Below are positions 1 through 64,000 of a stretch of 64,000 bases of DNA, in pieces (within the stretch, counting starts at the first letter, position 1; every line of letters begins with the position of its first letter). Under the pieces are notes generated by a model, which saw nothing but the letters and a program-made list of their open reading frames with translations, was not told where the DNA came from and made no database searches. The stretch spans positions 190,732 to 254,731 of the forward strand of contig JAZUKI010000003.1 in the NCBI GenBank assembly GCA_045643205.1, written 5' to 3'. This DNA is from Clostridia bacterium (GTDB lineage Bacteria; Bacillota; Clostridia; TANB77; CAG-508). The translations under genes were made by a program, and so were the position numbers.

Positions 1-125
1 ATTTCCTCAAAATAAATCCAATGTTTTTTATCTTCTTCACATGTAAGTGCAGATAAATCTTCCTCTCTATAAGCTATCAATTGGGCTAATATATCGTTAT
101 CATTTACTTCTCTAAAATTACTCAT
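1..125 (-). CDS. Partial hypothetical protein (5' end; runs off the window edge)
   Basis: GGAGG RBS then ATG at 125; reads MSNFREVNDNDILAQLIAYREEDLSALTCEEDKKHWIYFEE with no stop to the edge; directly follows tnpV. Confidence 0.6.
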   Translation of the reverse strand, partial: MSNFREVNDNDILAQLIAYREEDLSALTCEEDKKHWIYFEE

Positions 126-139
126 ATCTAAAATACCTC

Positions 140-496
140 CTACCAATAAATTAATTCATTCAAAACAATTTCTTCAGCAACATTTTTAAAGTTATTCATT
201 AAGCCAACCCATTTTAATTGATTTTTTGCTTTTAGTTTTTCATCAACGTTATTTTCTTTAGCCATTTCTCTAATAGTTATTCTTACTATTTTGTTACATC
301 TTTCATCTATACCATTTAAACAACTAATTAGTGAGCCATTCATCATTAATTCGTTATATAAGCCTCTTTTATTTTCTTTAACATAATTTAACCTAGCTCT
401 ACCATATTTGCCTAAAATAACATTCTCGCCATTTTCTATAGCTAAATTAGGAATTAAATAATCTCCTTTTTTACGATAAGTAATTTTATTATTCAT
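140..496 (-). CDS. tnpV: TnpV-family transposon-encoded protein
   Basis: ITYRKKGDYLIPNL...GKYGRARLNY...WVGLMNN...AEEIV matches the TnpV pattern; GGAGG RBS supports the ATG at 496. Confidence 0.85.
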   Translation of the reverse strand: MNNKITYRKKGDYLIPNLAIENGENVILGKYGRARLNYVKENKRGLYNELMMNGSLISCLNGIDERCNKIVRITIREMAKENNVDEKLKAKNQLKWVGLMNNFKNVAEEIVLNELIYW

Positions 497-738
497 TTTT
501 AAAACCTCCAAAATAAAATTTTAGGTTTCCCATTTTATAAAAATTGTTAAAAAATCATCAAAAATAATTGGGAAAAACTTCTCAAAAAAGTACCAAAAAT
601 TACACAAATGTTTGATTTTTTATTTCCAAAATTTTTATTGATAAATCAGCTAAAACCCGCAATTTCACTAAATTTCAAAAGCCTTTCAACCGGCCTCATA
701 ACCCGAAGGTTTAACTTAATCTACTACAAACATAAACA

Positions 739-770
739 AAAAGAGGATTGATTCATTCAATCCTCTTTTT
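739..770. terminator. Intrinsic terminator (bidirectional-type hairpin)
   Basis: AAAAAGAGGATTGA-loop-TCAATCCTCTTTTT, downstream of the minus-strand gene at 831..2651. Confidence 0.75.
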
Positions 771-830
771 ACATATGTATTCAACCATAAAATATCCGAT
801 ATACATATTAAACAGCAATGCTAAATTTTA

Positions 831-2651
831 TTATAAATCTCCGTGCCCATCATCATGAAAATTGTTTTGCTTTTTGTTATCTGAAACATTTGAAGTTTCA
901 GATACTGAATTATTTTCAATTGAAGTATCTATATTAGAAACAGCTTGTTCTTTTTTATTTATCAATGCTTTGAATTCATCACTATTTAAGTAGTTTGTAA
1001 TGTCAGTAAGTTGCAAACTTTCTGGAACATTTAATGGTTCTCTTAATAGTTGATAAGTTGCAAATAAATATTTATTAACAAATGTATATAGCGGACTTTC
1101 TTTTGAAACTTCGATAACTTTCTTTAATTCTAAGTGTCTACTATCGTAAGTTGTAATCATTGTAGTTTCATCAATTGCACGAGAATCCTCTTCAATAGAG
1201 AATGCAAAAGGTGTAATAAAATCAACTGCATCAATGAAGTCATTCCACTTTTCTGTATTTCCTTTAGGTGGAAGTATTGGAAGTGGAGGAATTGCTTTGA
1301 ATTGATCGTGTGCACTAAATCCAGAAATTCCATCTCTTAATTGATTTTCAGTTTGTAATTGAATTTCTACTCTTCCAACAGGTGTTTCTAAAACTATAAA
1401 TCTTGCTCTATAACCATTTTCATTGTCTTTGTTTTTTTCTTCAACAACTTTGAAATTAAATCTTTGTAATACTTTAGAATCTGTAAAAATCTTACGAACT
1501 TGATTACAGAAAATTGGGTAATAAACTAAGTCGTCATTAAGTTCTTTATATCTTGCTAAAACAGCCTCAAAGTCTGATTTGTATTTTCTTTTTGGATCAT
1601 AAAACATTTTGAAAGCGTGATCAATTTGTAATTCTGCTTTTGAAAGATTTGAATCACCTAATCCAAGTGCATTTATTTTGTCTAATTTTGATTGAAGTAA
1701 GTCTTTCTTTGAATCAATAAAAGACATATACGCAGTGGCTTCAGGAGATACAACCTTTTTGATTGAATCTAACATTTTTATAAATTGATTATAGTAATCA
1801 GATGTTTTTATGTTTAATGAAGAAACATCTGCAATATCAGTTAAAGATTCTTGTACTGTTTTTTGAAATTCAGAAATTTGTTGATCATTTTCAAGTTTCT
1901 TCTGCATTAAAGGATCATCACTTGGAAGAACCTCATCAGTAGAGTGTAGTATAAGTTTCATACCAAATAAGTCATTAACAGGTTTATCATTTTTATATGC
2001 TGAACGGTAAAAAATTTTTCCTAAAAAGCTGAATTGAGATTTAATTCTTGCAGAAGCAGTAATATGTGATTTTGTATTTCTACTAAGCTCAAACATAATA
2101 GCATTTGCAAATCTAGTGAAGAATTCTTCAACTTGAGGCATGTCATCTGTTGGATAAATCTTAACTAATCGTTTAAATAACTTTCTATAATCTGTTTGCC
2201 ATACAGTAACAGGTGTATTTTCTGAAAGTACATTTTTTGCTAAACCTTTTTCAATCCCATTTGCTACAGTTGTATTAATATGTTTAGAAATAGGATTGCT
2301 AGGACCACCTGAAAACTTGTCTACAACATCTTTACTATTAGCATTATAAAAAATATTTGCATCTGGATTTAAAATAAAGTTGTATTTTCTACCTCTATAT
2401 ACTTTAGGCTTATCACTAGTTGAAGTAGATTGTTCTTTAACAGCTTTTTTTAAATCAATGATAGAATCAAATAAAGATGTTGTTTCAGCAACATATTTTA
2501 AATCATCACGAACAAACTCATAAAGTCTATCGGCATTTAAATCACTTAAAGTTGCATCTACATCTTCACTTAAATTTGTGTTTGAAGTTTCGTTTATATC
2601 TTCGCTTGAATATTCAATTTCATTTAAATTTTTATCTTGATTTTCAGCCAT
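831..2651 (-). CDS. RelA/SpoT synthetase-domain protein (alarmone-synthetase-like) with a large insertion
   Basis: Motifs ARIKS..S..GK, DLFGMKLI, NGYRA, VEIQLQT and SAH..FK match the RelA_SpoT nucleotidyltransferase motifs; no HD, TGS or ACT domains recognised. Confidence 0.65.
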   Translation of the reverse strand: MAENQDKNLNEIEYSSEDINETSNTNLSEDVDATLSDLNADRLYEFVRDDLKYVAETTSLFDSIIDLKKAVKEQSTSTSDKPKVYRGRKYNFILNPDANIFYNANSKDVVDKFSGGPSNPISKHINTTVANGIEKGLAKNVLSENTPVTVWQTDYRKLFKRLVKIYPTDDMPQVEEFFTRFANAIMFELSRNTKSHITASARIKSQFSFLGKIFYRSAYKNDKPVNDLFGMKLILHSTDEVLPSDDPLMQKKLENDQQISEFQKTVQESLTDIADVSSLNIKTSDYYNQFIKMLDSIKKVVSPEATAYMSFIDSKKDLLQSKLDKINALGLGDSNLSKAELQIDHAFKMFYDPKRKYKSDFEAVLARYKELNDDLVYYPIFCNQVRKIFTDSKVLQRFNFKVVEEKNKDNENGYRARFIVLETPVGRVEIQLQTENQLRDGISGFSAHDQFKAIPPLPILPPKGNTEKWNDFIDAVDFITPFAFSIEEDSRAIDETTMITTYDSRHLELKKVIEVSKESPLYTFVNKYLFATYQLLREPLNVPESLQLTDITNYLNSDEFKALINKKEQAVSNIDTSIENNSVSETSNVSDNKKQNNFHDDGHGDL

Positions 2652-2711
2652 AATAATCTCCTAACAATACAATTATAGCATATTATTTAATAAAAATGAA
2701 ATATGTATAAT

Positions 2712-2740
2712 TTGATTTTTTAATAGAAACATGGTATAAT
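2712..2740 (+). promoter_or_regulatory. Sigma-A promoter for the OLE RNA-oapA unit
   Basis: TTGATT-N17-TATAAT with an extended -10 TG. Confidence 0.6.
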
Positions 2741-2750
2741 ATATTCCATA

Positions 2751-3281
2751 TGGTACATTATTCTAGTCATACACATTTTATGAGGATGGGCCTAAAAATC
2801 CATTAAAGGGCATATCGATGAAGTTTCATATAGTATGCGCATTTCTGCCAAGTTTGCGTGTCTATGTGGAGTAAAGAATTTAGGAGAATATGTAATGGCA
2901 TATATATGTAATCCTATTTTCGCGGAGGCTTACTTATTTAAGTTAAACCTATATGTTTCAATATAGTGTAGCCCGTCTTGAGTGAATATTTTGGGATTGA
3001 AGATATTTACTGCAAACAATTTGGCCAATGCGTTTGCATCATGAAATAATATTTGCAAAAAAGACTAATAAAATATGTAGTATGTTAAGGAAAACTTCTA
3101 GAATGCTTGCTTTAATAGAGAAAGCATTGAAGTCTAGGGATTAAGGTACGGATTTGAGTGGCGATCTGGTGTCTATTTTTAGATACACTTTTTAAATGGA
3201 AACGGCTTAACAGTAATGTTAAGTAGAGTGCAGAGAAATTCAACCAGACCTAAACCGTAAAATTTACTTAGACTTTAACCA
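2751..3281 (+). ncRNA. ole: OLE (ornate, large, extremophilic) RNA
   Basis: ~530-nt ORF-free segment with OLE-like blocks (TTCTAGTCA, TTAAAGGG..TCGATGAAGTT, GTGTAGCCCG.CTTGAGTG, GGGATTAAG, GGAAAC...CAGTAATG, AGACCTAAACCG..AATTTACT); 5' TGGT and 3' ACCA can pair; lies immediately upstream of oapA. Confidence 0.88.
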
Positions 3282-3362
3282 TTTTATTTATTTTAACAAG
3301 TAAATATATAAAAATGCGGTTGATTAAGTTACAGCCGCTATTTTTTACTAGAAAGGGAAATT

Positions 3363-3962
3363 GTGAAAAACAAAATTGAAAACAAAGACTCAGACAGTTA
3401 TGAGCTGAGTAAGAAGAATACTGAAGAAAAGAAGAAGAACGAAAACTCAAAGTGGTTTATAAAAGCATTTATTATAACTTTTATATTGTCATTATTATTT
3501 ACATATATATCAACAAATGGAGTTTCAAATCTTGATTTAGTACCAGCTATAATAATTTTAATATTAATAATATTAGTTGGTATTTTATTTGATATAATTG
3601 GTGTTGCAGTGCAAGTAGCAGACGAAGATGAATTCCATGCAAAAGCATCAAAGAAAATAAAAGGTTCAAAAACATCAATTAGATTAATTAAAAATGCAAA
3701 TGTAGTTTCAAATGTATGCGCCGATGTTATAGGTGACGTTTGCGGAGTACTTAGTGGTTCGCTAGGTGCTTTAATAGCAATAAGATTGACAGAGATGTTT
3801 GGATGGCCTTCAGATGTTCAAACAATAGTAGGAGCATTAGTTGCAGCGTTAACAGTTAGTGGAAAGGCTTTAGGAAAAGGATTTGCAAAGAAAAATTCTA
3901 CAAAGATTGTTCATGCAGCAGGAAAGATAATAAATAAATTTTCTTTTAAAAAAGAAAAATAA
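3363..3962 (+). CDS. oapA: OLE-associated protein A (DUF21-like membrane protein)
   Basis: Several TM helices; FDIIGVA...FHAKASKK.KG...LIKNA..VSNVCADVIGDVCGVLSG with the DxxxD motif; directly downstream of the OLE RNA. Confidence 0.88.
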   Translation: MKNKIENKDSDSYELSKKNTEEKKKNENSKWFIKAFIITFILSLLFTYISTNGVSNLDLVPAIIILILIILVGILFDIIGVAVQVADEDEFHAKASKKIKGSKTSIRLIKNANVVSNVCADVIGDVCGVLSGSLGALIAIRLTEMFGWPSDVQTIVGALVAALTVSGKALGKGFAKKNSTKIVHAAGKIINKFSFKKEK

Positions 3963-4020
3963 TTAAAGCATAAAGAAAATACAAAAAATAAATAAAGAAA
4001 AATAAAAAAAGAAAAACAGA

Positions 4021-4053
4021 AATGGCGGTAAAACATGGTTTTACCGCTATTTT
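4021..4053 (+). terminator. Intrinsic terminator after oapA
   Basis: ATGGCGGTAAAAC-ATG-GTTTTACCGCTAT hairpin followed by Ts. Confidence 0.7.
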
Positions 4054-4054
4054 G

Positions 4055-4083
4055 TTGACATAATCCGGCAAAGGTGATAGAAT
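4055..4083 (+). promoter_or_regulatory. Strong sigma-A promoter
   Basis: TTGACA-N17-TAGAAT with an extended -10 TG. Confidence 0.75.
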
Positions 4084-4088
4084 AAGGG

Positions 4089-4406
4089 CCTATCAACTTT
4101 GATAGGGTCTGCAACTAGGAACCTGCAAGACATAAATTTAATATATATAGTTTTTCATAAGTTTTTTACCTCCAAGGATATTATTATTATTATTATTATT
4201 ATTTTTTTTTCTGTGTCCGTTTGCAAGTTGTAGTAATAAATAGGTTCCTAGTTAAAATTAAGAAGAATGGCCTTTATTCTTTTTATGGTAGGCCGAACAG
4301 CCACAAGTCTATAAGACGCAGTCGGCGCACCTAATTTGTGGGATAACAGGTTAGGCAAGATGAGTGGGTAGGAGGGGTTGTGAATACAACCCCTCTTACT
4401 GGTTTT
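4089..4406 (+). ncRNA. Candidate structured non-coding RNA of unknown family
   Basis: Between a consensus promoter and a strong terminator; 12-bp helix 4113-4124/4242-4253, further hairpins and a possible pseudoknot; no plus-strand ORF in the track. Confidence 0.6.
4368..4406 (+). terminator. Intrinsic terminator
   Basis: GTAGGAGGGGTTGT-GAAT-ACAACCCCTCTTAC followed by a T-rich tail. Confidence 0.7.
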
Positions 4407-4499
4407 ATTAGTAAAATTAAATATGCGAAATTTTTAAATATAGAATATTGAAATTCAGACAAAGCGAATTATAGAAAATAAAATAGTATAGGATAAAAT

Positions 4500-5723
4500 A
4501 TGGATAAGGAAAAAGAAAAATTATCTAAAAGAATAAGAAAGAAAGCTGTAACTTTTTTAACAATTGCAGGCATATCAATTGGTGGATCAGAATGTGCAGG
4601 GGGAATACCCGAGTACAAAGTTGATGCTAAAAGTGGTGTGCCTTATACTGAATTTTATTACAATAAAAAAGAAAACAATCTAAACAAGAGATACAGAGAT
4701 TATTATGAAATTCTTTCAACAGAAAACAATTTAACAACTTTTAAAGAAACATTCTTAAATGATGATGGTTCAGTAGACATTGCTGTACCACAAGGAATTT
4801 GCCATATTGATAAATATACAATTATTACTGCATATAATGGAAACAAAAAATACAAATTGCAAAACATTATATTAGGAGATGGAAGTGAAGAAGAAGAAAA
4901 ATTAGAAGATTCACTAAGCTCTGATGATAGCGCAATGTTAATTGTTCTAAACAATGAAAACAATGAAGAGAGAAGATTAAAATTACCAGATGCAAATCAT
5001 GTTGGTGGTATTGCAACTGATGGAAAAAAATTATACATAGCTAAAAGCGATGACTATGAAGTTTCAGTAATAGATTATGAAAATTTTAAAAAGTGTATTG
5101 AAGAAAACAAAAATGAAATTGATTATGATGGAGTTTTCAAATGCGAAAACTTAGCATCTTACATAACATATGATGATAATAAATTATGGATAGGAACTTG
5201 GAAAAATAGTAATGTATTGGACTATGTAACTAAGTTATGCGGTTATGAAATTAATGGTGACAAGCTAGAAAAAGTTAATGAATACACAATTCCACAAAAT
5301 TCAAACGGAGCTTGTTTCATAAATAGATACAACCAAAAATTATTAATGTTATCAATTTCAAATGGAAGATACATGGATTCAATTTTGGTTGCATATAGAA
5401 TTAATCAGGATAAAAATATTTTAGAAAAACTAGGACAGATAGTAGCTCCATCTTTATCAGAAACAATGGATGTTGTTGGAGATGAGATGAATCTTTTATT
5501 TGAATCAGGTTCACTACTTTACAAAAAAACAACGAAACATCCAATTGAAGGTTACACAAAACTTAATATAGATAAGATGTTTGAAAAGATTCTTGAGCAA
5601 AAAGAATTGAATCATGGTCAATCAATGAAGCAAATATACAAAATAGATAAGTATATAGAAGATCCAAGAAAAGAAGAGTCTGATGAGGATGAAAAATCAG
5701 ATGATGATGAAAAAGAAAAGTAA
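4500..5723 (+). CDS. Hypothetical protein, probable beta-propeller (YncE-like) with an acidic C-terminal tail
   Basis: N-terminal hydrophobic stretch; PQGIC, NHVGGIATDGKKLYIA and ASYITYD blade-like motifs. Confidence 0.55.
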   Translation: MDKEKEKLSKRIRKKAVTFLTIAGISIGGSECAGGIPEYKVDAKSGVPYTEFYYNKKENNLNKRYRDYYEILSTENNLTTFKETFLNDDGSVDIAVPQGICHIDKYTIITAYNGNKKYKLQNIILGDGSEEEEKLEDSLSSDDSAMLIVLNNENNEERRLKLPDANHVGGIATDGKKLYIAKSDDYEVSVIDYENFKKCIEENKNEIDYDGVFKCENLASYITYDDNKLWIGTWKNSNVLDYVTKLCGYEINGDKLEKVNEYTIPQNSNGACFINRYNQKLLMLSISNGRYMDSILVAYRINQDKNILEKLGQIVAPSLSETMDVVGDEMNLLFESGSLLYKKTTKHPIEGYTKLNIDKMFEKILEQKELNHGQSMKQIYKIDKYIEDPRKEESDEDEKSDDDEKEK

Positions 5724-5840
5724 AAATTTAACAAAATAAGGTAATTTGTGGTATAATAGAAGTGTAACATTTTTTTGATTACTCCAATGCAACATCCGGA
5801 GGACATTATATTAGCCTGAATAGGCAAGGAGGACAAAACT

Positions 5841-6041
5841 ATGAAAGAGGAAAAAAATTATTACGAAGAAGTGTTTACCTCACAGGAACTCGATTCTTTT
5901 GGAGCTGCTGAACGCAAATTAGAGGCAGTTAGAGCCGAACACAGTGAAGAGGCAGGATGGGTTGAGCTTGAAACACGTATTACAGAGCTTCCTAATGGTA
6001 AGTTCATTATGGAAAGAAAACACCGTAAATACTATAATTAA
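5841..6041 (+). CDS. Small hypothetical protein (66 aa)
   Basis: Strong AAGGAGG RBS, upstream TG-TATAAT, own terminator. Confidence 0.75.
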   Translation: MKEEKNYYEEVFTSQELDSFGAAERKLEAVRAEHSEEAGWVELETRITELPNGKFIMERKHRKYYN

Positions 6042-6052
6042 TATTTTTCCTT

Positions 6053-6092
6053 AAAAAGGGGACTTCCACTGAGGTGGAGGTTCTCTTTTTTT
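6053..6092 (+). terminator. Intrinsic terminator
   Basis: AAAAAGGGGACTTCCAC-TGAG-GTGGAGGTTCTCTTTTTTT. Confidence 0.75.
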
Positions 6093-6094
6093 GC

Positions 6095-6166
6095 TTAAAT
6101 TTTGGATTAAATTTTGGGTTAAATTCGGAGTCAAATTTGAGGTTAAATTTGGGGTTAAATTTGGGG
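6095..6166. repeat. Tandem 12-bp repeat, six copies (consensus TTAAATTTGGGG)
   Basis: TTAAATTTTGGA TTAAATTTTGGG TTAAATTCGGAG TCAAATTTGAGG TTAAATTTGGGG TTAAATTTGGGG. Confidence 0.85.
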
Positions 6167-6201
6167 TCAAAAAATAGGAACTTAAAGAAAACACAGCCAA
6201 C

Positions 6202-6256
6202 TTGACATAATTTTAAAACCATAGTACAATAATACTTATTGGAAATCATTTTCATT
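6202..6256 (+). promoter_or_regulatory. Sigma-A promoter with a Fur-family operator
   Basis: TTGACA-N17-TACAAT followed by the imperfect palindrome ATTGGAAAT-C-ATTTTCATT (6238-6256), upstream of a Fur-family gene. Confidence 0.65.
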
Positions 6257-6345
6257 AAGAAAATAAAAAATTTGTCAGAGAATTATTTGAAATTTATCTG
6301 AGACAATATAAAGCTTACAAAAATGAAATTCATTAAGGAAAGAAT

Positions 6346-6741
6346 ATGGAAAGAAATACAAAACAAAAAGAATTAGTAATTGAATATTTAAAAAAGCATA
6401 GTGATAAACATATGACTATAGTTGAAATTCAAAAAGGATTAAAAAATAAAGTTCCAATGACAACTCTATATAGAATTATAAATCACTTGATTCAAAAAGG
6501 ATTTGTAATTAAAAAACCATTTGAAAACAAACAAGGTGCTTGCTACAAGTTTAATGATAAAGAAGAAAAGTGTGATAATCACTATCACTTGATTTGCGAA
6601 AAATGTAATAAATTATTGCACTATGAAAGCGAAGTTCTTGAAGAAGTTGAAAAGCAAATTAAAAAAGATAAAAATTTTGATATTGATAATTCAAAAGTAG
6701 TTTTTTACGGAATTTGCAAAGAATGCAAGGGAGAGAATTAG
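6346..6741 (+). CDS. Fur-family transcriptional repressor (probably Zur-like)
   Basis: RNTKQK, TTLYR, HYHLICEKC and GICKEC motifs; first gene of a metal ABC operon. Confidence 0.9.
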   Translation: MERNTKQKELVIEYLKKHSDKHMTIVEIQKGLKNKVPMTTLYRIINHLIQKGFVIKKPFENKQGACYKFNDKEEKCDNHYHLICEKCNKLLHYESEVLEEVEKQIKKDKNFDIDNSKVVFYGICKECKGEN

Positions 6742-7731
6742 ATGAAAAAAGTTGGGATTGGAATAATTACAGTAATAATAGCAGCATACATAATTGTTGT
6801 GGTTATAATTAATATTAATAAAGGCCCGAAAGAAGAAAGTAACAAAACAAAAATAGTTACATCATTTTATCCAGTATATGTAATGACTTTGAATATAACA
6901 AAAGGTGCAGAAAATGTGGAAGTTAGCAACATGGCTGAACATTTAACTGGTTGCATCCATGACTATACTTTAACAACAGAGGATTTGAAAAAGTTTGAAA
7001 AGGCTAGCATATTTATTCAAAATGGAGCGGGCTTAGAAAATTTCACCGACAAAATTTTAAATTCATATCAAAATATAAAGGTGATAAGTGCTGCGGAAAA
7101 TGTGCAAAACTTTATTTGTGAAGGACACGACCATGATTCACACGACAACGAGGAACAACACGAACACAATGCCGATGAAGAAAATGTTCATAATCATGAA
7201 GAATCACACGATCACGATGAAGAATGTAATTCACATATTTGGTTGAGTATTGAAAATTATATTTCAGAAGTTGAAAAGATTTATGAAAAATTAAGCGAAT
7301 ATGATAGCAAAAACAAAGAAACATATTTAAATAATAAAAATACATATATCGAGAAACTAAATGCTTTAAAAATAAAATATAAAGGATTGGAGAACATACA
7401 AAACAAAGGTGCAATTTGTTTAGATGAAGCATTAGTTTATTTACTTGATGAAGTTGGAATGAAATATGAAATAGTAGAAACAGATCATGAGCAATCTTCA
7501 ATTTCAGCTAATCAAATAAAAGAATTAATAAATCAAATGAAGAAAGAAAACATTACAAGCATATTTATTGAAAAAGATGGAGACACAAAAGTGGCTGAAA
7601 CTCTAGCAAAAGAAACAGGAGCAAAAATTTACAAATTAGATGCAGAAATGAATCCTAGCAAAAATTATGAAGACATTAATGCATATATTGAAGCAATGGA
7701 ATTTAATTATAAAGTTTTAAGTGAGGTTTAA
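6742..7731 (+). CDS. znuA: Metal (Zn) ABC transporter substrate-binding protein, ZnuA/AdcA family
   Basis: IVTSFYP, HDY, NGAGLE, His/Glu-rich loop and HIWLS. Confidence 0.88.
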   Translation: MKKVGIGIITVIIAAYIIVVVIININKGPKEESNKTKIVTSFYPVYVMTLNITKGAENVEVSNMAEHLTGCIHDYTLTTEDLKKFEKASIFIQNGAGLENFTDKILNSYQNIKVISAAENVQNFICEGHDHDSHDNEEQHEHNADEENVHNHEESHDHDEECNSHIWLSIENYISEVEKIYEKLSEYDSKNKETYLNNKNTYIEKLNALKIKYKGLENIQNKGAICLDEALVYLLDEVGMKYEIVETDHEQSSISANQIKELINQMKKENITSIFIEKDGDTKVAETLAKETGAKIYKLDAEMNPSKNYEDINAYIEAMEFNYKVLSEV

Positions 7732-7736
7732 TAAAA

Positions 7737-8465
7737 ATGAAAGAAGAAGCATGCGGTTTGCATTGCACAAAAATTAAAGACATGACAGTCGTTATAGAAG
7801 GAAAGAAAATAGTTGATGATGTTAGCTTACATATTCATTGTGGCCAATTAACAATGATCATTGGAAAAAACGGAGCAGGAAAATCAACTTTATTAAAAGC
7901 AATTCTTAACGAAATTAAGCACACAGGAACTGTGGAATTTGTGGATTTAAAAGAGAAACAACAAAAAAACATCAAGATTGGATATGTTCCACAACAACTA
8001 AATGTAGAACGCGACATGCCAACAACAGTTTATGATATGTTTGCATCATACATTTCAAACAGTCCAGTTTGTTTTAGAAAAAATAAAAAATTATATGAAA
8101 AGATAAAAGAAAACTTATCACACTTTGATGCTGATAAATTAATTGATAAAAGAGTTGGAAACTTATCTGGAGGAGAACTTCAAAGAGTTTTATTAGCAAT
8201 TGCAACAACACCAATTCCTAACTTATTAATTTTAGATGAACCAGTTTCAGGAATAGATGTAAACGGAATAAAAGATTTCTATGAAATTCTAGTTAAACTT
8301 AAGGATGAGTATGACATGTCGATTGTGCTTGTTTCACACGATTTGAATCTAGTTAGAAAGTTTGCTGACAAAGTAATTTTGTTAGATAAAAAAGTTTTAA
8401 AAGAAGGAAAACCAGAAGAAGTTTTTGAAAGCGAAGAATTTAAAAATATTTTTGGAAACATGTAA
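7737..8465 (+). CDS. znuC: Metal ABC transporter ATP-binding protein
   Basis: GKNGAGKS, IGYVPQ, LSGGELQR, LILDEP and SHD motifs. Confidence 0.9.
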   Translation: MKEEACGLHCTKIKDMTVVIEGKKIVDDVSLHIHCGQLTMIIGKNGAGKSTLLKAILNEIKHTGTVEFVDLKEKQQKNIKIGYVPQQLNVERDMPTTVYDMFASYISNSPVCFRKNKKLYEKIKENLSHFDADKLIDKRVGNLSGGELQRVLLAIATTPIPNLLILDEPVSGIDVNGIKDFYEILVKLKDEYDMSIVLVSHDLNLVRKFADKVILLDKKVLKEGKPEEVFESEEFKNIFGNM

Positions 8466-8477
8466 AGGAGAGAAAAA

Positions 8478-9317
8478 ATGGATGTAATTTATAATGTTCT
8501 TGAAACAATAATGCCGTTTGAATTTATGACATTCACATTTATGAAAAACGCATTTCTAGCAATCATTTTAGTTTCTCCAATTTTCGCAATATTAGGAACA
8601 ATGATTGTAAATAAAAAAATGGCTTTCTTTTCAGATGCACTAGGACATTCAGCATTGGCTGGAATTGCAATTGGAATGCTATTAGGAATAACAAATATAA
8701 ACATTTCAATGATAATTTTTGCAGTTGTTTTTGCACTATTATTAAATATTATAAAAAGCAAAACAACATATGGTGCTGATACAATTATTAGTGTGTTTTC
8801 ATCAATTGCAATTGCTTTGGGATTAGCAATACTTGCACAAAGCGGAGATTTTAACAAATATTCAAGTTATTTAATTGGCGATATTTTAAGTATCAATCAA
8901 AGTGAAATTTTATATTTAGTAATAGCATTTGTACTAGTACTAGTTTTCTGGATATTCATGTTCAACAAAATAAATGCAGTTACAATTAATCCAGCACTAG
9001 CAAAAACAAAGGGAATAAAGACAAAGGTAGTAGATAATATATTTGCAGTTGTAATCGCAATCATGGTTATGATTTCTATTAGATGGATTGGAATTTTATT
9101 AATTAATTCAATGATGATTCTTCCAGCTGCATCAAGTAGAAATGTTGCAAAGAATATGAGAAGTTACTATGCTTATGCAATTATATTTGGTTTAGTATCA
9201 GGAATTGCAGGACTAATAATTTCATACTTTATAAATATACCAACAGGCCCAATGATAGTAATTATACTTGGAATAATTTATTTCATTACATTTATTATTA
9301 AGAAAGTAAGAAATTAA
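8478..9317 (+). CDS. znuB: Metal ABC transporter permease
   Basis: FFSDALGHSALAG, YLIGDIL and PAA motifs of the ABC-3 family. Confidence 0.9.
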   Translation: MDVIYNVLETIMPFEFMTFTFMKNAFLAIILVSPIFAILGTMIVNKKMAFFSDALGHSALAGIAIGMLLGITNINISMIIFAVVFALLLNIIKSKTTYGADTIISVFSSIAIALGLAILAQSGDFNKYSSYLIGDILSINQSEILYLVIAFVLVLVFWIFMFNKINAVTINPALAKTKGIKTKVVDNIFAVVIAIMVMISIRWIGILLINSMMILPAASSRNVAKNMRSYYAYAIIFGLVSGIAGLIISYFINIPTGPMIVIILGIIYFITFIIKKVRN

Positions 9318-9431
9318 AAATTTGTTGTGATATAATCTTAACAAATAGTAAACTTGGGCAATTAGCTCAAATAATGTTAGTTTAGGCAAAATTTAAAAGA
9401 ACAATATAAACAAAAGAAAATGGAGGCACAT

Positions 9432-10250
9432 ATGAAAAATGTTGTAATAACAGGTAGTGCAAGAGGTTTTGGTTACGCAATGTTAAAATTGTTTCATCAA
9501 GATGGTTACAATGTAGTTATGATTGATATGAACGAGGAGGCACTTGAAAAATCAAAGGCGAAAATTAAATCAAGCGAAGGCGAAGGGAAAGTTTTAGCTT
9601 ACAAGTGCGACATCACAAATGCTGATGAAGTAAAAGTTTTAATTGATAATGTTGTAGAAACATTAGGCAGCATCGACATTTGGATTAACAATGCAGGAGT
9701 AAATCAAGAAATGGTTTCAATATGGGAACTTGATGTTGCCGACATAAATAGATTGATAGATATCGATTTAAAAGGAACAATTAATTGCTCAAATTTAGTT
9801 ATGAAACAAATGGAAAAGCAAAATGCAGGACAAATTTATAATGTTGAAGGATTTGGATCTGATGATGCAAAACAATTTGGACTTTCAATTTATGGAACTG
9901 CAAAACGTGCAGTAACATATTTTACGGAAGCACTTGCTTTTGAAGTTGATGAGAAAAAATTAAATATTCAAGTTGGAAAAATTACTCCGGGTATAATGAT
10001 TACAAATTTTATTAATCATTCTTTAGGAGATAAGAAAGAGATTGAATTAAGTGAAAAAGTAAAAATGGTTTATAACATTCTAGGAGATAGACCAGAAACA
10101 ATTGCAAAATTTATGGTTGAAAGGATAGAAAAAAATAAAAAGAACAATGCAAAGCTTACATGGCTAACAAAGGGAAGAGCATTTGGAAGATTTATGAAAG
10201 CTCCATTTAAGAAGAACAATTACTTTTTGGAAGCGGGCAAAGGCGAATAG
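9432..10250 (+). CDS. Short-chain dehydrogenase/reductase
   Basis: TGSARGFG, INNAG and YGTAK (YxxxK); GGAGG RBS supports the ATG at 9432. Confidence 0.9.
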   Translation: MKNVVITGSARGFGYAMLKLFHQDGYNVVMIDMNEEALEKSKAKIKSSEGEGKVLAYKCDITNADEVKVLIDNVVETLGSIDIWINNAGVNQEMVSIWELDVADINRLIDIDLKGTINCSNLVMKQMEKQNAGQIYNVEGFGSDDAKQFGLSIYGTAKRAVTYFTEALAFEVDEKKLNIQVGKITPGIMITNFINHSLGDKKEIELSEKVKMVYNILGDRPETIAKFMVERIEKNKKNNAKLTWLTKGRAFGRFMKAPFKKNNYFLEAGKGE

Positions 10251-10316
10251 AAATTTAAATATTGATAAAAGACAAATAGAATATAGCAAATCAAAAGTAA
10301 ATAAAAATAGAAATTT

Positions 10317-10345
10317 AAAAGCGTGGATTAGCTCCACGCTTTTTT
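10317..10345. terminator. Bidirectional terminator
   Basis: AAAAGCGTGGA-loop-TCCACGCTTTTT between convergent genes. Confidence 0.8.
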
Positions 10346-10354
10346 GTATGATTG

Positions 10355-11107
10355 TTATTCAATCAATGAATTTTCTCCAGTCTTATAATCTATTTTTACT
10401 CTAGGTTGCACATTGTAGCAGTATACATTAAAACAAATTGCCTTACCATTATCTTCAACAGACTTAGCCTCAATCTGCACCCCAGATGCTATGGGATTGT
10501 TTCCCTCATAATGAGGAGTAACACGATATAGCACATGATTATTACTTGATCTAACATAGTTGGCAACTTTGTTTTCAAAAGGCAACATTCCCTCTGTATT
10601 TAAGTAGCGAGTGCCAGTAATTAAATTTTTCTCATTTGCATTTTCACCAGTCAACTGATATCCAATTAAATGACAACGATTAAACAAATACTTTCCATCA
10701 ATAAAATCATACTTTGAAATTCTCCAACCAGAAGGCTTAATCATACCAATAGATTCACGTTCAGCAGTCGGCATTAAGTTCTTGCCAATATTAGCAAAAG
10801 CAACGCCACATCTTCCAAGAGAATCAAGTTCACTATATTTTTCAAAAGATTCAGTAGTCATCATCGAAGAATCAAAATTTGGAACATTATTATTTAATAT
10901 AACATAAGGTTTATCAGTATATGCTGGTATTAATTTTAAATCAAGAGTTGTTGCATAGTTAACTTTAGTAGCTTCATCGAAAGCATTATCTGCTTCAGAA
11001 GTCATGGAAGATGGGAAAAATTTCAAACAAATAAACATTACTAAGATTGCAATAACACATTCAAAAAATTGAGTTATTAAACTTCGTGTTGTACGCTTTC
11101 TAGCCAT
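10355..11107 (-). CDS. Membrane-anchored DNA/RNA non-specific endonuclease (EndA-like)
   Basis: LDSLGRCG, PSGW, NRCHLIGYQL, NLITGTRYLN and YNVQP; N-terminal TM helix. Confidence 0.88.
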   Translation of the reverse strand: MARKRTTRSLITQFFECVIAILVMFICLKFFPSSMTSEADNAFDEATKVNYATTLDLKLIPAYTDKPYVILNNNVPNFDSSMMTTESFEKYSELDSLGRCGVAFANIGKNLMPTAERESIGMIKPSGWRISKYDFIDGKYLFNRCHLIGYQLTGENANEKNLITGTRYLNTEGMLPFENKVANYVRSSNNHVLYRVTPHYEGNNPIASGVQIEAKSVEDNGKAICFNVYCYNVQPRVKIDYKTGENSLIE

Positions 11108-11275
11108 AAAATCTCCTTTGTAAAATTAAAAATCAAAGGAATTATACAAAACGAATAATTAAAATTCAACTAAAAACAAAATGTAGTAAAATTGTAGTGA
11201 TTTTGTAGAAATGTATTGACATGAAAAAATAAGGGTGTTATTATGTTTTTGAAATAAAATTCGGAGGTAATAAAA

Positions 11276-11602
11276 ATGGTAGATTTAAATGAATTACAAA
11301 AGCAAGTTTATCAAAACAAAGTAAACAAAGGATTTAATGTTACTGATTTAAAAGAAGAATTTTTATACTTATATGGAGAAGTTGGCGAAGCTTATGAAGC
11401 ATGGTTAAAAGGTAAAGAAGACGTAGGAGAAGAACTAGCAGACGTAGCAATCTTCACACTAGGAATTTCAGAAATTTTAGGAATAGATTTAGAAAAAGAA
11501 ATAATACACAAAATATATAAAAATGAAAAAAGAGAGTACAAAATAGTAAATGGAATTGGAATGAGAACAAAAGAATTTGAAGAAGAGGAAGAAAATAATT
11601 AG
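11276..11602 (+). CDS. MazG-like NTP pyrophosphohydrolase
   Basis: GEVGE...EELADV all-alpha NTP-PPase motif. Confidence 0.8.
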   Translation: MVDLNELQKQVYQNKVNKGFNVTDLKEEFLYLYGEVGEAYEAWLKGKEDVGEELADVAIFTLGISEILGIDLEKEIIHKIYKNEKREYKIVNGIGMRTKEFEEEEENN

Positions 11603-11725
11603 TAAGAAAATAAAAAATGGGGCAGGAGATGTGAAAAAAATGAGATTCGCTTCTCTTGCTTTTTTGTTGAAAAATAGGATTGGCTGGCATATAATTATAA
11701 GCAATATTAAATAGGGTGAATCATT

Positions 11726-11944
11726 ATGAGAATAATTGAAGTTAATTGTAAAAACTGTGGTCAACCAATACAATTTAAAAATGGAGAAAAATTTTCAACA
11801 TGTAAATATTGTCGTTCAAATTGGGCAATAGATGAATCAGATGAAATACACTCAGTTACAATAGACAATGCTGAAGATGCTGGATATAAATTTGAAAAAG
11901 GAAGAATGAAAGCTCAAGAAGAGGCAGAAAAGGAAGCAAAATAA
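11726..11944 (+). CDS. Small zinc-ribbon protein
   Basis: CKNCG...CKYC motif; RBS present. Confidence 0.6.
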   Translation: MRIIEVNCKNCGQPIQFKNGEKFSTCKYCRSNWAIDESDEIHSVTIDNAEDAGYKFEKGRMKAQEEAEKEAK

Positions 11945-12130
11945 ATTAAAGTAGTTGCTAATAGAATCATTTTTTATATGAAATCAATCATAAAAAAAGA
12001 AACCCTTTCGGGAGAAGAAAGCGGTTAGCTTTTCTTTTTAAATATTGTCACTTTGTTAAATACTCAGCAACAAAATGAAAACAAAAGAATTTGAAGATTA
12101 AAAGCTAAAACAATCAAAATTAAGAATTAA

Positions 12131-14572
12131 GTGAGGAATACAATGGATAATGATTCTGAATTAAAAGAAGATGAGATTGAATTTGATAAAAAAATTTCAC
12201 GTTATACATTTAGTGAAGATAAAGATTTTAGAATTTATAAACAATTAAGAGTTGAAGCAGGAGACAATCCTAGATTAATAGAAATACTTTGGAAAAAAAT
12301 TATTTTAAAATATTATTGTTCTCCTAGTTTTGTAATTGAAAATAGAGATGACGTTACTTTATTTAAAGAATTTTCTGAATTAATTAATGATGTTAGTAAA
12401 GATGGCTTTATGTATGGATTAAGTAGCAAAATACCATTAGAGGAACTTTTTGAAAAAATATCAGACATACCTGAAACAGCTGTAACAATATTTTCCTTGA
12501 TTTCTCCCAATACTACTATTGTTGAAAAATACAAAGAGTTTCAAGATAAATATATAGATAAATTATTTGAATTAGCTAAAGATACAAAAAACTCTAAAGA
12601 AAATTTGTGTAGAATGTGGAAATCAATATGTAGTGATGAATTAAAATTAGACAAGTTAAATGAAGTTTTAGCATATACAGGTATAGCAAACAGTCCTGAG
12701 ACAATGAGTAAAATACAACAAACAATACAGGTTAACAAAGATTTCTTATATATGATAACTCCTAAATTTTTAGATGCAAATTATATTAATAGCTTTTCTG
12801 TTGAACAATTAATATATATAGTTTCATTTCCTGAGTTCCAAAAAGACTTGGTAAAATTAGATAGTAATGAACTAGGAAATATGATGAAGTTAGTAAATGA
12901 AATATATCCCGAAAATGAAGAATGGAAGGAACCATTAAATAAAATATTACAAAATGTTAAAGATAAAAAGTTTGGAGATTTATTAAAAGGCAATGAATTA
13001 AGTTATGATAATGAATTAGTTAGTGTTTTATCAAATAAGAATTATTTTGAAATTTACAGAAAAGAAGATTTAGATAGTATAGATAACAAAAAGAAAGAGG
13101 CAACTTTATTAATAAAAAATGGAAATCAAAAACTTCTTTTAGAAAAATACCCGGAAATTGCTAGATTAGAATTAATAGAACAAATGAAATTAATGGCTTG
13201 TGAAAATATTCTTGGATTATCATTAGATGAGGCTAAAAACCTAGTATTAAAATATGGAGAAGATATAGATAATATTGGAAATGAATATAGCGAATTATTT
13301 TTAAAAAATTATGTTAATGCATTGAAAGCAATTATAAATGAAGATAAAAGTGAAAAATTAGCTAAATTACTTGATTATGGAATTACACCAAAAGAAAAAA
13401 TTAAAGATTCATATACGATTGAAAGCATGCTAAAATTTACATATGGGAAAAAATATGATGTGGCAAATGTAGATTTTAATTCCTTAAGGTCATGTAAAGT
13501 TAAAGGCTTAGAAGGAATTGAAGTACTTGATGCAGGAGTGGATTTTTCTATGATTATTTCTAGTGTTGGAGCATACAGAGTAAATGAAGATGAAAACTAT
13601 TATGATAGTTGGAATAGGCCTTCTTTAAGTTCTGATATTATTAGTACATCATTTATTAGAAATGATATGATGGGAAGAGCAAATTGCCCAAGACTATATT
13701 TTGGATTTAATAATATGAGTGCAAGTGCACTTGATTTATCTGGAAGTGCAGATTTGTTTTCAAAATCAGATAGTATTCAATCTAAGGCGGTGAGGGCATT
13801 AGCATTCTATACTCCTGATACTCAAATTGGTCAAACAGGTAGAAAAAAGTATTCTAATGGTCAAATTATCAGTGCTTATAACGAAATGGACTATAAGAGA
13901 ATTCAAGATGGAGAGAGAAAGCAACCTGATTATATTGTTGTTTTTGGAAGCTATGGTAATATTGATGAGAATCAAAGTGGACAAATGCTTATGGATGGTA
14001 ATAAATTACCTGATGTATCTGTTTCTAAAAAAGAAAGAGCTCAAAATATAAAAAAAGCAATATCTGATTTTGAAAGAGCAACAGGAAAAAAATTACCTGT
14101 TGTGTTCGTAGATTTAGGCAAAGTATATAGAAATGAAGAAAAGATAATAGGTCAATTAAGAGAAGAGTATAAAATTAATCCAAGTGAAGAAAACAAAAGA
14201 AAATTAATAAAAAGAATTAAAAATTTTAATTCTTATAAGCATTATAAATTACCAATTGAATTTTCAGAAGAAGAAATTGGGAAATTTGATAAAATTGAAG
14301 ATAATGTTTCTGACTTTGAATTGACTGATAAAACAATAGAAGATATTAAATTGTTTGATTTCGAAGAATTCAGACAAGAAAAGAATAATTATAGGATTAA
14401 AAGACTAGAAAAAATAAATTCTCAAGAAAATATTTCTAACAAAAAAATTAGCCTTAGAAAACTTATTCCTATTGCATCATCAAGAGATAATGCATATAGA
14501 ATAGGTAATAATCCATTTAAAGCAATTAGAGATTTTATAAAGCAAAGAAACTCAAATGATAAGGAAAGATGA
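12131..14572 (+). CDS. Large hypothetical protein; C-terminal domain possibly of ADP-ribosyltransferase-like fold
   Basis: 813-aa ORF; ISTSF and YNE motifs in the C-terminal half; ends ...NSNDKER. Confidence 0.55.
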   Translation: MRNTMDNDSELKEDEIEFDKKISRYTFSEDKDFRIYKQLRVEAGDNPRLIEILWKKIILKYYCSPSFVIENRDDVTLFKEFSELINDVSKDGFMYGLSSKIPLEELFEKISDIPETAVTIFSLISPNTTIVEKYKEFQDKYIDKLFELAKDTKNSKENLCRMWKSICSDELKLDKLNEVLAYTGIANSPETMSKIQQTIQVNKDFLYMITPKFLDANYINSFSVEQLIYIVSFPEFQKDLVKLDSNELGNMMKLVNEIYPENEEWKEPLNKILQNVKDKKFGDLLKGNELSYDNELVSVLSNKNYFEIYRKEDLDSIDNKKKEATLLIKNGNQKLLLEKYPEIARLELIEQMKLMACENILGLSLDEAKNLVLKYGEDIDNIGNEYSELFLKNYVNALKAIINEDKSEKLAKLLDYGITPKEKIKDSYTIESMLKFTYGKKYDVANVDFNSLRSCKVKGLEGIEVLDAGVDFSMIISSVGAYRVNEDENYYDSWNRPSLSSDIISTSFIRNDMMGRANCPRLYFGFNNMSASALDLSGSADLFSKSDSIQSKAVRALAFYTPDTQIGQTGRKKYSNGQIISAYNEMDYKRIQDGERKQPDYIVVFGSYGNIDENQSGQMLMDGNKLPDVSVSKKERAQNIKKAISDFERATGKKLPVVFVDLGKVYRNEEKIIGQLREEYKINPSEENKRKLIKRIKNFNSYKHYKLPIEFSEEEIGKFDKIEDNVSDFELTDKTIEDIKLFDFEEFRQEKNNYRIKRLEKINSQENISNKKISLRKLIPIASSRDNAYRIGNNPFKAIRDFIKQRNSNDKER

Positions 14573-15036
14573 TAGAAATTATGACATTAAGTAATTATTA
14601 TAGAAGGGCTATTACAGAAGTACTAGAAATTTTAAAAAATGTTGAAATTGATGAATATAATAAAATACCTCAAAAAATTATTACCTTTTTAGAAGAACAG
14701 AAAGATCCAAATTATATCTTTACTATAAAGCCGAATCAGAATTTTGAAGATCTTAAAATAATGGATGAAACTAAAGGCTTTTTAAGTTTAATTTATTATA
14801 GCTACTTATGTAATTCCGATGAGGAAAGAAAGTTATATTTACTAACTTTAAACCATAATGAAAAGAAATTCCAAGATGAATTAAGAAAACAATATGATTA
14901 TAATAAGCTTTTTAAGGATAAAACCGAAAAAAAAGAGAATTTAATAGTTGATAATACTACACAATTGGTTAAAGATAAAGAAAATTTTTTTATAAAATTT
15001 ATAAATTATATAAAAAAAATATTTAAAAGACACTAA
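14569..15036 (+). CDS. Hypothetical protein, translationally coupled to the upstream gene
   Basis: ATGA overlap with the stop of 12131..14572; amphipathic C-terminus FFIKFINYIKKIF. Confidence 0.7.
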   Translation: MIEIMTLSNYYRRAITEVLEILKNVEIDEYNKIPQKIITFLEEQKDPNYIFTIKPNQNFEDLKIMDETKGFLSLIYYSYLCNSDEERKLYLLTLNHNEKKFQDELRKQYDYNKLFKDKTEKKENLIVDNTTQLVKDKENFFIKFINYIKKIFKRH

Positions 15037-15199
15037 GATATTTTAGTAATAAATGTAAATTAAAGTAAAGGGTAAGTAATATTTAATTTACTCACCCTTT
15101 TACTGACTAACAATAGCGTTCTTTTTTTCTAAAGGTTTGTAAAAATCGATTAATTGACATATAATTACAGCCAAATAGAGTGATAGTGAAAGGAGCCAT

Positions 15200-16105
15200 A
15201 TGGAAAAGTCTAAAGTATATTTTACAAAAATAATTAGCGATGATGCAATTGTAAGAATTTATGATGAGATGATGAAAAATGAAAATATCCAATTAGAGGG
15301 AAATGTAGCAGTAAAGTTACACTCTGGAGAAAAAGGAAATCAAAATTATATTCATCCTGAGATGGTAAAGAAAATAGTTGAACATGTTAATGGTACAGTT
15401 GTTGAATGTAACACAGCATACGATGGAGCTAGAAATTCAACTAAAAAGCACAAAGAATTATTAGATGAACATGGATGGACAAAATATTTTACGGTAGATT
15501 TGATGGATGAGAATCCAGAAGAGGATATTGAATTAGAAATACCAAATGGAAAAGTTATAAAAAAAGATATAGTTGGAGCTCATTTATTAAATTATGATTC
15601 AATGCTTGTATTATCACATTTTAAAGGACATCCAATGGGTGGTTATGGTGGAGCATTAAAGCAATTATCAATTGGTTGTGCATCAACTGCTGGAAAAGCA
15701 TATATACATTCAGCAGGGGTAACAGAAGATCAATTTGAAGTATGGAGTAATCTACCTGAGCAAGATTTGTTTCTAGAATCAATGGCTGACTCTGCATCAT
15801 GTGTTACTAAACTTTTCAGAGAAAGAAAAGGAATAGTATTTATAAATATTATGATTAACATGAGTGTTGATTGTGATTGTTGTGAAAATGCTGAAGATCC
15901 ATGTATAAGAGATATTGGAATAATGGCATCAACTGATCCAGTGGCAATAGATCAAGCATGTATAGATATGATAGAGAATTCAGATGATCTAGGCAAAGAG
16001 CATTTTATGGAGAGAGTAAATTCATTAAATGGTAAACATACTATAGATACAGCATATGAATTAGGCACTGGAAATAAAGAATACGAGTTAATTAAGATAG
16101 AATAA
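15200..16105 (+). CDS. DUF362-domain putative Fe-S protein
   Basis: AVKLHSGE, SHFKGH..GYGGALKQL, DCDC and DPVAIDQAC motifs. Confidence 0.85.
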   Translation: MEKSKVYFTKIISDDAIVRIYDEMMKNENIQLEGNVAVKLHSGEKGNQNYIHPEMVKKIVEHVNGTVVECNTAYDGARNSTKKHKELLDEHGWTKYFTVDLMDENPEEDIELEIPNGKVIKKDIVGAHLLNYDSMLVLSHFKGHPMGGYGGALKQLSIGCASTAGKAYIHSAGVTEDQFEVWSNLPEQDLFLESMADSASCVTKLFRERKGIVFINIMINMSVDCDCCENAEDPCIRDIGIMASTDPVAIDQACIDMIENSDDLGKEHFMERVNSLNGKHTIDTAYELGTGNKEYELIKIE

Positions 16106-16142
16106 ACAAACATATTATTTAATTAATAGTTAGGAGTTTGCA

Positions 16143-16421
16143 ATGAGTACATTTGAATCTTTTATTTGGTGTATAATTATTATAGGATTTATGGCAAAAT
16201 GGAATAAAGGAAATGATGAATCGAAATATGGATCAAAAAGAAAAAAATATAAATCAAAGGATAATAAGTCAGAATATTCAGATGAAGAAATAGAAAAATA
16301 TAAAAAAATTTACGGTTTAGATGATGAAGAAGTAAGAGAGATAAAAAACGGAAATCATGATCCGTGGGACTTTGAAGAAACAGATGCAACAGAAGAAAGT
16401 GATTATTATAACAAGGATTAA
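16143..16421 (+). CDS. Small hypothetical membrane protein
   Basis: AGGAG RBS, N-terminal TM helix, acidic tail. Confidence 0.6.
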   Translation: MSTFESFIWCIIIIGFMAKWNKGNDESKYGSKRKKYKSKDNKSEYSDEEIEKYKKIYGLDDEEVREIKNGNHDPWDFEETDATEESDYYNKD

Positions 16422-16511
16422 AATTGAAAAAATTACATAAATATAATATAATTAATTTATTCAAATGGCATACATCATAGGAAAAATATTAATTTAGAGA
16501 GGTATAAATTT

Positions 16512-17939
16512 ATGAGTGGTGTTTATGAAAATAGAAAGACAATTCGAGATTTAAACAATTTAATTAGAATGTATAAGCCATTAAAAGATGTTGAATATTA
16601 TTTTGTTTTAGGATATCCAAGATCTGATATAGGAAAAGGAACTTTAGTAGCTCAATTATTAGCAAATGTAAAAGATTCAGATGCAATAAAATATGATGGG
16701 CTATTAAATACAAATGAAAATGGAAGACATACAGCAGTAGGACATGATGATTTCGGAGTATACGAAAAATTTAATGAAGGAAAAAGATGGGGAAGAGAAC
16801 ATTATTTATTAGGGGGAGAACTTTATAGAGATTTTATTAATAGTTATGGAGAAAATGAAAATCTTCAAATAAATCCTCATATGTCTTTATATGTTGAATA
16901 TGTGATACATAAAATGTGGAATGATATAGGAAAGCCTAAGAAATTATTTATAGAAGTAGGAGGACTAATTTCAGATCCTGAAGTTGATCCTATAATTACT
17001 CCAATAATACAAAGATTAACTTCTGAAGGTTTAGCAAAAGTAATATTACTTACTGAATCATCATATAATGGAGAATATATTAAATCTAAAATAGTCCAAG
17101 AAGGGGTAAATAAATTCTTAGAAAGAAGAATTGAGCCTTGGATAGTATTTGTAAGAGATGCAAAAGATATGGGAGAAATATCTACATCTCAAAGAATAGA
17201 GAATGAAAGAATTATAATGAACAAAATTATTGAAAACTTTAATTTTAATTTAAAATTATTAGTTTCAATTCCATACTTTGATGAATTAAAACAATATACA
17301 GAGTATATTAGAAAAAGATTTTGTCCAATTATTAATGAAGTTGATAAAAAGGAAATAGTTCTTGCAACTAAAAATGAATCAAAAATTGCGGATTATAAAT
17401 TATATCTAGGTGATGAATATAATATTAAAACAACAAAAGATTATGATTACGATATAGATATAGTAGAAGGAACAACTTCAGCAGAAGAAAATGCAATTGC
17501 AAAAGCAAGAGCATGGTGTAAAGTTACTGGAAAAATAACAATTGGAGATGATACAGGATTCTTTATACATGAACTAAATGGAGAGCCAGGAGTTGCAACA
17601 AGAAGATGGGGAGGACAACTTCCAGAAAATGCAACAAATGAAGATTTTTGGCAATTCTTAAAAATAAAGACAAAGAATTTAAAAGATTATACTTGTCATT
17701 TTGAACAAAATATAGCAATTGCTTATCCAAGTGGAAATGTTGAATTGATAAAATCAATTAATCAAGGTATTTTAAATAAAGAGAATCTAAAAAAAGAATA
17801 TAATGGAACAGGTTATCCACTAGGAGCAGTTTTTGAATCTTTAAATAGAAATAAAAATTGGGATGAAATGACGGATGAAGAGAAAAAAGAATTTGATAAA
17901 AATTTAATTAAAGAATTAAAAGAAAAATTATCAAAATAA
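16512..17939 (+). CDS. Fusion of a CTP-synthase N-terminal (amidoligase)-like domain and a Ham1/ITPase domain
   Basis: N-terminal SDIGKG, KYDG, DFGVYEKF, QINPH, IEVGGLISD and KSK parallel PyrG motifs; C-terminal LATKN..K, ENAIAKA and DDTG...LNGEPGV are Ham1 motifs. Confidence 0.8.
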   Translation: MSGVYENRKTIRDLNNLIRMYKPLKDVEYYFVLGYPRSDIGKGTLVAQLLANVKDSDAIKYDGLLNTNENGRHTAVGHDDFGVYEKFNEGKRWGREHYLLGGELYRDFINSYGENENLQINPHMSLYVEYVIHKMWNDIGKPKKLFIEVGGLISDPEVDPIITPIIQRLTSEGLAKVILLTESSYNGEYIKSKIVQEGVNKFLERRIEPWIVFVRDAKDMGEISTSQRIENERIIMNKIIENFNFNLKLLVSIPYFDELKQYTEYIRKRFCPIINEVDKKEIVLATKNESKIADYKLYLGDEYNIKTTKDYDYDIDIVEGTTSAEENAIAKARAWCKVTGKITIGDDTGFFIHELNGEPGVATRRWGGQLPENATNEDFWQFLKIKTKNLKDYTCHFEQNIAIAYPSGNVELIKSINQGILNKENLKKEYNGTGYPLGAVFESLNRNKNWDEMTDEEKKEFDKNLIKELKEKLSK

Positions 17940-18074
17940 TATGTGAAATATATTAATTATATTAATTATATATTTACTCAAAATTTATGACTATATTTTT
18001 GAGTTAGGCTGATTGAAGTATTAATGAGAATAATATGTTATACATTTAATAATCACAACAAAGGAGGAAATATC

Positions 18075-18620
18075 ATGTTACAATCATTTATTGTTACTGG
18101 AGCATCAGCTTCAGGAAAATCAACTTTAATTAATGAAGCTAGAAAAAATTATATTTATCTTCCAACTCACATGACTCGTGATTTAAGAAAAAATGAAGTA
18201 AATGGGATTGATGCAATTTTCATTAATGAGGAACAATTTATTAAAAACTTTAATGAAGGTATGTATTTAGAAGATTCTTTGGATTTTGCATTTGTTCATA
18301 GTTTAAGAAACTACTATGGTTCACCATCTATGTGGATTGAAAAACTTAAAGAAGATGGATATTGTGCTTCACCAGTTTCTATTGTCATTGCAGAGAAGAT
18401 TGTTAGTCTTTGTACTAATTTATGTTGGGTACATTTATATTGTCCTAATGAAATCCGGTATGAAAGATTAATTAACAGAGGTATTTCTCAAGAAGAAGCT
18501 AGTAGAAGAATGAATACTGGTGATTCAAGAAACATACCTCAAAAAGCAAATTTAGTTTTAGATACTTCAAAAAACAGCCCGGTAGAGATTCTTTCTAAGA
18601 TTAATAATTATAAAAAGTAA
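18075..18620 (+). CDS. Guanylate-kinase-like P-loop protein
   Basis: GASASGKST, THMTR..R.NEVNGID, YYG and RL..RG; AAGGAGG RBS supports the ATG at 18075. Confidence 0.8.
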   Translation: MLQSFIVTGASASGKSTLINEARKNYIYLPTHMTRDLRKNEVNGIDAIFINEEQFIKNFNEGMYLEDSLDFAFVHSLRNYYGSPSMWIEKLKEDGYCASPVSIVIAEKIVSLCTNLCWVHLYCPNEIRYERLINRGISQEEASRRMNTGDSRNIPQKANLVLDTSKNSPVEILSKINNYKK

Positions 18621-18632
18621 TCTCAAACCAAA

Positions 18633-18669
18633 ACAAAAAAGACTTTCATTTTTGAAAGTCTTTTTTGTT
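18633..18669. terminator. Bidirectional terminator
   Basis: AACAAAAAAGACTTTC-loop-GAAAGTCTTTTTTGTT between convergent units. Confidence 0.75.
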
Positions 18670-18672
18670 GTT

Positions 18673-18748
18673 TGGTTGCGGGGGTAAGACTCGAACTTAC
18701 GACCTCAGGGTTATGAGCCCTGCGAGCTGCCAACTGCTCCACCCCGCG
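18673..18748 (-). tRNA. tRNA-fMet (CAT), initiator type
   Basis: CGCGGGGTGGAGCAGTTGGCAGCTCGCAGGGCTCATAACCCTGAGGTCGTAAGTTCGAGTCTTACCCCCGCAACCA; C1:A72 mismatch, three G-C pairs in the anticodon stem, encoded CCA. Confidence 0.97.
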
Positions 18749-18920
18749 ATATATAAATGATTAAGTCAATCTCTTCAATCGACAAGCACTAGTATACACT
18801 CATTCGTTGTATTTGTCAACACTATTTACGCACTAAATACTATGAAAAGAGCCTGCTTTTGAAGTGAACTTCATTTAGTTCATTTAAAGCAGACTCTTTC
18901 TTTGTTTATATCATCAACAA

Positions 18921-19526
18921 TTATTGTTGTGGTGGTACGTTTCCTGGATTTTGTGGTTGTTGTGGTTGTGGTGCTTGATATTGTTGGAATGTACCTTGTG
19001 GGTTAACTGGTTGTGCAGGTTGTTGATAGTTTTGTTGTGGTTGGTATGGTGGTTGATATGGTGCTTGATATTGTGGTTGGTAAGAAATACCCCATGATTT
19101 TCCAACATATCTTGCATTTCCCCATGCTAACATTGGATAGAATATAAGTGGTAATAAGATTAAACCAACTGCAAAACCACCTGATTTTCCATATGATCTA
19201 GCCATGTAAATTCCTAAGATGATAAGAAATACAATTACACCGAAAGGAATTAAGTTTATAAACCACATAGCTTTTGGAATACCGCAAATTTCTAGTAAAC
19301 AAATTTCATTGTGTACAGGTATAAGTCCATCTATACCTTCTTTTCCAGCCTTTTTTAAAATTGACCAATAAGAAGCGTATAAAAGTACGATTGAAATTAA
19401 TGCAAAAATCATTATAAAAATAATTAGTCCCCAAAATGCTGCTAATATATTTCCTACAAAAGCAGATGAATATGATGGAAATGATGAGTATGTTGAGTAT
19501 GTTGAATATAAAGTTAATAAATCCAT
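18921..19526 (-). CDS. DUF5684-like membrane protein with a Q/P-rich tail
   Basis: W.ILKKAGKEG...LIP.HN and ARSYGKSGGFAVGLILLP motifs. Confidence 0.75.
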   Translation of the reverse strand: MDLLTLYSTYSTYSSFPSYSSAFVGNILAAFWGLIIFIMIFALISIVLLYASYWSILKKAGKEGIDGLIPVHNEICLLEICGIPKAMWFINLIPFGVIVFLIILGIYMARSYGKSGGFAVGLILLPLIFYPMLAWGNARYVGKSWGISYQPQYQAPYQPPYQPQQNYQQPAQPVNPQGTFQQYQAPQPQQPQNPGNVPPQQ

Positions 19527-19644
19527 TTGATTTTCCTCCCTTATTAATAATGATATAATTATAAGATATTTAGGCTAAAAATTCAATAATTAATTTGGGA
19601 ATTAGTTTGAAATTTAAACAACTCTGTGTTATAAACACATTACC

Positions 19645-21636
19645 ATGGGTAAGAAATTATTAATTACAGAAAAACCTTCAGTTGCAATGGAATTTTCGAA
19701 GGTCATAGGTGAAAACTTTAATAGAAGTAATGGATACTTAGAATCTCAAAACTGGATTATTACTTGGTGCGTAGGTCATTTGGTTACAATGAGTTACCCA
19801 GAAAAGTATGATGAAAAACTTAAGTTTTGGCGATTAGATACATTACCTTTTATTCCTACTGAGTGGAAATATGAAGTTATTGAGAATGTTCAAAATCAAT
19901 TTAATGTTGTTCAAAAACTTATGCAAAGAGAAGACCTTGATGTTATATATAATGCAGGGGACTCTGGAAGAGAAGGAGAATATATTCAACGTTTGGTTCA
20001 AATGATGGCAAAGCCAAATCCTAAGGCTGAACGTAAGAGAGTTTGGATTGATTCTCAAACTGAGGAAGAAATAAAGCGTGGAATCGCTGAGGCGAAAGAT
20101 AATTCAGAATATGATAGTCTTGCCGACAGCGCTTATTTGCGTGCAAAAGAAGATTACTTAATTGGAATTAATTTTAGTAGAATGCTTTCTATCATTTATG
20201 GTAGAAAACTTGCTCAAGAAATAAATCAAGAGAAGGCATCTATTTCTGTAGGTCGTGTTATGACATGTGTTTTAGGAATGGTTGTTGAACGCGAAAGAGA
20301 AATAAGAAACTTTAAAAAGACTCCTTATTTCAAACTTGAGGCTTGTTTCGACGGATTTAAAGCAGAGTGGAGAGATAGCGAAAAATCACGTTTTCACGAA
20401 TCACCAAAGTTATATAATGATAATGGATTCAAGTCTGAAGATGATGTGAAAGAATTTATTTTATCATTAAAAGGTAAAGAGGCAATTGTTGAAGAAATAA
20501 AGAAAAGCAGTCAAAAAGAGAAAGCGCCTTTATTGTTCAACTTGGCTGAAATTCAAAATGAGTGTTCTAGAAGGTTTAAGATTTCTCCAGATGAAACTCT
20601 TGAAGTTATTCAAAATTTATATGAGAAGAAACTTGTAACCTATCCAAGAACAGATGCTAGAGTTCTATCAACAGCTGTAGCTAAAGTAATTAAGAATAAT
20701 TTGAATGGTATTGCTAAGGGATATAAAAATGAAGAAGTTCAGACTCTAATTAAGCATATGTCAGAAAGAAAATATTCTTTAGATATAGTTAAAACAAAGT
20801 ATGTTGATGATAAGAAAATAACAGACCACTATGCAATTATTCCAACAGGACAAGGTTTTGAAAACTTTGAAAAGTTACCTCAACTTCACAAAGATGTGTA
20901 TGATTTGATTGTTCATAGATTTTTAGCTATATTTTTCCCACCTGCAGCATTTAATAAACTTAATATTACTATGGATATTGATGGGAAAAAGTTCTTTGCT
21001 AATGCAAGAGAATGCACAGATGAGGGTTACATGGAGGCTTGGAAAAAGTCTGCTAAGCCAAAAAAAGATGAGTCAGAGGAAAAAAATGAGAAAACAGTGG
21101 ATTCTGGAACTCAAAATCAAGATTCTGATGAACAAAATTCAAATTCTGAATATGATGAGGAAAATCAAAATAATATTTTAAATATTAACTTGAAGAAGGG
21201 ACAAAAGTACTCTGTGTGCAATTATGAAATAAAACAGTCTGAAACAACCCCTCCAAATCGATATAATTCAGGATCAATGATACTTGCTATGGAAAATGCG
21301 GGTAAATTAATAGAAGATGAGGAACTTAGGGAGCAAATTAAGTCTGCTGGTATTGGAACTAGTGCTACAAGAGGTGGAATTATAGCAAAATTGGATAAAA
21401 TTCAATATATTGCGATAAATGGTAAGACTCAAATCATAACTCCTACACAAAAAGGTGAGTATATATATGATATTGTTAAAATTGCTATGCCAGATCTTCT
21501 AAATCCAGAGTTGACAGCAAGCTGGGAAAAAGGCCTAGATATGGTTGCTAAAAAGGAGATTCAGCCTGATGTTTTTATGAATAAATTGACCGATTATATC
21601 AACAAGAAATTTGACAAATTGGTGATAAAAAGGTAA
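19645..21636 (+). CDS. topB: DNA topoisomerase III (type IA)
   Basis: ITEKPSVA, TWCVGHL, DSGREGE, SVGRV, TYPRTD, DHYAIIPT and GIGT.ATR motifs. Confidence 0.92.
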   Translation: MGKKLLITEKPSVAMEFSKVIGENFNRSNGYLESQNWIITWCVGHLVTMSYPEKYDEKLKFWRLDTLPFIPTEWKYEVIENVQNQFNVVQKLMQREDLDVIYNAGDSGREGEYIQRLVQMMAKPNPKAERKRVWIDSQTEEEIKRGIAEAKDNSEYDSLADSAYLRAKEDYLIGINFSRMLSIIYGRKLAQEINQEKASISVGRVMTCVLGMVVEREREIRNFKKTPYFKLEACFDGFKAEWRDSEKSRFHESPKLYNDNGFKSEDDVKEFILSLKGKEAIVEEIKKSSQKEKAPLLFNLAEIQNECSRRFKISPDETLEVIQNLYEKKLVTYPRTDARVLSTAVAKVIKNNLNGIAKGYKNEEVQTLIKHMSERKYSLDIVKTKYVDDKKITDHYAIIPTGQGFENFEKLPQLHKDVYDLIVHRFLAIFFPPAAFNKLNITMDIDGKKFFANARECTDEGYMEAWKKSAKPKKDESEEKNEKTVDSGTQNQDSDEQNSNSEYDEENQNNILNINLKKGQKYSVCNYEIKQSETTPPNRYNSGSMILAMENAGKLIEDEELREQIKSAGIGTSATRGGIIAKLDKIQYIAINGKTQIITPTQKGEYIYDIVKIAMPDLLNPELTASWEKGLDMVAKKEIQPDVFMNKLTDYINKKFDKLVIKR

Positions 21637-21801
21637 AATAGAAGGTGTTGTATTAATTTTATGAAACACACTAAAGTTTTACGCAAATAAGACTTTTGAA
21701 TAAATGTAATATTACATTTGAGGGTTTCATCTTGAAAAGTTTATACATTTATTGATAAAATAAAAAAAGATTGATATTTACTCTAATTTTAGGAGGAAAA
21801 A

Positions 21802-22890
21802 TTGGTTAATATTAAAAAGAAAGTAGCAGTTAAAGCGAGAAAGGGCATTAAGTTCTTAGGCGTAATAGCTGTAGCCGCTATATTAATATTAGGTTTAATT
21901 GAGATTTCATACCGTCAAACATATTCAGTTTCACTTGATGGAGAAATTATTGGTTATACAAACGATAGAGTTGCACTTCAAAAGAGAATCAATGATTATC
22001 TAAATTCAGGTAATGGAAAGGATATCGCTTTTGTTGAATTACCTACAATGCCTACTTATGAAGCGGTATTACTTAAGAAAAACGTTGAAACTAATGATGA
22101 CGAGATATTTAAAAAGATAGCTTCAAAGGGAACAGCATATTACAGATACTATGCAATTGTTGCTGATGGAACTGAGAAGGCTTATGTTTCAAGTTTTGAT
22201 GAGGCTGAAGAAGTTGTAAAAAAATTGAAAGATAAGAATAGTTCTAACAAAGATAAGCTTGGAATTGTTGAAAAATATAATTCAAAGCCAGTTACAGAAA
22301 CACGTATTGCTGTTAATGATGAAGGAAAAGTTAATGATGTAAATCAAGATGAGTTAACTGATGAGGACAAAACAGGTTCTACAGAAGTTAAACTTGCTAC
22401 AGTTGATGAGGCTGTTGATAAAACATATGTAAAGAAAGTTACTCAAAATTACACATCTTATCAATATATTGGAACTCAAATTTATGCTTCAACACAATAT
22501 TCTACAAATTTAGGATTTTCTTTAATTCAACCAGTTAGTGGTGTTATCACATCAAGATTTGGATGGAGATCAAGAGATAATCATAAAGGATTAGATATTG
22601 GTACACCTACAGGAACTGCAATTAAGGCAGCTCACTCAGGTACAGTTACTTTAGCTTCTTGGTATTATGGCTATGGTAATTGCGTTGATATTAAGAGTGA
22701 TGTAAATTCAAGTGTTTCTACAAGATATGGTCACTGCAGTAAACTATATGTTAAACCAGGACAACATGTAGAACAAGGACAAGTTATTGCAGCAGTTGGT
22801 TCAACAGGTATTTCTACTGGACCACACTTACACTTTGAGGTTCAAATCAATGGAGCTCAAACAGATCCACAAAATTACATATACAAGTAA
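21802..22890 (+). CDS. M23-family peptidoglycan endopeptidase
   Basis: HKGLD, YGH and TGPHLHFEV; N-terminal TM helix; TTG start with AGGAGG. Confidence 0.9.
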   Translation: MVNIKKKVAVKARKGIKFLGVIAVAAILILGLIEISYRQTYSVSLDGEIIGYTNDRVALQKRINDYLNSGNGKDIAFVELPTMPTYEAVLLKKNVETNDDEIFKKIASKGTAYYRYYAIVADGTEKAYVSSFDEAEEVVKKLKDKNSSNKDKLGIVEKYNSKPVTETRIAVNDEGKVNDVNQDELTDEDKTGSTEVKLATVDEAVDKTYVKKVTQNYTSYQYIGTQIYASTQYSTNLGFSLIQPVSGVITSRFGWRSRDNHKGLDIGTPTGTAIKAAHSGTVTLASWYYGYGNCVDIKSDVNSSVSTRYGHCSKLYVKPGQHVEQGQVIAAVGSTGISTGPHLHFEVQINGAQTDPQNYIYK

Positions 22891-23009
22891 TCTATTGACA
22901 AGAGAAACTTTAAGATGTTATAATGGCACAGTATTTGAAAGATTTTGACTAGTTAATAGCTCGAAAATCCCATACAATAGTTTGTAACTGTGGAAGGAGG
23001 GGATAAAAG

Positions 23010-23180
23010 ATGCCAGAAATAAAAGTAGTTAATGGAAATATAGAAGATGCTTTAAGAAAACTTAAAAGAGAAAACGCTAGAAATAACTTATTACAAGAGG
23101 TTAGAAAAAGAGAATGCTATGAAAAACCTAGCGTAAAAAGAAAGAAAAAATCAGAGGCTGCAAGAAAAAGAAAGTTCTAA
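23010..23180 (+). CDS. rpsU: 30S ribosomal protein bS21
   Basis: Not in the ORF track; translates to [56 protein letters not shown]; AAGGAGG RBS. Confidence 0.95.
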
Positions 23181-23240
23181 GCCCTTGAAAGCTTTTAAGT
23201 AAATCGAATAACGAATAGTTATTGACAAGTTAAAAATACT

Positions 23241-23270
23241 AGAGGGTGCTATCTCAGCACTCTCTTTTTT
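23241..23270 (+). terminator. Intrinsic terminator after rpsU
   Basis: AGAGGGTGCT-loop-AGCACTCTCT followed by a T run. Confidence 0.75.
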
Positions 23271-23376
23271 ATTTTAATTTTTACTGTTATTTCAATTTAC
23301 TTTTAATCTATTTTTCATGTTAATATTAATATTATTTTTATAACAATAATTATATACTCAAGCGAAAGGAAAACGT

Positions 23377-24600
23377 ATGAATATAAATAGAATTGAATCA
23401 AAAAAATATGTTACTAATGCAATTGCTATTTATTTAACAACTGCACTTGATAAAGAAACAATGACAATGAATTCTTTAATTCCAGAAATTTTAATAAGGG
23501 GTTCAGAAAATTGTAAGACACAATTAGATATTGCTAAAAAATTAGAAGATATGTATGGTGCTACTTTGAATTTTTCAAGAGAAAAAGTTGGAAACTTCTA
23601 TGTTATGAAGTTCTTTATAAATACTCTTGAAAATAAGTATTTGCCTGAAAAAATAAATTTAGCACAAGAAGGAATTAATTTATTAGCTGATATTATTTTT
23701 AATCCATTGAAAGAGAATGGAGCTTTTAATGCGACTTACGTAGAGCAAGAAAAAGAAAATATGAAGAAAGAAATTGAGTCAAGAAAAGATGATAAGGATG
23801 CATATGCATATTCTAGAGCTTTGGAGGAACTATTAGAGGACGATCCTTATGGTGCTTTTATTTATGGCGATTTGGAACATCTAGAAAAAATTGATAGCAA
23901 AAATTTATATGAATATTATCAAAAATTATTGAGTGAATGTAAAATAGATATTTTTGTAAATGGCTTTGATGCGAACGATATTACTTTACCTGAAGACATT
24001 GAAAAATATGGAAATGCCGAATTTGCAAAATTAAGTGATGAAGTTAAAAATAAACTTTTAAAACAATATGAAGAACCTAAAAAGGTTGTAGATATACTAG
24101 ATGTAACACAAGGAAAATTAGACATTGGGTTAAGAGTTCCTGCAGAAGATAAGTATGCAATTTTAGTATACAATGAAGTGCTAGGCGGAGATGCAAATTC
24201 AAAATTATTTCAAAATGTAAGAGAAAAAAATGGCTTAGCATATACTGTAAAATCAACGTATGCAAAAAACAATAACTACATTATGATTAGAACAGGAATT
24301 CAGTTGGAAAACTATGATAAGTGTTTGAAAGTAATTGAAGAGCAACTTGATGATATGAAGAATGGAAAGATTACTGATAAGGAATTAACTGATGCGAAAG
24401 AGTGCTTATATGCGGCGCTTAGAGCTATTGATGAGAGCCAACTTTCGACAATTAATTATGAGTATGCGAGAGAAACTTTAGCAGATGATGATTCGGTTGA
24501 TGAGAAGAAAAAGAAAATCGAAAACGTAACAATTGATGATGTTGTTAGAGTTGCAAATGGTGTTTCGATGAATCTTATTTATTACTTAAAAAATGCTTAA
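23377..24600 (+). CDS. M16 peptidase-like non-catalytic subunit (YmfF-like)
   Basis: LEDMYGA and LGG..NSKLFQNVREK.GLAY; no HxxEH motif. Confidence 0.85.
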   Translation: MNINRIESKKYVTNAIAIYLTTALDKETMTMNSLIPEILIRGSENCKTQLDIAKKLEDMYGATLNFSREKVGNFYVMKFFINTLENKYLPEKINLAQEGINLLADIIFNPLKENGAFNATYVEQEKENMKKEIESRKDDKDAYAYSRALEELLEDDPYGAFIYGDLEHLEKIDSKNLYEYYQKLLSECKIDIFVNGFDANDITLPEDIEKYGNAEFAKLSDEVKNKLLKQYEEPKKVVDILDVTQGKLDIGLRVPAEDKYAILVYNEVLGGDANSKLFQNVREKNGLAYTVKSTYAKNNNYIMIRTGIQLENYDKCLKVIEEQLDDMKNGKITDKELTDAKECLYAALRAIDESQLSTINYEYARETLADDDSVDEKKKKIENVTIDDVVRVANGVSMNLIYYLKNA

Positions 24601-24696
24601 TAAAATTGAGTGTTACATTTATTAGCTAAAATTAATTAATAAAATTGAGCGTTATATTTATTAGCTAAAATTAATTAATAAAATTAAGCGTTATAT
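24597..24696. repeat. Tandem 39-bp repeat, about 2.5 copies
   Basis: TTAATAAAATTGAG(T/C)GTTA(C/T)ATTTATTAGCTAAAATTAA at 24597 and 24636, partial at 24675. Confidence 0.85.
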
Positions 24697-24737
24697 AAAA
24701 TAGATTATTGCATAGAGATACTAAATAAGGAGAAAAG

Positions 24738-26018
24738 ATGGAAGTAATTGAGAATAAAAAACTTGATGTTAAAGTTTATAAAGAAACATTAGATAATGGT
24801 TGCCAAGTTATTATTATTCCAAGAAAAGACAGAAAAAAGAAATATATTATTTGGGCAACAAAGTATGGATCAATTGATAGCAATTTTATTGATCCTGTTA
24901 CAAACCAAGAAATACATGTTCCAGATGGCGTTGCACATTATCTTGAGCATAAAATGTTTGAACAAGAGAATGGCGTTGATAGTTTGTATAAAATGATGAG
25001 TTTAGGATTAAATGCAAATGCTTATACAACAACTGATCACACAGCATATTTGTTTTCTTGTTCTGAAAATTTTTATGAAGGATTGGATGAATTGATGGAT
25101 TATTTTCAACATCCTTATTTTACAGATGAGAATGTTGAAAAAGAGAGAGGAATTATTGGACAAGAAATTCAAATGTATGATGATGATCCTGAATGGAGTT
25201 TATATATTAATACATTGAGATGCTTGTATAAAAACAATCCTGTAAGACTTGATACTGCAGGAACTATAGAAACAATTAGTCATATAACAAAAGAAACTTT
25301 ATATAGTTGTTACAATACTTTTTATCATCCATCAAACACTATAATGTGTGTATGCGGAGACTTTGAACCTGAAAATTTACTAGAAGAAATTAAGAAAAGA
25401 ATGATTCCTCGCGAAAAACAAAATGAGATAAAAAGAATTTATCCTGAATATGAAAATAACATTTATCAAAAACATATTGAAGCTAAAAAAGATGTTAATA
25501 TGCCAATTTTTATGGCAGGATACAGAGATTTTTCAAAGACTGAGATAAATGGGAATAGTTTCGAAAAAGCTAAAAGAGACATTGCTATAAAAATGATTTT
25601 AGATATGCTTGTTGGTGAATGTTCTGACGTTTATCAAAAATTGTACAATGAAGGTTTGGTAAAAACTGCGTTTCAATATGCTAATGAAACATCAAATGAA
25701 TTTGCTCATATCATTATAGAAGGAGAATCAAAGGAACCTGAAAATGTTTACGAACAACTTGTAACTGCATTGCAAGATAATCAATTTACAGAAGCGGACT
25801 TTGAGCGAACAAAAAAGAAAGCTTATGGTGAAAATATATATGATTATGATGATGTTGTTGCAATTGGCAGAACATATATAAACACATCAATTCAAGGAAT
25901 TGATGCATTAGATTATATAGAAGCATTAAATAAAATTGATTTTAAATATGTTCAAGCAGTAAGAAAAGAAGTGTTTGTAAAAGAAAAAGCTGTTTTATCA
26001 GTAGTAAAACCAAGCTAA
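24738..26018 (+). CDS. M16 zinc peptidase (YmfH-like)
   Basis: PDGVAHYLEHKMFE (HxxEH), NAYT and EKERGIIGQEI. Confidence 0.92.
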   Translation: MEVIENKKLDVKVYKETLDNGCQVIIIPRKDRKKKYIIWATKYGSIDSNFIDPVTNQEIHVPDGVAHYLEHKMFEQENGVDSLYKMMSLGLNANAYTTTDHTAYLFSCSENFYEGLDELMDYFQHPYFTDENVEKERGIIGQEIQMYDDDPEWSLYINTLRCLYKNNPVRLDTAGTIETISHITKETLYSCYNTFYHPSNTIMCVCGDFEPENLLEEIKKRMIPREKQNEIKRIYPEYENNIYQKHIEAKKDVNMPIFMAGYRDFSKTEINGNSFEKAKRDIAIKMILDMLVGECSDVYQKLYNEGLVKTAFQYANETSNEFAHIIIEGESKEPENVYEQLVTALQDNQFTEADFERTKKKAYGENIYDYDDVVAIGRTYINTSIQGIDALDYIEALNKIDFKYVQAVRKEVFVKEKAVLSVVKPS

Positions 26019-26139
26019 AAACTATCTTATTAGGTCAAAAATAGCTTGTTAATATATATTGATAGAAGCTAAAATGGGCTAAGAAACTGAAAAAACAAGA
26101 GTTGAAGAAAAAAGACTTATAGGAAAAAACAGATAAAAA

Positions 26140-26255
26140 TTGATTTTTTACCCAAAATGTGGTAAAATAAAAGTGCGATGATTAATTAGAAAGGCTTTAT
26201 ATTTCAAAATTGTAATTTTAAATGTATTGCAAATTGAAAAAAAACTTTCTATAAT
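26140..26255 (+). promoter_or_regulatory. Two tandem sigma-A-like promoters upstream of the first pilin
   Basis: TTGATT-N17-TAAAAT (26140-26168) and TTGCAA-N17-TATAAT (26227-26255). Confidence 0.5.
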
Positions 26256-26305
26256 CAAAGATGTAAATATTTTATAATAAATTTATTATTAAAAGGAGAA
26301 TAATT

Positions 26306-26665
26306 ATGAAAACAAAAACAATCATGAAAATATTAACAGTTGTTATGATGATAGCTATGATTGCTACAATGAGCACAGTAGTATTTGCTGACATGAATAT
26401 TCCAACAGCATCAGGAGATGTTCCTTCAGGATTAAGTAATGCAGCAGGAGTAGTTATTACTGTAGTACAATTTATATGCTATGCAGCAGCAGTAGTAATG
26501 CTTATGATATTAGGTGTTAAATTTATTTCTGCATCTCCAGATGGAAAAGCTGAAATTAAAAAATCTGCAGTTATCTATGTAATAGGTGCATTATTAGTAT
26601 TCTTTGCAGGATTAATCTTAGGCTGGATTAAAGATATAAACTTTACTTCAGCTTCAGGTAAATAA
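26306..26665 (+). CDS. TrbC/VirB2-like pilin
   Basis: Signal peptide ending VFA; two hydrophobic helices linked by GVKFISASPDGKAEIKK; followed by its own terminator. Confidence 0.8.
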   Translation: MKTKTIMKILTVVMMIAMIATMSTVVFADMNIPTASGDVPSGLSNAAGVVITVVQFICYAAAVVMLMILGVKFISASPDGKAEIKKSAVIYVIGALLVFFAGLILGWIKDINFTSASGK

Positions 26666-26694
26666 TAAGAAAAAATTTGAAAATGTAAATTAAT

Positions 26695-26733
26695 TAAAAA
26701 ATCTTAATGTTAGAGATAGCATTAAGATTTTTT
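26695..26733 (+). terminator. Intrinsic terminator after the pilin
   Basis: AAAAAATCTTAATGTTA-GAGA-TAGCATTAAGATTTTTT. Confidence 0.75.
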
Positions 26734-26857
26734 TACTTTTTATATTTCAAAAAGATTACAAATAAACTACATTTAAGTAATAAAATTGAATAGCAAATTA
26801 CTGTTATAGTATATTTATATATGTAATTAATTAGATTATTTTAAGGAGAAAAAATTA

Positions 26858-27667
26858 ATGGAAGGAATGCAAAATAATAATCAACAATTTGGAAACAAAT
26901 CAACTCCAGAACAATATATGATGGCTCAAAAACAAGCATATATGCAAAGAATGAGACAACAATATTTATATCAACAAAAGATGATGCAACAAAGAATGGC
27001 TACACCATCTCAACAAGGTTTTATTAAACAAACAATGCAAAGCCCACAACAAGTTGCAAATCAAATGAGTAATAAAAGTGTAAATCCTATGCAAAATAGA
27101 AACATAGGACCTGTTAATCAACCAATTAATAATTCTCCAGAATATAATTTTTATAAATTTAATCAAAATCAACAACCAATAAAACAAGATGATTTTGCAA
27201 ACAAAAGTCAAGTAAAGATTCAATGGAAATTTGATGAAGGTACAAAAGTAGAACCACAACAATCAGCACAACAACATATGCAACAAATGGCTCAACCAAT
27301 GCAACAACCTGTACAACAAATGGCTCAACCAGTGCAACAACCTGTACAACAAGTAGCTCAAACAGTACAACCAATACCACAACAGCAAGTACAACAAAAT
27401 CAACAACCAATACAAGAAAATGCACAAAATCAAATTGAAGAAGATGAATTAAAAGATTTAAAAATAGAATATGAAGGTCAAATAGTTGATTTAGAATCAA
27501 TGTCAATTGAAGAAACAAAAAAATTCAGAGACAAACTAGAAAAAGATAGAGAAGAAGTAATTGCAAAGTTAAACATGATTTTAGCTAGAGATCCAAATCT
27601 AAACCCAGTTAGACTTGAAGATTTTCCATATTATGCAATGCTCAAAAAAATTCAAAAAGGAGTGTAA
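26858..27667 (+). CDS. Q/P-rich low-complexity hypothetical protein
   Basis: QQMAQPVQQPV repeats; short helical C-terminal domain; AAGGAG RBS. Confidence 0.75.
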   Translation: MEGMQNNNQQFGNKSTPEQYMMAQKQAYMQRMRQQYLYQQKMMQQRMATPSQQGFIKQTMQSPQQVANQMSNKSVNPMQNRNIGPVNQPINNSPEYNFYKFNQNQQPIKQDDFANKSQVKIQWKFDEGTKVEPQQSAQQHMQQMAQPMQQPVQQMAQPVQQPVQQVAQTVQPIPQQQVQQNQQPIQENAQNQIEEDELKDLKIEYEGQIVDLESMSIEETKKFRDKLEKDREEVIAKLNMILARDPNLNPVRLEDFPYYAMLKKIQKGV

Positions 27668-27670
27668 AAG

Positions 27671-28852
27671 ATGGCTGAAATACAAGATAATAAAGAACAA
27701 GAAAATGAAGAAAAAGTTCAACATAGTCTTGGTGAAGTAATTAAATTATTAAATCAACTTTCAAGTATTAATTTAACATATAAAACAACATCAATAGCAC
27801 TTCATACTAAACAAAAAATACAAGCAAAAAAAGAATTGCATGAGCAAGCAAAAGCTGATGCAGTTGTTATTTGTGCAAAATATAAACTTGGAAAAGAAGC
27901 AGAAGCAGAAGCAATAAAAGCAGTTACTGAAAAATATGATGAAGAACTTAAAAAAATTCAAGAAGAATATGATCAAGTAGCAACATCAAAGTCAGAAGAA
28001 CGTAGTAAAAATGAAAATGAATATGAAGATTTAGTAGTTAAAGAAGCAGAAACTAGAAAAGCATATAAAGAAACAAAGAAATCAAAAGAATATAAAGAAT
28101 ATTTAGAATTAAATAAAAAAATTGAAAAAGACGAAGAATTCTACAAAAACAACAAGTTTATTAAACCTGAAGTTGCTAGTGAAATGTTAAAAAAATTAGA
28201 GGAAATAAAAAATCAAAATCCTTTAAATGTTCATGTTGAAGAATTAAAGAAAATTGAAGAACGTAAAAAACAAATCAACAAAGAAAATAAAGAAATAGAT
28301 AGCGAATTAAAGGCTTTAGAAACAAATTTTGAAAAGGTTTGGGATGAATTAGATATTAATAAAAAACAAGCCTTAATAGAAACAAAAAATAAAGATTTAG
28401 TAAAACCAACATTAGCACAAAGATTATCAAATTTCTTTACAGGCCAAGGTAAAAGGATGGAAAAGGCTAAAACCGAGATAAAGGCAAAGACAGAAGAAAG
28501 AATTGAAGATTTCAAGGCATTTAGCAAAAATGTTGGAATGGGCATTGTTTTTAGAGCTAATAATGCTAAAGAAAAAGTTAAAGACGCGTATATACGTAAC
28601 AAAATCAATAGACGTGAAAGAATAAATGCATTATATGCAAAATTAACAGATAGTTATCAAACAAAGACTCAACAAATGGCAGAACTAAGAAGTTCAGAAA
28701 AGGAAAATGAAGTTCAAGATCAAGAAACAGAAAATGCTGTTGCTGGAGGAGTTCCGGTTCCAGAAGCAAAGGATCCTATTGCTGGAAATGATGCAAATAC
28801 CAAAGTTGAAACACCAAACAAACAAGATAAAAAAGATTTGGGAGATAGATAA
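27671..28852 (+). CDS. Coiled-coil hypothetical protein
   Basis: E/K-rich heptad pattern; ends ...QDKKDLGDR. Confidence 0.75.
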   Translation: MAEIQDNKEQENEEKVQHSLGEVIKLLNQLSSINLTYKTTSIALHTKQKIQAKKELHEQAKADAVVICAKYKLGKEAEAEAIKAVTEKYDEELKKIQEEYDQVATSKSEERSKNENEYEDLVVKEAETRKAYKETKKSKEYKEYLELNKKIEKDEEFYKNNKFIKPEVASEMLKKLEEIKNQNPLNVHVEELKKIEERKKQINKENKEIDSELKALETNFEKVWDELDINKKQALIETKNKDLVKPTLAQRLSNFFTGQGKRMEKAKTEIKAKTEERIEDFKAFSKNVGMGIVFRANNAKEKVKDAYIRNKINRRERINALYAKLTDSYQTKTQQMAELRSSEKENEVQDQETENAVAGGVPVPEAKDPIAGNDANTKVETPNKQDKKDLGDR

Positions 28853-28876
28853 GAAGAAAATAGAAAATAAAAAATA

Positions 28877-28908
28877 AAAAACTTTTGCTACAGGCAAAAG
28901 TTTTTTTG
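28877..28908 (+). terminator. Intrinsic terminator
   Basis: AAAAACTTTTGC-loop-GCAAAAGTTTTTTT. Confidence 0.7.
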
Positions 28909-29088
28909 TGCTTAAAATAATAAAAAACAAATGCAAAAATGAATTAAAATAATATAAAAAACGTATAAAAACAACATAAAAAAGATAAAAAAATAAGAAA
29001 CTAAAAAAGCAATAAAAAGTAGTAAAAATATAGCCAAAAATCATATAAAAATGTAACAAAAATGACTTATAAAAAAGGCTTAAAATTG

Positions 29089-29117
29089 TTGAAAGAATAG
29101 GGGTTTTATATTAAAAT
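29089..29117 (+). promoter_or_regulatory. Sigma-A-like promoter for the main T4SS-like operon
   Basis: TTGAAA-N17-TAAAAT upstream of the second pilin. Confidence 0.5.
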
Positions 29118-29146
29118 GGTAATGATAGAAAAATAGGAGAATTGTC

Positions 29147-29491
29147 ATGAAAAAAAGTAATAAAAAAATAATAAAAATTTTAATAGCATTAGCATTAATG
29201 TTAATGCTTGTATTATGCGGTACTACAACATTTGCAAATACATACCATGTAGACAATATAGAACCAACAAGTGTACCTTTTGCAGGAATAGTAATAACAG
29301 TAGTTCAATTTTGCTGTTATACAGCAGCTGTAATTTGGATAATGATTATGGGAATAAGATACATGTCAGCAGCACCAGATGGAAAAGCTGAAGTAAAGAA
29401 ACAAATGATGGCAGCTTTTATAGGAGGATGTATATTGTTTGGCGTAGGAACAATAATCAGAATTGTCGCAGATATAGCTACACAACTTTAA
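29147..29491 (+). CDS. TrbC/VirB2-like pilin (paralogue 2)
   Basis: VITVVQF.CY.AAV and GIRYMSAAPDGKAEVKK, closely similar to 26306. Confidence 0.8.
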   Translation: MKKSNKKIIKILIALALMLMLVLCGTTTFANTYHVDNIEPTSVPFAGIVITVVQFCCYTAAVIWIMIMGIRYMSAAPDGKAEVKKQMMAAFIGGCILFGVGTIIRIVADIATQL

Positions 29492-29618
29492 AGTATAGCA
29501 AATAGAGTAAAACAAAAAAGCAAAAAACAAAACAAATTAAATTAAAAATCAAGTAAAGCAAATAAATTTTAAATGCGAGCACAAAGAGGAATTGCGAGCA
29601 CAAATATGGAGGAATAAA

Positions 29619-30017
29619 ATGAGTAAATCAATTAGTAAAAAAATATTAATAGTATTAGCGATTATAGGAATCATAAGCGTTGTTTTTTCTACATCTATTT
29701 TTGCAACTGACCCTGTAGATACAGATATTTGGGGACAAGGCAGTAACTTTATAAAACAAGGAACGAGTGATAGTAAAATAACCTTTCCAAAAGTATGGGA
29801 AGAATTAAAACCAATTGCAAGAATTCTTATGGGAATAGGACTTGTAGTTTTAGTTTCTGTAGGATCTATATTAGGCGTGAAATACATGATGGCTGGAGCT
29901 GACGATAAAGCAAAAGTAAAACAAAGATTAGTATGGTTTTGCGTAGCAGCTGCACTTATAGTTGGGGCAACAGGAGTATTCAACATTGTAGTTAATGTAG
30001 CAAGCCAATTACAATAA
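29619..30017 (+). CDS. TrbC/VirB2-like pilin (paralogue 3)
   Basis: Signal peptide ending IFA; GVKYMMAGADDKAKVKQ between two TM helices; GGAGG RBS supports the ATG at 29619. Confidence 0.75.
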   Translation: MSKSISKKILIVLAIIGIISVVFSTSIFATDPVDTDIWGQGSNFIKQGTSDSKITFPKVWEELKPIARILMGIGLVVLVSVGSILGVKYMMAGADDKAKVKQRLVWFCVAAALIVGATGVFNIVVNVASQLQ

Positions 30018-30085
30018 TAAAACAATGATAAAAATAATTATAAAAACACAATAAGAAGAAGTTAATGGTTAACGAAGGAGGAAAT

Positions 30086-30514
30086 ATGGGAAGTTATTAT
30101 ATTCCTAGTAACAAGTTAAAAGGTGAATCAAGAATACTATATATCTTTACCGGAAAATCTTTAATATATACAGCAGCAGGCGGATTAATAGGCGGAATAT
30201 TTTATCTAATATTTGGAGCAATCGGAATGTCAACTGTTGGAATCATTATTATGGCTCTTTTAGCTTTGATAGGATTTTCAATTGCAACATTCAAAGTTCC
30301 AAACGTAGGAAATTCAAAAATCTCTAAGAATGTTGGTGGAGATAATATTGATGAAATAATAAAAAATTATTTTCTTTTTAGCCAAAATAAAAAAGTTTAT
30401 TCATACGCTATTCCAAGAAAAGAAAAGAAAGAAGAAGCAACACAAGAGAAAAAGATTGCAGGATTTAATGTTAATTTGGGAATGGGAGAAAAGAACAAAG
30501 GAGGAATAAGATAA
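30086..30514 (+). CDS. PrgI/VirB3-like membrane protein
   Basis: YYIP...GESRILYIFT.K.L followed by two TM helices; positioned ahead of VirB4. Confidence 0.65.
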   Translation: MGSYYIPSNKLKGESRILYIFTGKSLIYTAAGGLIGGIFYLIFGAIGMSTVGIIIMALLALIGFSIATFKVPNVGNSKISKNVGGDNIDEIIKNYFLFSQNKKVYSYAIPRKEKKEEATQEKKIAGFNVNLGMGEKNKGGIR

Positions 30515-30515
30515 A

Positions 30516-31718
30516 ATGGATAATATTCAACTATTAAACTTAATTTTAATCATTGTTATTGTCGTTTTAGTAGCACTAGGAGCAATAGCATTACTATTAA
30601 TTTATAGAATGAAAAATAAAGAAAATGCTGAGAAAAAAGAACAAGAAGAACAAATATCAGCAAAAGATGGTGGTTCTAAAAAAATTCCTCCTACAGCAAT
30701 GACAAGAAATGGAATAGGAATAAAATCTATTTATGATTTCATGGAATTTGATGAAGTTAAAGATGGAATGATTGTTAGAAAAAATCATAAACAATACGTA
30801 ATGGTAATTGATTGCAGAGGTATCAACTATGATTTACTTTCTGAAGTTGAAAAAGAAGGTGTTGAAGCAGCTTTCATTGAGATGCTTAACACATTAAGAT
30901 TCCCAGTTCAATTATATGTTCAAACAAGAACATTAAATTTAAATAATATTTTAAATGAATATAAAAAGAAAACTGATGATTTATCAAATCAAATTACTAG
31001 ATTAATTTCACAAGCAAGACAAGCAAGAGATCAAGGTAATGCGAAAGTTTATGACAGAATAACTTTTGAAATAAAGAGAAAACAAAATATTCTTGAATAT
31101 GGTGAATCACTTGAAGATTACACAGCAAGAATTAATGAAAATAAAAATATTCTTCAACAAAAAACATATTTAATTATTTCATATTATCCTTCTGAACAAG
31201 GTGATATTAGTAAATATTCAGCAGAAGAATTAGTGGATATTGCTTTTAATGAATTATATACAAGAGCTCAAACATTAATTGGAGCTTTATCATCAGCTGA
31301 TGTTGTTGGAAAAGTTATGAGTTCTGAAGAGCTAGCTGAATTATTGTATGTTGCATATAACAGAGATGCTGCAGAAAGTTTCACATTAAGAGATGCAATC
31401 AATTCAGATTATACAAGATTATATTCTACAGCAAGAGATGTTTTAAAAGAGAAGAAGAAGAGAATAGAAGCTCAAGTTGAACAAGCTGCTGCACAACTTG
31501 CATCACAAAGTTTAATTAAAGCAGATAATGATATTAGAACTGAAAGAGCAAATAGAGTAAAACAAATTAAAGAAAAAGCAAAAGAAATGGTAGATGAATA
31601 TAGAGATGATATTAGTAAGCCATTATATGAAAGAACACAAAAGGCAATAGATGATTCAGACGCAGAGAAAATTTTAAGAGAAACAGAAGAGATAGCTGAA
31701 TCTCAAGGAAATAACTAA
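30516..31718 (+). CDS. T4SS component resembling a VirB4 N-terminal/partner domain, membrane-anchored
   Basis: GINYDLLSE.EK...FIEMLNTLRFPVQLYVQTR motif typical of the gene between PrgI and VirB4. Confidence 0.6.
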   Translation: MDNIQLLNLILIIVIVVLVALGAIALLLIYRMKNKENAEKKEQEEQISAKDGGSKKIPPTAMTRNGIGIKSIYDFMEFDEVKDGMIVRKNHKQYVMVIDCRGINYDLLSEVEKEGVEAAFIEMLNTLRFPVQLYVQTRTLNLNNILNEYKKKTDDLSNQITRLISQARQARDQGNAKVYDRITFEIKRKQNILEYGESLEDYTARINENKNILQQKTYLIISYYPSEQGDISKYSAEELVDIAFNELYTRAQTLIGALSSADVVGKVMSSEELAELLYVAYNRDAAESFTLRDAINSDYTRLYSTARDVLKEKKKRIEAQVEQAAAQLASQSLIKADNDIRTERANRVKQIKEKAKEMVDEYRDDISKPLYERTQKAIDDSDAEKILRETEEIAESQGNN

Positions 31719-31736
31719 AGAGGAGGAATTAAGTAG

Positions 31737-33743
31737 ATGAAAAATAATAGCGTAACAAAAAACTCAGCAACAACACAAATAAAAGCAAATACAGAAACTA
31801 ACAAAATTAAAAGTAATCAAAAAGATTTAAAAGACTTAATTGCACCTTCAGGAATTGATGCCACAAGTACAAATCACATAGAAATTTTTGCAAACACAAA
31901 TAAGTATGCAAGAACAATGATGATTTCTACTTTACCAAGAATGTGTACATTCCCTCTTTTATTAAGATCAATGTATGACTTTGGTGATATCAATGTTTCA
32001 GTTTTTATTAATCCAGTAAGTGAATCAAAATCACAAAATGATTTAAATAAAACTATCAATGAACTTGAATCTGAAAGAATTGTTGCAGCTGATAGAGGAA
32101 ATATTAACAGAGAAAGTTTGTTAGCACAAAAGAGAGCAGAAGCAGAAGAATTAAGAGATGCTATTGCTAGTGGTCTTGATAAATTATTTGAAGCATCTGT
32201 TATGTGTACAATTTTTGCATATAACATGGATGAACTAGACAGACAATCAGAATTACTTTCTTCAGAAATGGCAAAAACATTAACAGGAGTAAAAACAGCA
32301 TGGGCATTACAAGAAGATGCATTTAAATCTAATTTACCATTCAATGAAGATAAGATTGGTAAAAAACATTTATTTGATCGTAAATCTATGGGAACTGTTT
32401 TCCCATTCATTAATGCAGATGTAGGACATGAAAATGGTATTCCTTTAGGATTTAATAGACAAACAGGATTACCAATTTTATATGATAACTTTAGTCCAAC
32501 ATTAAGTAATTATAACATGGTTGTATTCGGTAAGTCTGGTGCTGGTAAAGGTGTTACTATTAAAACATTAATTGCAAGAAGTGCAGTTTTAATGGGAATT
32601 GAAACATTAGCACTTGATGCTGAAGGCGAATATGGGGTTGTTGCTGATGCATTAGGAGGATTAAATGTTCAAATTTCACCATCTTCAAATACAATTATTA
32701 ATCCATTTGATGTTGAACCAGAAATAACAAAGGATGAAATTACAGGTAGAGAATCTGCAACATTAAATGTTGAAAATAAAATCGAGGATGTTACTCAAGT
32801 ATTGTTAACAATGGCTAGAGGATCAACAAGAACTGCAGATGTTAATGAAGTTACAAAACAAATTATTGCTGAAGCAGCAGCTGAAGAATATGCTTCATTA
32901 GGTATTACAAATGATGTAAATAGTTTGTACACTAACAATAAAACAAGAGAAGGAGCAGTAAATACAAATTTAGGAAGAAAGAGAAAACCAATGCCTACAA
33001 TTGGCTCTTGGTACAGAAGAATTCTTCTTAATGCAAATCAAAATCAAAACCCTGATTATAGAATTCATTACAGTTACTTAACAAAAGTTATGAGACAGTA
33101 TGTTAAGGAATATAATGGACAAATGGCATATTTTGATGGTCAATCAACTTTTGATTTATTAGAAGGAACAACATTTATTAACTTAGATATTTCTCAACTA
33201 GAAGAAAGATTTGCAAGACCACTTGCACAACAAATTTTACTTTCTTGGATTTGGGAAAAATATGTTAAGAAAAATTCAGAAGATAAATCTAAAGCAGGAA
33301 AGAAGAGAGTTTTAGTTGATGAAGCTTGGATGTTATTACCTTTCCCTGAAGCTGTAGATTTCTTAAATAAAATGGCTAGACGTGCTAGAAAGAGAAATGT
33401 TTCTCTAGCAGTTGTTTCACAAAGATTCCAAGATTTTTATGAAAAATCAGAAGTTCAAGCTGTTTTAACATCATCAGATACAAAATTGTTCTTAGCTCAA
33501 GATAGATCAGAAATTCAATATATTAAAGAAGTATTTAAATTAAGTAGTGGTGAAGCAAATTTCTTAACTACTTGTGGTAGAGGTCAAGGATTATTCAAAG
33601 TAGGAGATCAAACAGCTATTATTGAAATTAGACCAACTAAGAAAGAATTTGAATTTATTGATACAAACATAAATAATATTAAAGCTAGAGAAATTCAAGA
33701 ACGAGAAGATTCTGATGAAGAATCAATTGAATATGATGAGTAA
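31737..33743 (+). CDS. virB4: VirB4-like type IV secretion ATPase
   Basis: Walker A GKSGAGKG, LDAEGEY, INPFD, Walker B VLVDEAW and RRARKRN....VSQ. Confidence 0.9.
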   Translation: MKNNSVTKNSATTQIKANTETNKIKSNQKDLKDLIAPSGIDATSTNHIEIFANTNKYARTMMISTLPRMCTFPLLLRSMYDFGDINVSVFINPVSESKSQNDLNKTINELESERIVAADRGNINRESLLAQKRAEAEELRDAIASGLDKLFEASVMCTIFAYNMDELDRQSELLSSEMAKTLTGVKTAWALQEDAFKSNLPFNEDKIGKKHLFDRKSMGTVFPFINADVGHENGIPLGFNRQTGLPILYDNFSPTLSNYNMVVFGKSGAGKGVTIKTLIARSAVLMGIETLALDAEGEYGVVADALGGLNVQISPSSNTIINPFDVEPEITKDEITGRESATLNVENKIEDVTQVLLTMARGSTRTADVNEVTKQIIAEAAAEEYASLGITNDVNSLYTNNKTREGAVNTNLGRKRKPMPTIGSWYRRILLNANQNQNPDYRIHYSYLTKVMRQYVKEYNGQMAYFDGQSTFDLLEGTTFINLDISQLEERFARPLAQQILLSWIWEKYVKKNSEDKSKAGKKRVLVDEAWMLLPFPEAVDFLNKMARRARKRNVSLAVVSQRFQDFYEKSEVQAVLTSSDTKLFLAQDRSEIQYIKEVFKLSSGEANFLTTCGRGQGLFKVGDQTAIIEIRPTKKEFEFIDTNINNIKAREIQEREDSDEESIEYDE

Positions 33744-33812
33744 TCAATTAAAAATAAAAAAAACGAGACAAAAGAAAAAATGAAAAAACATGAATTAAAG
33801 AAAGGAGGCAGT

Positions 33813-35087
33813 ATGCTTAAGAAAATATTCACGACAATAGTAATGATTTTATTAATACTATATGTATGTTCTCAAAAAACAGATGCTGCCAACTTTCAAA
33901 AATATAAAGAAGTTAGTTTTAATGATATAGGTGTTGTAAAAGTAGCCGAAGATAATGAGAGTAGTGAAAGTATAGAAGAATTACAAAAACATACAAATGA
34001 GCAACAAGCTAATTCAATGATGGAAAATGGAACTGCAACAACTTATCCAGATGGTGGCAGAACAAATCAACCTAATATAGGAACAACCCAAATTTTCACA
34101 GAAGCAACTACTGCTATCGTTGGTTTCTTTGTTTATGTAATAACAATTGGAGTAATTAGTCCATTTTTAGCAGCTATAGCTAATGGAAATGGAGTGGAAT
34201 TCTGGAATGCAAATGTAGCAAATGGTGATTGGTTTTTTAATGTAGGAAAGGTACTTACAAACCAATATGAATTATTTAATATTTCATATTTGATTGGTGG
34301 AGAACCTACAAAATCTGAAGTTAAAACAATGATGGTTGATGGCTTTCAAAAAGAAATACCAGGTTGGTATGTTGGAGTAAGAAATTTAGCATTAGCATTA
34401 AGTATTGTTGCTTTAATTTATATCGGAATAAGAACGGCTGTTTCTGTAGTGGCAGATGAAAAAGCAAAATACAAAAAAATGTTCATCGGTTGGATCGAAG
34501 GAATTATATTGATGTTTGTAATGCAATATATAATATTTGCTGCTATTCAAGTTAACAATTTAATAGTTAATATAATTACTGAAGCTGGCGAAGTAAAAGA
34601 TCGGACTGTTTGGATTTTTGAGTTTATGACACAAGCAAATTGTGGAACATTAATGTGGAGTAGCATGGGTGAAAGAATAGTTTATTCTATACTACTAATT
34701 GCATTAACTATGATTCAAATTAAGTTCTTTGTATTTTATTTTCAAAGAGTATTAAGAGTTGCTTTATATATTATTATTTCTCCATTAGTTTGTATGACTT
34801 ATGCAATAGATAAAGCAGGTGATGGAAAAGCTCAAGGTTTCAACAATTGGTTTAAAGAATTTATGATGACAATTTTTATTCAACCAATTCATTTAATAAT
34901 TTATGTTGTATTTGTATATACAGCAGGTTTTATAGCAATAGAATTTCCTGTTTTAGGTGTAATGTTCTTATTATTACTTGATCAAAGTGAAAAATTAATA
35001 AAGAGAATGTTTAATGTTTCACCAAAGGGTAAGAAGTTAAATGATATTAAACCTATGAAAACGGTTAAGAAAGCTGTAGGTGCATAG
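33813..35087 (+). CDS. VirB6/TrbL-like polytopic membrane protein (paralogue 1)
   Basis: WY..VRN...IYIGIR...KAKYK and ISPLV..TYAIDK.GDGKAQ..NNWFKEF...IQPIH. Confidence 0.65.
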   Translation: MLKKIFTTIVMILLILYVCSQKTDAANFQKYKEVSFNDIGVVKVAEDNESSESIEELQKHTNEQQANSMMENGTATTYPDGGRTNQPNIGTTQIFTEATTAIVGFFVYVITIGVISPFLAAIANGNGVEFWNANVANGDWFFNVGKVLTNQYELFNISYLIGGEPTKSEVKTMMVDGFQKEIPGWYVGVRNLALALSIVALIYIGIRTAVSVVADEKAKYKKMFIGWIEGIILMFVMQYIIFAAIQVNNLIVNIITEAGEVKDRTVWIFEFMTQANCGTLMWSSMGERIVYSILLIALTMIQIKFFVFYFQRVLRVALYIIISPLVCMTYAIDKAGDGKAQGFNNWFKEFMMTIFIQPIHLIIYVVFVYTAGFIAIEFPVLGVMFLLLLDQSEKLIKRMFNVSPKGKKLNDIKPMKTVKKAVGA

Positions 35088-35088
35088 T

Positions 35089-36294
35089 ATGAATAAAAAA
35101 AAGTGGAAGAAAGTTTTTAAAATTGTTGGAATTATTTTAGTGGTCTTGATAGTAATTGCTTTAATTAATTTTATTAGAAAAAAGAATTCAAAGCATACGA
35201 AGATAGATGATTTTGTAAATTTGAAAGAATTAGTAGAATACGTAGGCGGTACTTATTATAAAACTACAAGTTCTGAGGAAGATGGATTTGAAGGAGATTA
35301 TTATATAAAATTTCCAGTAGATCCAGTTAATGAAGATATGCTTGTATCTAATAAAGCAAGATATGAAAACATTATATTATCAATGGAAGAATATCTAAAA
35401 TACAAAAACATAAGAATTATAGATGAATCTAGAAAATTAGTTATTAGAACAACTGGAAATAAAGATAAACAAAGTGTTAGTTATACAATTAATGGAAACA
35501 CTGGGTATTTTGAAAAGAAAATAGCAACACTTCAAGTTGAAAAAAACAAAGAAAAAATTTCTAATTTTAAAATAACTTCACCTGAATTAAATTCAATAAT
35601 AAATGTTAATTGGGTAAGAAGAAATGCTTCATTAGGATCAATAGATGAATCCATAAGTAATGATTCTAGTTATGATAAATATATAGATGAAGGTTATAGT
35701 ACAAAAGTTATTGGAACAAAGATATATAACATAATATTTAATAGTAATTATAAAAAGGATGTTATAGAAAGTATTAAGCCTGGAATGTCAATTAATGAAG
35801 TTGTTTCAATTCTAGGTGAACCTACTTATAAAGAAGTTTCAGATATTAATAATTGTGAATATATTGGATACAAATTAAGTTCATGTTATGTATTTTTCTC
35901 AGATGTAATATCTGTTTATCCAGTTAGTGAATTTGATGCAGATAAAAATAATCAATTTGCTGAAGCTGTTTCAGAGTTTGAAAAAAGTGGATCAAAAACT
36001 GATTTTATGAAAAAAGTTACAGAAATTTATCCTAACTATAATGAACTTAATACAAATACAATAGAAAACAAGAACTATACTAAAATTGATTATACATTAT
36101 ATGGATTCACTATTGTTTTAAGCGATGAATATAACAAAATAATTATTTACAACAATTATCAAGGAAAAATAGATAATAATTTAAATGTTGATGAACTTAA
36201 ATTAGGATTGAAGTCTTCATTGTTAGTAGAAACAAGATTTCATGAAAGTTCTTTAGAATATCAAGAGGCTGAAAGAGTAGAAGGCAGTAAATAA
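35089..36294 (+). CDS. Hypothetical membrane-anchored protein in the T4SS-like locus
   Basis: Single N-terminal TM helix; IKPGMS..EV..ILGEP motif. Confidence 0.7.
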   Translation: MNKKKWKKVFKIVGIILVVLIVIALINFIRKKNSKHTKIDDFVNLKELVEYVGGTYYKTTSSEEDGFEGDYYIKFPVDPVNEDMLVSNKARYENIILSMEEYLKYKNIRIIDESRKLVIRTTGNKDKQSVSYTINGNTGYFEKKIATLQVEKNKEKISNFKITSPELNSIINVNWVRRNASLGSIDESISNDSSYDKYIDEGYSTKVIGTKIYNIIFNSNYKKDVIESIKPGMSINEVVSILGEPTYKEVSDINNCEYIGYKLSSCYVFFSDVISVYPVSEFDADKNNQFAEAVSEFEKSGSKTDFMKKVTEIYPNYNELNTNTIENKNYTKIDYTLYGFTIVLSDEYNKIIIYNNYQGKIDNNLNVDELKLGLKSSLLVETRFHESSLEYQEAERVEGSK

Positions 36295-36314
36295 TAGCAA
36301 AGAAAGGAAAAAAC

Positions 36315-37367
36315 ATGAAAACAAAATTAAAAAGATGTTTAGTAGTATTAATAATATTAGTAACATATTTTTGCATAGTAGATCATAGTTTTATTGGAAA
36401 TAAAATCTTTGCAGGATTTGTTGTGCCAAAAGTTTATGCCGATAGTCCATATGAAGATGATGAAGAACAAACTACTATTAGTGATGATGAGTTTAAAGCT
36501 GAAATAGTTAGAATTGCAAGAGAGATTGCTGCTGATACATATGTACCTAGATTTTCTAATCCTAACAATCAAATAAGTAAACCTTATACTTATCAATGGG
36601 GCGGAGATGGATATAGAAATCAAGGCAAGAGTGGAACATATTACACAGTATATGATTGTAGAGGTTTGGTTTCAGCTTCAATTAGATATGCTGCAAAAGA
36701 AAACAATTTAAGTGATAATCTTAAAAATTTATATATAGGTTCTACATCAACACAATATCATGATATACAAAACCTTTTTGGATGTCATAAATTAACAAGT
36801 GAGAGTGAATTAGAACCTGGAGATATATTATGGCGAAAAAGTCATACAGAGATATTCTTTAGAAAAGGTAGTGAGGCAATGCAAGTTGGAGCATGTCAAA
36901 CTTCAAAGGAATTCCATAAAGCTGCAAAATATGGAGGCGATTATGGTACATGTGAACCAACAGAATCTATTAAAGAATACAAATTTCAAGGTGTAGAAAA
37001 ATGGGAAGCATATTTTAGATATGGAACAACATCAGATTATGAACCTAGAGGTTATATAGATGCAGCAGGTGCAGATGATGAAGAAGGCTATTTAGGATCA
37101 GGCAATTATTATATAGGACCTGTTGATAAAGAAGCAAAGTTGGATGAGCAAGTATTTGAATTTCAAGGTAACCCACAAAGCGTTATATATGATGAAGCAG
37201 AATCTATTGGATTATGGTTATTCAAATTACTTAGTCAATTTTTAGATTATATAACAGGATTATTAGTAAGTTTATTAGTAAATCCTATAATGCAAGCTTT
37301 GAATGCTATTGTTAATTTTCTTACAAATTTTATAAATAGAATTTCAGGACTTGAAACAGGAACATAA
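36315..37367 (+). CDS. NlpC/P60-like cell-wall peptidase with a hydrophobic C-terminal segment
   Basis: YQWGG, DCRGLV and LEPGDIL....HTEIF; signal peptide. Confidence 0.7.
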   Translation: MKTKLKRCLVVLIILVTYFCIVDHSFIGNKIFAGFVVPKVYADSPYEDDEEQTTISDDEFKAEIVRIAREIAADTYVPRFSNPNNQISKPYTYQWGGDGYRNQGKSGTYYTVYDCRGLVSASIRYAAKENNLSDNLKNLYIGSTSTQYHDIQNLFGCHKLTSESELEPGDILWRKSHTEIFFRKGSEAMQVGACQTSKEFHKAAKYGGDYGTCEPTESIKEYKFQGVEKWEAYFRYGTTSDYEPRGYIDAAGADDEEGYLGSGNYYIGPVDKEAKLDEQVFEFQGNPQSVIYDEAESIGLWLFKLLSQFLDYITGLLVSLLVNPIMQALNAIVNFLTNFINRISGLETGT

Positions 37368-37407
37368 ATAAAAAAAGTAAGTAAAAAATATAAAGAAAGG
37401 AATTTTT

Positions 37408-40323
37408 ATGCTTAACAAAATACATTTGAAAAATAAAATGCATATATTATTAGTTGTTAGTTTTATAAGTGTAGCTATAATTTCTTTCTTTTTTATGACT
37501 AATAAATCATATGCAGATACAACTGATTGGAGTATTCCAGGTTATAATGGTGACATGGAAGCAGATGAAAAAGTAAATGCAGATGAACCAAAAAACAAAT
37601 ATAGAATTGGAATAGATGATATTGTTTACAATAGAGTTCCATTATTTGATGTTAATGTTTTTAATGATAAACCAGGTGGAAAAAATATAGATAAGAATAG
37701 TCCATTATTCTTTTTGAGAACATTAGTAGCAAATTGGTTTGTGCTAGGAATGAATTTGTCATTAGCAGTAATGATAATAATCATTATATATACAGGTATT
37801 AGAATGGCTTTGAGTACTATTGCTGAGAAACAGGCTGAGTACAAAGAAATGTTATTTAATTTTGTTAAAGCCATAGCTAAGATATTTATGTTGGCTGCAA
37901 TTATGGCTTTAATAATGAATATATCACAATATTTAACAAGTTTATTTGCTGAAAAAGGTCCAGATCCTGATTCAATTGTAGGCGGTAGAAATTTATATGT
38001 AACAATGGTAACAAGAGCTTTAGGAAGTATAAGTTTTAAAGCAAAACTTCCAGCAGCTATATTGTTCTTTGGATTAACATTAACATTCTTTAAATTTTGC
38101 TATAGATATGTAAAAAGAATGTTAAATGTTTATTTATTAATAATTATTGCACCAGTATTAGTTGCAAAAGATGCATATGAAGGTACAAGCGGAAAACAAG
38201 GAAAAACATTTTCTGCATGGCTTCAAGAGTTTACATTAAATGTAGCATTGCAACCAGCTCATGCTTTAATCTATACATCATTAGTTTATGTAGCATTAGA
38301 TAATGCAACAAATGATGTTATGAGTTTTTTAGTAGCAGTATTAATTTTAAATTTCATGATTACTGCAGATAAAATTTTCTTTAAAATATTTAACATGAGA
38401 TTTACAAAGGGACCAGGCTCATCAGGAGCAGCAGATGCTTTAACTGAAGGTGTAAAGATGTATGCGGGTGTTCAAGCTGCTAAAGAAGGTGCTAAGTTAT
38501 ATGGCAAAACAGTTAAAGGAACAGCTGAAGTTGTTAAACGTACAGGTAGAGTTGTTGGTGGAACAGCTAAAAATGTTTCAAACAAAATAGCAAGTATGGA
38601 TAATGGACTTGGTGAAAAGATTAGAACGAAGAGAACAGATAAAAGTCTAAGAAAAGCAGATAAAGAAAAAGAGAAGAGATTGGATGAAAAAACACCAAGC
38701 GGATTCTTAGATACTTTAAATGCTATTACTGAAAAGAAAAATAAACATAAAAGAGAAAAGAGTGCTGATAGAGCTGAAAGACAAATACAAAATCTTGAAC
38801 AAATTGAAGAAGGAAATGGAATTGCTGGACATATGCCAACAACTCTTAGAAATTATATAACAGATGCTAAAACTGACAAAGCAATAAAGTCTTTAGGAAA
38901 TGCTAGAAAACCAAGTAATGGAGACAAGAATTTTATATCTCAAATGGCTGAATTAAGAAGACTTTCAAAGAGAAATGATGAGACAGGAAGAATCACAAGA
39001 AAACTTCTTAAAATGAAGAAAGAACATGAAATAAAGAAATTTAAGTATGTTGCAGGATCAGTTGCTGGTGTAGCCGGTCAAGCACTTGCATTATTTGCAG
39101 CACCAGGATTAGTTGCTGCAGATGAATCTGACATGGCATTAATGGGAATAACAGCAACAATGGGAAATACAACATCAGCAGTAGCTAAGCATTATTATTA
39201 TAGAAGAAATGCTAAAGATGAATTATTTGCACAACGTAGTTTTGAAGATACATTACAATCATTAAGGAATGCTAATACGGATTTAGGAACACTTCAAGCA
39301 AAATTTGATGCCATTGAAGCACATGACAGAGATGCACGTAGAGACACATACATAAAGATGTCAGCATACAGTGAATTAAAATTAGATGAGCATACATTAA
39401 GAGTAATGTTAAATGCTTATATAATGAAAAGTGGAGAAAAAACATTAGATCAAGCAAGATTAGAAGAGTTAATAGATAGAGTATTAACTGATAGTGGAGT
39501 AAAAGATTTAGGTATAAATGCAGATAGAATTAAATCATCATTAATGGCAGAGATGCTTAATTCACAAGTTAATAATAGAGTTAATGCAAAATTTGGAGAT
39601 GCCTTAAATGCAGGACTTGAAGAAGGAAAGACTAAAAATAAATTTACAGAAGGTGAAGTAGTAAATTTAGCTAAAGATGCTGTAAAAGGTGAAGATTTAT
39701 CTGAATTAACAGAAAAGCAATTAGTAAGAATGATAGATGATGCTATTGATAGAGCGAATATTGAGAATGCAGATGATGTTTCTAGAAAAGCACATGATGA
39801 AATATTAAAATTAGCAAATGAACAAAAAGAAAGCAAATTTACTAAGAAGATACAAAACATTGTAAAAAATAATTCATCTGAAGATGCAATAAAAGAAATA
39901 GAAGATATGGCAGAAGATTTAATTAAAGCATTGGCAATAGAGAATGAAGCTGATAAAGATAAGTATGTAAATATAATTCTTAATCAACTTGATTCAAAAG
40001 AATCAATAACATCAGAGCAAAGAGCTGAAATTAAAGAAAAAGTTGAAGAAAAGATTGCTGAAGCTATAAATGAAAATTACAGAGAAAGAGACAAAGAAAG
40101 AATAGATAGAAATTCTGCTGTTTCTGCATTTGCTTTAAATGAAAAGAAATTAGTAGAAGAAGAATTAAATCAATTAGATGATACAGATGTTTTATCAAAA
40201 GATGTTAGAGATGCGATTGACGCAATTAAAAATAATGTTAAACATGAAAAAACAAAGAAGAGATCAATTGGAACAATAACAGATTTAGATAGACAATTAA
40301 GACATATGAGAGATATTTTATAA
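37408..40323 (+). CDS. VirB6/TrbL-like protein with a long charged tail (paralogue 2)
   Basis: IYTGIRMAL..IAEKQAEYKEML and Y.KR...IIAPV...W.QEF...LQPAH. Confidence 0.65.
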   Translation: MLNKIHLKNKMHILLVVSFISVAIISFFFMTNKSYADTTDWSIPGYNGDMEADEKVNADEPKNKYRIGIDDIVYNRVPLFDVNVFNDKPGGKNIDKNSPLFFLRTLVANWFVLGMNLSLAVMIIIIIYTGIRMALSTIAEKQAEYKEMLFNFVKAIAKIFMLAAIMALIMNISQYLTSLFAEKGPDPDSIVGGRNLYVTMVTRALGSISFKAKLPAAILFFGLTLTFFKFCYRYVKRMLNVYLLIIIAPVLVAKDAYEGTSGKQGKTFSAWLQEFTLNVALQPAHALIYTSLVYVALDNATNDVMSFLVAVLILNFMITADKIFFKIFNMRFTKGPGSSGAADALTEGVKMYAGVQAAKEGAKLYGKTVKGTAEVVKRTGRVVGGTAKNVSNKIASMDNGLGEKIRTKRTDKSLRKADKEKEKRLDEKTPSGFLDTLNAITEKKNKHKREKSADRAERQIQNLEQIEEGNGIAGHMPTTLRNYITDAKTDKAIKSLGNARKPSNGDKNFISQMAELRRLSKRNDETGRITRKLLKMKKEHEIKKFKYVAGSVAGVAGQALALFAAPGLVAADESDMALMGITATMGNTTSAVAKHYYYRRNAKDELFAQRSFEDTLQSLRNANTDLGTLQAKFDAIEAHDRDARRDTYIKMSAYSELKLDEHTLRVMLNAYIMKSGEKTLDQARLEELIDRVLTDSGVKDLGINADRIKSSLMAEMLNSQVNNRVNAKFGDALNAGLEEGKTKNKFTEGEVVNLAKDAVKGEDLSELTEKQLVRMIDDAIDRANIENADDVSRKAHDEILKLANEQKESKFTKKIQNIVKNNSSEDAIKEIEDMAEDLIKALAIENEADKDKYVNIILNQLDSKESITSEQRAEIKEKVEEKIAEAINENYRERDKERIDRNSAVSAFALNEKKLVEEELNQLDDTDVLSKDVRDAIDAIKNNVKHEKTKKRSIGTITDLDRQLRHMRDIL

Positions 40324-40353
40324 AATAAAAGAAAGGTAAACAAGGTATATTAA

Positions 40354-42411
40354 GTGGCAATTAAAAGCAATAAAAAAACAATCAAAAAAATAATAAAAAT
40401 TGTTTCAATAATATTAGTTATTGTGACATTAATAAACTTTGTTTGCCCTTTAGTTAGTGAAGCTAAAGTAGATGAATCATTGGCAACATCAGCTGTAAAG
40501 ATTGTTAATAATATTTTAGATGGTCTTCTAGGATTATTAACATGGCCTTTTAGATTGTTGATACTTTTAATGGGAAAAGGCATAGAAGCAGTATTAGCTG
40601 CTTTTGTACCAGGATCAGGAAAAGTAACTATAGAAGGCATTTTATTTAACAAAGTAGATGTTTTATCTATAGATTTTATGAATATTGATGGAACTGCATA
40701 TATGCCAGCTAAAGTATTGAGACAAAATGTTGCAGCATGGTATATAGGTATTAGAAATTTATCAGCAGCAGTTTTAGTTATAATTTGCATATATACAGGA
40801 ATTAGAATGGCTTTAGCTACAGCATCTGATAAGGCAAAGTATAAAGAGATGCTTATTAACTGGATAAGCAGTGTCGCATTATTGTTTGTATTGCATTATG
40901 TTATGGCAGGAGTAATAACACTTAATAATATTGTAGTAAAAGCTATTGGAAGTGGTATTGCAAAAGCAGATGGAAGTAGTGCTATAAATATTTTATCAGA
41001 TAATTTTTTCGATAATGCATTATGGCGGATTAGTTTTGCTGAAACAACGGCATATTCAGTATGTTATTTAACATTAGTATTTATGACATTTACATTTATA
41101 ATAATGTATATGAAACGTTTGATAACTATTGCATTTTTGATGATTATATCACCATTAGTAACGATAACTTATTCAATAGATAAAATGGGTGATGGAAAAG
41201 CACAAGGATTAAACAACTGGTTTAAAGAATTTACTTATAATATAATAATTCAACCTTTTCATTGTATTGCATATGCAGCATTAGGAGGAATGGCAACAAC
41301 TCTTGCATCATCAAAAGGAGCAGGACTAGCAGAAGGCGTAGCATGTATTATAATAATTGGATTTATATTAAAATCAGAAAAAATATTAAAAACAATTTTC
41401 CATATGCAGTCAGATTCTATGATGGATGCAATAAGTTCTGCAGCAATTGCAGCTAATATATCAAATAGAGCAATGCAATTCAGTAAACAAGTTACAGGAA
41501 GCGTTAAACAAGGAATTAAAGCAAATAAAGCTAATAGTGAAGAAATTAGAAAAGTTAAAGATGAAATTAGAATTGCCAAAGGCAAAACAACAAGAGCAGA
41601 AGTTAATGCTAAAAATGAAAAGAGAAAAGCAGCACAAAAATCAAGAGCAGATAAGAAGAAAGAATTTCAAGATAAACATCCAAAGATTTCTGGATTCTCA
41701 AGAGATTTACTTGCATTCCAAGGCGATTTAAATGCAACATTGTTTAATGGAGCAACAGCATTTTCTATTGGACTTTCACAAGGTGATGAAAATGCAGCTA
41801 TCATGGTTGGATTAAAACAAGGAGAAGCTGCACATAAGGAAAGAAAAAAACAAAGTCAAGAATTTAAACAATCTGCATTACAACATAAAATGGCAAAGGC
41901 ATATAATGATTATAGAAATAATGAAATTACTAATATAACAAATGGTTTGAAGAAAGATCCAAACTTTATAAAGATGAAAGAGAAGGATCAAACAGAATTA
42001 ATTGAAAGAACATTTGATAGAAAAGTTCAAGATTTAATGAATAAAGGTACAGTTATTAATACTGATTTTGAAAACAATAAAGAAGAAATTAGTTTAGTCC
42101 ATGCAATGGATGAATTACAACACGAATTAGAAAGACAAGGAATGAGCGGAGATAACGCAATGAAACAAGTTCAAGGTGTTGTTGCAAAAATTGGACGAGG
42201 CGAAATAGGTGAAACAACTAATAGAGATATATCATTTAGAGTAGGTGAAAGAGAAATTAATGTACCTCTAGGAACAATATCAGATTATGAATTTGGTGAT
42301 ATGGATGTAGGCGGACAAGAAACAAATACTGAAATAATAGAAAGAAGCATAAAAGAAATGCCAGCTGCAAAAAATAATGCAAAATCTAAAAATAGTAAAA
42401 ACAAAAAATAA
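40354..42411 (+). CDS. VirB6/TrbL-like protein (paralogue 3)
   Basis: WYIGIRN and SPLVTITYSIDKMGDGKAQ..NNWFKEF...IQPFH. Confidence 0.65.
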   Translation: MAIKSNKKTIKKIIKIVSIILVIVTLINFVCPLVSEAKVDESLATSAVKIVNNILDGLLGLLTWPFRLLILLMGKGIEAVLAAFVPGSGKVTIEGILFNKVDVLSIDFMNIDGTAYMPAKVLRQNVAAWYIGIRNLSAAVLVIICIYTGIRMALATASDKAKYKEMLINWISSVALLFVLHYVMAGVITLNNIVVKAIGSGIAKADGSSAINILSDNFFDNALWRISFAETTAYSVCYLTLVFMTFTFIIMYMKRLITIAFLMIISPLVTITYSIDKMGDGKAQGLNNWFKEFTYNIIIQPFHCIAYAALGGMATTLASSKGAGLAEGVACIIIIGFILKSEKILKTIFHMQSDSMMDAISSAAIAANISNRAMQFSKQVTGSVKQGIKANKANSEEIRKVKDEIRIAKGKTTRAEVNAKNEKRKAAQKSRADKKKEFQDKHPKISGFSRDLLAFQGDLNATLFNGATAFSIGLSQGDENAAIMVGLKQGEAAHKERKKQSQEFKQSALQHKMAKAYNDYRNNEITNITNGLKKDPNFIKMKEKDQTELIERTFDRKVQDLMNKGTVINTDFENNKEEISLVHAMDELQHELERQGMSGDNAMKQVQGVVAKIGRGEIGETTNRDISFRVGEREINVPLGTISDYEFGDMDVGGQETNTEIIERSIKEMPAAKNNAKSKNSKNKK

Positions 42412-42462
42412 AATAAAAATAAAAATTAAAATTAAAAAAGATTAAAAGCAAAGGAATTATAA

Positions 42463-44520
42463 ATGGAATTATTTAAAAACTCAAAAAAGTTAATAAAAAT
42501 GATTGCATTAATATTGTTAATTATAACAGTATTTAATTTCCTATGCACATCAGGAATAAATGTTTATGCAGCAGATGGAGAAGTCACATATGATACAAGC
42601 AATAGTATATTAGGTGGAATAGCAGATGGAATTATAGGTTTCTTAACACTACCAATGAGAATGCTAATAGTTTTAGCAGGTGGAGCAATAGATTTACTGG
42701 CAGATTTATTTATTGAACCGGGACAAGATGTTGATGTTGAAGCAATTTTATTTAATAAAATAGATTTAACCTCAGTAGACTTTTTTAACAATACATCAAA
42801 AAATACTGTTGTCAAAGCTTTAAAAGAAAATGTAGCAGCTTGGTATATAGCAATGAGAAATATTGCAATTGCATTCTTAATAATAATTTGCATTTATGTT
42901 GGAATTAGAATGGCAACGTCTACTGTTGCAGATGAAAAAGCACAATATAAGCGAATGCTGGTAGATTGGGTTGCAAGCTTAGCATTAGTATTTGTAATAC
43001 ATTACATAATGATAGGAATTGTTCAATTAAATAAAATATTAATAAAAGCAATTGAAGGAGCATCAGTTGATGGAGTATCAATTGTAGGACTAACAGATGA
43101 ATTTAGATCAAGTGCATTTTCAATAATGTTTATTAAAGGAACAACAAGTGCAATAACATATTTTATATTAGAATTAATGACATTAACAGTTTTATTAATG
43201 TATATAAAGCGTATGATTACAGTAGCATTTTTAATGATGATAGCACCATTAGTAACAATTACTTATTCAATAGATAAAATGGGTGATGGAAAAGCACAAG
43301 CATTAAATACATGGTTAAAAGAATTTGCGTATACAATATTAATTCAACCATTTCACTGTTTGGCTTTTGCAGCTTTAGGAGGAGTAGCGAAACAAATAGT
43401 TAATGCCAATGGAGTACATGATCTTATGGCATGCGTATTTGTTATATTATTAATAACTTTTATTTTACAATCAGAAAAAATTGTTAAAAAGATATTCCAC
43501 TTTGAATCATCATCAGTACAAGATGTATTAGCTTCTGCTGCTATAGCATCTACATTATTAGATAAAGGAAGAGGATTTGCAAAAGCAACAGCTGGAGCAG
43601 CAAATGCTGCAAAAGAGCTAAAAGGCAGTATGCCAGTATTTAAAGAAAGAATAAAAAATAATAATGGTGATGGTGGAGAAAGTAAACCATTACCAAAACC
43701 AGAGAAGAAACCTGAAAAGAAGAAAGAAAAACCAATAGATTATAATAATTTAACTGACATAGAAAGAAAAGCAAAATTAAGAGAACTAAAAAATCAAAAG
43801 TTAAGATTACAAACTGGTGCTACTAAAAAAGAATTAGCACTTAGAGCTTTCTTGGGAGCAAATAAAATTGGATTTTCTACAGCTATGGGAGTAGGACTTG
43901 GTGCTTCAACAGGAAGTGATCAAGCAGTCTTTACAAAAGGATTTCAAGATTTTACTAATTCTACAGTAGATACAATGAGAAAAGGAAAAGAATTTTCAAA
44001 AGGAAGATTAAAACATGAGATAGCTAAATCATATAATACTGCTAGAGAAGGAGTAATGGACCAAGTAAAAGAACAATATTACGGTTTAGGAAAAGATAAA
44101 GGAAAGAATCAAATAGAACAACAAAAAGAAATTGAAAAAATATTTGATGACAGAATGAAAGGCTTATTAACAGGTAAAACAAAAATAGAAACAGCAAGTG
44201 ATGAAGAAAAAGATTTAGCAAAACTATTAAATGAAATGAAAGGCTCATTAATAATGGATGGACAAAAATCTAATGCTGCAATTGATGAATGTTTGTCATT
44301 ATTAAAAGAGATAGAAGCAGGAGAAGTTAGTGAAGTTTGGAGCGGAGAAGGAGCTGGAGCAATTCCAACATATTTCTTAGGTGACAAATCTCATACTAGA
44401 AATACAAGTCGTGAAATAGCAGACTTAAAATATGATTATGATAAATTTACAGGAAAAAATAAATTTCGGACAGATCAAGGACCTGAATCATTAAATCCGG
44501 GTGATACAAAAAATAGTTAA
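42463..44520 (+). CDS. VirB6/TrbL-like protein (paralogue 4)
   Basis: WYIAMRN and APLVTITYSIDKMGDGKAQ..NTWLKEF...IQPFH. Confidence 0.65.
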   Translation: MELFKNSKKLIKMIALILLIITVFNFLCTSGINVYAADGEVTYDTSNSILGGIADGIIGFLTLPMRMLIVLAGGAIDLLADLFIEPGQDVDVEAILFNKIDLTSVDFFNNTSKNTVVKALKENVAAWYIAMRNIAIAFLIIICIYVGIRMATSTVADEKAQYKRMLVDWVASLALVFVIHYIMIGIVQLNKILIKAIEGASVDGVSIVGLTDEFRSSAFSIMFIKGTTSAITYFILELMTLTVLLMYIKRMITVAFLMMIAPLVTITYSIDKMGDGKAQALNTWLKEFAYTILIQPFHCLAFAALGGVAKQIVNANGVHDLMACVFVILLITFILQSEKIVKKIFHFESSSVQDVLASAAIASTLLDKGRGFAKATAGAANAAKELKGSMPVFKERIKNNNGDGGESKPLPKPEKKPEKKKEKPIDYNNLTDIERKAKLRELKNQKLRLQTGATKKELALRAFLGANKIGFSTAMGVGLGASTGSDQAVFTKGFQDFTNSTVDTMRKGKEFSKGRLKHEIAKSYNTAREGVMDQVKEQYYGLGKDKGKNQIEQQKEIEKIFDDRMKGLLTGKTKIETASDEEKDLAKLLNEMKGSLIMDGQKSNAAIDECLSLLKEIEAGEVSEVWSGEGAGAIPTYFLGDKSHTRNTSREIADLKYDYDKFTGKNKFRTDQGPESLNPGDTKNS

Positions 44521-44531
44521 AAGGAAAAAAT

Positions 44532-46733
44532 ATGAATTTTATGACAAGACATAAGAAATTAATAAAAGTATTAGTAGCAATGTTAGTTATTATAACAGTG
44601 TTTAATTTCTTATGTCCTTTTGCCAATGCTGACAAAACAGAGGAAATGGAGAAAGAATCAAAAGAAACATTTTCTTTAGGTAAATCAGTAGATGGAATAT
44701 TAGGTATTCTATTAATAGGAGGGAGAATACATTTGTCTGCTATAGGCGAGGCAATGGACTTAGTATTAACATCGTTTAATAATTTTGAAAAACTAGATAT
44801 TAGTACTATTTTATTTAATCATGTTGAATTAACAGATGTTAACTTTTTTAACATAAATGGTGCTTCTAGTAATGTAATAAAAACACTAAGAACATCAATT
44901 TCAGGATGGTATATAGGCATTAGAAATGTGGCAGCAGCATTATTAGTAATTGTTTGTATTTATGTAGGAATTAGACTCGCATTAGCATTAACAGGAGAAG
45001 AAAAAGCAAAGTACAAACAAATGCTAATAGATTGGGTTACTAGTGTAGCATTACTATTTATTTTACATTATTTAATGCTGTTTATTATAACGTTGAATAA
45101 TGTAATTGTAAAAGGAATAGAATCTGGTATAGTTAATGGTATAGGAGCAGAATCAATAAGTGAATTATCAGATCAATTCTTTGTATTTACTTGGGTTACA
45201 CCTGAAGGTGGATTCCAATGGTCATTTATAGCAGGAACAATAAATGCAATTTTATACTTAGTATTAAAAATAATGACATTAGTATTTTTAATAACATACA
45301 TAAAACGTATGGTAACAATAGGATTCTTAATTGTAATAGCACCATTAGTTACAATTACATATTCAATAGATAAAATCAGCGATGGAAAAGCGCAAGGAAT
45401 GAATACATGGTTTAGAGAATTTTCATACAATGTATTAATTCAACCATTCCAATGTATTATATTTGCAGCGTTAGCATCAATAGCGAGTGTATTAGCAAAC
45501 ACAGCGACAGTGACATCAGGTTTTATGGCATTGTTTTTATTAATATTTATATTTGAAGCAGAAAAATTAGTTAAGCATATTTTCCATTTCCAATCAAGTT
45601 CATTAGGAGATGCAATAACTTCTGCAGTACTTGCAGCATCAGTTGCACAAAAAAGTATGGCATTTGCTGAACAAGTTAAAGGCAAAGCTGAGAGTAGAAT
45701 TGCTGCTAGTAGCAAGGTAAGACCAGAATTCAAGAAAGAACAACAAAGCAAAAAATACATGAAGTTAAAAGAAGGAAATCATAATAAGAGAGCAGCTTTA
45801 TATAGAAAGAGACTTCAAGCACAAAAGAAAATTGGAAAAGGAATTAAAGCTATTGACAGCAAGATTAATAATAATAGAGTTCTAAAATTAGGAAGAAGTA
45901 TTGGAAGAGGTGCATATAGATTAACTTCAAAGGCTAATAATATAATTGTTAAAGCAGGAATGGGATTTGCAATAGCTGGAGCTATGGGACAGGATGAAGT
46001 AGCAGTAGGATCAGCAATAGGACAAGGATTTAAAGCAGGAAAAGAAAACATAGCTAAAGAAAAAGCATATTATTCAGGAGCACAAAAACATAAAATTGCA
46101 AGAGCTTACAATGATATGAAAGATGAGGAATTAGCACAAATTACACAAGATTATCTTGCAAGCGGAAAGAATGCAGGAAAAACAGAAGCTCAACAAGCAG
46201 AAGAAATTGATAAGATATTTAATGATAAAGTTATGGATTTATTTACAGGTGCAGAAACAGCTGTAACAGCAAAACAAAATAAATTATTATCAAGTATGAA
46301 AGATTACGGAAACTTCTTAGCAGTTCAAGGAAAAGGAAGAGATGACCAATTTGATGAACTAGAAAAAATTATTGATGGAATTGATTCAGGAAATATCGGA
46401 GAATTATGGTCAGGTGATGATGCAGCAGGATTTGGAGTAATACCAACATACCAATTAGGTGAGATTAATAGAGGTGCAGGAAGATCACATAAAACAATTA
46501 TAAAAGAAACAATAGAAGGTGCACCAAGAAATCCAAAGACAAATAAAGCATCACCAGAAGATATAGTAGAAAGATTTGGAGTAGAAAAGGCAGGAACAAA
46601 AAAATCAGGAGCAAGTGCAACAAGAGGAGTTATTAAAAAAGATAATGAACAAAGAAAGTTTAAAAGCGGAGAAGATATAAATTTCGCAGCATTAGATGCA
46701 GAAGTTGAGAAAAAGAAAAAAGGTAAAAAATAA
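44532..46733 (+). CDS. VirB6/TrbL-like protein (paralogue 5)
   Basis: WYIGIRN and APLVTITYSIDKISDGKAQ..NTWFREF...IQPFQ. Confidence 0.65.
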   Translation: MNFMTRHKKLIKVLVAMLVIITVFNFLCPFANADKTEEMEKESKETFSLGKSVDGILGILLIGGRIHLSAIGEAMDLVLTSFNNFEKLDISTILFNHVELTDVNFFNINGASSNVIKTLRTSISGWYIGIRNVAAALLVIVCIYVGIRLALALTGEEKAKYKQMLIDWVTSVALLFILHYLMLFIITLNNVIVKGIESGIVNGIGAESISELSDQFFVFTWVTPEGGFQWSFIAGTINAILYLVLKIMTLVFLITYIKRMVTIGFLIVIAPLVTITYSIDKISDGKAQGMNTWFREFSYNVLIQPFQCIIFAALASIASVLANTATVTSGFMALFLLIFIFEAEKLVKHIFHFQSSSLGDAITSAVLAASVAQKSMAFAEQVKGKAESRIAASSKVRPEFKKEQQSKKYMKLKEGNHNKRAALYRKRLQAQKKIGKGIKAIDSKINNNRVLKLGRSIGRGAYRLTSKANNIIVKAGMGFAIAGAMGQDEVAVGSAIGQGFKAGKENIAKEKAYYSGAQKHKIARAYNDMKDEELAQITQDYLASGKNAGKTEAQQAEEIDKIFNDKVMDLFTGAETAVTAKQNKLLSSMKDYGNFLAVQGKGRDDQFDELEKIIDGIDSGNIGELWSGDDAAGFGVIPTYQLGEINRGAGRSHKTIIKETIEGAPRNPKTNKASPEDIVERFGVEKAGTKKSGASATRGVIKKDNEQRKFKSGEDINFAALDAEVEKKKKGKK

Positions 46734-46745
46734 TCAATGGAGTAA

Positions 46746-47312
46746 ATGATGGATAAAGATCAAAAAAAATGGATGTTTATTTTAATAATATTAATATTAA
46801 TACTTTTAAATGTAGCAATGTTAATAAATGAAATAAATTTAATCAATAGTGAAGATAAGAATAAAATTTCTAATGAGGTTACTACAGGAGAGAATAATGA
46901 GGTAAAAACTGATTTAGAAAAACATATTGAAGAACAAGAAGAAAATATAAGAGTTCAATATTATGTAGCAAAGTTCTTAGAACTTATAGAAGATAAAGAT
47001 TATCAAAAAGCATATGATTTATTAAATGAAGATTTTAAGAAAAATAATTTTGATACAATAGAAAAATTCCAAGAATTTTGTAAGATTTATCCTGAAAAAG
47101 ATGGAATATGCAAATACGATGATTTTGATAGAATAGGATCTTCATTATATGTTATTACAGTTACAATTAATCAACTAGATACAGAAACATATAAACCTAT
47201 CAAACAAAATTTTGTAATTAGAGAAAATAATTATAATGATTTTAGAGTATCATTACAAATGGATTATTCATATGTAAAAGATGAAGTTAGTGAAGGTAAT
47301 GTTGTAAAATAA
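46746..47312 (+). CDS. Bitopic membrane protein, possibly VirB8/NTF2-like
   Basis: N-terminal TM helix; F...IEDKDYQKAYDLL helix followed by beta strands. Confidence 0.5.
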   Translation: MMDKDQKKWMFILIILILILLNVAMLINEINLINSEDKNKISNEVTTGENNEVKTDLEKHIEEQEENIRVQYYVAKFLELIEDKDYQKAYDLLNEDFKKNNFDTIEKFQEFCKIYPEKDGICKYDDFDRIGSSLYVITVTINQLDTETYKPIKQNFVIRENNYNDFRVSLQMDYSYVKDEVSEGNVVK

Positions 47313-47346
47313 AGTTTACTAATGAAGATAAAGAAAAGGAGAAAAG

Positions 47347-48306
47347 ATGAATTTAAACGCTAGATTTCTATTAGCAGTAAATAAATTCTTTAGGAAAAAT
47401 GGAAGAATTGTTGCAGTTGCTATTATAGTTATAATAATTTTACTATTACTTAATAATATGATGAAAAACAAGCAAGATAATAATGGTAATATTTCTTCAT
47501 ATAATCCAGATAAACCAATTATGGATGAAGGAGGAAAAGTTCCTTCAGGAGAAAGAGATATAGTAAAGAAAACTATAGATGATTTCTTTAATTATTGTAA
47601 TAATAAAGATTATGAAAATGCATATAAATATTTAATGAGTGATTCAAAAGATTATTATTTTTATAATAATGTTGAATTATTTAAAGGATATGTTGATTCA
47701 TTTTTTGGTACTAAGAAAATATATGAATTACAAAATTACTCAAATAAAGATGGAAATTATATATACACTATAAAGATAACAGACAATATTGAAGTGACAG
47801 GTGCAACAGGTGGATATCAAGGAATAGAAGATAAATGGGTTGTAAGAAAAGCTAAAGAAGGAAAAGACGAAGGTGTTGATGGTTATTGCTTATCACCACA
47901 TGGATATATTGGCAAAAAAGAACTTTCATATGTTGCAGAAGATGAAAATATAAGAGTTGAAATAACATCAAGAGATCAATCATATTCTAAAGTTGGATAT
48001 AATGTAAAAATTACTAATAAAACAGATTATTACATAGCATTATGTACTGGAACAAGTTATCAAGAAATCACATTAGTTGTTGGTGGTGAAGAAAGAGGCT
48101 TAGTAAATACAGGTATTGCTTTAGTTTTAGAACCAGACAGTACAATTATTCAACCTCTAATATTTGAAAATTTATATGATTCAGAAAAAAGTACAAGCAA
48201 ATTAAAATTTAATTTAGTAAGATTAAATGAAAAAGAAGAAGATTGTTATAGTGAAAATGGAACTTCAAATAAAAAATATAGTTTCAATATGGATTTAAAA
48301 GAATAA
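47347..48306 (+). CDS. Bitopic membrane protein, possibly VirB8/NTF2-like with an extra beta domain
   Basis: N-terminal TM helix; FFNYCNNKDYENAYKYL parallels 46746. Confidence 0.5.
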   Translation: MNLNARFLLAVNKFFRKNGRIVAVAIIVIIILLLLNNMMKNKQDNNGNISSYNPDKPIMDEGGKVPSGERDIVKKTIDDFFNYCNNKDYENAYKYLMSDSKDYYFYNNVELFKGYVDSFFGTKKIYELQNYSNKDGNYIYTIKITDNIEVTGATGGYQGIEDKWVVRKAKEGKDEGVDGYCLSPHGYIGKKELSYVAEDENIRVEITSRDQSYSKVGYNVKITNKTDYYIALCTGTSYQEITLVVGGEERGLVNTGIALVLEPDSTIIQPLIFENLYDSEKSTSKLKFNLVRLNEKEEDCYSENGTSNKKYSFNMDLKE

Positions 48307-48337
48307 GAAATATAACAATTAGAGAAAGGAAAAATCA

Positions 48338-48715
48338 ATGAAGCTTTTAGCAATAATTTTTATACTTGTTGTTTTCATTATAATATTAATTTTTTCTATA
48401 GTTATGCAAATGCGTAATGCAGGAATTAAAGTTAAAGACTTCATGGGATTTATAAGAGCAAGTCAAAGTTTAGATGATTTATATGAATTTGCAAAGAGAT
48501 ATGAAAGAATGTCCCCACAACAGCAAATTATATATTTAGCAGAAGCGGAGAGAATGTTTGAAGCTTTTGATAAAATTCCTCGAAGTGTGTGGGAAGAAGA
48601 ACAAGATAAATATGATGAAGTACTAGACAAATATAAGGATATACGAGTAATGAGATGGAATGAAGAAAATGAACTTTCTGCAAAAGTAAAAATGGTAAAA
48701 CCACGAGAGATATAG
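48338..48715 (+). CDS. Small membrane-anchored hypothetical protein
   Basis: N-terminal TM helix, AAAGGA RBS, within the operon. Confidence 0.7.
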   Translation: MKLLAIIFILVVFIIILIFSIVMQMRNAGIKVKDFMGFIRASQSLDDLYEFAKRYERMSPQQQIIYLAEAERMFEAFDKIPRSVWEEEQDKYDEVLDKYKDIRVMRWNEENELSAKVKMVKPREI

Positions 48716-48741
48716 AATAGGAATGGATGGAGGTGAATAGA

Positions 48742-51700
48742 ATGAAATTTGAAGATTTATTTAATGATTTTGAACCAGACGAAGATGAGTTATTTAGACC
48801 TGGAGATGATGATGAAAATGAAGAAGATGATGAAGATGATGAAATAGACGATAATAGTTATGATGATGCTGAAGACGACGATGATGATGATGATGACAAT
48901 AATGATGATAACGACGATGATAACGACGATAATGACAATGATGGTAATGACAGTGATGACAGCAAAAACAAAAGAGATAAAAGAGATAAAGAAGACTCTG
49001 ATGAAAAATCATCTTCAGATAAAAATGAAAATCAAAGCAATGGAAATAAAGAAAGCGAAAATGTAGATAATAATGTAGACTCTAAAGATATAAAAGATAA
49101 TTTAGATAACAATAATTATGATAATGCAGAAAAAAATGCTAAAGAAGCTGGTTCTAATAATCCAAAAGAAGAAGTTAATGATTCTGAAGTAGATTCACCT
49201 AAAGAAAGTGGAGCAGAAAAAGCTAGTGATGATGCAGCTGAAAAAGCAAGAGAAGAGGCAGGTAAAGCTGGCGAAGAAGTTGAAAAAGCTGGTAAAGCAA
49301 GTGAAGATGCTGGCAAAGCTAGCGAAGAAGCTGGAAAAGCTGCTGGAGAAGGAATAAAAGGTGGTAGTGAAGCTGCAGCAGAAGCAGGAAAAGATGCTGC
49401 AGCAACAGAAGCAGGTAGCAGCACCGCTGCAACAGGAGCTGGTGCAAGTGCAGAAGCCGGAGCAGGAGCCGGAGCAGCTGGTGCAGGAGCCGGAGCAGAA
49501 GCCGGTGCAGGAGCCGGTGCAGCTGGTGCAGGAGCCGGAGCAGGAGCCGGAGCAGCTGGAGCAGGAGCCGGTGCAGGAGCCGGAGCAGCTGGTGCAGGAG
49601 CCGGTGCAGGAGCTGGTGCAGCTGGAGCCGGAGCAGGAGCCGGTGCAGGAGCAGCCGGTGGTGGCGGTTTAGGAGCAGCAATTGCAGCAACAATGCCATG
49701 GAGTTTGATTATTATAGCAATAATAATTGTAATAATCTTAATTATAATTATTGTTTCATTCTTTCAAACATTACCAGGTTCAGTACTTGAAAATTTAAAA
49801 CGTACAGTTAAAGAATGGGCTTTAAATTTATGGACTGAAGTAAAAGAGTCTATCGGTATTGATGATAATACAGGTAGAATAAGCAAAGAAGAAGTAAATG
49901 ATTTAGCAAAATATATAAACGATATGGGATATGACATTCAAACTTATGGATTTGGAGATATTAAAGTTAAAAAAGATTCATATGATGAAAACAGAGTTGA
50001 TAAAGAGGTTGAAGATGATGGAGAAGATAGTGAACTTAAAGTAAAGAGTAAATATCTAAAAGTATATCTCGCAGCTGATGAATGTACATATCATTTTAGA
50101 AAAACAAATTTCTTAGGAAAATTATTAAATCTTGATGTACAGCGAGGAATGATAAATCCAATTACAACAGGAGGATTAGTATTTAATGGTGATGAGGATA
50201 AATTAAACATAGACCGAAATGCTGAATGTTTAGTAATTTATAATAAATCACTAGATCTTCCAATAGTAGGTTTTTTTAAAAAACTGTTTACTGGAACTAG
50301 AGCATTTCAGTGGGGACAAATGTTCAGATATGATTTAAATACTTGGATAGGAAGATATAAAAGACCAATAGAATTATTTTTAGCAGTACATTTATCAACG
50401 ATGATGCCAGATTTAACTTATAAAATAGCAACGGATCAAGCATTTAACACACAAGTAGATGTTTATTTTGAACCTATGAAAGCATGTATAAAAGGAAATT
50501 TAACTAATAGTGATAATACTAACTCTGCTTATTTAATACATAATGGTCAAAAGATATACGTACTAGACATAATAAAAGATTATTTTAAACTTTTTGAAGT
50601 TAAAAAGGGATGGTTTGACTCTGATGAAGAAGTAAAGGAAAAAGAGGAAACATGGAATGATTGGCTAGTTGAACAAAATAACCCAGAAGAAATTTGGAAT
50701 GTTTTCGAAACATTAATGAAAAAATATTCACCAGATGCAAATTTTATACAAAATATATGTAATTGGTTTAAAGATTGGAAAAAAATTAGTTTAAAGAATG
50801 TAAGACAAGTTTTAGTAGATAGAGATATTAAATTTGATGATGAAGTAAATTTTGCAGATGGTCACCCAGAATTTAGTGATTTTTATACTATGTTTGGATG
50901 TAAATATGATACTCTAGCAAGTAGTAATACATTTGATGGAGAAGGTAAATTTAAATTACGTGATCTAAAAAATATGATAAAAATATGGAATGATGAAAAA
51001 GGTTATGAAGAAGGGGATGACAATTTTTTAAGTTTAGATCGAGATTGGAATACAGGAGGTGGCTTAGAAGGCGATCCAGACTGGGACATTGCATATATAG
51101 ATGAAGGTGTTAAATTAAAACTTAAATCTGGAATAGATAATGACGAAAAAGCACAAGAGACAATAACGATGGCAGCGCTAATATATAAATTTGGAATACA
51201 AGACAGAGTAGAAGCAGGACATGATGGAATTGAAGGAATGCTATGGCCATTTGTTGGAGAAGTAAAAAATCATTGGTATTACAAAGATATAGACTTTTTA
51301 GGAACATCTGATGATAATGCTACATATAGATTAGGTAAAGTTGGATATAAGACAGTACAATATTCAAACAATGGTGAATCATTTGAAATACCATCTGCAT
51401 TTTATGCGGATAAAGATAAAAGTTGGGATTTCATAGTATACCAAGTTGCAGAACCTCTTACAGTAGGATGTAATGATAATATAAAGAAGGTCTTCTCAGA
51501 TAAGTATTATAGATACGATGGTACAGAAGAAAGAGCAAAATTAATAGCTATGAGTAGGGCTATAGATGATAAAGAAGATGAATATTATTATAATGGAACA
51601 GAGCATGACATTGAAGATGCAGATAAAAACAAAAAAGTTGAAAAAGAATATGTATCAATGCCAGATTCACCAGAAAAAACATTGCAGTCATTAGCAATTC

Positions 51701-52986
51701 TTAAAAATATGCATTCAGTAGCAAGTGATTACATATATAGAGATTTGAAAGAATTATATGTCAAATTAGAATACTATTCAAAAGAAGAAATGACTGAGGC
51801 ATTAAAATTAATGATGTTATGGCCAATTAAAGTTGAAAATAAAAACGAAAAATTTGAATTAGTAGAAACACATGACAAATTTGGAAAAGCAATAGTTGCT
51901 TATAAAGGCGCAGAAGTTTTAGCTCCTATGGACGGTAAGATTACATCAGTTGATGGTGGAATTGAAATTACGGCAGGTACATTGAATGATGAAGCAGCAA
52001 GTTTATTAGCATTTATATTTAAGGATGATTTTTATAAGATTGATAAAGATGCTGTAAAGAATATGACAATAAGATTATCTGGAGTAATAAGATCTGTTAA
52101 TAATTGGACTGAAGTTAAGAGAGGACAAAAAATAGGAACAGTTAATGATACAGGAAAATTAACAGTAACACTTAGACTTAAAGACAAGACTGTTGTTGAA
52201 GATATAACTGAATACATGCGTGAAGATCATAATAATAAATATGAAGAAATAATGCAAAGAAAGAGAGAGTCTAAAAATGGAAATCTTCCTGCAATTCCAT
52301 TAAGAGATGTATTTGGTGGAGGAAGCAGTAATGGTAGTGTTGGATTATCTATAGATGCATATGATAGAACCGCAGCATCAGTTACTATTACAAGTACAGT
52401 TAAATCAGTATACAAATCAATGAAAGAAGCTGGTTATAGAGATGAGCAAATTGCAGGTGTATTAGGAAATATGTATCAAGAAAGTGGAGTACAATCAAAT
52501 GTTCTTGAAGGTCAATATAGAAAAGGATTTGGAACAACCAATGCAAAATACACAGAACAAGTAGATAATGGAACATGGAGATCTCCAGGATATGATGCAC
52601 AAGTTGGAGATGTTCATTATCATTCTGATGCAGGAACTACTTTTGCAAATGATCATGCTGGTTATGGACTTTGTCAATGGACATCATCTGGTAGAAAGGC
52701 AAGACTTAAAGCAATAGCTGATAGCAAAAGTGCAAGTGTATCAGATGTTGATGTACAAATAGCATTATTAAAAGAAGAATTAGATAGTCCATCAACATGG
52801 GCTGGATGGCAAAATGCAATGAATACATTTAATGGTGCAAGTGAAGATGAAGATGGAGTAATGTATTCAACAGTAGCGTTTTGTAAAGGATTCGAGAGAC
52901 CAGCAATATCGGTAGATGGAATGCAAACCAGAATTAGTACTGCTTTAGGATATTATGAACATATTAAAAATGGAGATATGGATTAA
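48742..52986 (+). CDS. Giant VirB1-like cell-wall hydrolase: acidic N-terminus, Ala-Gly repeats, TM helix, degenerate M23-like domain and phage-tail lysozyme
   Basis: IAGVLGNMYQESG, GYGLCQWT..GRK and FERP (Phage_lysozyme2-like); VLAPMDGKI..VKRGQKIG (M23-like); GGAGGTG RBS supports the ATG at 48742. Confidence 0.75.
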   Translation: MKFEDLFNDFEPDEDELFRPGDDDENEEDDEDDEIDDNSYDDAEDDDDDDDDNNDDNDDDNDDNDNDGNDSDDSKNKRDKRDKEDSDEKSSSDKNENQSNGNKESENVDNNVDSKDIKDNLDNNNYDNAEKNAKEAGSNNPKEEVNDSEVDSPKESGAEKASDDAAEKAREEAGKAGEEVEKAGKASEDAGKASEEAGKAAGEGIKGGSEAAAEAGKDAAATEAGSSTAATGAGASAEAGAGAGAAGAGAGAEAGAGAGAAGAGAGAGAGAAGAGAGAGAGAAGAGAGAGAGAAGAGAGAGAGAAGGGGLGAAIAATMPWSLIIIAIIIVIILIIIIVSFFQTLPGSVLENLKRTVKEWALNLWTEVKESIGIDDNTGRISKEEVNDLAKYINDMGYDIQTYGFGDIKVKKDSYDENRVDKEVEDDGEDSELKVKSKYLKVYLAADECTYHFRKTNFLGKLLNLDVQRGMINPITTGGLVFNGDEDKLNIDRNAECLVIYNKSLDLPIVGFFKKLFTGTRAFQWGQMFRYDLNTWIGRYKRPIELFLAVHLSTMMPDLTYKIATDQAFNTQVDVYFEPMKACIKGNLTNSDNTNSAYLIHNGQKIYVLDIIKDYFKLFEVKKGWFDSDEEVKEKEETWNDWLVEQNNPEEIWNVFETLMKKYSPDANFIQNICNWFKDWKKISLKNVRQVLVDRDIKFDDEVNFADGHPEFSDFYTMFGCKYDTLASSNTFDGEGKFKLRDLKNMIKIWNDEKGYEEGDDNFLSLDRDWNTGGGLEGDPDWDIAYIDEGVKLKLKSGIDNDEKAQETITMAALIYKFGIQDRVEAGHDGIEGMLWPFVGEVKNHWYYKDIDFLGTSDDNATYRLGKVGYKTVQYSNNGESFEIPSAFYADKDKSWDFIVYQVAEPLTVGCNDNIKKVFSDKYYRYDGTEERAKLIAMSRAIDDKEDEYYYNGTEHDIEDADKNKKVEKEYVSMPDSPEKTLQSLAILKNMHSVASDYIYRDLKELYVKLEYYSKEEMTEALKLMMLWPIKVENKNEKFELVETHDKFGKAIVAYKGAEVLAPMDGKITSVDGGIEITAGTLNDEAASLLAFIFKDDFYKIDKDAVKNMTIRLSGVIRSVNNWTEVKRGQKIGTVNDTGKLTVTLRLKDKTVVEDITEYMREDHNNKYEEIMQRKRESKNGNLPAIPLRDVFGGGSSNGSVGLSIDAYDRTAASVTITSTVKSVYKSMKEAGYRDEQIAGVLGNMYQESGVQSNVLEGQYRKGFGTTNAKYTEQVDNGTWRSPGYDAQVGDVHYHSDAGTTFANDHAGYGLCQWTSSGRKARLKAIADSKSASVSDVDVQIALLKEELDSPSTWAGWQNAMNTFNGASEDEDGVMYSTVAFCKGFERPAISVDGMQTRISTALGYYEHIKNGDMD
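49430..49660 (+). repeat. GC-rich coding tandem repeat encoding (Ala-Gly)n
   Basis: Repeated GCAGGAGCCGG(T/A)GCAGCTGGT-type units giving AGAGAGAA. Confidence 0.9.
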
Positions 52987-53023
52987 CAAATACAATTACA
53001 AAGGAGGAGCCACTAGATAAAAC

Positions 53024-54112
53024 ATGAAAGAATTTAATTATAAAAAAGTAGTAATAATCTTAGTTGTTTTATTAGTAATTCAGATAATAGTATATGCAAT
53101 TACAAATGCTGTAATATCTAAAAGCAATGAAAAAGAAACAAATCAAAATTCTAACATAGTTGTTTCTAAAGAAGAAAAAAGAGAACATTATAAAAATCTA
53201 GATATTGCATATGCTGATAAAGAAAAAGAAATTATTAATGCTGAAAATTTAAATTATTATTATAATGATAAATTCAAATGTATAGTAAGCATTACTGATT
53301 TTCAAAAGAGTTTATATAAATTGGTTAATGAAGGTTTTCCAACAATATATAATGCAGTAAAAGATAAAAATAGAGATGAAGTATCTAATTTCTATAAAAC
53401 AGATTATGCAAAAATAAATAGTTGTGGAATAATGGATGAAGAAAACTATTTATATACAGCAAAAGAGTTAGTTAGCCAAATATATAGAGGAACTAATACA
53501 TTTAAATATGTAGATATTGATTATGATTCAATAAAAACTAATCAAAATGGTTATATGACAGTTAATTTTAAAGTAATATATAGTGGCAATGCAACTATTA
53601 ATATGACAGCATTTTTAGCAGAGAGAGAAGGCGTTACACCAACTATTAAATTTAGATCAAACTCTGAATTAAAGAAATTGTTTGAAAAATATCAAGGTGA
53701 AATGACACCTAATGATTTTACAGAGATATTAAAAACAATGACAGATTACATTCCAAAAATACAAACAAAAACAACATTAGAATCAAATAATTTCAAAAAA
53801 GAATATTATAAACAGAATATTGAAGAATTCAAGAAAATTGGAATTGTTTCAGAAAATGATTTTATGAACTTAGTAAGAGCTTTTAATGATGAAAATTTAA
53901 TAACAGATGATTTTTATAATTATGAAATTAAATTAGATTCTATTAAAGAACTAGATGATAGTTATGAAGTAAAAGTTAATTTAACATTTATGGGAGCACA
54001 AGAAATTAACTTAAATGTTAAAATGTTCAAACAAAGAAATGCTGAAGGAAGATTAATGGAATTTAAGTCATCAATATATAATAAAAATTATAGTGACACT
54101 AATGCAGAATAA
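53024..54112 (+). CDS. Membrane-anchored hypothetical protein with an internal domain duplication
   Basis: N-terminal TM helix; both halves share DF...L...P.I...F/YYK......GI..E..(Y/F). Confidence 0.7.
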   Translation: MKEFNYKKVVIILVVLLVIQIIVYAITNAVISKSNEKETNQNSNIVVSKEEKREHYKNLDIAYADKEKEIINAENLNYYYNDKFKCIVSITDFQKSLYKLVNEGFPTIYNAVKDKNRDEVSNFYKTDYAKINSCGIMDEENYLYTAKELVSQIYRGTNTFKYVDIDYDSIKTNQNGYMTVNFKVIYSGNATINMTAFLAEREGVTPTIKFRSNSELKKLFEKYQGEMTPNDFTEILKTMTDYIPKIQTKTTLESNNFKKEYYKQNIEEFKKIGIVSENDFMNLVRAFNDENLITDDFYNYEIKLDSIKELDDSYEVKVNLTFMGAQEINLNVKMFKQRNAEGRLMEFKSSIYNKNYSDTNAE

Positions 54113-54152
54113 ATAAAATTATATAAATAAAAAATTAAACAATAATTCAAAT

Positions 54153-54204
54153 AAAAATGTCGAGAATTATCGCAAAACAAAATGCGAAAATCTCGACATT
54201 TTTT
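54153..54204 (+). terminator. Intrinsic terminator closing the T4SS-like operon
   Basis: AAAAATGTCGAGA...TCGCA-loop-TGCGA...TCTCGACATTTTTT. Confidence 0.7.
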
Positions 54205-54266
54205 CTATTATATAGACCTTTTTTAGTAATTTTGATATAATATACATGTTTTGAGAAAGGAGAGTT

Positions 54267-55667
54267 ATGAACGAATTCGACGTAGATAATTCAAAAAAAG
54301 TAATTGAATTAAGATCAAAATACCCTAATTTTATATATAATTCTTTTTCTTTAAAAGAAGATAATGAATATATTTATTTAGACTATAATTTTGTGATTGA
54401 AGGGTTAACTGAATTTAAACCAAGCATAGTTATAGCTAAAAAAGATTATATAAAGAAACCATTAAATAAATTTTCTGAGGCTATGGCATTTAATATAGGT
54501 TTAGTTGAATTAATTTCTTATTGGAAAGCAACTTTTTCACCAAATGTGTATATAAAATGTGGAAACCTAACTGAAAAACAAAAAGAATTTTGGAAAAAAC
54601 TATATTTTAACGGACTTGGAGAACTTAGATATAGAAATAATATAGGGATTTCATTTGATGATTTTATGCAAATAAATACAGATGAGTTTACTAATAAACA
54701 AATAGAATCAAGTGAATTTACAGAATCAGATTATTCAGGTTTTATTATACCAATAGGCGGAGGAAAAGATTCAAATGTTACTCTAGAAAATTTACCTATT
54801 GATTTAGAAAGAGATTATTGTTTAATAATTAATCCAAAGCAAGTTAGTTTAGATTGCTGCTATGCTAGAGGTTTCAAAGATGACAATATAATAGAAGTTA
54901 AAAGAACAATAGATTCAAAAATTGTTGAAATGGGTAAAGAAGGCTACATCAACGGACATACACCATTTTCTGCAATGGTTTCATTCGTAACATATTTTAT
55001 TGCATATCACGCAAACAAAAAATATATTGCACTTTCAAATGAATCAAGTGCAAATGAATCAAACATAAAAGATAGCGTAGGAGATATAATTAACCATCAA
55101 TATTCAAAATCATTTGAATATGAAAACGACTTTAATAATTATGTTAGTGAATTTTTACCAACACCAGTAAAATACTTTAGCTTTTTAAGACCTTTAAACG
55201 AACTACAAATAGCAAAATTGTTTGCAAAAAGTGAAAAGTATCATTCTATATTTAAATCATGCAACGTAGGCTCAAAATCAATTCCTTGGGAATGGTGCGG
55301 CAATTGTGCAAAGTGTTTATTTGTTTACACCATGTTAAGCGCATTTTTAACACAAGAAGAAATGAAAAACATTTTCAAGAAAGATTTATTTGCAGACGAA
55401 AGTTTATTAGAAACATTTGAAGAACTTGCAGGTTACAAAAAAGTTAAACCATTCGATTGTGTCGGAACTTTCGAAGAAGTAAATTTTGCAATATCATTAA
55501 CGATTCAAAACTACGAAAATCAAGGGATTGAACTTCCTTATTTACTTCAATATTATAAAGATAATCACGAACGTGTTGATACAATAAATGATATTACTAA
55601 AAGATATAATGAGCAAAATAATCTACCAAAAGATTTAGATGAAATATTAAGAAAGGCTATTTTATGA
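54267..55667 (+). CDS. murL: UDP-MurNAc-L-Ala-L-Glu epimerase (MurL-like)
   Basis: PIGGGKDS, NGHTPFSA, SNESSANE, NHQYSKS, SCN...WCGNCAKCLF and KPFDCVG; overlaps the murD-like gene. Confidence 0.8.
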   Translation: MNEFDVDNSKKVIELRSKYPNFIYNSFSLKEDNEYIYLDYNFVIEGLTEFKPSIVIAKKDYIKKPLNKFSEAMAFNIGLVELISYWKATFSPNVYIKCGNLTEKQKEFWKKLYFNGLGELRYRNNIGISFDDFMQINTDEFTNKQIESSEFTESDYSGFIIPIGGGKDSNVTLENLPIDLERDYCLIINPKQVSLDCCYARGFKDDNIIEVKRTIDSKIVEMGKEGYINGHTPFSAMVSFVTYFIAYHANKKYIALSNESSANESNIKDSVGDIINHQYSKSFEYENDFNNYVSEFLPTPVKYFSFLRPLNELQIAKLFAKSEKYHSIFKSCNVGSKSIPWEWCGNCAKCLFVYTMLSAFLTQEEMKNIFKKDLFADESLLETFEELAGYKKVKPFDCVGTFEEVNFAISLTIQNYENQGIELPYLLQYYKDNHERVDTINDITKRYNEQNNLPKDLDEILRKAIL

Positions 55668-57034
55668 TTAATAAATTAATTAAGTTTTTTGAAAATAAAA
55701 ATATATTGATTTTAGGTTATGGAAGAGAAGGAAAGTCAACATATAACTTTTTGAGAAAACACTTTCCAACTATGCCTTTAACTATTGCTGATATGAATGA
55801 AGAGCTAGTATCAGATGAAGTTTTAAAGGAAGATACAAATCTAAAATTTGTTTTAGGAAAAACTTATTTAAATAATTTAGATAATTATGATGTAATAATG
55901 AAAGCTCCTGGAGTTTCATTTAAAGATGTTAATGTAGAAAAAATTAAAGACAAAATAGAATCTCAACAAGAGTTAATGCTTAGATTTTTTGAAGTTAAAA
56001 CTATTGGCATTACAGGAACAAAAGGTAAGAGCACAACTTCATCATTAATTTATCAAATGTTATTAGATCAAGAAAAGAAAGTTTCGTTTTTAGGAAACAT
56101 TGGAATTCCTGCTTTTGATCATCTTGATGAAATTAAGAAACATCAATACATTGTTTTTGAATTTTCAAGTCATCAATTAGAATTTATGAAGCATAGTCCA
56201 AACATAGCAATATTTTTAAATATATTTGAGGAACATTTAGATCACTATAATAGTTATGATGAATATATAAATGCAAAATGCCAAATTTTTAGAAATCAAA
56301 AAAGATCAGATCATTATATTTATAATTGTGATTCGGAAATTATTAGAAACAAGAATGAAGAATTTAAAGTTTCTTCAAAGAAAAATGCAATAACATATAA
56401 TAATTACACGAATATAAAAGTTTCTGAAAATATTATAAATATTAGTGATAATTTTGTTAAACACAATGGAAAGAAAATGTATGATATTAATGCAAAAAGA
56501 CAGCTAATTGGCGAACATTATTTAAATGATATTATGTTTGTTTTAACAGTAGCAAAGATACTTAAATTAGATTTAGCGAAGGTTGCAGAAACAATAGCAA
56601 ACTTCAAAGGATTGCACCATAGATTAGAAAATATCGGAACATATAATGAAATCACATATTATAATGATTCAATTTCAACTATTCCAGAATCATGTGAAAG
56701 TGCTGTAAATGCACTAAAAAATGTTGGCTCACTTTTGATTGGTGGAATGGATAGAGGAATTAATTATGAAGGTTTAGTAGATTTTTTAAATAAAGGTATA
56801 GTTAAGAATATTATTTGTATGCCAACTTCAGGCCACAAAATTGCAGATAAAATAGCTAATAAAGATATAAAAATATATAAGGTTGAAGATTTAAAAGAAG
56901 CTGTTGAAATAGCAAAAAAAGTAACTCCAAAAGGAAGTATTTGTTTACTTTCACCAGCTGCAGCAAGCTATGGATATTTTAAGAATTTCGAAGAAAGAGG
57001 AGAAAAATTCGAAGAGTATGTCAAAGAAAGTTAA
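55664..57034 (+). CDS. murD: UDP-MurNAc-L-Ala:glutamate ligase (MurD; probably MurD2 type given the adjacent murL)
   Basis: GYGREG, GITGTKGKSTT, EFSSHQL, HRLE, NDSIST and LSPAAAS...FEERG. Confidence 0.9.
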   Translation: MINKLIKFFENKNILILGYGREGKSTYNFLRKHFPTMPLTIADMNEELVSDEVLKEDTNLKFVLGKTYLNNLDNYDVIMKAPGVSFKDVNVEKIKDKIESQQELMLRFFEVKTIGITGTKGKSTTSSLIYQMLLDQEKKVSFLGNIGIPAFDHLDEIKKHQYIVFEFSSHQLEFMKHSPNIAIFLNIFEEHLDHYNSYDEYINAKCQIFRNQKRSDHYIYNCDSEIIRNKNEEFKVSSKKNAITYNNYTNIKVSENIINISDNFVKHNGKKMYDINAKRQLIGEHYLNDIMFVLTVAKILKLDLAKVAETIANFKGLHHRLENIGTYNEITYYNDSISTIPESCESAVNALKNVGSLLIGGMDRGINYEGLVDFLNKGIVKNIICMPTSGHKIADKIANKDIKIYKVEDLKEAVEIAKKVTPKGSICLLSPAAASYGYFKNFEERGEKFEEYVKES

Positions 57035-57524
57035 AAAGAAAAACAAAAAAATTAATAAGAATAAAGACATTAAGAATGATAAAAGTTTAGAAGTAGATCA
57101 AAATCCTAATGAGAACAAAAGCGATAAGGAAATTCCAATTTCAAGTGAAGAATATGCAGCTAATCAAAAGGATGCAAAGAAAAAACTATATATGCTTTAT
57201 TTAATTCCTTTAGGAATAGACATAGCACTAGCTATTGCATATATATTGTTAAGGGGAATTCTTCTATTAATATTGTTTTCAATTGTTGCTGCTGTTGTAG
57301 TTTTTGGATGGGATACAACAAATAGAACTTGCCCAAAATGTAAGAAATGGAATTCTGTTTCTTGGGTAGGGTATAAAAAAATAAAAAAGGCAACTAATAT
57401 TAAGAAAGTAAGTATATTAGGAAAAAGCAAGACAAAAGAGAAGTTTGAAAATATAAGAAGAAGTACAGGAAAGTGTACACATTGCAATCATACATTTGAA
57501 AAAGACAGCAAATCATTCTTCTAA
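57018..57524 (+). CDS. Membrane protein with a zinc-ribbon-like domain
   Basis: Two TM helices; CPKC...CTHC. Confidence 0.65.
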   Translation: MSKKVKKKNKKINKNKDIKNDKSLEVDQNPNENKSDKEIPISSEEYAANQKDAKKKLYMLYLIPLGIDIALAIAYILLRGILLLILFSIVAAVVVFGWDTTNRTCPKCKKWNSVSWVGYKKIKKATNIKKVSILGKSKTKEKFENIRRSTGKCTHCNHTFEKDSKSFF

Positions 57525-57650
57525 AAAATGTCAAAAAATAACAATAATTTAAACGAATTATGTAGACAAAAGCTCTGAACCATGGTATAATAATGAGTAT
57601 GGACAAAGAGATTAAAGCACAATAGGAAAAAGATATAAGGAGAAATATTA

Positions 57651-58343
57651 ATGGAAACAAATTTTTTAGAGAACAATAGCTTAGTTCTAATGGGAAAAGT
57701 TGCAAATGAAAAAACATTTAGTCATGAGATATATGGTGAAAAATTTTATCAATTTAGTTTAAGCGTACCACGTTTAAGCGGAAATGCAGACAATATTCCA
57801 ATTACAATTTCAGAAAGATTATTCAAAGATGAAGATATTGCTATTGGAAAAAATGTTAAAGTTAACGGACAATTTAGATCATACAATGGATATGAAAACA
57901 ATAAGAACAGATTAGTTTTAACAGTATTCGTTAAAGATATTGAGTTTTTACCAGATGGGGAAGAAGTATTAGCAGATAAAGATGCTGTTTCAAATGAAGT
58001 AGATTTAACAGGATTCATTTGCAAAACACCAATTTATAGACAAACACCATTTGGAAGAGAAATCACAGATATTTTAATAGCAGTAAATAGAGCATATAAT
58101 AAATCAGACTATATTCCTTGCATAGCTTGGGGTAGAAATGCAAGATTCTGTTCAAAAATGCCTGTTGGAACAGAAGTTAAAGTAATAGGTAGAGTTCAAT
58201 CTAGAAATTATGAAAAGAAATATGAAGATGGAACAGTAGAACAAAGAGTTGCTTATGAAGTTTCAGTATCTAACTTAGAAGTAATAAATGGAGAAACATC
58301 TGAAGCAGCAGAAGAAGTTTCTGAACCTTCAGTTGAAGAATAG
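57651..58343 (+). CDS. ssb: Single-stranded DNA-binding protein (clostridial tandem-OB type)
   Basis: VPRLSG..D.IP...SER, TPFGREI.D...AVNRAY.KSDYIPCIAWGRNA and GRVQSR.Y.K. Confidence 0.9.
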   Translation: METNFLENNSLVLMGKVANEKTFSHEIYGEKFYQFSLSVPRLSGNADNIPITISERLFKDEDIAIGKNVKVNGQFRSYNGYENNKNRLVLTVFVKDIEFLPDGEEVLADKDAVSNEVDLTGFICKTPIYRQTPFGREITDILIAVNRAYNKSDYIPCIAWGRNARFCSKMPVGTEVKVIGRVQSRNYEKKYEDGTVEQRVAYEVSVSNLEVINGETSEAAEEVSEPSVEE

Positions 58344-58389
58344 TTACAATAGATTTACAAAATAAATTTATTATATATAAAAAATACTA

Positions 58390-58416
58390 AAGTGCCTATT
58401 ATATGGGCACTTTTTC
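58390..58416 (+). terminator. Intrinsic terminator after ssb
   Basis: AAAGTGCCTAT-loop-ATGGGCACTTTTT. Confidence 0.7.
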
Positions 58417-58506
58417 AATGAATAGCATGTAACAATATTGTAACATATATTGACTTTTAAGCTAAAAAAAAATATAATAAGCGAAGATTATTGCCAGGAG
58501 GAAACT

Positions 58507-59298
58507 ATGGGTGAAGTTATAGTCGTAACATCAGGTAAAGGTGGAGTAGGTAAAACAACTACAAGTGCCAATGTAGGTGCTGCTCTCGCTATGCGAGGAA
58601 AGAAAGTTGTTTTAGTAGACACAGATATTGGATTAAGAAACCTAGATGTTGTTATGGGCTTAGAAAATAGAATAGTCTATGATATCGTCGACGTTGTTGA
58701 AGGTAAATGTAAATTAAGACAAGCCTTAATCAAAGACAAGAGATATACAGATTTATTTTTATTACCAGCCGCACAAACAAGAGATAAGAGTGCTGTAAAT
58801 GAAAGCCAAATGAGAGAATTAACAACAAAATTAAAAGAAGAATTTGATTTTATTATTGTTGATTGTCCAGCTGGAATTGAGCAAGGTTTTAAGAATGCTA
58901 TTGCTGGAGCTGATAGAGCTTTAGTTGTAACAAATGCCGAAATTTCTTCTATTAGAGACGCTGATAGAATTATCGGTTTATTAGAAGCATCTGAAATTAA
59001 GAATCCAGAATTAATTATTAATAGATTAAGACCTGAGATGGTTAAAAAAGGTGAAATGATGGATGTCGAAGATATCCTAGATTTACTTTCTATTGATTTG
59101 ATTGGTGTTGTTCCAGAAGATGAACACATTATTACTCAAACAAATAAAGGTGAACCTGCAGTTTCAAATAAAAAAGCACCTTCAGGAAAAGCTTATATCG
59201 AAATAGCTAGAAGAATTTTAGGAGAAAATGTTGAAGTAACTATTCCTGGAAGAAACAAAGGTGGATTATTTAGTAAGATATTCAAAAAAGATAAATAA
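58507..59298 (+). CDS. minD: Septum site-determining ATPase MinD
   Basis: TSGKGGVGKTT, DIGLRNLD, DCPAGIE and C-terminal amphipathic LFSKIF; AGGAGG RBS supports the ATG at 58507. Confidence 0.95.
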   Translation: MGEVIVVTSGKGGVGKTTTSANVGAALAMRGKKVVLVDTDIGLRNLDVVMGLENRIVYDIVDVVEGKCKLRQALIKDKRYTDLFLLPAAQTRDKSAVNESQMRELTTKLKEEFDFIIVDCPAGIEQGFKNAIAGADRALVVTNAEISSIRDADRIIGLLEASEIKNPELIINRLRPEMVKKGEMMDVEDILDLLSIDLIGVVPEDEHIITQTNKGEPAVSNKKAPSGKAYIEIARRILGENVEVTIPGRNKGGLFSKIFKKDK

Positions 59299-59318
59299 TA
59301 TAAATATTGGAGCAATAA

Positions 59319-60020
59319 ATGTTTAATAATTTTAAGGAAAGGTTTAACAAAAAAGTTGAACCACAGAATGATGATAAGAAAGTTAATAAAAACAAAGATG
59401 AAGCTAAGGAAAGACTTCACTTAGTTTTATTACAAGACCGTGCAAACGTTTCTGCAGATTTCCTTGATATGATGAGAACAGAAATCATAGATGTTATTAA
59501 AAAATATGTCGACGTAAACGAAGATGAAATAGATGTTAAATTAACAAATCAACCAAAAGCTGATGGAACAAACGGAGTTCCTGCATTATATGCAAATATT
59601 CCAATTAAGAGTATTAAAGGCGAAGCAAGAAAGTTAACTAATGCAAAAGTTTTATCAGGTGAAGTAAAAGCAAGCGATAACAAAATTGCTGATCAAAAAG
59701 TTAAAGCAGCATTAGAAGAAGCAAAAGACAATACAGAAATAACAATCGAAGATAATCCAATAGTAGCAGGTGTTAAAGAAGTTAAAGAAGCTTTAACAGA
59801 AGGAAACAGTATAGAAGAAGTTGATAGAGCAATACTTGAACAAACTGGAACTTTAAAACTTGCTGACATTGAAGAAGCTAGTAAAAAAGAAGATGAAAAG
59901 AAGAGCAAGCCTAGTTTGAAAAATAAAATAAAAGAGGCAAGCAAAGCAAAGAAAGAAAAGTCTGCTGAAAAAGAAACATCAAGACTTTCAAAATCATCTA
60001 AGAGAAATAAAACTAAATAG
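59319..60020 (+). CDS. minE: MinE with a long C-terminal extension
   Basis: AKERLHLVLLQDR...EIIDVIKKYV...LYANIPI. Confidence 0.85.
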   Translation: MFNNFKERFNKKVEPQNDDKKVNKNKDEAKERLHLVLLQDRANVSADFLDMMRTEIIDVIKKYVDVNEDEIDVKLTNQPKADGTNGVPALYANIPIKSIKGEARKLTNAKVLSGEVKASDNKIADQKVKAALEEAKDNTEITIEDNPIVAGVKEVKEALTEGNSIEEVDRAILEQTGTLKLADIEEASKKEDEKKSKPSLKNKIKEASKAKKEKSAEKETSRLSKSSKRNKTK

Positions 60021-60041
60021 ACCATACTTTTGGGGAGAAAA

Positions 60042-61151
60042 ATGAGAAAGAAATTTTTAAAAAACTTAGAATGGTCAATAGTAATTGTAACAATCCTATT
60101 AGTAATAATAGGATTGTTTGCTATATATTCGGCTGCTGCTAGTACAAATGAATATGAATTTCAAAGACAGTTAATGTGGATAACAGTAGCAATACCAGTA
60201 ACAATAGTAATCATGATTGTTGATTATAATGTTTGGGCAAAGCTATCACCAATTTTTTATGGACTGATACTTATAGCATTAGGAGCTGTACTTTTTACAA
60301 CTGCAAGAAATGGTGCTAGTAGCTGGTTTCAAATTGGAGATATTTTAATACAACCTTCTGAGATAGCAAAGATAATAGTTATAATGTTTATTTCATTACT
60401 GATTTCAAGAATGAAAAAACGTAGTGAAGATGAAATGAGTAGACCAACAAGAATTTTATTATTACTTGTTGTTTTTGCAATACCAACTGCATTAATTATT
60501 TTACAACCAGACTATGGCACAGCTGCAGCTTTTATAATTGCATTTGCTTTAATATTATTTAATAGTGGGATAAAAAAGAGATGGATAATAATTACTGCAG
60601 TTATTGTAGTAGTAGCAGTTCCATTACTATATACATATGTTTTACCAGATCACGCAAAAGCAAGAATTGAAACTTTCATGCACCCTGAAAGTGATCCAAG
60701 AGGAGCAGGATATAATATTGCTCAATCAAAATTAGCAATTGGTTCTGGCCAATTATTTGGAATGGGTTATATGAAAGGAAATCAAACACAACTAGGATAC
60801 CTATATCCAAAAACATCAGATTTTATATTCTCTGTTATAGGAGAAGAAATGGGATTTGTTGTTGCAGGTGGAATAATTATTTTATATGTTATATTAATAA
60901 CCAAAGCATTGATGGTTGCTAAGACTGCAAAAGATAGTCTAGGTACGGCAATAGCATCGGGTATAGCAGGTGTATTTTTGTTTCATATGATTGAAAACAT
61001 TGGAATGACAATTGGTTTACTTCCTATTACAGGTGTACCATTACCATTTGTAAGTTATGGTGGAAGCTCACTAATTAGTAATTTTATTATGATTGGAATG
61101 CTATTAAATATTAGTGGAAGAAGACAGAAAAATTTATTTGAAGAAGAATAA
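60042..61151 (+). CDS. rodA: Rod shape-determining SEDS protein RodA
   Basis: QPSEIAK, LQPDYGT, GY...QS.LAIGSG, DFIFSVIGEE.G and TGVPLPFVSYGGSS. Confidence 0.9.
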   Translation: MRKKFLKNLEWSIVIVTILLVIIGLFAIYSAAASTNEYEFQRQLMWITVAIPVTIVIMIVDYNVWAKLSPIFYGLILIALGAVLFTTARNGASSWFQIGDILIQPSEIAKIIVIMFISLLISRMKKRSEDEMSRPTRILLLLVVFAIPTALIILQPDYGTAAAFIIAFALILFNSGIKKRWIIITAVIVVVAVPLLYTYVLPDHAKARIETFMHPESDPRGAGYNIAQSKLAIGSGQLFGMGYMKGNQTQLGYLYPKTSDFIFSVIGEEMGFVVAGGIIILYVILITKALMVAKTAKDSLGTAIASGIAGVFLFHMIENIGMTIGLLPITGVPLPFVSYGGSSLISNFIMIGMLLNISGRRQKNLFEEE

Positions 61152-61166
61152 AAATTAGGAGAGAAT

Positions 61167-62150
61167 TTGAGCAAACTAAAAATCGGAAACATTGAATTGA
61201 ATAGTAATGTTATTTTAGGACCTATGGCTGGATTAACAGATAGGCCCTTTAGATTGATTTGCGAAAAATTTGAACCGGGATTAGTAGTTACTGAAATGGT
61301 AAGTGCTAAAGCAATTTTTTATAATGATGAAAACACAAAAACATTAATGGTAACTAAGGATGAAAAACATCCAATTGCAATTCAAATTTTTGGAAGCGAT
61401 GAAGAGTCAATGAGTTTTGCAGCAAAGTATGTTTGTGAAAACACAGATGCAGATATCATTGATATTAATATGGGTTGCCCGGCACCAAAGGTTGTAAAAA
61501 ATGGTGATGGAAGTAAACTTTTATTAGATTTAGATAAAGTTTATTCAATAACAAAAGCAGTAGTTGATAATTCTACATTACCTGTTACAGTTAAAATAAG
61601 AAAAGGTTGGGATAATGATCATATTGTTGCAGTTGAAGCGGCAAAACAAATAGAAAAAGCAGGGGCTTCAGCGATAACTATTCACGGAAGAACAAGAAGT
61701 GAATTTTATACAGGAAAAGCTGATTGGGACATCATAAAGCAGATTAAAGAAAATGTAAATATTCCGGTTATAGGAAATGGCGATATAAGTTTTCCACAAG
61801 ATGCAGAAAAAATGTTGAAAGAGACAGGCTGTGATGGAGTAATGATATCACGTGCAACTTTAGGAAATCCATGGATATTTTCTCAAACAAAAGATTATTT
61901 AGAAAAAGGAAAATACAAAAATCCAAGCAATCAAGAAAAGCTTCAAACTATAATAGAACATATTAATTTAGAGATAGAAGAAAAAGGCGAATATACAGGA
62001 GTAAGAGAAATGAGAAAACACATTTGCTATTACTTAAAAGGAATGCCTAATGCATCAGAAATTAGAAATGAAATTAATCATCTTGAAAGTAAAGAAGAAG
62101 TCATTGAAAGATTAACAAAGTATTTTGAAGAATTAAAAAGCGAAAAATAA
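61167..62150 (+). CDS. dusB: tRNA-dihydrouridine synthase DusB
   Basis: PMAG.TD, DINMGCP, VKIRKGW, HGRTR and GNGDI. Confidence 0.92.
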   Translation: MSKLKIGNIELNSNVILGPMAGLTDRPFRLICEKFEPGLVVTEMVSAKAIFYNDENTKTLMVTKDEKHPIAIQIFGSDEESMSFAAKYVCENTDADIIDINMGCPAPKVVKNGDGSKLLLDLDKVYSITKAVVDNSTLPVTVKIRKGWDNDHIVAVEAAKQIEKAGASAITIHGRTRSEFYTGKADWDIIKQIKENVNIPVIGNGDISFPQDAEKMLKETGCDGVMISRATLGNPWIFSQTKDYLEKGKYKNPSNQEKLQTIIEHINLEIEEKGEYTGVREMRKHICYYLKGMPNASEIRNEINHLESKEEVIERLTKYFEELKSEK

Positions 62151-62209
62151 ATTAAATTAAATAATAAAAAAGTCAAAATCAGTTGAAGTGAACCAGAGTA
62201 GTTCAAAAT

Positions 62210-62240
62210 AAAAAGTCAGGATTAATTTCCTGACTTTTTT
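62210..62240. terminator. Bidirectional terminator
   Basis: AAAAAGTCAGGA-loop-TCCTGACTTTTTT between convergent genes. Confidence 0.8.
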
Positions 62241-62278
62241 GTTATTTATAAATTTTATACTAAACCGAAGAATAGTTA

Positions 62279-63217
62279 TTAAACTTTTAATTTTTTAATG
62301 ATTTTTATTTCATTATATAAATCTTTAATTCTTTGTTCTCTAACAACTAAAGCACCTTTATATTCTTCTAAAACAGTTAGATAGTTAAATTCATTTTCTC
62401 CATTTTGAAATAACATAGTCATTCCAGCTTGAAAATAATCTTTTTGCTCAGGTCTTTTAGCTGCATCTCTTTTTCGTCTATATGTGCTTATTTGTTCTAA
62501 TCTCTTAATTTGAGAAGATAAGTAATCTGTATAATTCATAACACAACTAATTTCATAAAGAATGTCATCAATAACACATTTGAACATAGCCTTAAGGGGC
62601 TTTGGATTTAATTTTCCTAAACGTTCATTTTGTTTTAATTGATCAAGCGCAACTAATGATTTAGCTGGTTTTGTATCTTTAATTAAATCTTTTAAAGTTT
62701 CTGAAATGTTAACATGAGTTTTATAACTTCTTTTAGTAACTAAAGCATCATATTCATCTGCAACTCTAATTACTTGAGCAGAGTATGGAATATCAGATTT
62801 TTTTAAACCACGAGGATAACCAGTTCCATTAAGAGATTCATGATGATACCAAGGACCATCAGAATAAGGACGTAAGTACATATCCTTCATACAATATTCA
62901 TAACCCATAGTAGTATGAGATTTAACAACTGCATATTCTTGCTCAGTTAGGGGACCATTTTTTGATATTATTTCTGGAGGAATAAACAATTTTCCTACAT
63001 CATGAACATAACCAGCAATCATACAGTGTATAGTGAACTGGTTATTTTCTCTCATGTATTGACAAATTCTAGTGACCAAGTTTGCTACGTTTTGAGAGTG
63101 CTTTTGAGTCACGTCATCTAGACGAGACATAACGCTCAAACTGTCTTTAAGATTTTTATCAATATCTTTTAAACTTACGTTACTTGGACTATAAAAGTCA
63201 AATTTTTCCTCTAGCAT
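62279..63217 (-). CDS. HD-GYP domain protein
   Basis: HS.NVA, HDVGK, HHE..NGTGYP and VADEYDAL...RSYK; AAAGGAG RBS supports the ATG at 63217. Confidence 0.88.
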   Translation of the reverse strand: MLEEKFDFYSPSNVSLKDIDKNLKDSLSVMSRLDDVTQKHSQNVANLVTRICQYMRENNQFTIHCMIAGYVHDVGKLFIPPEIISKNGPLTEQEYAVVKSHTTMGYEYCMKDMYLRPYSDGPWYHHESLNGTGYPRGLKKSDIPYSAQVIRVADEYDALVTKRSYKTHVNISETLKDLIKDTKPAKSLVALDQLKQNERLGKLNPKPLKAMFKCVIDDILYEISCVMNYTDYLSSQIKRLEQISTYRRKRDAAKRPEQKDYFQAGMTMLFQNGENEFNYLTVLEEYKGALVVREQRIKDLYNEIKIIKKLKV

Positions 63218-63346
63218 ATTTTTCTCCTTTGTACACGATAATTTTAACATTAAAAAACTAATAAAACAATAGGAAAATAAGAAGTTTTTGATAGACAACA
63301 ATATTGTTTTATGATAATATGATACAAGCTAAAAAGGAGACAAAAA

Positions 63347-64000
63347 ATGTACTTAAAGAGATTAGAACTACAAGGCTTCAAGTCATTTGCAAACAAAACT
63401 GAATTGGATTTTAAACCAGGTATTACTGTTGTTATTGGACCTAATGGTTCAGGCAAGAGTAATCTTTCTGATGCTATTAGATGGGTTCTTGGTGAACAAT
63501 CTCCTAAGATGCTCCGTGGTGGCAAAATGGAAGAAGTCATTTTTGCTGGTACACAAAATAGAAAGCCAAAGGGCATGGCTGAGGTTACTCTTGTAATTGA
63601 CAATGAGGATCACACTCTTCCGATAGATTATGCCGAGGTTGCAATTTCAAGAAGAATGTACCGTTCCGGCGAAAGTGAATACCTCATCAATCATAATGTA
63701 TGCAGACTTAAGGATATCAGAGAACTGATTATGGATACCGGTATTGGTGTAGAGGGCTATTCCATTATCGGACAGGGAAAGATTGCAGACATTATTGATA
63801 ACAAGATGGATTCCCGTCGTGAAATTTTTGAAGAAGCTGCAGGAATCACAAAATACAGAACCAAGAAGCTCGAAGCAGAAAGAAAGCTTGAAAGAGCCAA
63901 CGATAACCTTACCAGAGTAAATGATATCGTTTATGAAATTGAAGGAAGAATCGGAAACCTGGAAAAGGAAAGCGCAAAGGCAACTGAGTATCTGGAAATC
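63347..64000 (+). CDS. smc: Chromosome segregation protein SMC (5' part; runs off the window)
   Basis: MYLKRLELQGFKSFA, GPNGSGKSN, WVLGEQS, YSIIGQGKI and FEEAAGI; absent from the ORF track because there is no stop in the window. Confidence 0.95.
   Translation, partial: MYLKRLELQGFKSFANKTELDFKPGITVVIGPNGSGKSNLSDAIRWVLGEQSPKMLRGGKMEEVIFAGTQNRKPKGMAEVTLVIDNEDHTLPIDYAEVAISRRMYRSGESEYLINHNVCRLKDIRELIMDTGIGVEGYSIIGQGKIADIIDNKMDSRREIFEEAAGITKYRTKKLEAERKLERANDNLTRVNDIVYEIEGRIGNLEKESAKATEYLEI

Follow-up and report, generated by a model that had tools for sequence, protein, structure and literature searches.

Within the window, a 64,000-nucleotide stretch of contig from a small-genome gut bacterium of the class Clostridia, we found a single open reading frame whose product joins a CTP-synthase amidoligase domain to a Ham1-like domain (Table 1). 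It is followed on the same strand by a gene for a guanylate-kinase-family protein, which, as the earlier note had described it, is divergent (Pfam Guanylate_kin, 36 bits, cut-off 25.2; TIGR03263, 55.6 bits, cut-off 160). The likely true start of the kinase gene is the ATG at 18075, which is preceded by a AAAGGAGG site, and not the start of the longest reading frame at 18024. No terminator-like site was found between the two genes, and they apparently form a single operon. The promoter-like site preceding the fusion gene was called purely from its resemblance to the consensus; the region holds 32 such sites, against 31.3 expected by chance. Downstream, the gene pair does abut the 3′ end of a tRNA gene, as claimed at the outset: because the tRNA-Met(CAT) gene lies on the minus strand, its 3′ end points towards the kinase gene, with which it shares the terminator-like hairpin between them. 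The remaining neighbors within the window are housekeeping genes, and the GC content of the cassette (26 to 29%) does not differ from that of the window (28.8%). In close relatives the neighboring DUF5684 gene is too divergent (best identity 64%, at a contig end) for synteny to show an insertion beside the tRNA gene.

Table 1. Features of the amidoligase-Ham1 locus (positions are those of the window)
Feature	Position	Strand	Remarks
Promoter-like site TTGAAA-17-TATAAT, upstream of the fusion gene	16424..16452	+	11/12 consensus positions
Fusion ORF	16512..17939	+	475 aa
N-terminal domain, residues 1-275	16512..17336	+	CTP-synthase-type amidoligase without ammonia-tunnel gate
C-terminal domain, residues 276-475, stop included	17337..17939	+	Putative Ham1-like NTP pyrophosphatase, base pocket remodelled
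Guanylate-kinase-family NMP kinase paralogue, 181 aa	18075..18620	+	Longest ORF start 18024
Terminator-like hairpin, between kinase gene and tRNA-Met	18632..18669	.	17 pairs, bidirectional; both strands
tRNA-Met(CAT)	18673..18748	minus	

Both halves of the fusion are recognized by Pfam, CTP_synth_N over residues 80 to 268 (38.8 bits, cut-off 26.1) and Ham1p_like over residues 282 to 461 (92.1 bits, cut-off 22.5), and each of the PyrG motifs previously quoted for the N-terminal ca. 275 residues is present in the translation. An AlphaFold2 model of the protein (pLDDT 89.5, pTM 0.87) returned CTP synthases as its top PDB matches in Foldseek (E about 1e-13), and its C-terminal half resembles Ham1/RdgB (4bnq, TM 0.86 over the target). 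The replacement of the glutaminase domain by a Ham1 domain was thereby borne out; the fusion contains no glutaminase domain. Prediction of a homodimer from two copies gave scores of 0.08 and 0.01, against a mark of 0.42, values that speak neither for nor against oligomers. The possibility raised in the earlier note that the fusion is an assembly artefact is ruled out by the existence of 59 full-length homologues and by the conserved position of the kinase gene, which adjoins the fusion, in either order, in 48 of the 54 loci fetched (14/18 genome loci and 34/36 metagenome loci). Proteins of the same subtypes also occur alone, as amidoligases of 274 to 316 residues and as Ham1-like proteins of about 200 residues. 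Our literature searches found no description of the fusion architecture, in agreement with the earlier remark that no described protein with this architecture was known. In public records the gene is named "non-canonical purine NTP pyrophosphatase," a name that covers the Ham1 half only; CTP synthesis would for this reason look absent in carrier genomes.

The N-terminal domain shares with CTP synthase (PyrG/CTPS) the amidoligase fold, the P-loop, the Mg and phosphate-transfer residues, and the contacts to uracil, ribose, and triphosphate. The equivalents of E. coli K18, K40, D42, D72, E140, G142, D147, E149, and K187 are conserved in 59/59 homologues, and those of G143 and Q192 in 58/59 and 57/59, respectively; the K189 equivalent (K193 in the fusion) is K in 51/59, R in 7, and Q in 1. 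According to the available text of PMC8325340, the transferred phosphate in Drosophila CTP synthase is contacted by K16, K38, D70, and E145, the uracil by D40, and the ribose by D152 and E154, while the UTP triphosphate is touched by K192, T193, and K194. The residues of the fusion equivalent to these contact residues (K42, K60, D80, E148, D62, D155, E157, and K191) are likewise present in 59/59 homologues. Since every CTP-synthase residue for ATP-dependent activation of UTP is kept, the "unknown nucleotide pathway" of the earlier note is an overstatement.

Unlike PyrG/CTPS, the fusion lacks a glutamine amidotransferase domain, nor is one encoded elsewhere in the genome, where class I glutaminase (PF00117) had no match. 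A 12-residue deletion, seen in 15/15 aligned family members (full-length and N-only proteins), removes the stretch with P54, H57, and V60, the residues described in PMC9138612 as the constriction, or gate, of the ammonia tunnel of CTP synthase. The fusion also differs in an extra N-terminal helix of about 25 residues, predicted by the model, and in its Pfam score, which is just 38.8 bits as opposed to about 420 bits for the canonical PyrG of relatives. The available text of PMC9138612 and PMC8325340 describes CTP synthase as a two-domain, glutamine-dependent enzyme, and the former also reports that it can use exogenous NH3 and NH2OH.

The C-terminal domain combines a familiar fold with an altered base pocket. 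Like RdgB/ITPA/Ham1, it retains the motifs for phosphate binding and catalysis, the aspartate of DD[ST]G among them. Of the 59 homologues, 57 have unaltered N-x-x-K, E...N...K, and DDTG motifs, and the 2 in which these have degenerated still have an intact amidoligase. Unlike those enzymes, it is without the SHR signature in 59/59 full-length homologues, an absence that had been claimed for the single protein and that holds for the family. The canonical I-S-H-R aligns (MAFFT) with F461-D462-K463-N464 of the fusion, so that D462-K463-N464 occupies the SHR positions, and only 5/59 homologues have Arg at the position of the SHR arginine. Similarly, the canonical G-F-G-Y-D-P (the F-G-[YW]-D-P base pocket) is replaced in the fusion family by G-[YF]-P-[LI], which, together with W366, W450, and the missing SHR, makes up a conserved pocket of this subtype. 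All NCBIfam equivalog scores of the domain fall far below the cut-offs (95.9 versus 234). Arg-178 is reported, in the available text of PMC5075207, to be essential for ITP recognition, such that even R178K fails to complement. Ordinary ITPase activity is therefore not expected from the sequence, given that SHR is missing and that a separate RdgB is retained in carrier genomes, including this one. The idea that the Ham1 domain replaces dUTPase was rejected, dUTPase being present in carrier genomes G000 and G042.

The kinase keeps the P-loop, the T-T-R...R motif, E72, YYG[ST], and the lid arginines of guanylate kinase (Gmk); it differs from Gmk in lacking Y53 and the D101-x-x-G element, in a 6-residue insertion, and in its sub-equivalog score (55.6 versus 160). 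Because E72 and YYG[ST] are kept, its substrate would appear to be a purine NMP rather than CMP or UMP. A canonical Gmk (94 to 123 bits) is found elsewhere in 4/5 carrier genomes checked; G000 has none. Replacement of Cmk by the kinase showed no consistent pattern, as Cmk and the kinase occur together in G000 and G042, and G229 lacks Cmk and has a broken kinase gene. In the oral Nanosynbacter-type clade the kinase gene is truncated or frameshifted; from this, and from the degenerate Ham1 motifs in 2/59 homologues, it follows that neither the kinase nor the Ham1 activity is strictly needed.

The cassette is rare and patchy. The present organism shares it mainly with ultra-small symbiotic bacteria: carriers are known among the Saccharibacteria and other Patescibacteria, a nanoarchaeon has it in split form, and within the organism's own order it is present in 2/201 genomes. 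In the nanoarchaeal locus, the amidoligase and a Ham1-like protein of the same subtype are encoded by separate, neighboring genes; a 301-aa ORF between them was considered as NDK-like and rejected, Pfam and PDB sequence searches having given no significant match. In other loci, the cassette is accompanied by enzymes of the nucleotide pool, namely NUDIX, NT5C, and NTPase_I-T proteins, small P-loop kinases, and further copies of Ham1, with Ogt also among the neighbors. Of the roles suggested in the earlier note, salvage (or pool cleaning) fits these neighborhoods.

In the present genome (1.008 Mb, 100% complete by marker genes), a separate canonical pyrG, the presence of which had been raised as a question, is absent, and the fusion is the sole PF06418 match. 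It had also been considered that the protein might simply be the only, ammonia-dependent CTP synthase of its genome, with ordinary ITPase activity. The first part of this stands insofar as the fusion is the sole CTP-synthase homologue and no class I glutaminase accompanies it; the second is not expected to hold, the missing SHR and the separate RdgB speaking against an ordinary ITPase. Canonical pyrG is present in 18/24 genomes of the same genus. Among 15 distinct carrier genomes, a family member is the sole CTP_synth_N match in 7, from at least 4 separate lineages, and a canonical pyrG accompanies the cassette in the other 8. The co-occurrence in these 8 suggests that the cassette does not simply replace PyrG and may have another function. 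Within the G227 genus (61 genomes), 42 genomes have the canonical gene only, 2 the fusion only, none both, and 17 neither. G227 and G229 lack Cmk and PF00383 deaminases and have PyrH-like and NDK genes; thus, conversion of UTP to CTP is the sole visible CTP route there. However, the argument that the fusion is the only route to CTP is weakened by the 17/61 genomes of this genus, and 29/301 of the class of G227, that are without any CTP-synthase homologue, provided that those genomes are complete. The main text of a Tn-seq study (PMC10633639) mentions neither CTP nor Ham1.

Taken together, we lean, with somewhat better than even confidence, towards a mobile salvage/pool-cleaning cassette in which an ammonia-dependent CTP synthase is combined with a Ham1 pyrophosphatase whose specificity has changed and with an NMP kinase as partner. 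The N-terminal domain is most likely a CTP synthase minus its glutaminase, in which ATP would phosphorylate O4 of UTP. As the gated delivery tunnel is deleted, we infer that free cellular ammonia attacks the phosphorylated UTP directly. Such an enzyme would be able to stand in for PyrG, here and in the several other genomes where it is the sole CTP-synthase homologue. The Ham1 domain probably retains pyrophosphatase activity, splitting an NTP into NMP and PPi, with its ITP/XTP selectivity lost, and it may act on a pyrimidine or aminated nucleotide. One possibility is that it converts CTP to CMP; alternatively, it may remove erroneous products, for instance N4-substituted CTP arising at the open amidoligase site. 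The adjoining kinase presumably feeds an NMP back into the di- and triphosphate pool. The cassette as a whole would be accessory, moving horizontally among organisms with very small genomes that are unable to make nucleotides de novo.

To our knowledge, CTP synthase is regarded as universally two-domain and glutamine-dependent. If our preferred reading, that of an ammonia-dependent CTP synthase within a salvage cassette, is true, there is a second, ammonia-dependent way to CTP, taken by a natural family of amidoligases that has neither a glutaminase nor an ammonia gate, that occurs either fused to Ham1 or alone, and that is the sole CTP-synthase homologue in several reduced genomes. Such a family would also close a gap that metabolic reconstructions show for Saccharibacteria and similar symbionts. 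Moreover, the conserved tie of the amidoligase to a Ham1 domain of new specificity and to a special kinase provides a system in which the coupling of a synthase to pool cleaning, or to the processing of its product, can be tested directly.

An unlikely, though by no means negligible, alternative is that the open-site amidoligase aminates a nucleotide other than UTP, or uses a nucleophile other than ammonia, in a previously unknown route of nucleotide repair or modification. The remodelled Ham1 domain together with the kinase would then interconvert the NMP and NTP forms of the product or substrate. Candidate reactions include the re-amination of deaminated purine NTPs, whereby canonical NTPs would be regenerated (ITP to ATP, XTP to GTP), the amination of dUTP, and the synthesis of a non-canonical base, for example 2-aminoadenine or an N4-substituted cytosine. 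In bringing an amidoligase together with a pyrophosphatase and a guanylate-type kinase, the cassette resembles the PurZ/MazZ route by which phages make 2-aminoadenine. As judged from its residues, the amidoligase might accept a larger (purine) substrate or a bulkier nucleophile, since D62 would be required with any lactam base and the deletion adjoins the O4 position; being beside the reactive carbonyl, the deletion opens the active site. The co-occurrence with canonical pyrG in 8/15 carriers, the guanine-contacting E72 and YYG[ST] of the kinase, and the enzymes of damaged nucleotides nearby (NUDIX, NTPase_I-T, Ogt, and extra Ham1 copies) all favor such a route, as does the absence of PurA and GuaA from G000, G227, and G229. 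Nevertheless, all of the residues that position UTP, including the ribose and triphosphate contacts, are kept and none is systematically changed, and carriers without pyrG require some source of CTP. Nor does any metabolic gap predict a purine role, because G042 carries the cassette alongside PurA, GuaA, PyrG, and Gmk. The cassette was also not found in phage collections.

We consider it rather improbable that the fusion is mechanistically uncoupled, with CTP synthesis, generic cleaning of the NTP pool, and a spare guanylate kinase each acting independently. The stand-alone proteins of both subtypes and the 2/59 homologues that combine degenerate Ham1 motifs with an intact amidoligase can be read in this way, and the kinase may simply serve as the GMP kinase of G000, which has no canonical Gmk. 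There is also a parallel in E. coli K-12, where pyrG adjoins mazG, another NTP pyrophosphohydrolase, and for which we know of no functional coupling. Both pyrG-mazG and the phage PurZ/MazZ pair are like the cassette in setting an amidoligase-type nucleotide synthase beside an NTP pyrophosphohydrolase; unlike the cassette, they use MazG rather than Ham1, and the genes are separate. Against independence, the Ham1 subtype has its own conserved pocket, unlike that of generic RdgB, and the carriers keep a separate RdgB in addition. The amidoligase and Ham1 genes remain neighbors even where they are split in the archaeon, the three parts are linked in 48/54 loci across phyla, and the pTM of the model (0.87) suggests that the two domains are packed in a fixed manner.

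Finally, the patchy, horizontally spread distribution and the pairing of a kinase with Ham1, which recalls the phage kinase and HAM1 sensor of Kongming (bioRxiv 10.1101/2024.12.20.629578), might suggest an anti-phage defense or signaling module in which Ham1 detects a modified nucleotide that the kinase helps to make, but we regard this as very improbable, as the catalytic Asp is kept in 57/59 homologues and the base motif lost in 59/59, the opposite of the defensive HAM1, no effector domain is present, and the neighbors are housekeeping or nucleotide-cleaning genes. The likeness to Kongming KomB lies in the Ham1 fold, a patchy, non-housekeeping context, and the involvement of a nucleotide kinase. 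However, according to the available text of the same preprint, defensive HAM1 proteins invariably have His in place of the catalytic Asp and keep their base-binding residues, and KomB works in association with a SIR2 effector and with an adenosine deaminase; its dead catalytic site, its purine pocket, and its SIR2 and deaminase tie are each reversed or missing in the fusion cassette, and neither SIR2 nor adenosine deaminase was seen among the annotated neighbors. The defense or signaling role proposed in the earlier note is thus unsupported: a PADLOC search gave no match for the fusion (with a library from 2023, which is older than Kongming), the neighbors in the window are housekeeping genes, and collections of phage and viral sequences yielded no copy of the fusion. 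The fusion had no PHROG match, and a search of viral contigs confirmed 0/20 candidates. Among 50,697 phage records, the Ham1 half alone was matched, in 10 records, none covering 80% of the query. The partner kinase matches a phage guanylate-kinase PHROG.

The 475-aa fusion protein joins a CTP synthase amidoligase half to a Ham1-like half, and its gene lies beside that of a guanylate kinase-like protein (here, the kinase; the two genes form the cassette). Pfam CTP_synth_N is matched by residues 80 to 268 (38.8 bits; cut-off, 26.1), Ham1p_like by residues 282 to 461 (92.1 bits), and Guanylate_kin by the kinase ORF (36 bits; cut-off, 25.2); no NCBIfam match reaches its equivalog cut-off (XTP/dITP diphosphatase, 95.9 versus 234; guanylate kinase, 55.6 versus 160). 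An AlphaFold2 model of the fusion, with 28 homologues in the input, is confident (pLDDT, 89.5; pTM, 0.87), and in a PDB comparison its N-terminal half is closest to CTP synthases and its C-terminal half to Ham1/RdgB. Because ORFs, domain matches, model, and PDB matches agree, the description of the fusion and its neighbor in an earlier, sequence-only note proved right in every point. A ribosome-binding site also precedes the fusion gene, and no terminator-like site was found between the two genes. Judging by agreement with the start points of homologues, the kinase probably begins at ATG 18075, preceded by AAAGGAGG.

Features of the cassette and its surroundings in the window
Feature	Position	Strand	Remarks
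Two overlapping ORFs	12131-15036	+	813 aa and 155 aa; no family above threshold in Pfam, NCBIfam, PHROGs, or PADLOC
92-aa ORF	16143-16421	+	Hydrophobic N-terminus, Lys/Glu/Asp-rich tail; just upstream of promoter-like site; no family found
Promoter-like site	16424-16452	+	Upstream of fusion gene
Fusion ORF	16512-17939	+	475 aa
Kinase ORF (longest form)	18024-18620	+	Next ORF after fusion, same strand
Bidirectional hairpin, 17 pairs	18632-18669	both	3' of cassette; shared with convergent tRNA-Met
tRNA-Met	18673-18748		Convergent with kinase gene
DUF5684 membrane protein	18921-19526	-	Gln/Pro/Tyr-rich C-terminal tail; same-genus homologues very divergent (<=64% identical)

The fusion is not an assembly artifact, a possibility raised in the earlier note, but a conserved family. 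A word-indexed search returned 66 protein clusters, almost all with both domains; the named members, mostly from Saccharimonadales or Patescibacteria records, are called "non-canonical purine NTP pyrophosphatase" or XTP/dITP diphosphohydrolase by their sources. An exhaustive search of 1.84 billion representatives yielded only 27 matches at E<=1e-30, among them full-length members down to 33% identity, amidoligase-only forms of ~280 aa (verified as stand-alone by Pfam), and Ham1-like-only forms of ~200 aa. Genome records carrying the family come from gut MAGs of uncultured Clostridia or Bacilli bacteria (73 to 78% identical), from Saccharibacteria or Nanosynbacter (50 to 60%), and from Nomurabacteria and Paceibacterota, and the amidoligase-only form occurs in one saccharibacterium and one nanoarchaeon. 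In the nanoarchaeon, the amidoligase gene is followed ~800 bases downstream by a Ham1-like gene of the same subtype, which makes the fusion a Rosetta-stone pair. Between the two is an ORF of 301 aa for which no family could be detected (L045:6737-7642), and a canonical pyrG lies 2.4 kb farther along. Full-text literature searches turned up no relevant account of the architecture or of a CTP synthase without glutaminase in these lineages, and the main text of a Saccharibacteria Tn-seq paper (PMC10633639) does not mention it.

We lean, by a little, toward reading the cassette as a mobile unit for salvage and pool cleaning in very small genomes. The amidoligase half would make CTP with ammonia and could replace PyrG, the joined Ham1-type domain would act as a pyrophosphatase of new specificity, and a special NMP kinase would travel with the fusion. 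When the amidoligase half was aligned with E. coli PyrG and the canonical PyrG of relatives, equivalents of E. coli K18, K40, D42, D72, E140, G142, D147, E149, and K187 were present in all 59 full-length members; G143 (58/59), Q192 (57/59), and K189 (51 K, 7 R, 1 Q) are less constant. Excerpts of PMC8325340 assign to these residues the transferred-phosphate contact, the uracil hydrogen bond, the ribose, and the UTP triphosphate. In the same alignment, a 12-residue deletion in the family takes out the stretch with P54, H57, and V60, described in the consulted parts of PMC9138612 as the conserved ammonia-tunnel constriction at the entry to the synthase site; those parts also state that CTP synthase can use exogenous NH3 and NH2OH. 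No class I glutaminase was found in the whole source genome (Clostridia bacterium GCA_045643205.1). On these alignments the amidoligase half appears to be a functional CTP synthase lacking ammonia delivery, and we infer that the fusion may use free ammonia directly.

As to whether the source genome has a separate canonical pyrG, a question put in the earlier note, none was found: nothing but the fusion matches CTP_synth_N in this assembly, which is 1.008 Mb long in 10 contigs and, by marker genes, 100% complete. Canonical pyrG is present in 18 of 24 genomes of the genus, and the full-length fusion in 2 of 201 sampled genomes of the order. Among 15 distinct carriers (14 reached through loci, plus the source genome), canonical pyrG occurs alongside in 8 and was not found in 7. 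Also sought in the source genome, without a match, were canonical Gmk, NDK, class I/II ribonucleotide reductase, PurA, and GuaA; Cmk, a PyrH-like kinase, dUTPase, and three PF00383 deaminases are encoded. It is more reduced than its relatives; one of them, G042, carries the cassette in addition to PyrG, Gmk, PurA, and GuaA. Two Nanosynbacter genomes with the fusion only, G227 and G229, have PyrH-like, NDK, and reductase genes; Cmk and PF00383 deaminases were not found in them, and UMP to UDP to UTP to CTP via the fusion is the only visible CTP route. A 301-genome sample of the class of G227 (unpublished G467 included, and four genomes with two matches counted without inspection) comprised 271 genomes with a canonical match, G227 with the fusion only, and 29 with none; within its genus (61 genomes), 42 had canonical only, 2 fusion only, none both, and 17 neither. 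In a FastTree phylogeny of 34 full-length proteins, the gut-bacterial clade and a saccharibacterial clade are sisters within wider Patescibacteria diversity, a topology compatible with horizontal transfer in either direction. Searches of viral contigs and phage records did not recover the cassette.

Of 18 genome loci, 14 have a kinase homologue directly beside the fusion, on the same strand, upstream or downstream; so do 34 of 36 metagenome loci. The two collections may partly overlap, one organism possibly being sampled in both. The kinase family (42 clusters) is about as small as that of the fusion and occurs on the same contigs; the kinase belongs to the cassette. It is a paralogue, given that four of the five carrier genomes checked encode a canonical guanylate kinase (94 to 123 bits) at another site. 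Compared with E. coli Gmk, it has kept the P-loop, T-T-R...R, E72, YYG[ST], and the lid arginines but has lost Y53 and the D101 element and contains a 6-residue insertion. The purine-like features of the kinase, the opened active site of the amidoligase half, and the presence of pyrG in roughly half the carriers keep alive an alternative that we regard as unlikely, namely, that the amidoligase aminates another nucleotide or takes another nucleophile. Less probable still is a fusion of housekeeping functions without coupling. Outside the window (contig C3:190732-254731), at L005:1495-3529 (C3:116461-118495), the source genome has a second divergent guanylate kinase-like gene (187 aa, 38 bits) that is missing the E72 and YYGT equivalents, with APH-type phosphotransferase and HD-domain hydrolase genes directly after it.

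With regard to the pyrophosphatase of the proposed salvage and pool-cleaning cassette, 57 of 59 members retain the N-x-x-K, E...N...K, and DDTG motifs in full; the two divergent members without Ham1 motifs have an intact amidoligase half. The base pocket is rebuilt (G-F-G-Y-D-P to G-[YF]-P-[LI]), W366 and W450 are new, nearly invariant tryptophans, and canonical I-S-H-R aligns with F-D-K-N. SHR is absent from all members, and only 5 of 59 have Arg at the Arg position; according to PMC5075207, Arg-178 is essential for ITP recognition and even R178K does not complement. By its motifs, the Ham1 half looks active, yet not like an ITPase. The same pocket in stand-alone Patescibacteria Ham1-like proteins and in the archaeal neighbor marks a distinct subfamily. 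The source genome also encodes a canonical RdgB-type gene (181 bits; S-P-R replacing S-H-R) and a third Ham1-like gene (L004:1495-2106, contig C4; 203 aa, 55 bits) with a G-Y-P pocket motif and no SHR, which adjoins a polysaccharide deacetylase gene. The defense role suggested in the earlier note is very improbable: PADLOC gave no hits, and the traits that the consulted part of the Kongming preprint (bioRxiv 10.1101/2024.12.20.629578) ascribes to defensive HAM1 (catalytic Asp invariably lost, purine pocket kept, pairing with SIR2) are each reversed or missing in the cassette.

The kinase is frameshifted, or truncated ahead of the lid, in the oral Nanosynbacter-type clade, and the fusion gene itself is in pieces in four metagenome loci. 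Several saccharibacterial loci (L079, L092, L093, L095, and L036 to L041) have the fusion in two to three ORFs and a truncated or frameshifted kinase, a sign that some lineages may be losing the cassette by decay. Other neighbors are variable but often nucleotide pool enzymes (NUDIX, Ogt, NTPase_I-T, NT5C-type 5'-nucleotidase, small P-loop kinases, and additional copies of Ham1). A loose parallel exists in E. coli K-12 (NC_000913.3, 2908029-2910685), where pyrG is directly beside mazG on the same strand, pairing CTP synthase with an NTP pyrophosphohydrolase. In the Nanosynbacter-type clade, whose organisms are described as unable to make nucleotides de novo, a lone dihydroorotate dehydrogenase family gene (379 aa) follows the cassette at L036:7734-8873 and 19 other loci; at L093, the two are separated by an intact alanine racemase gene.
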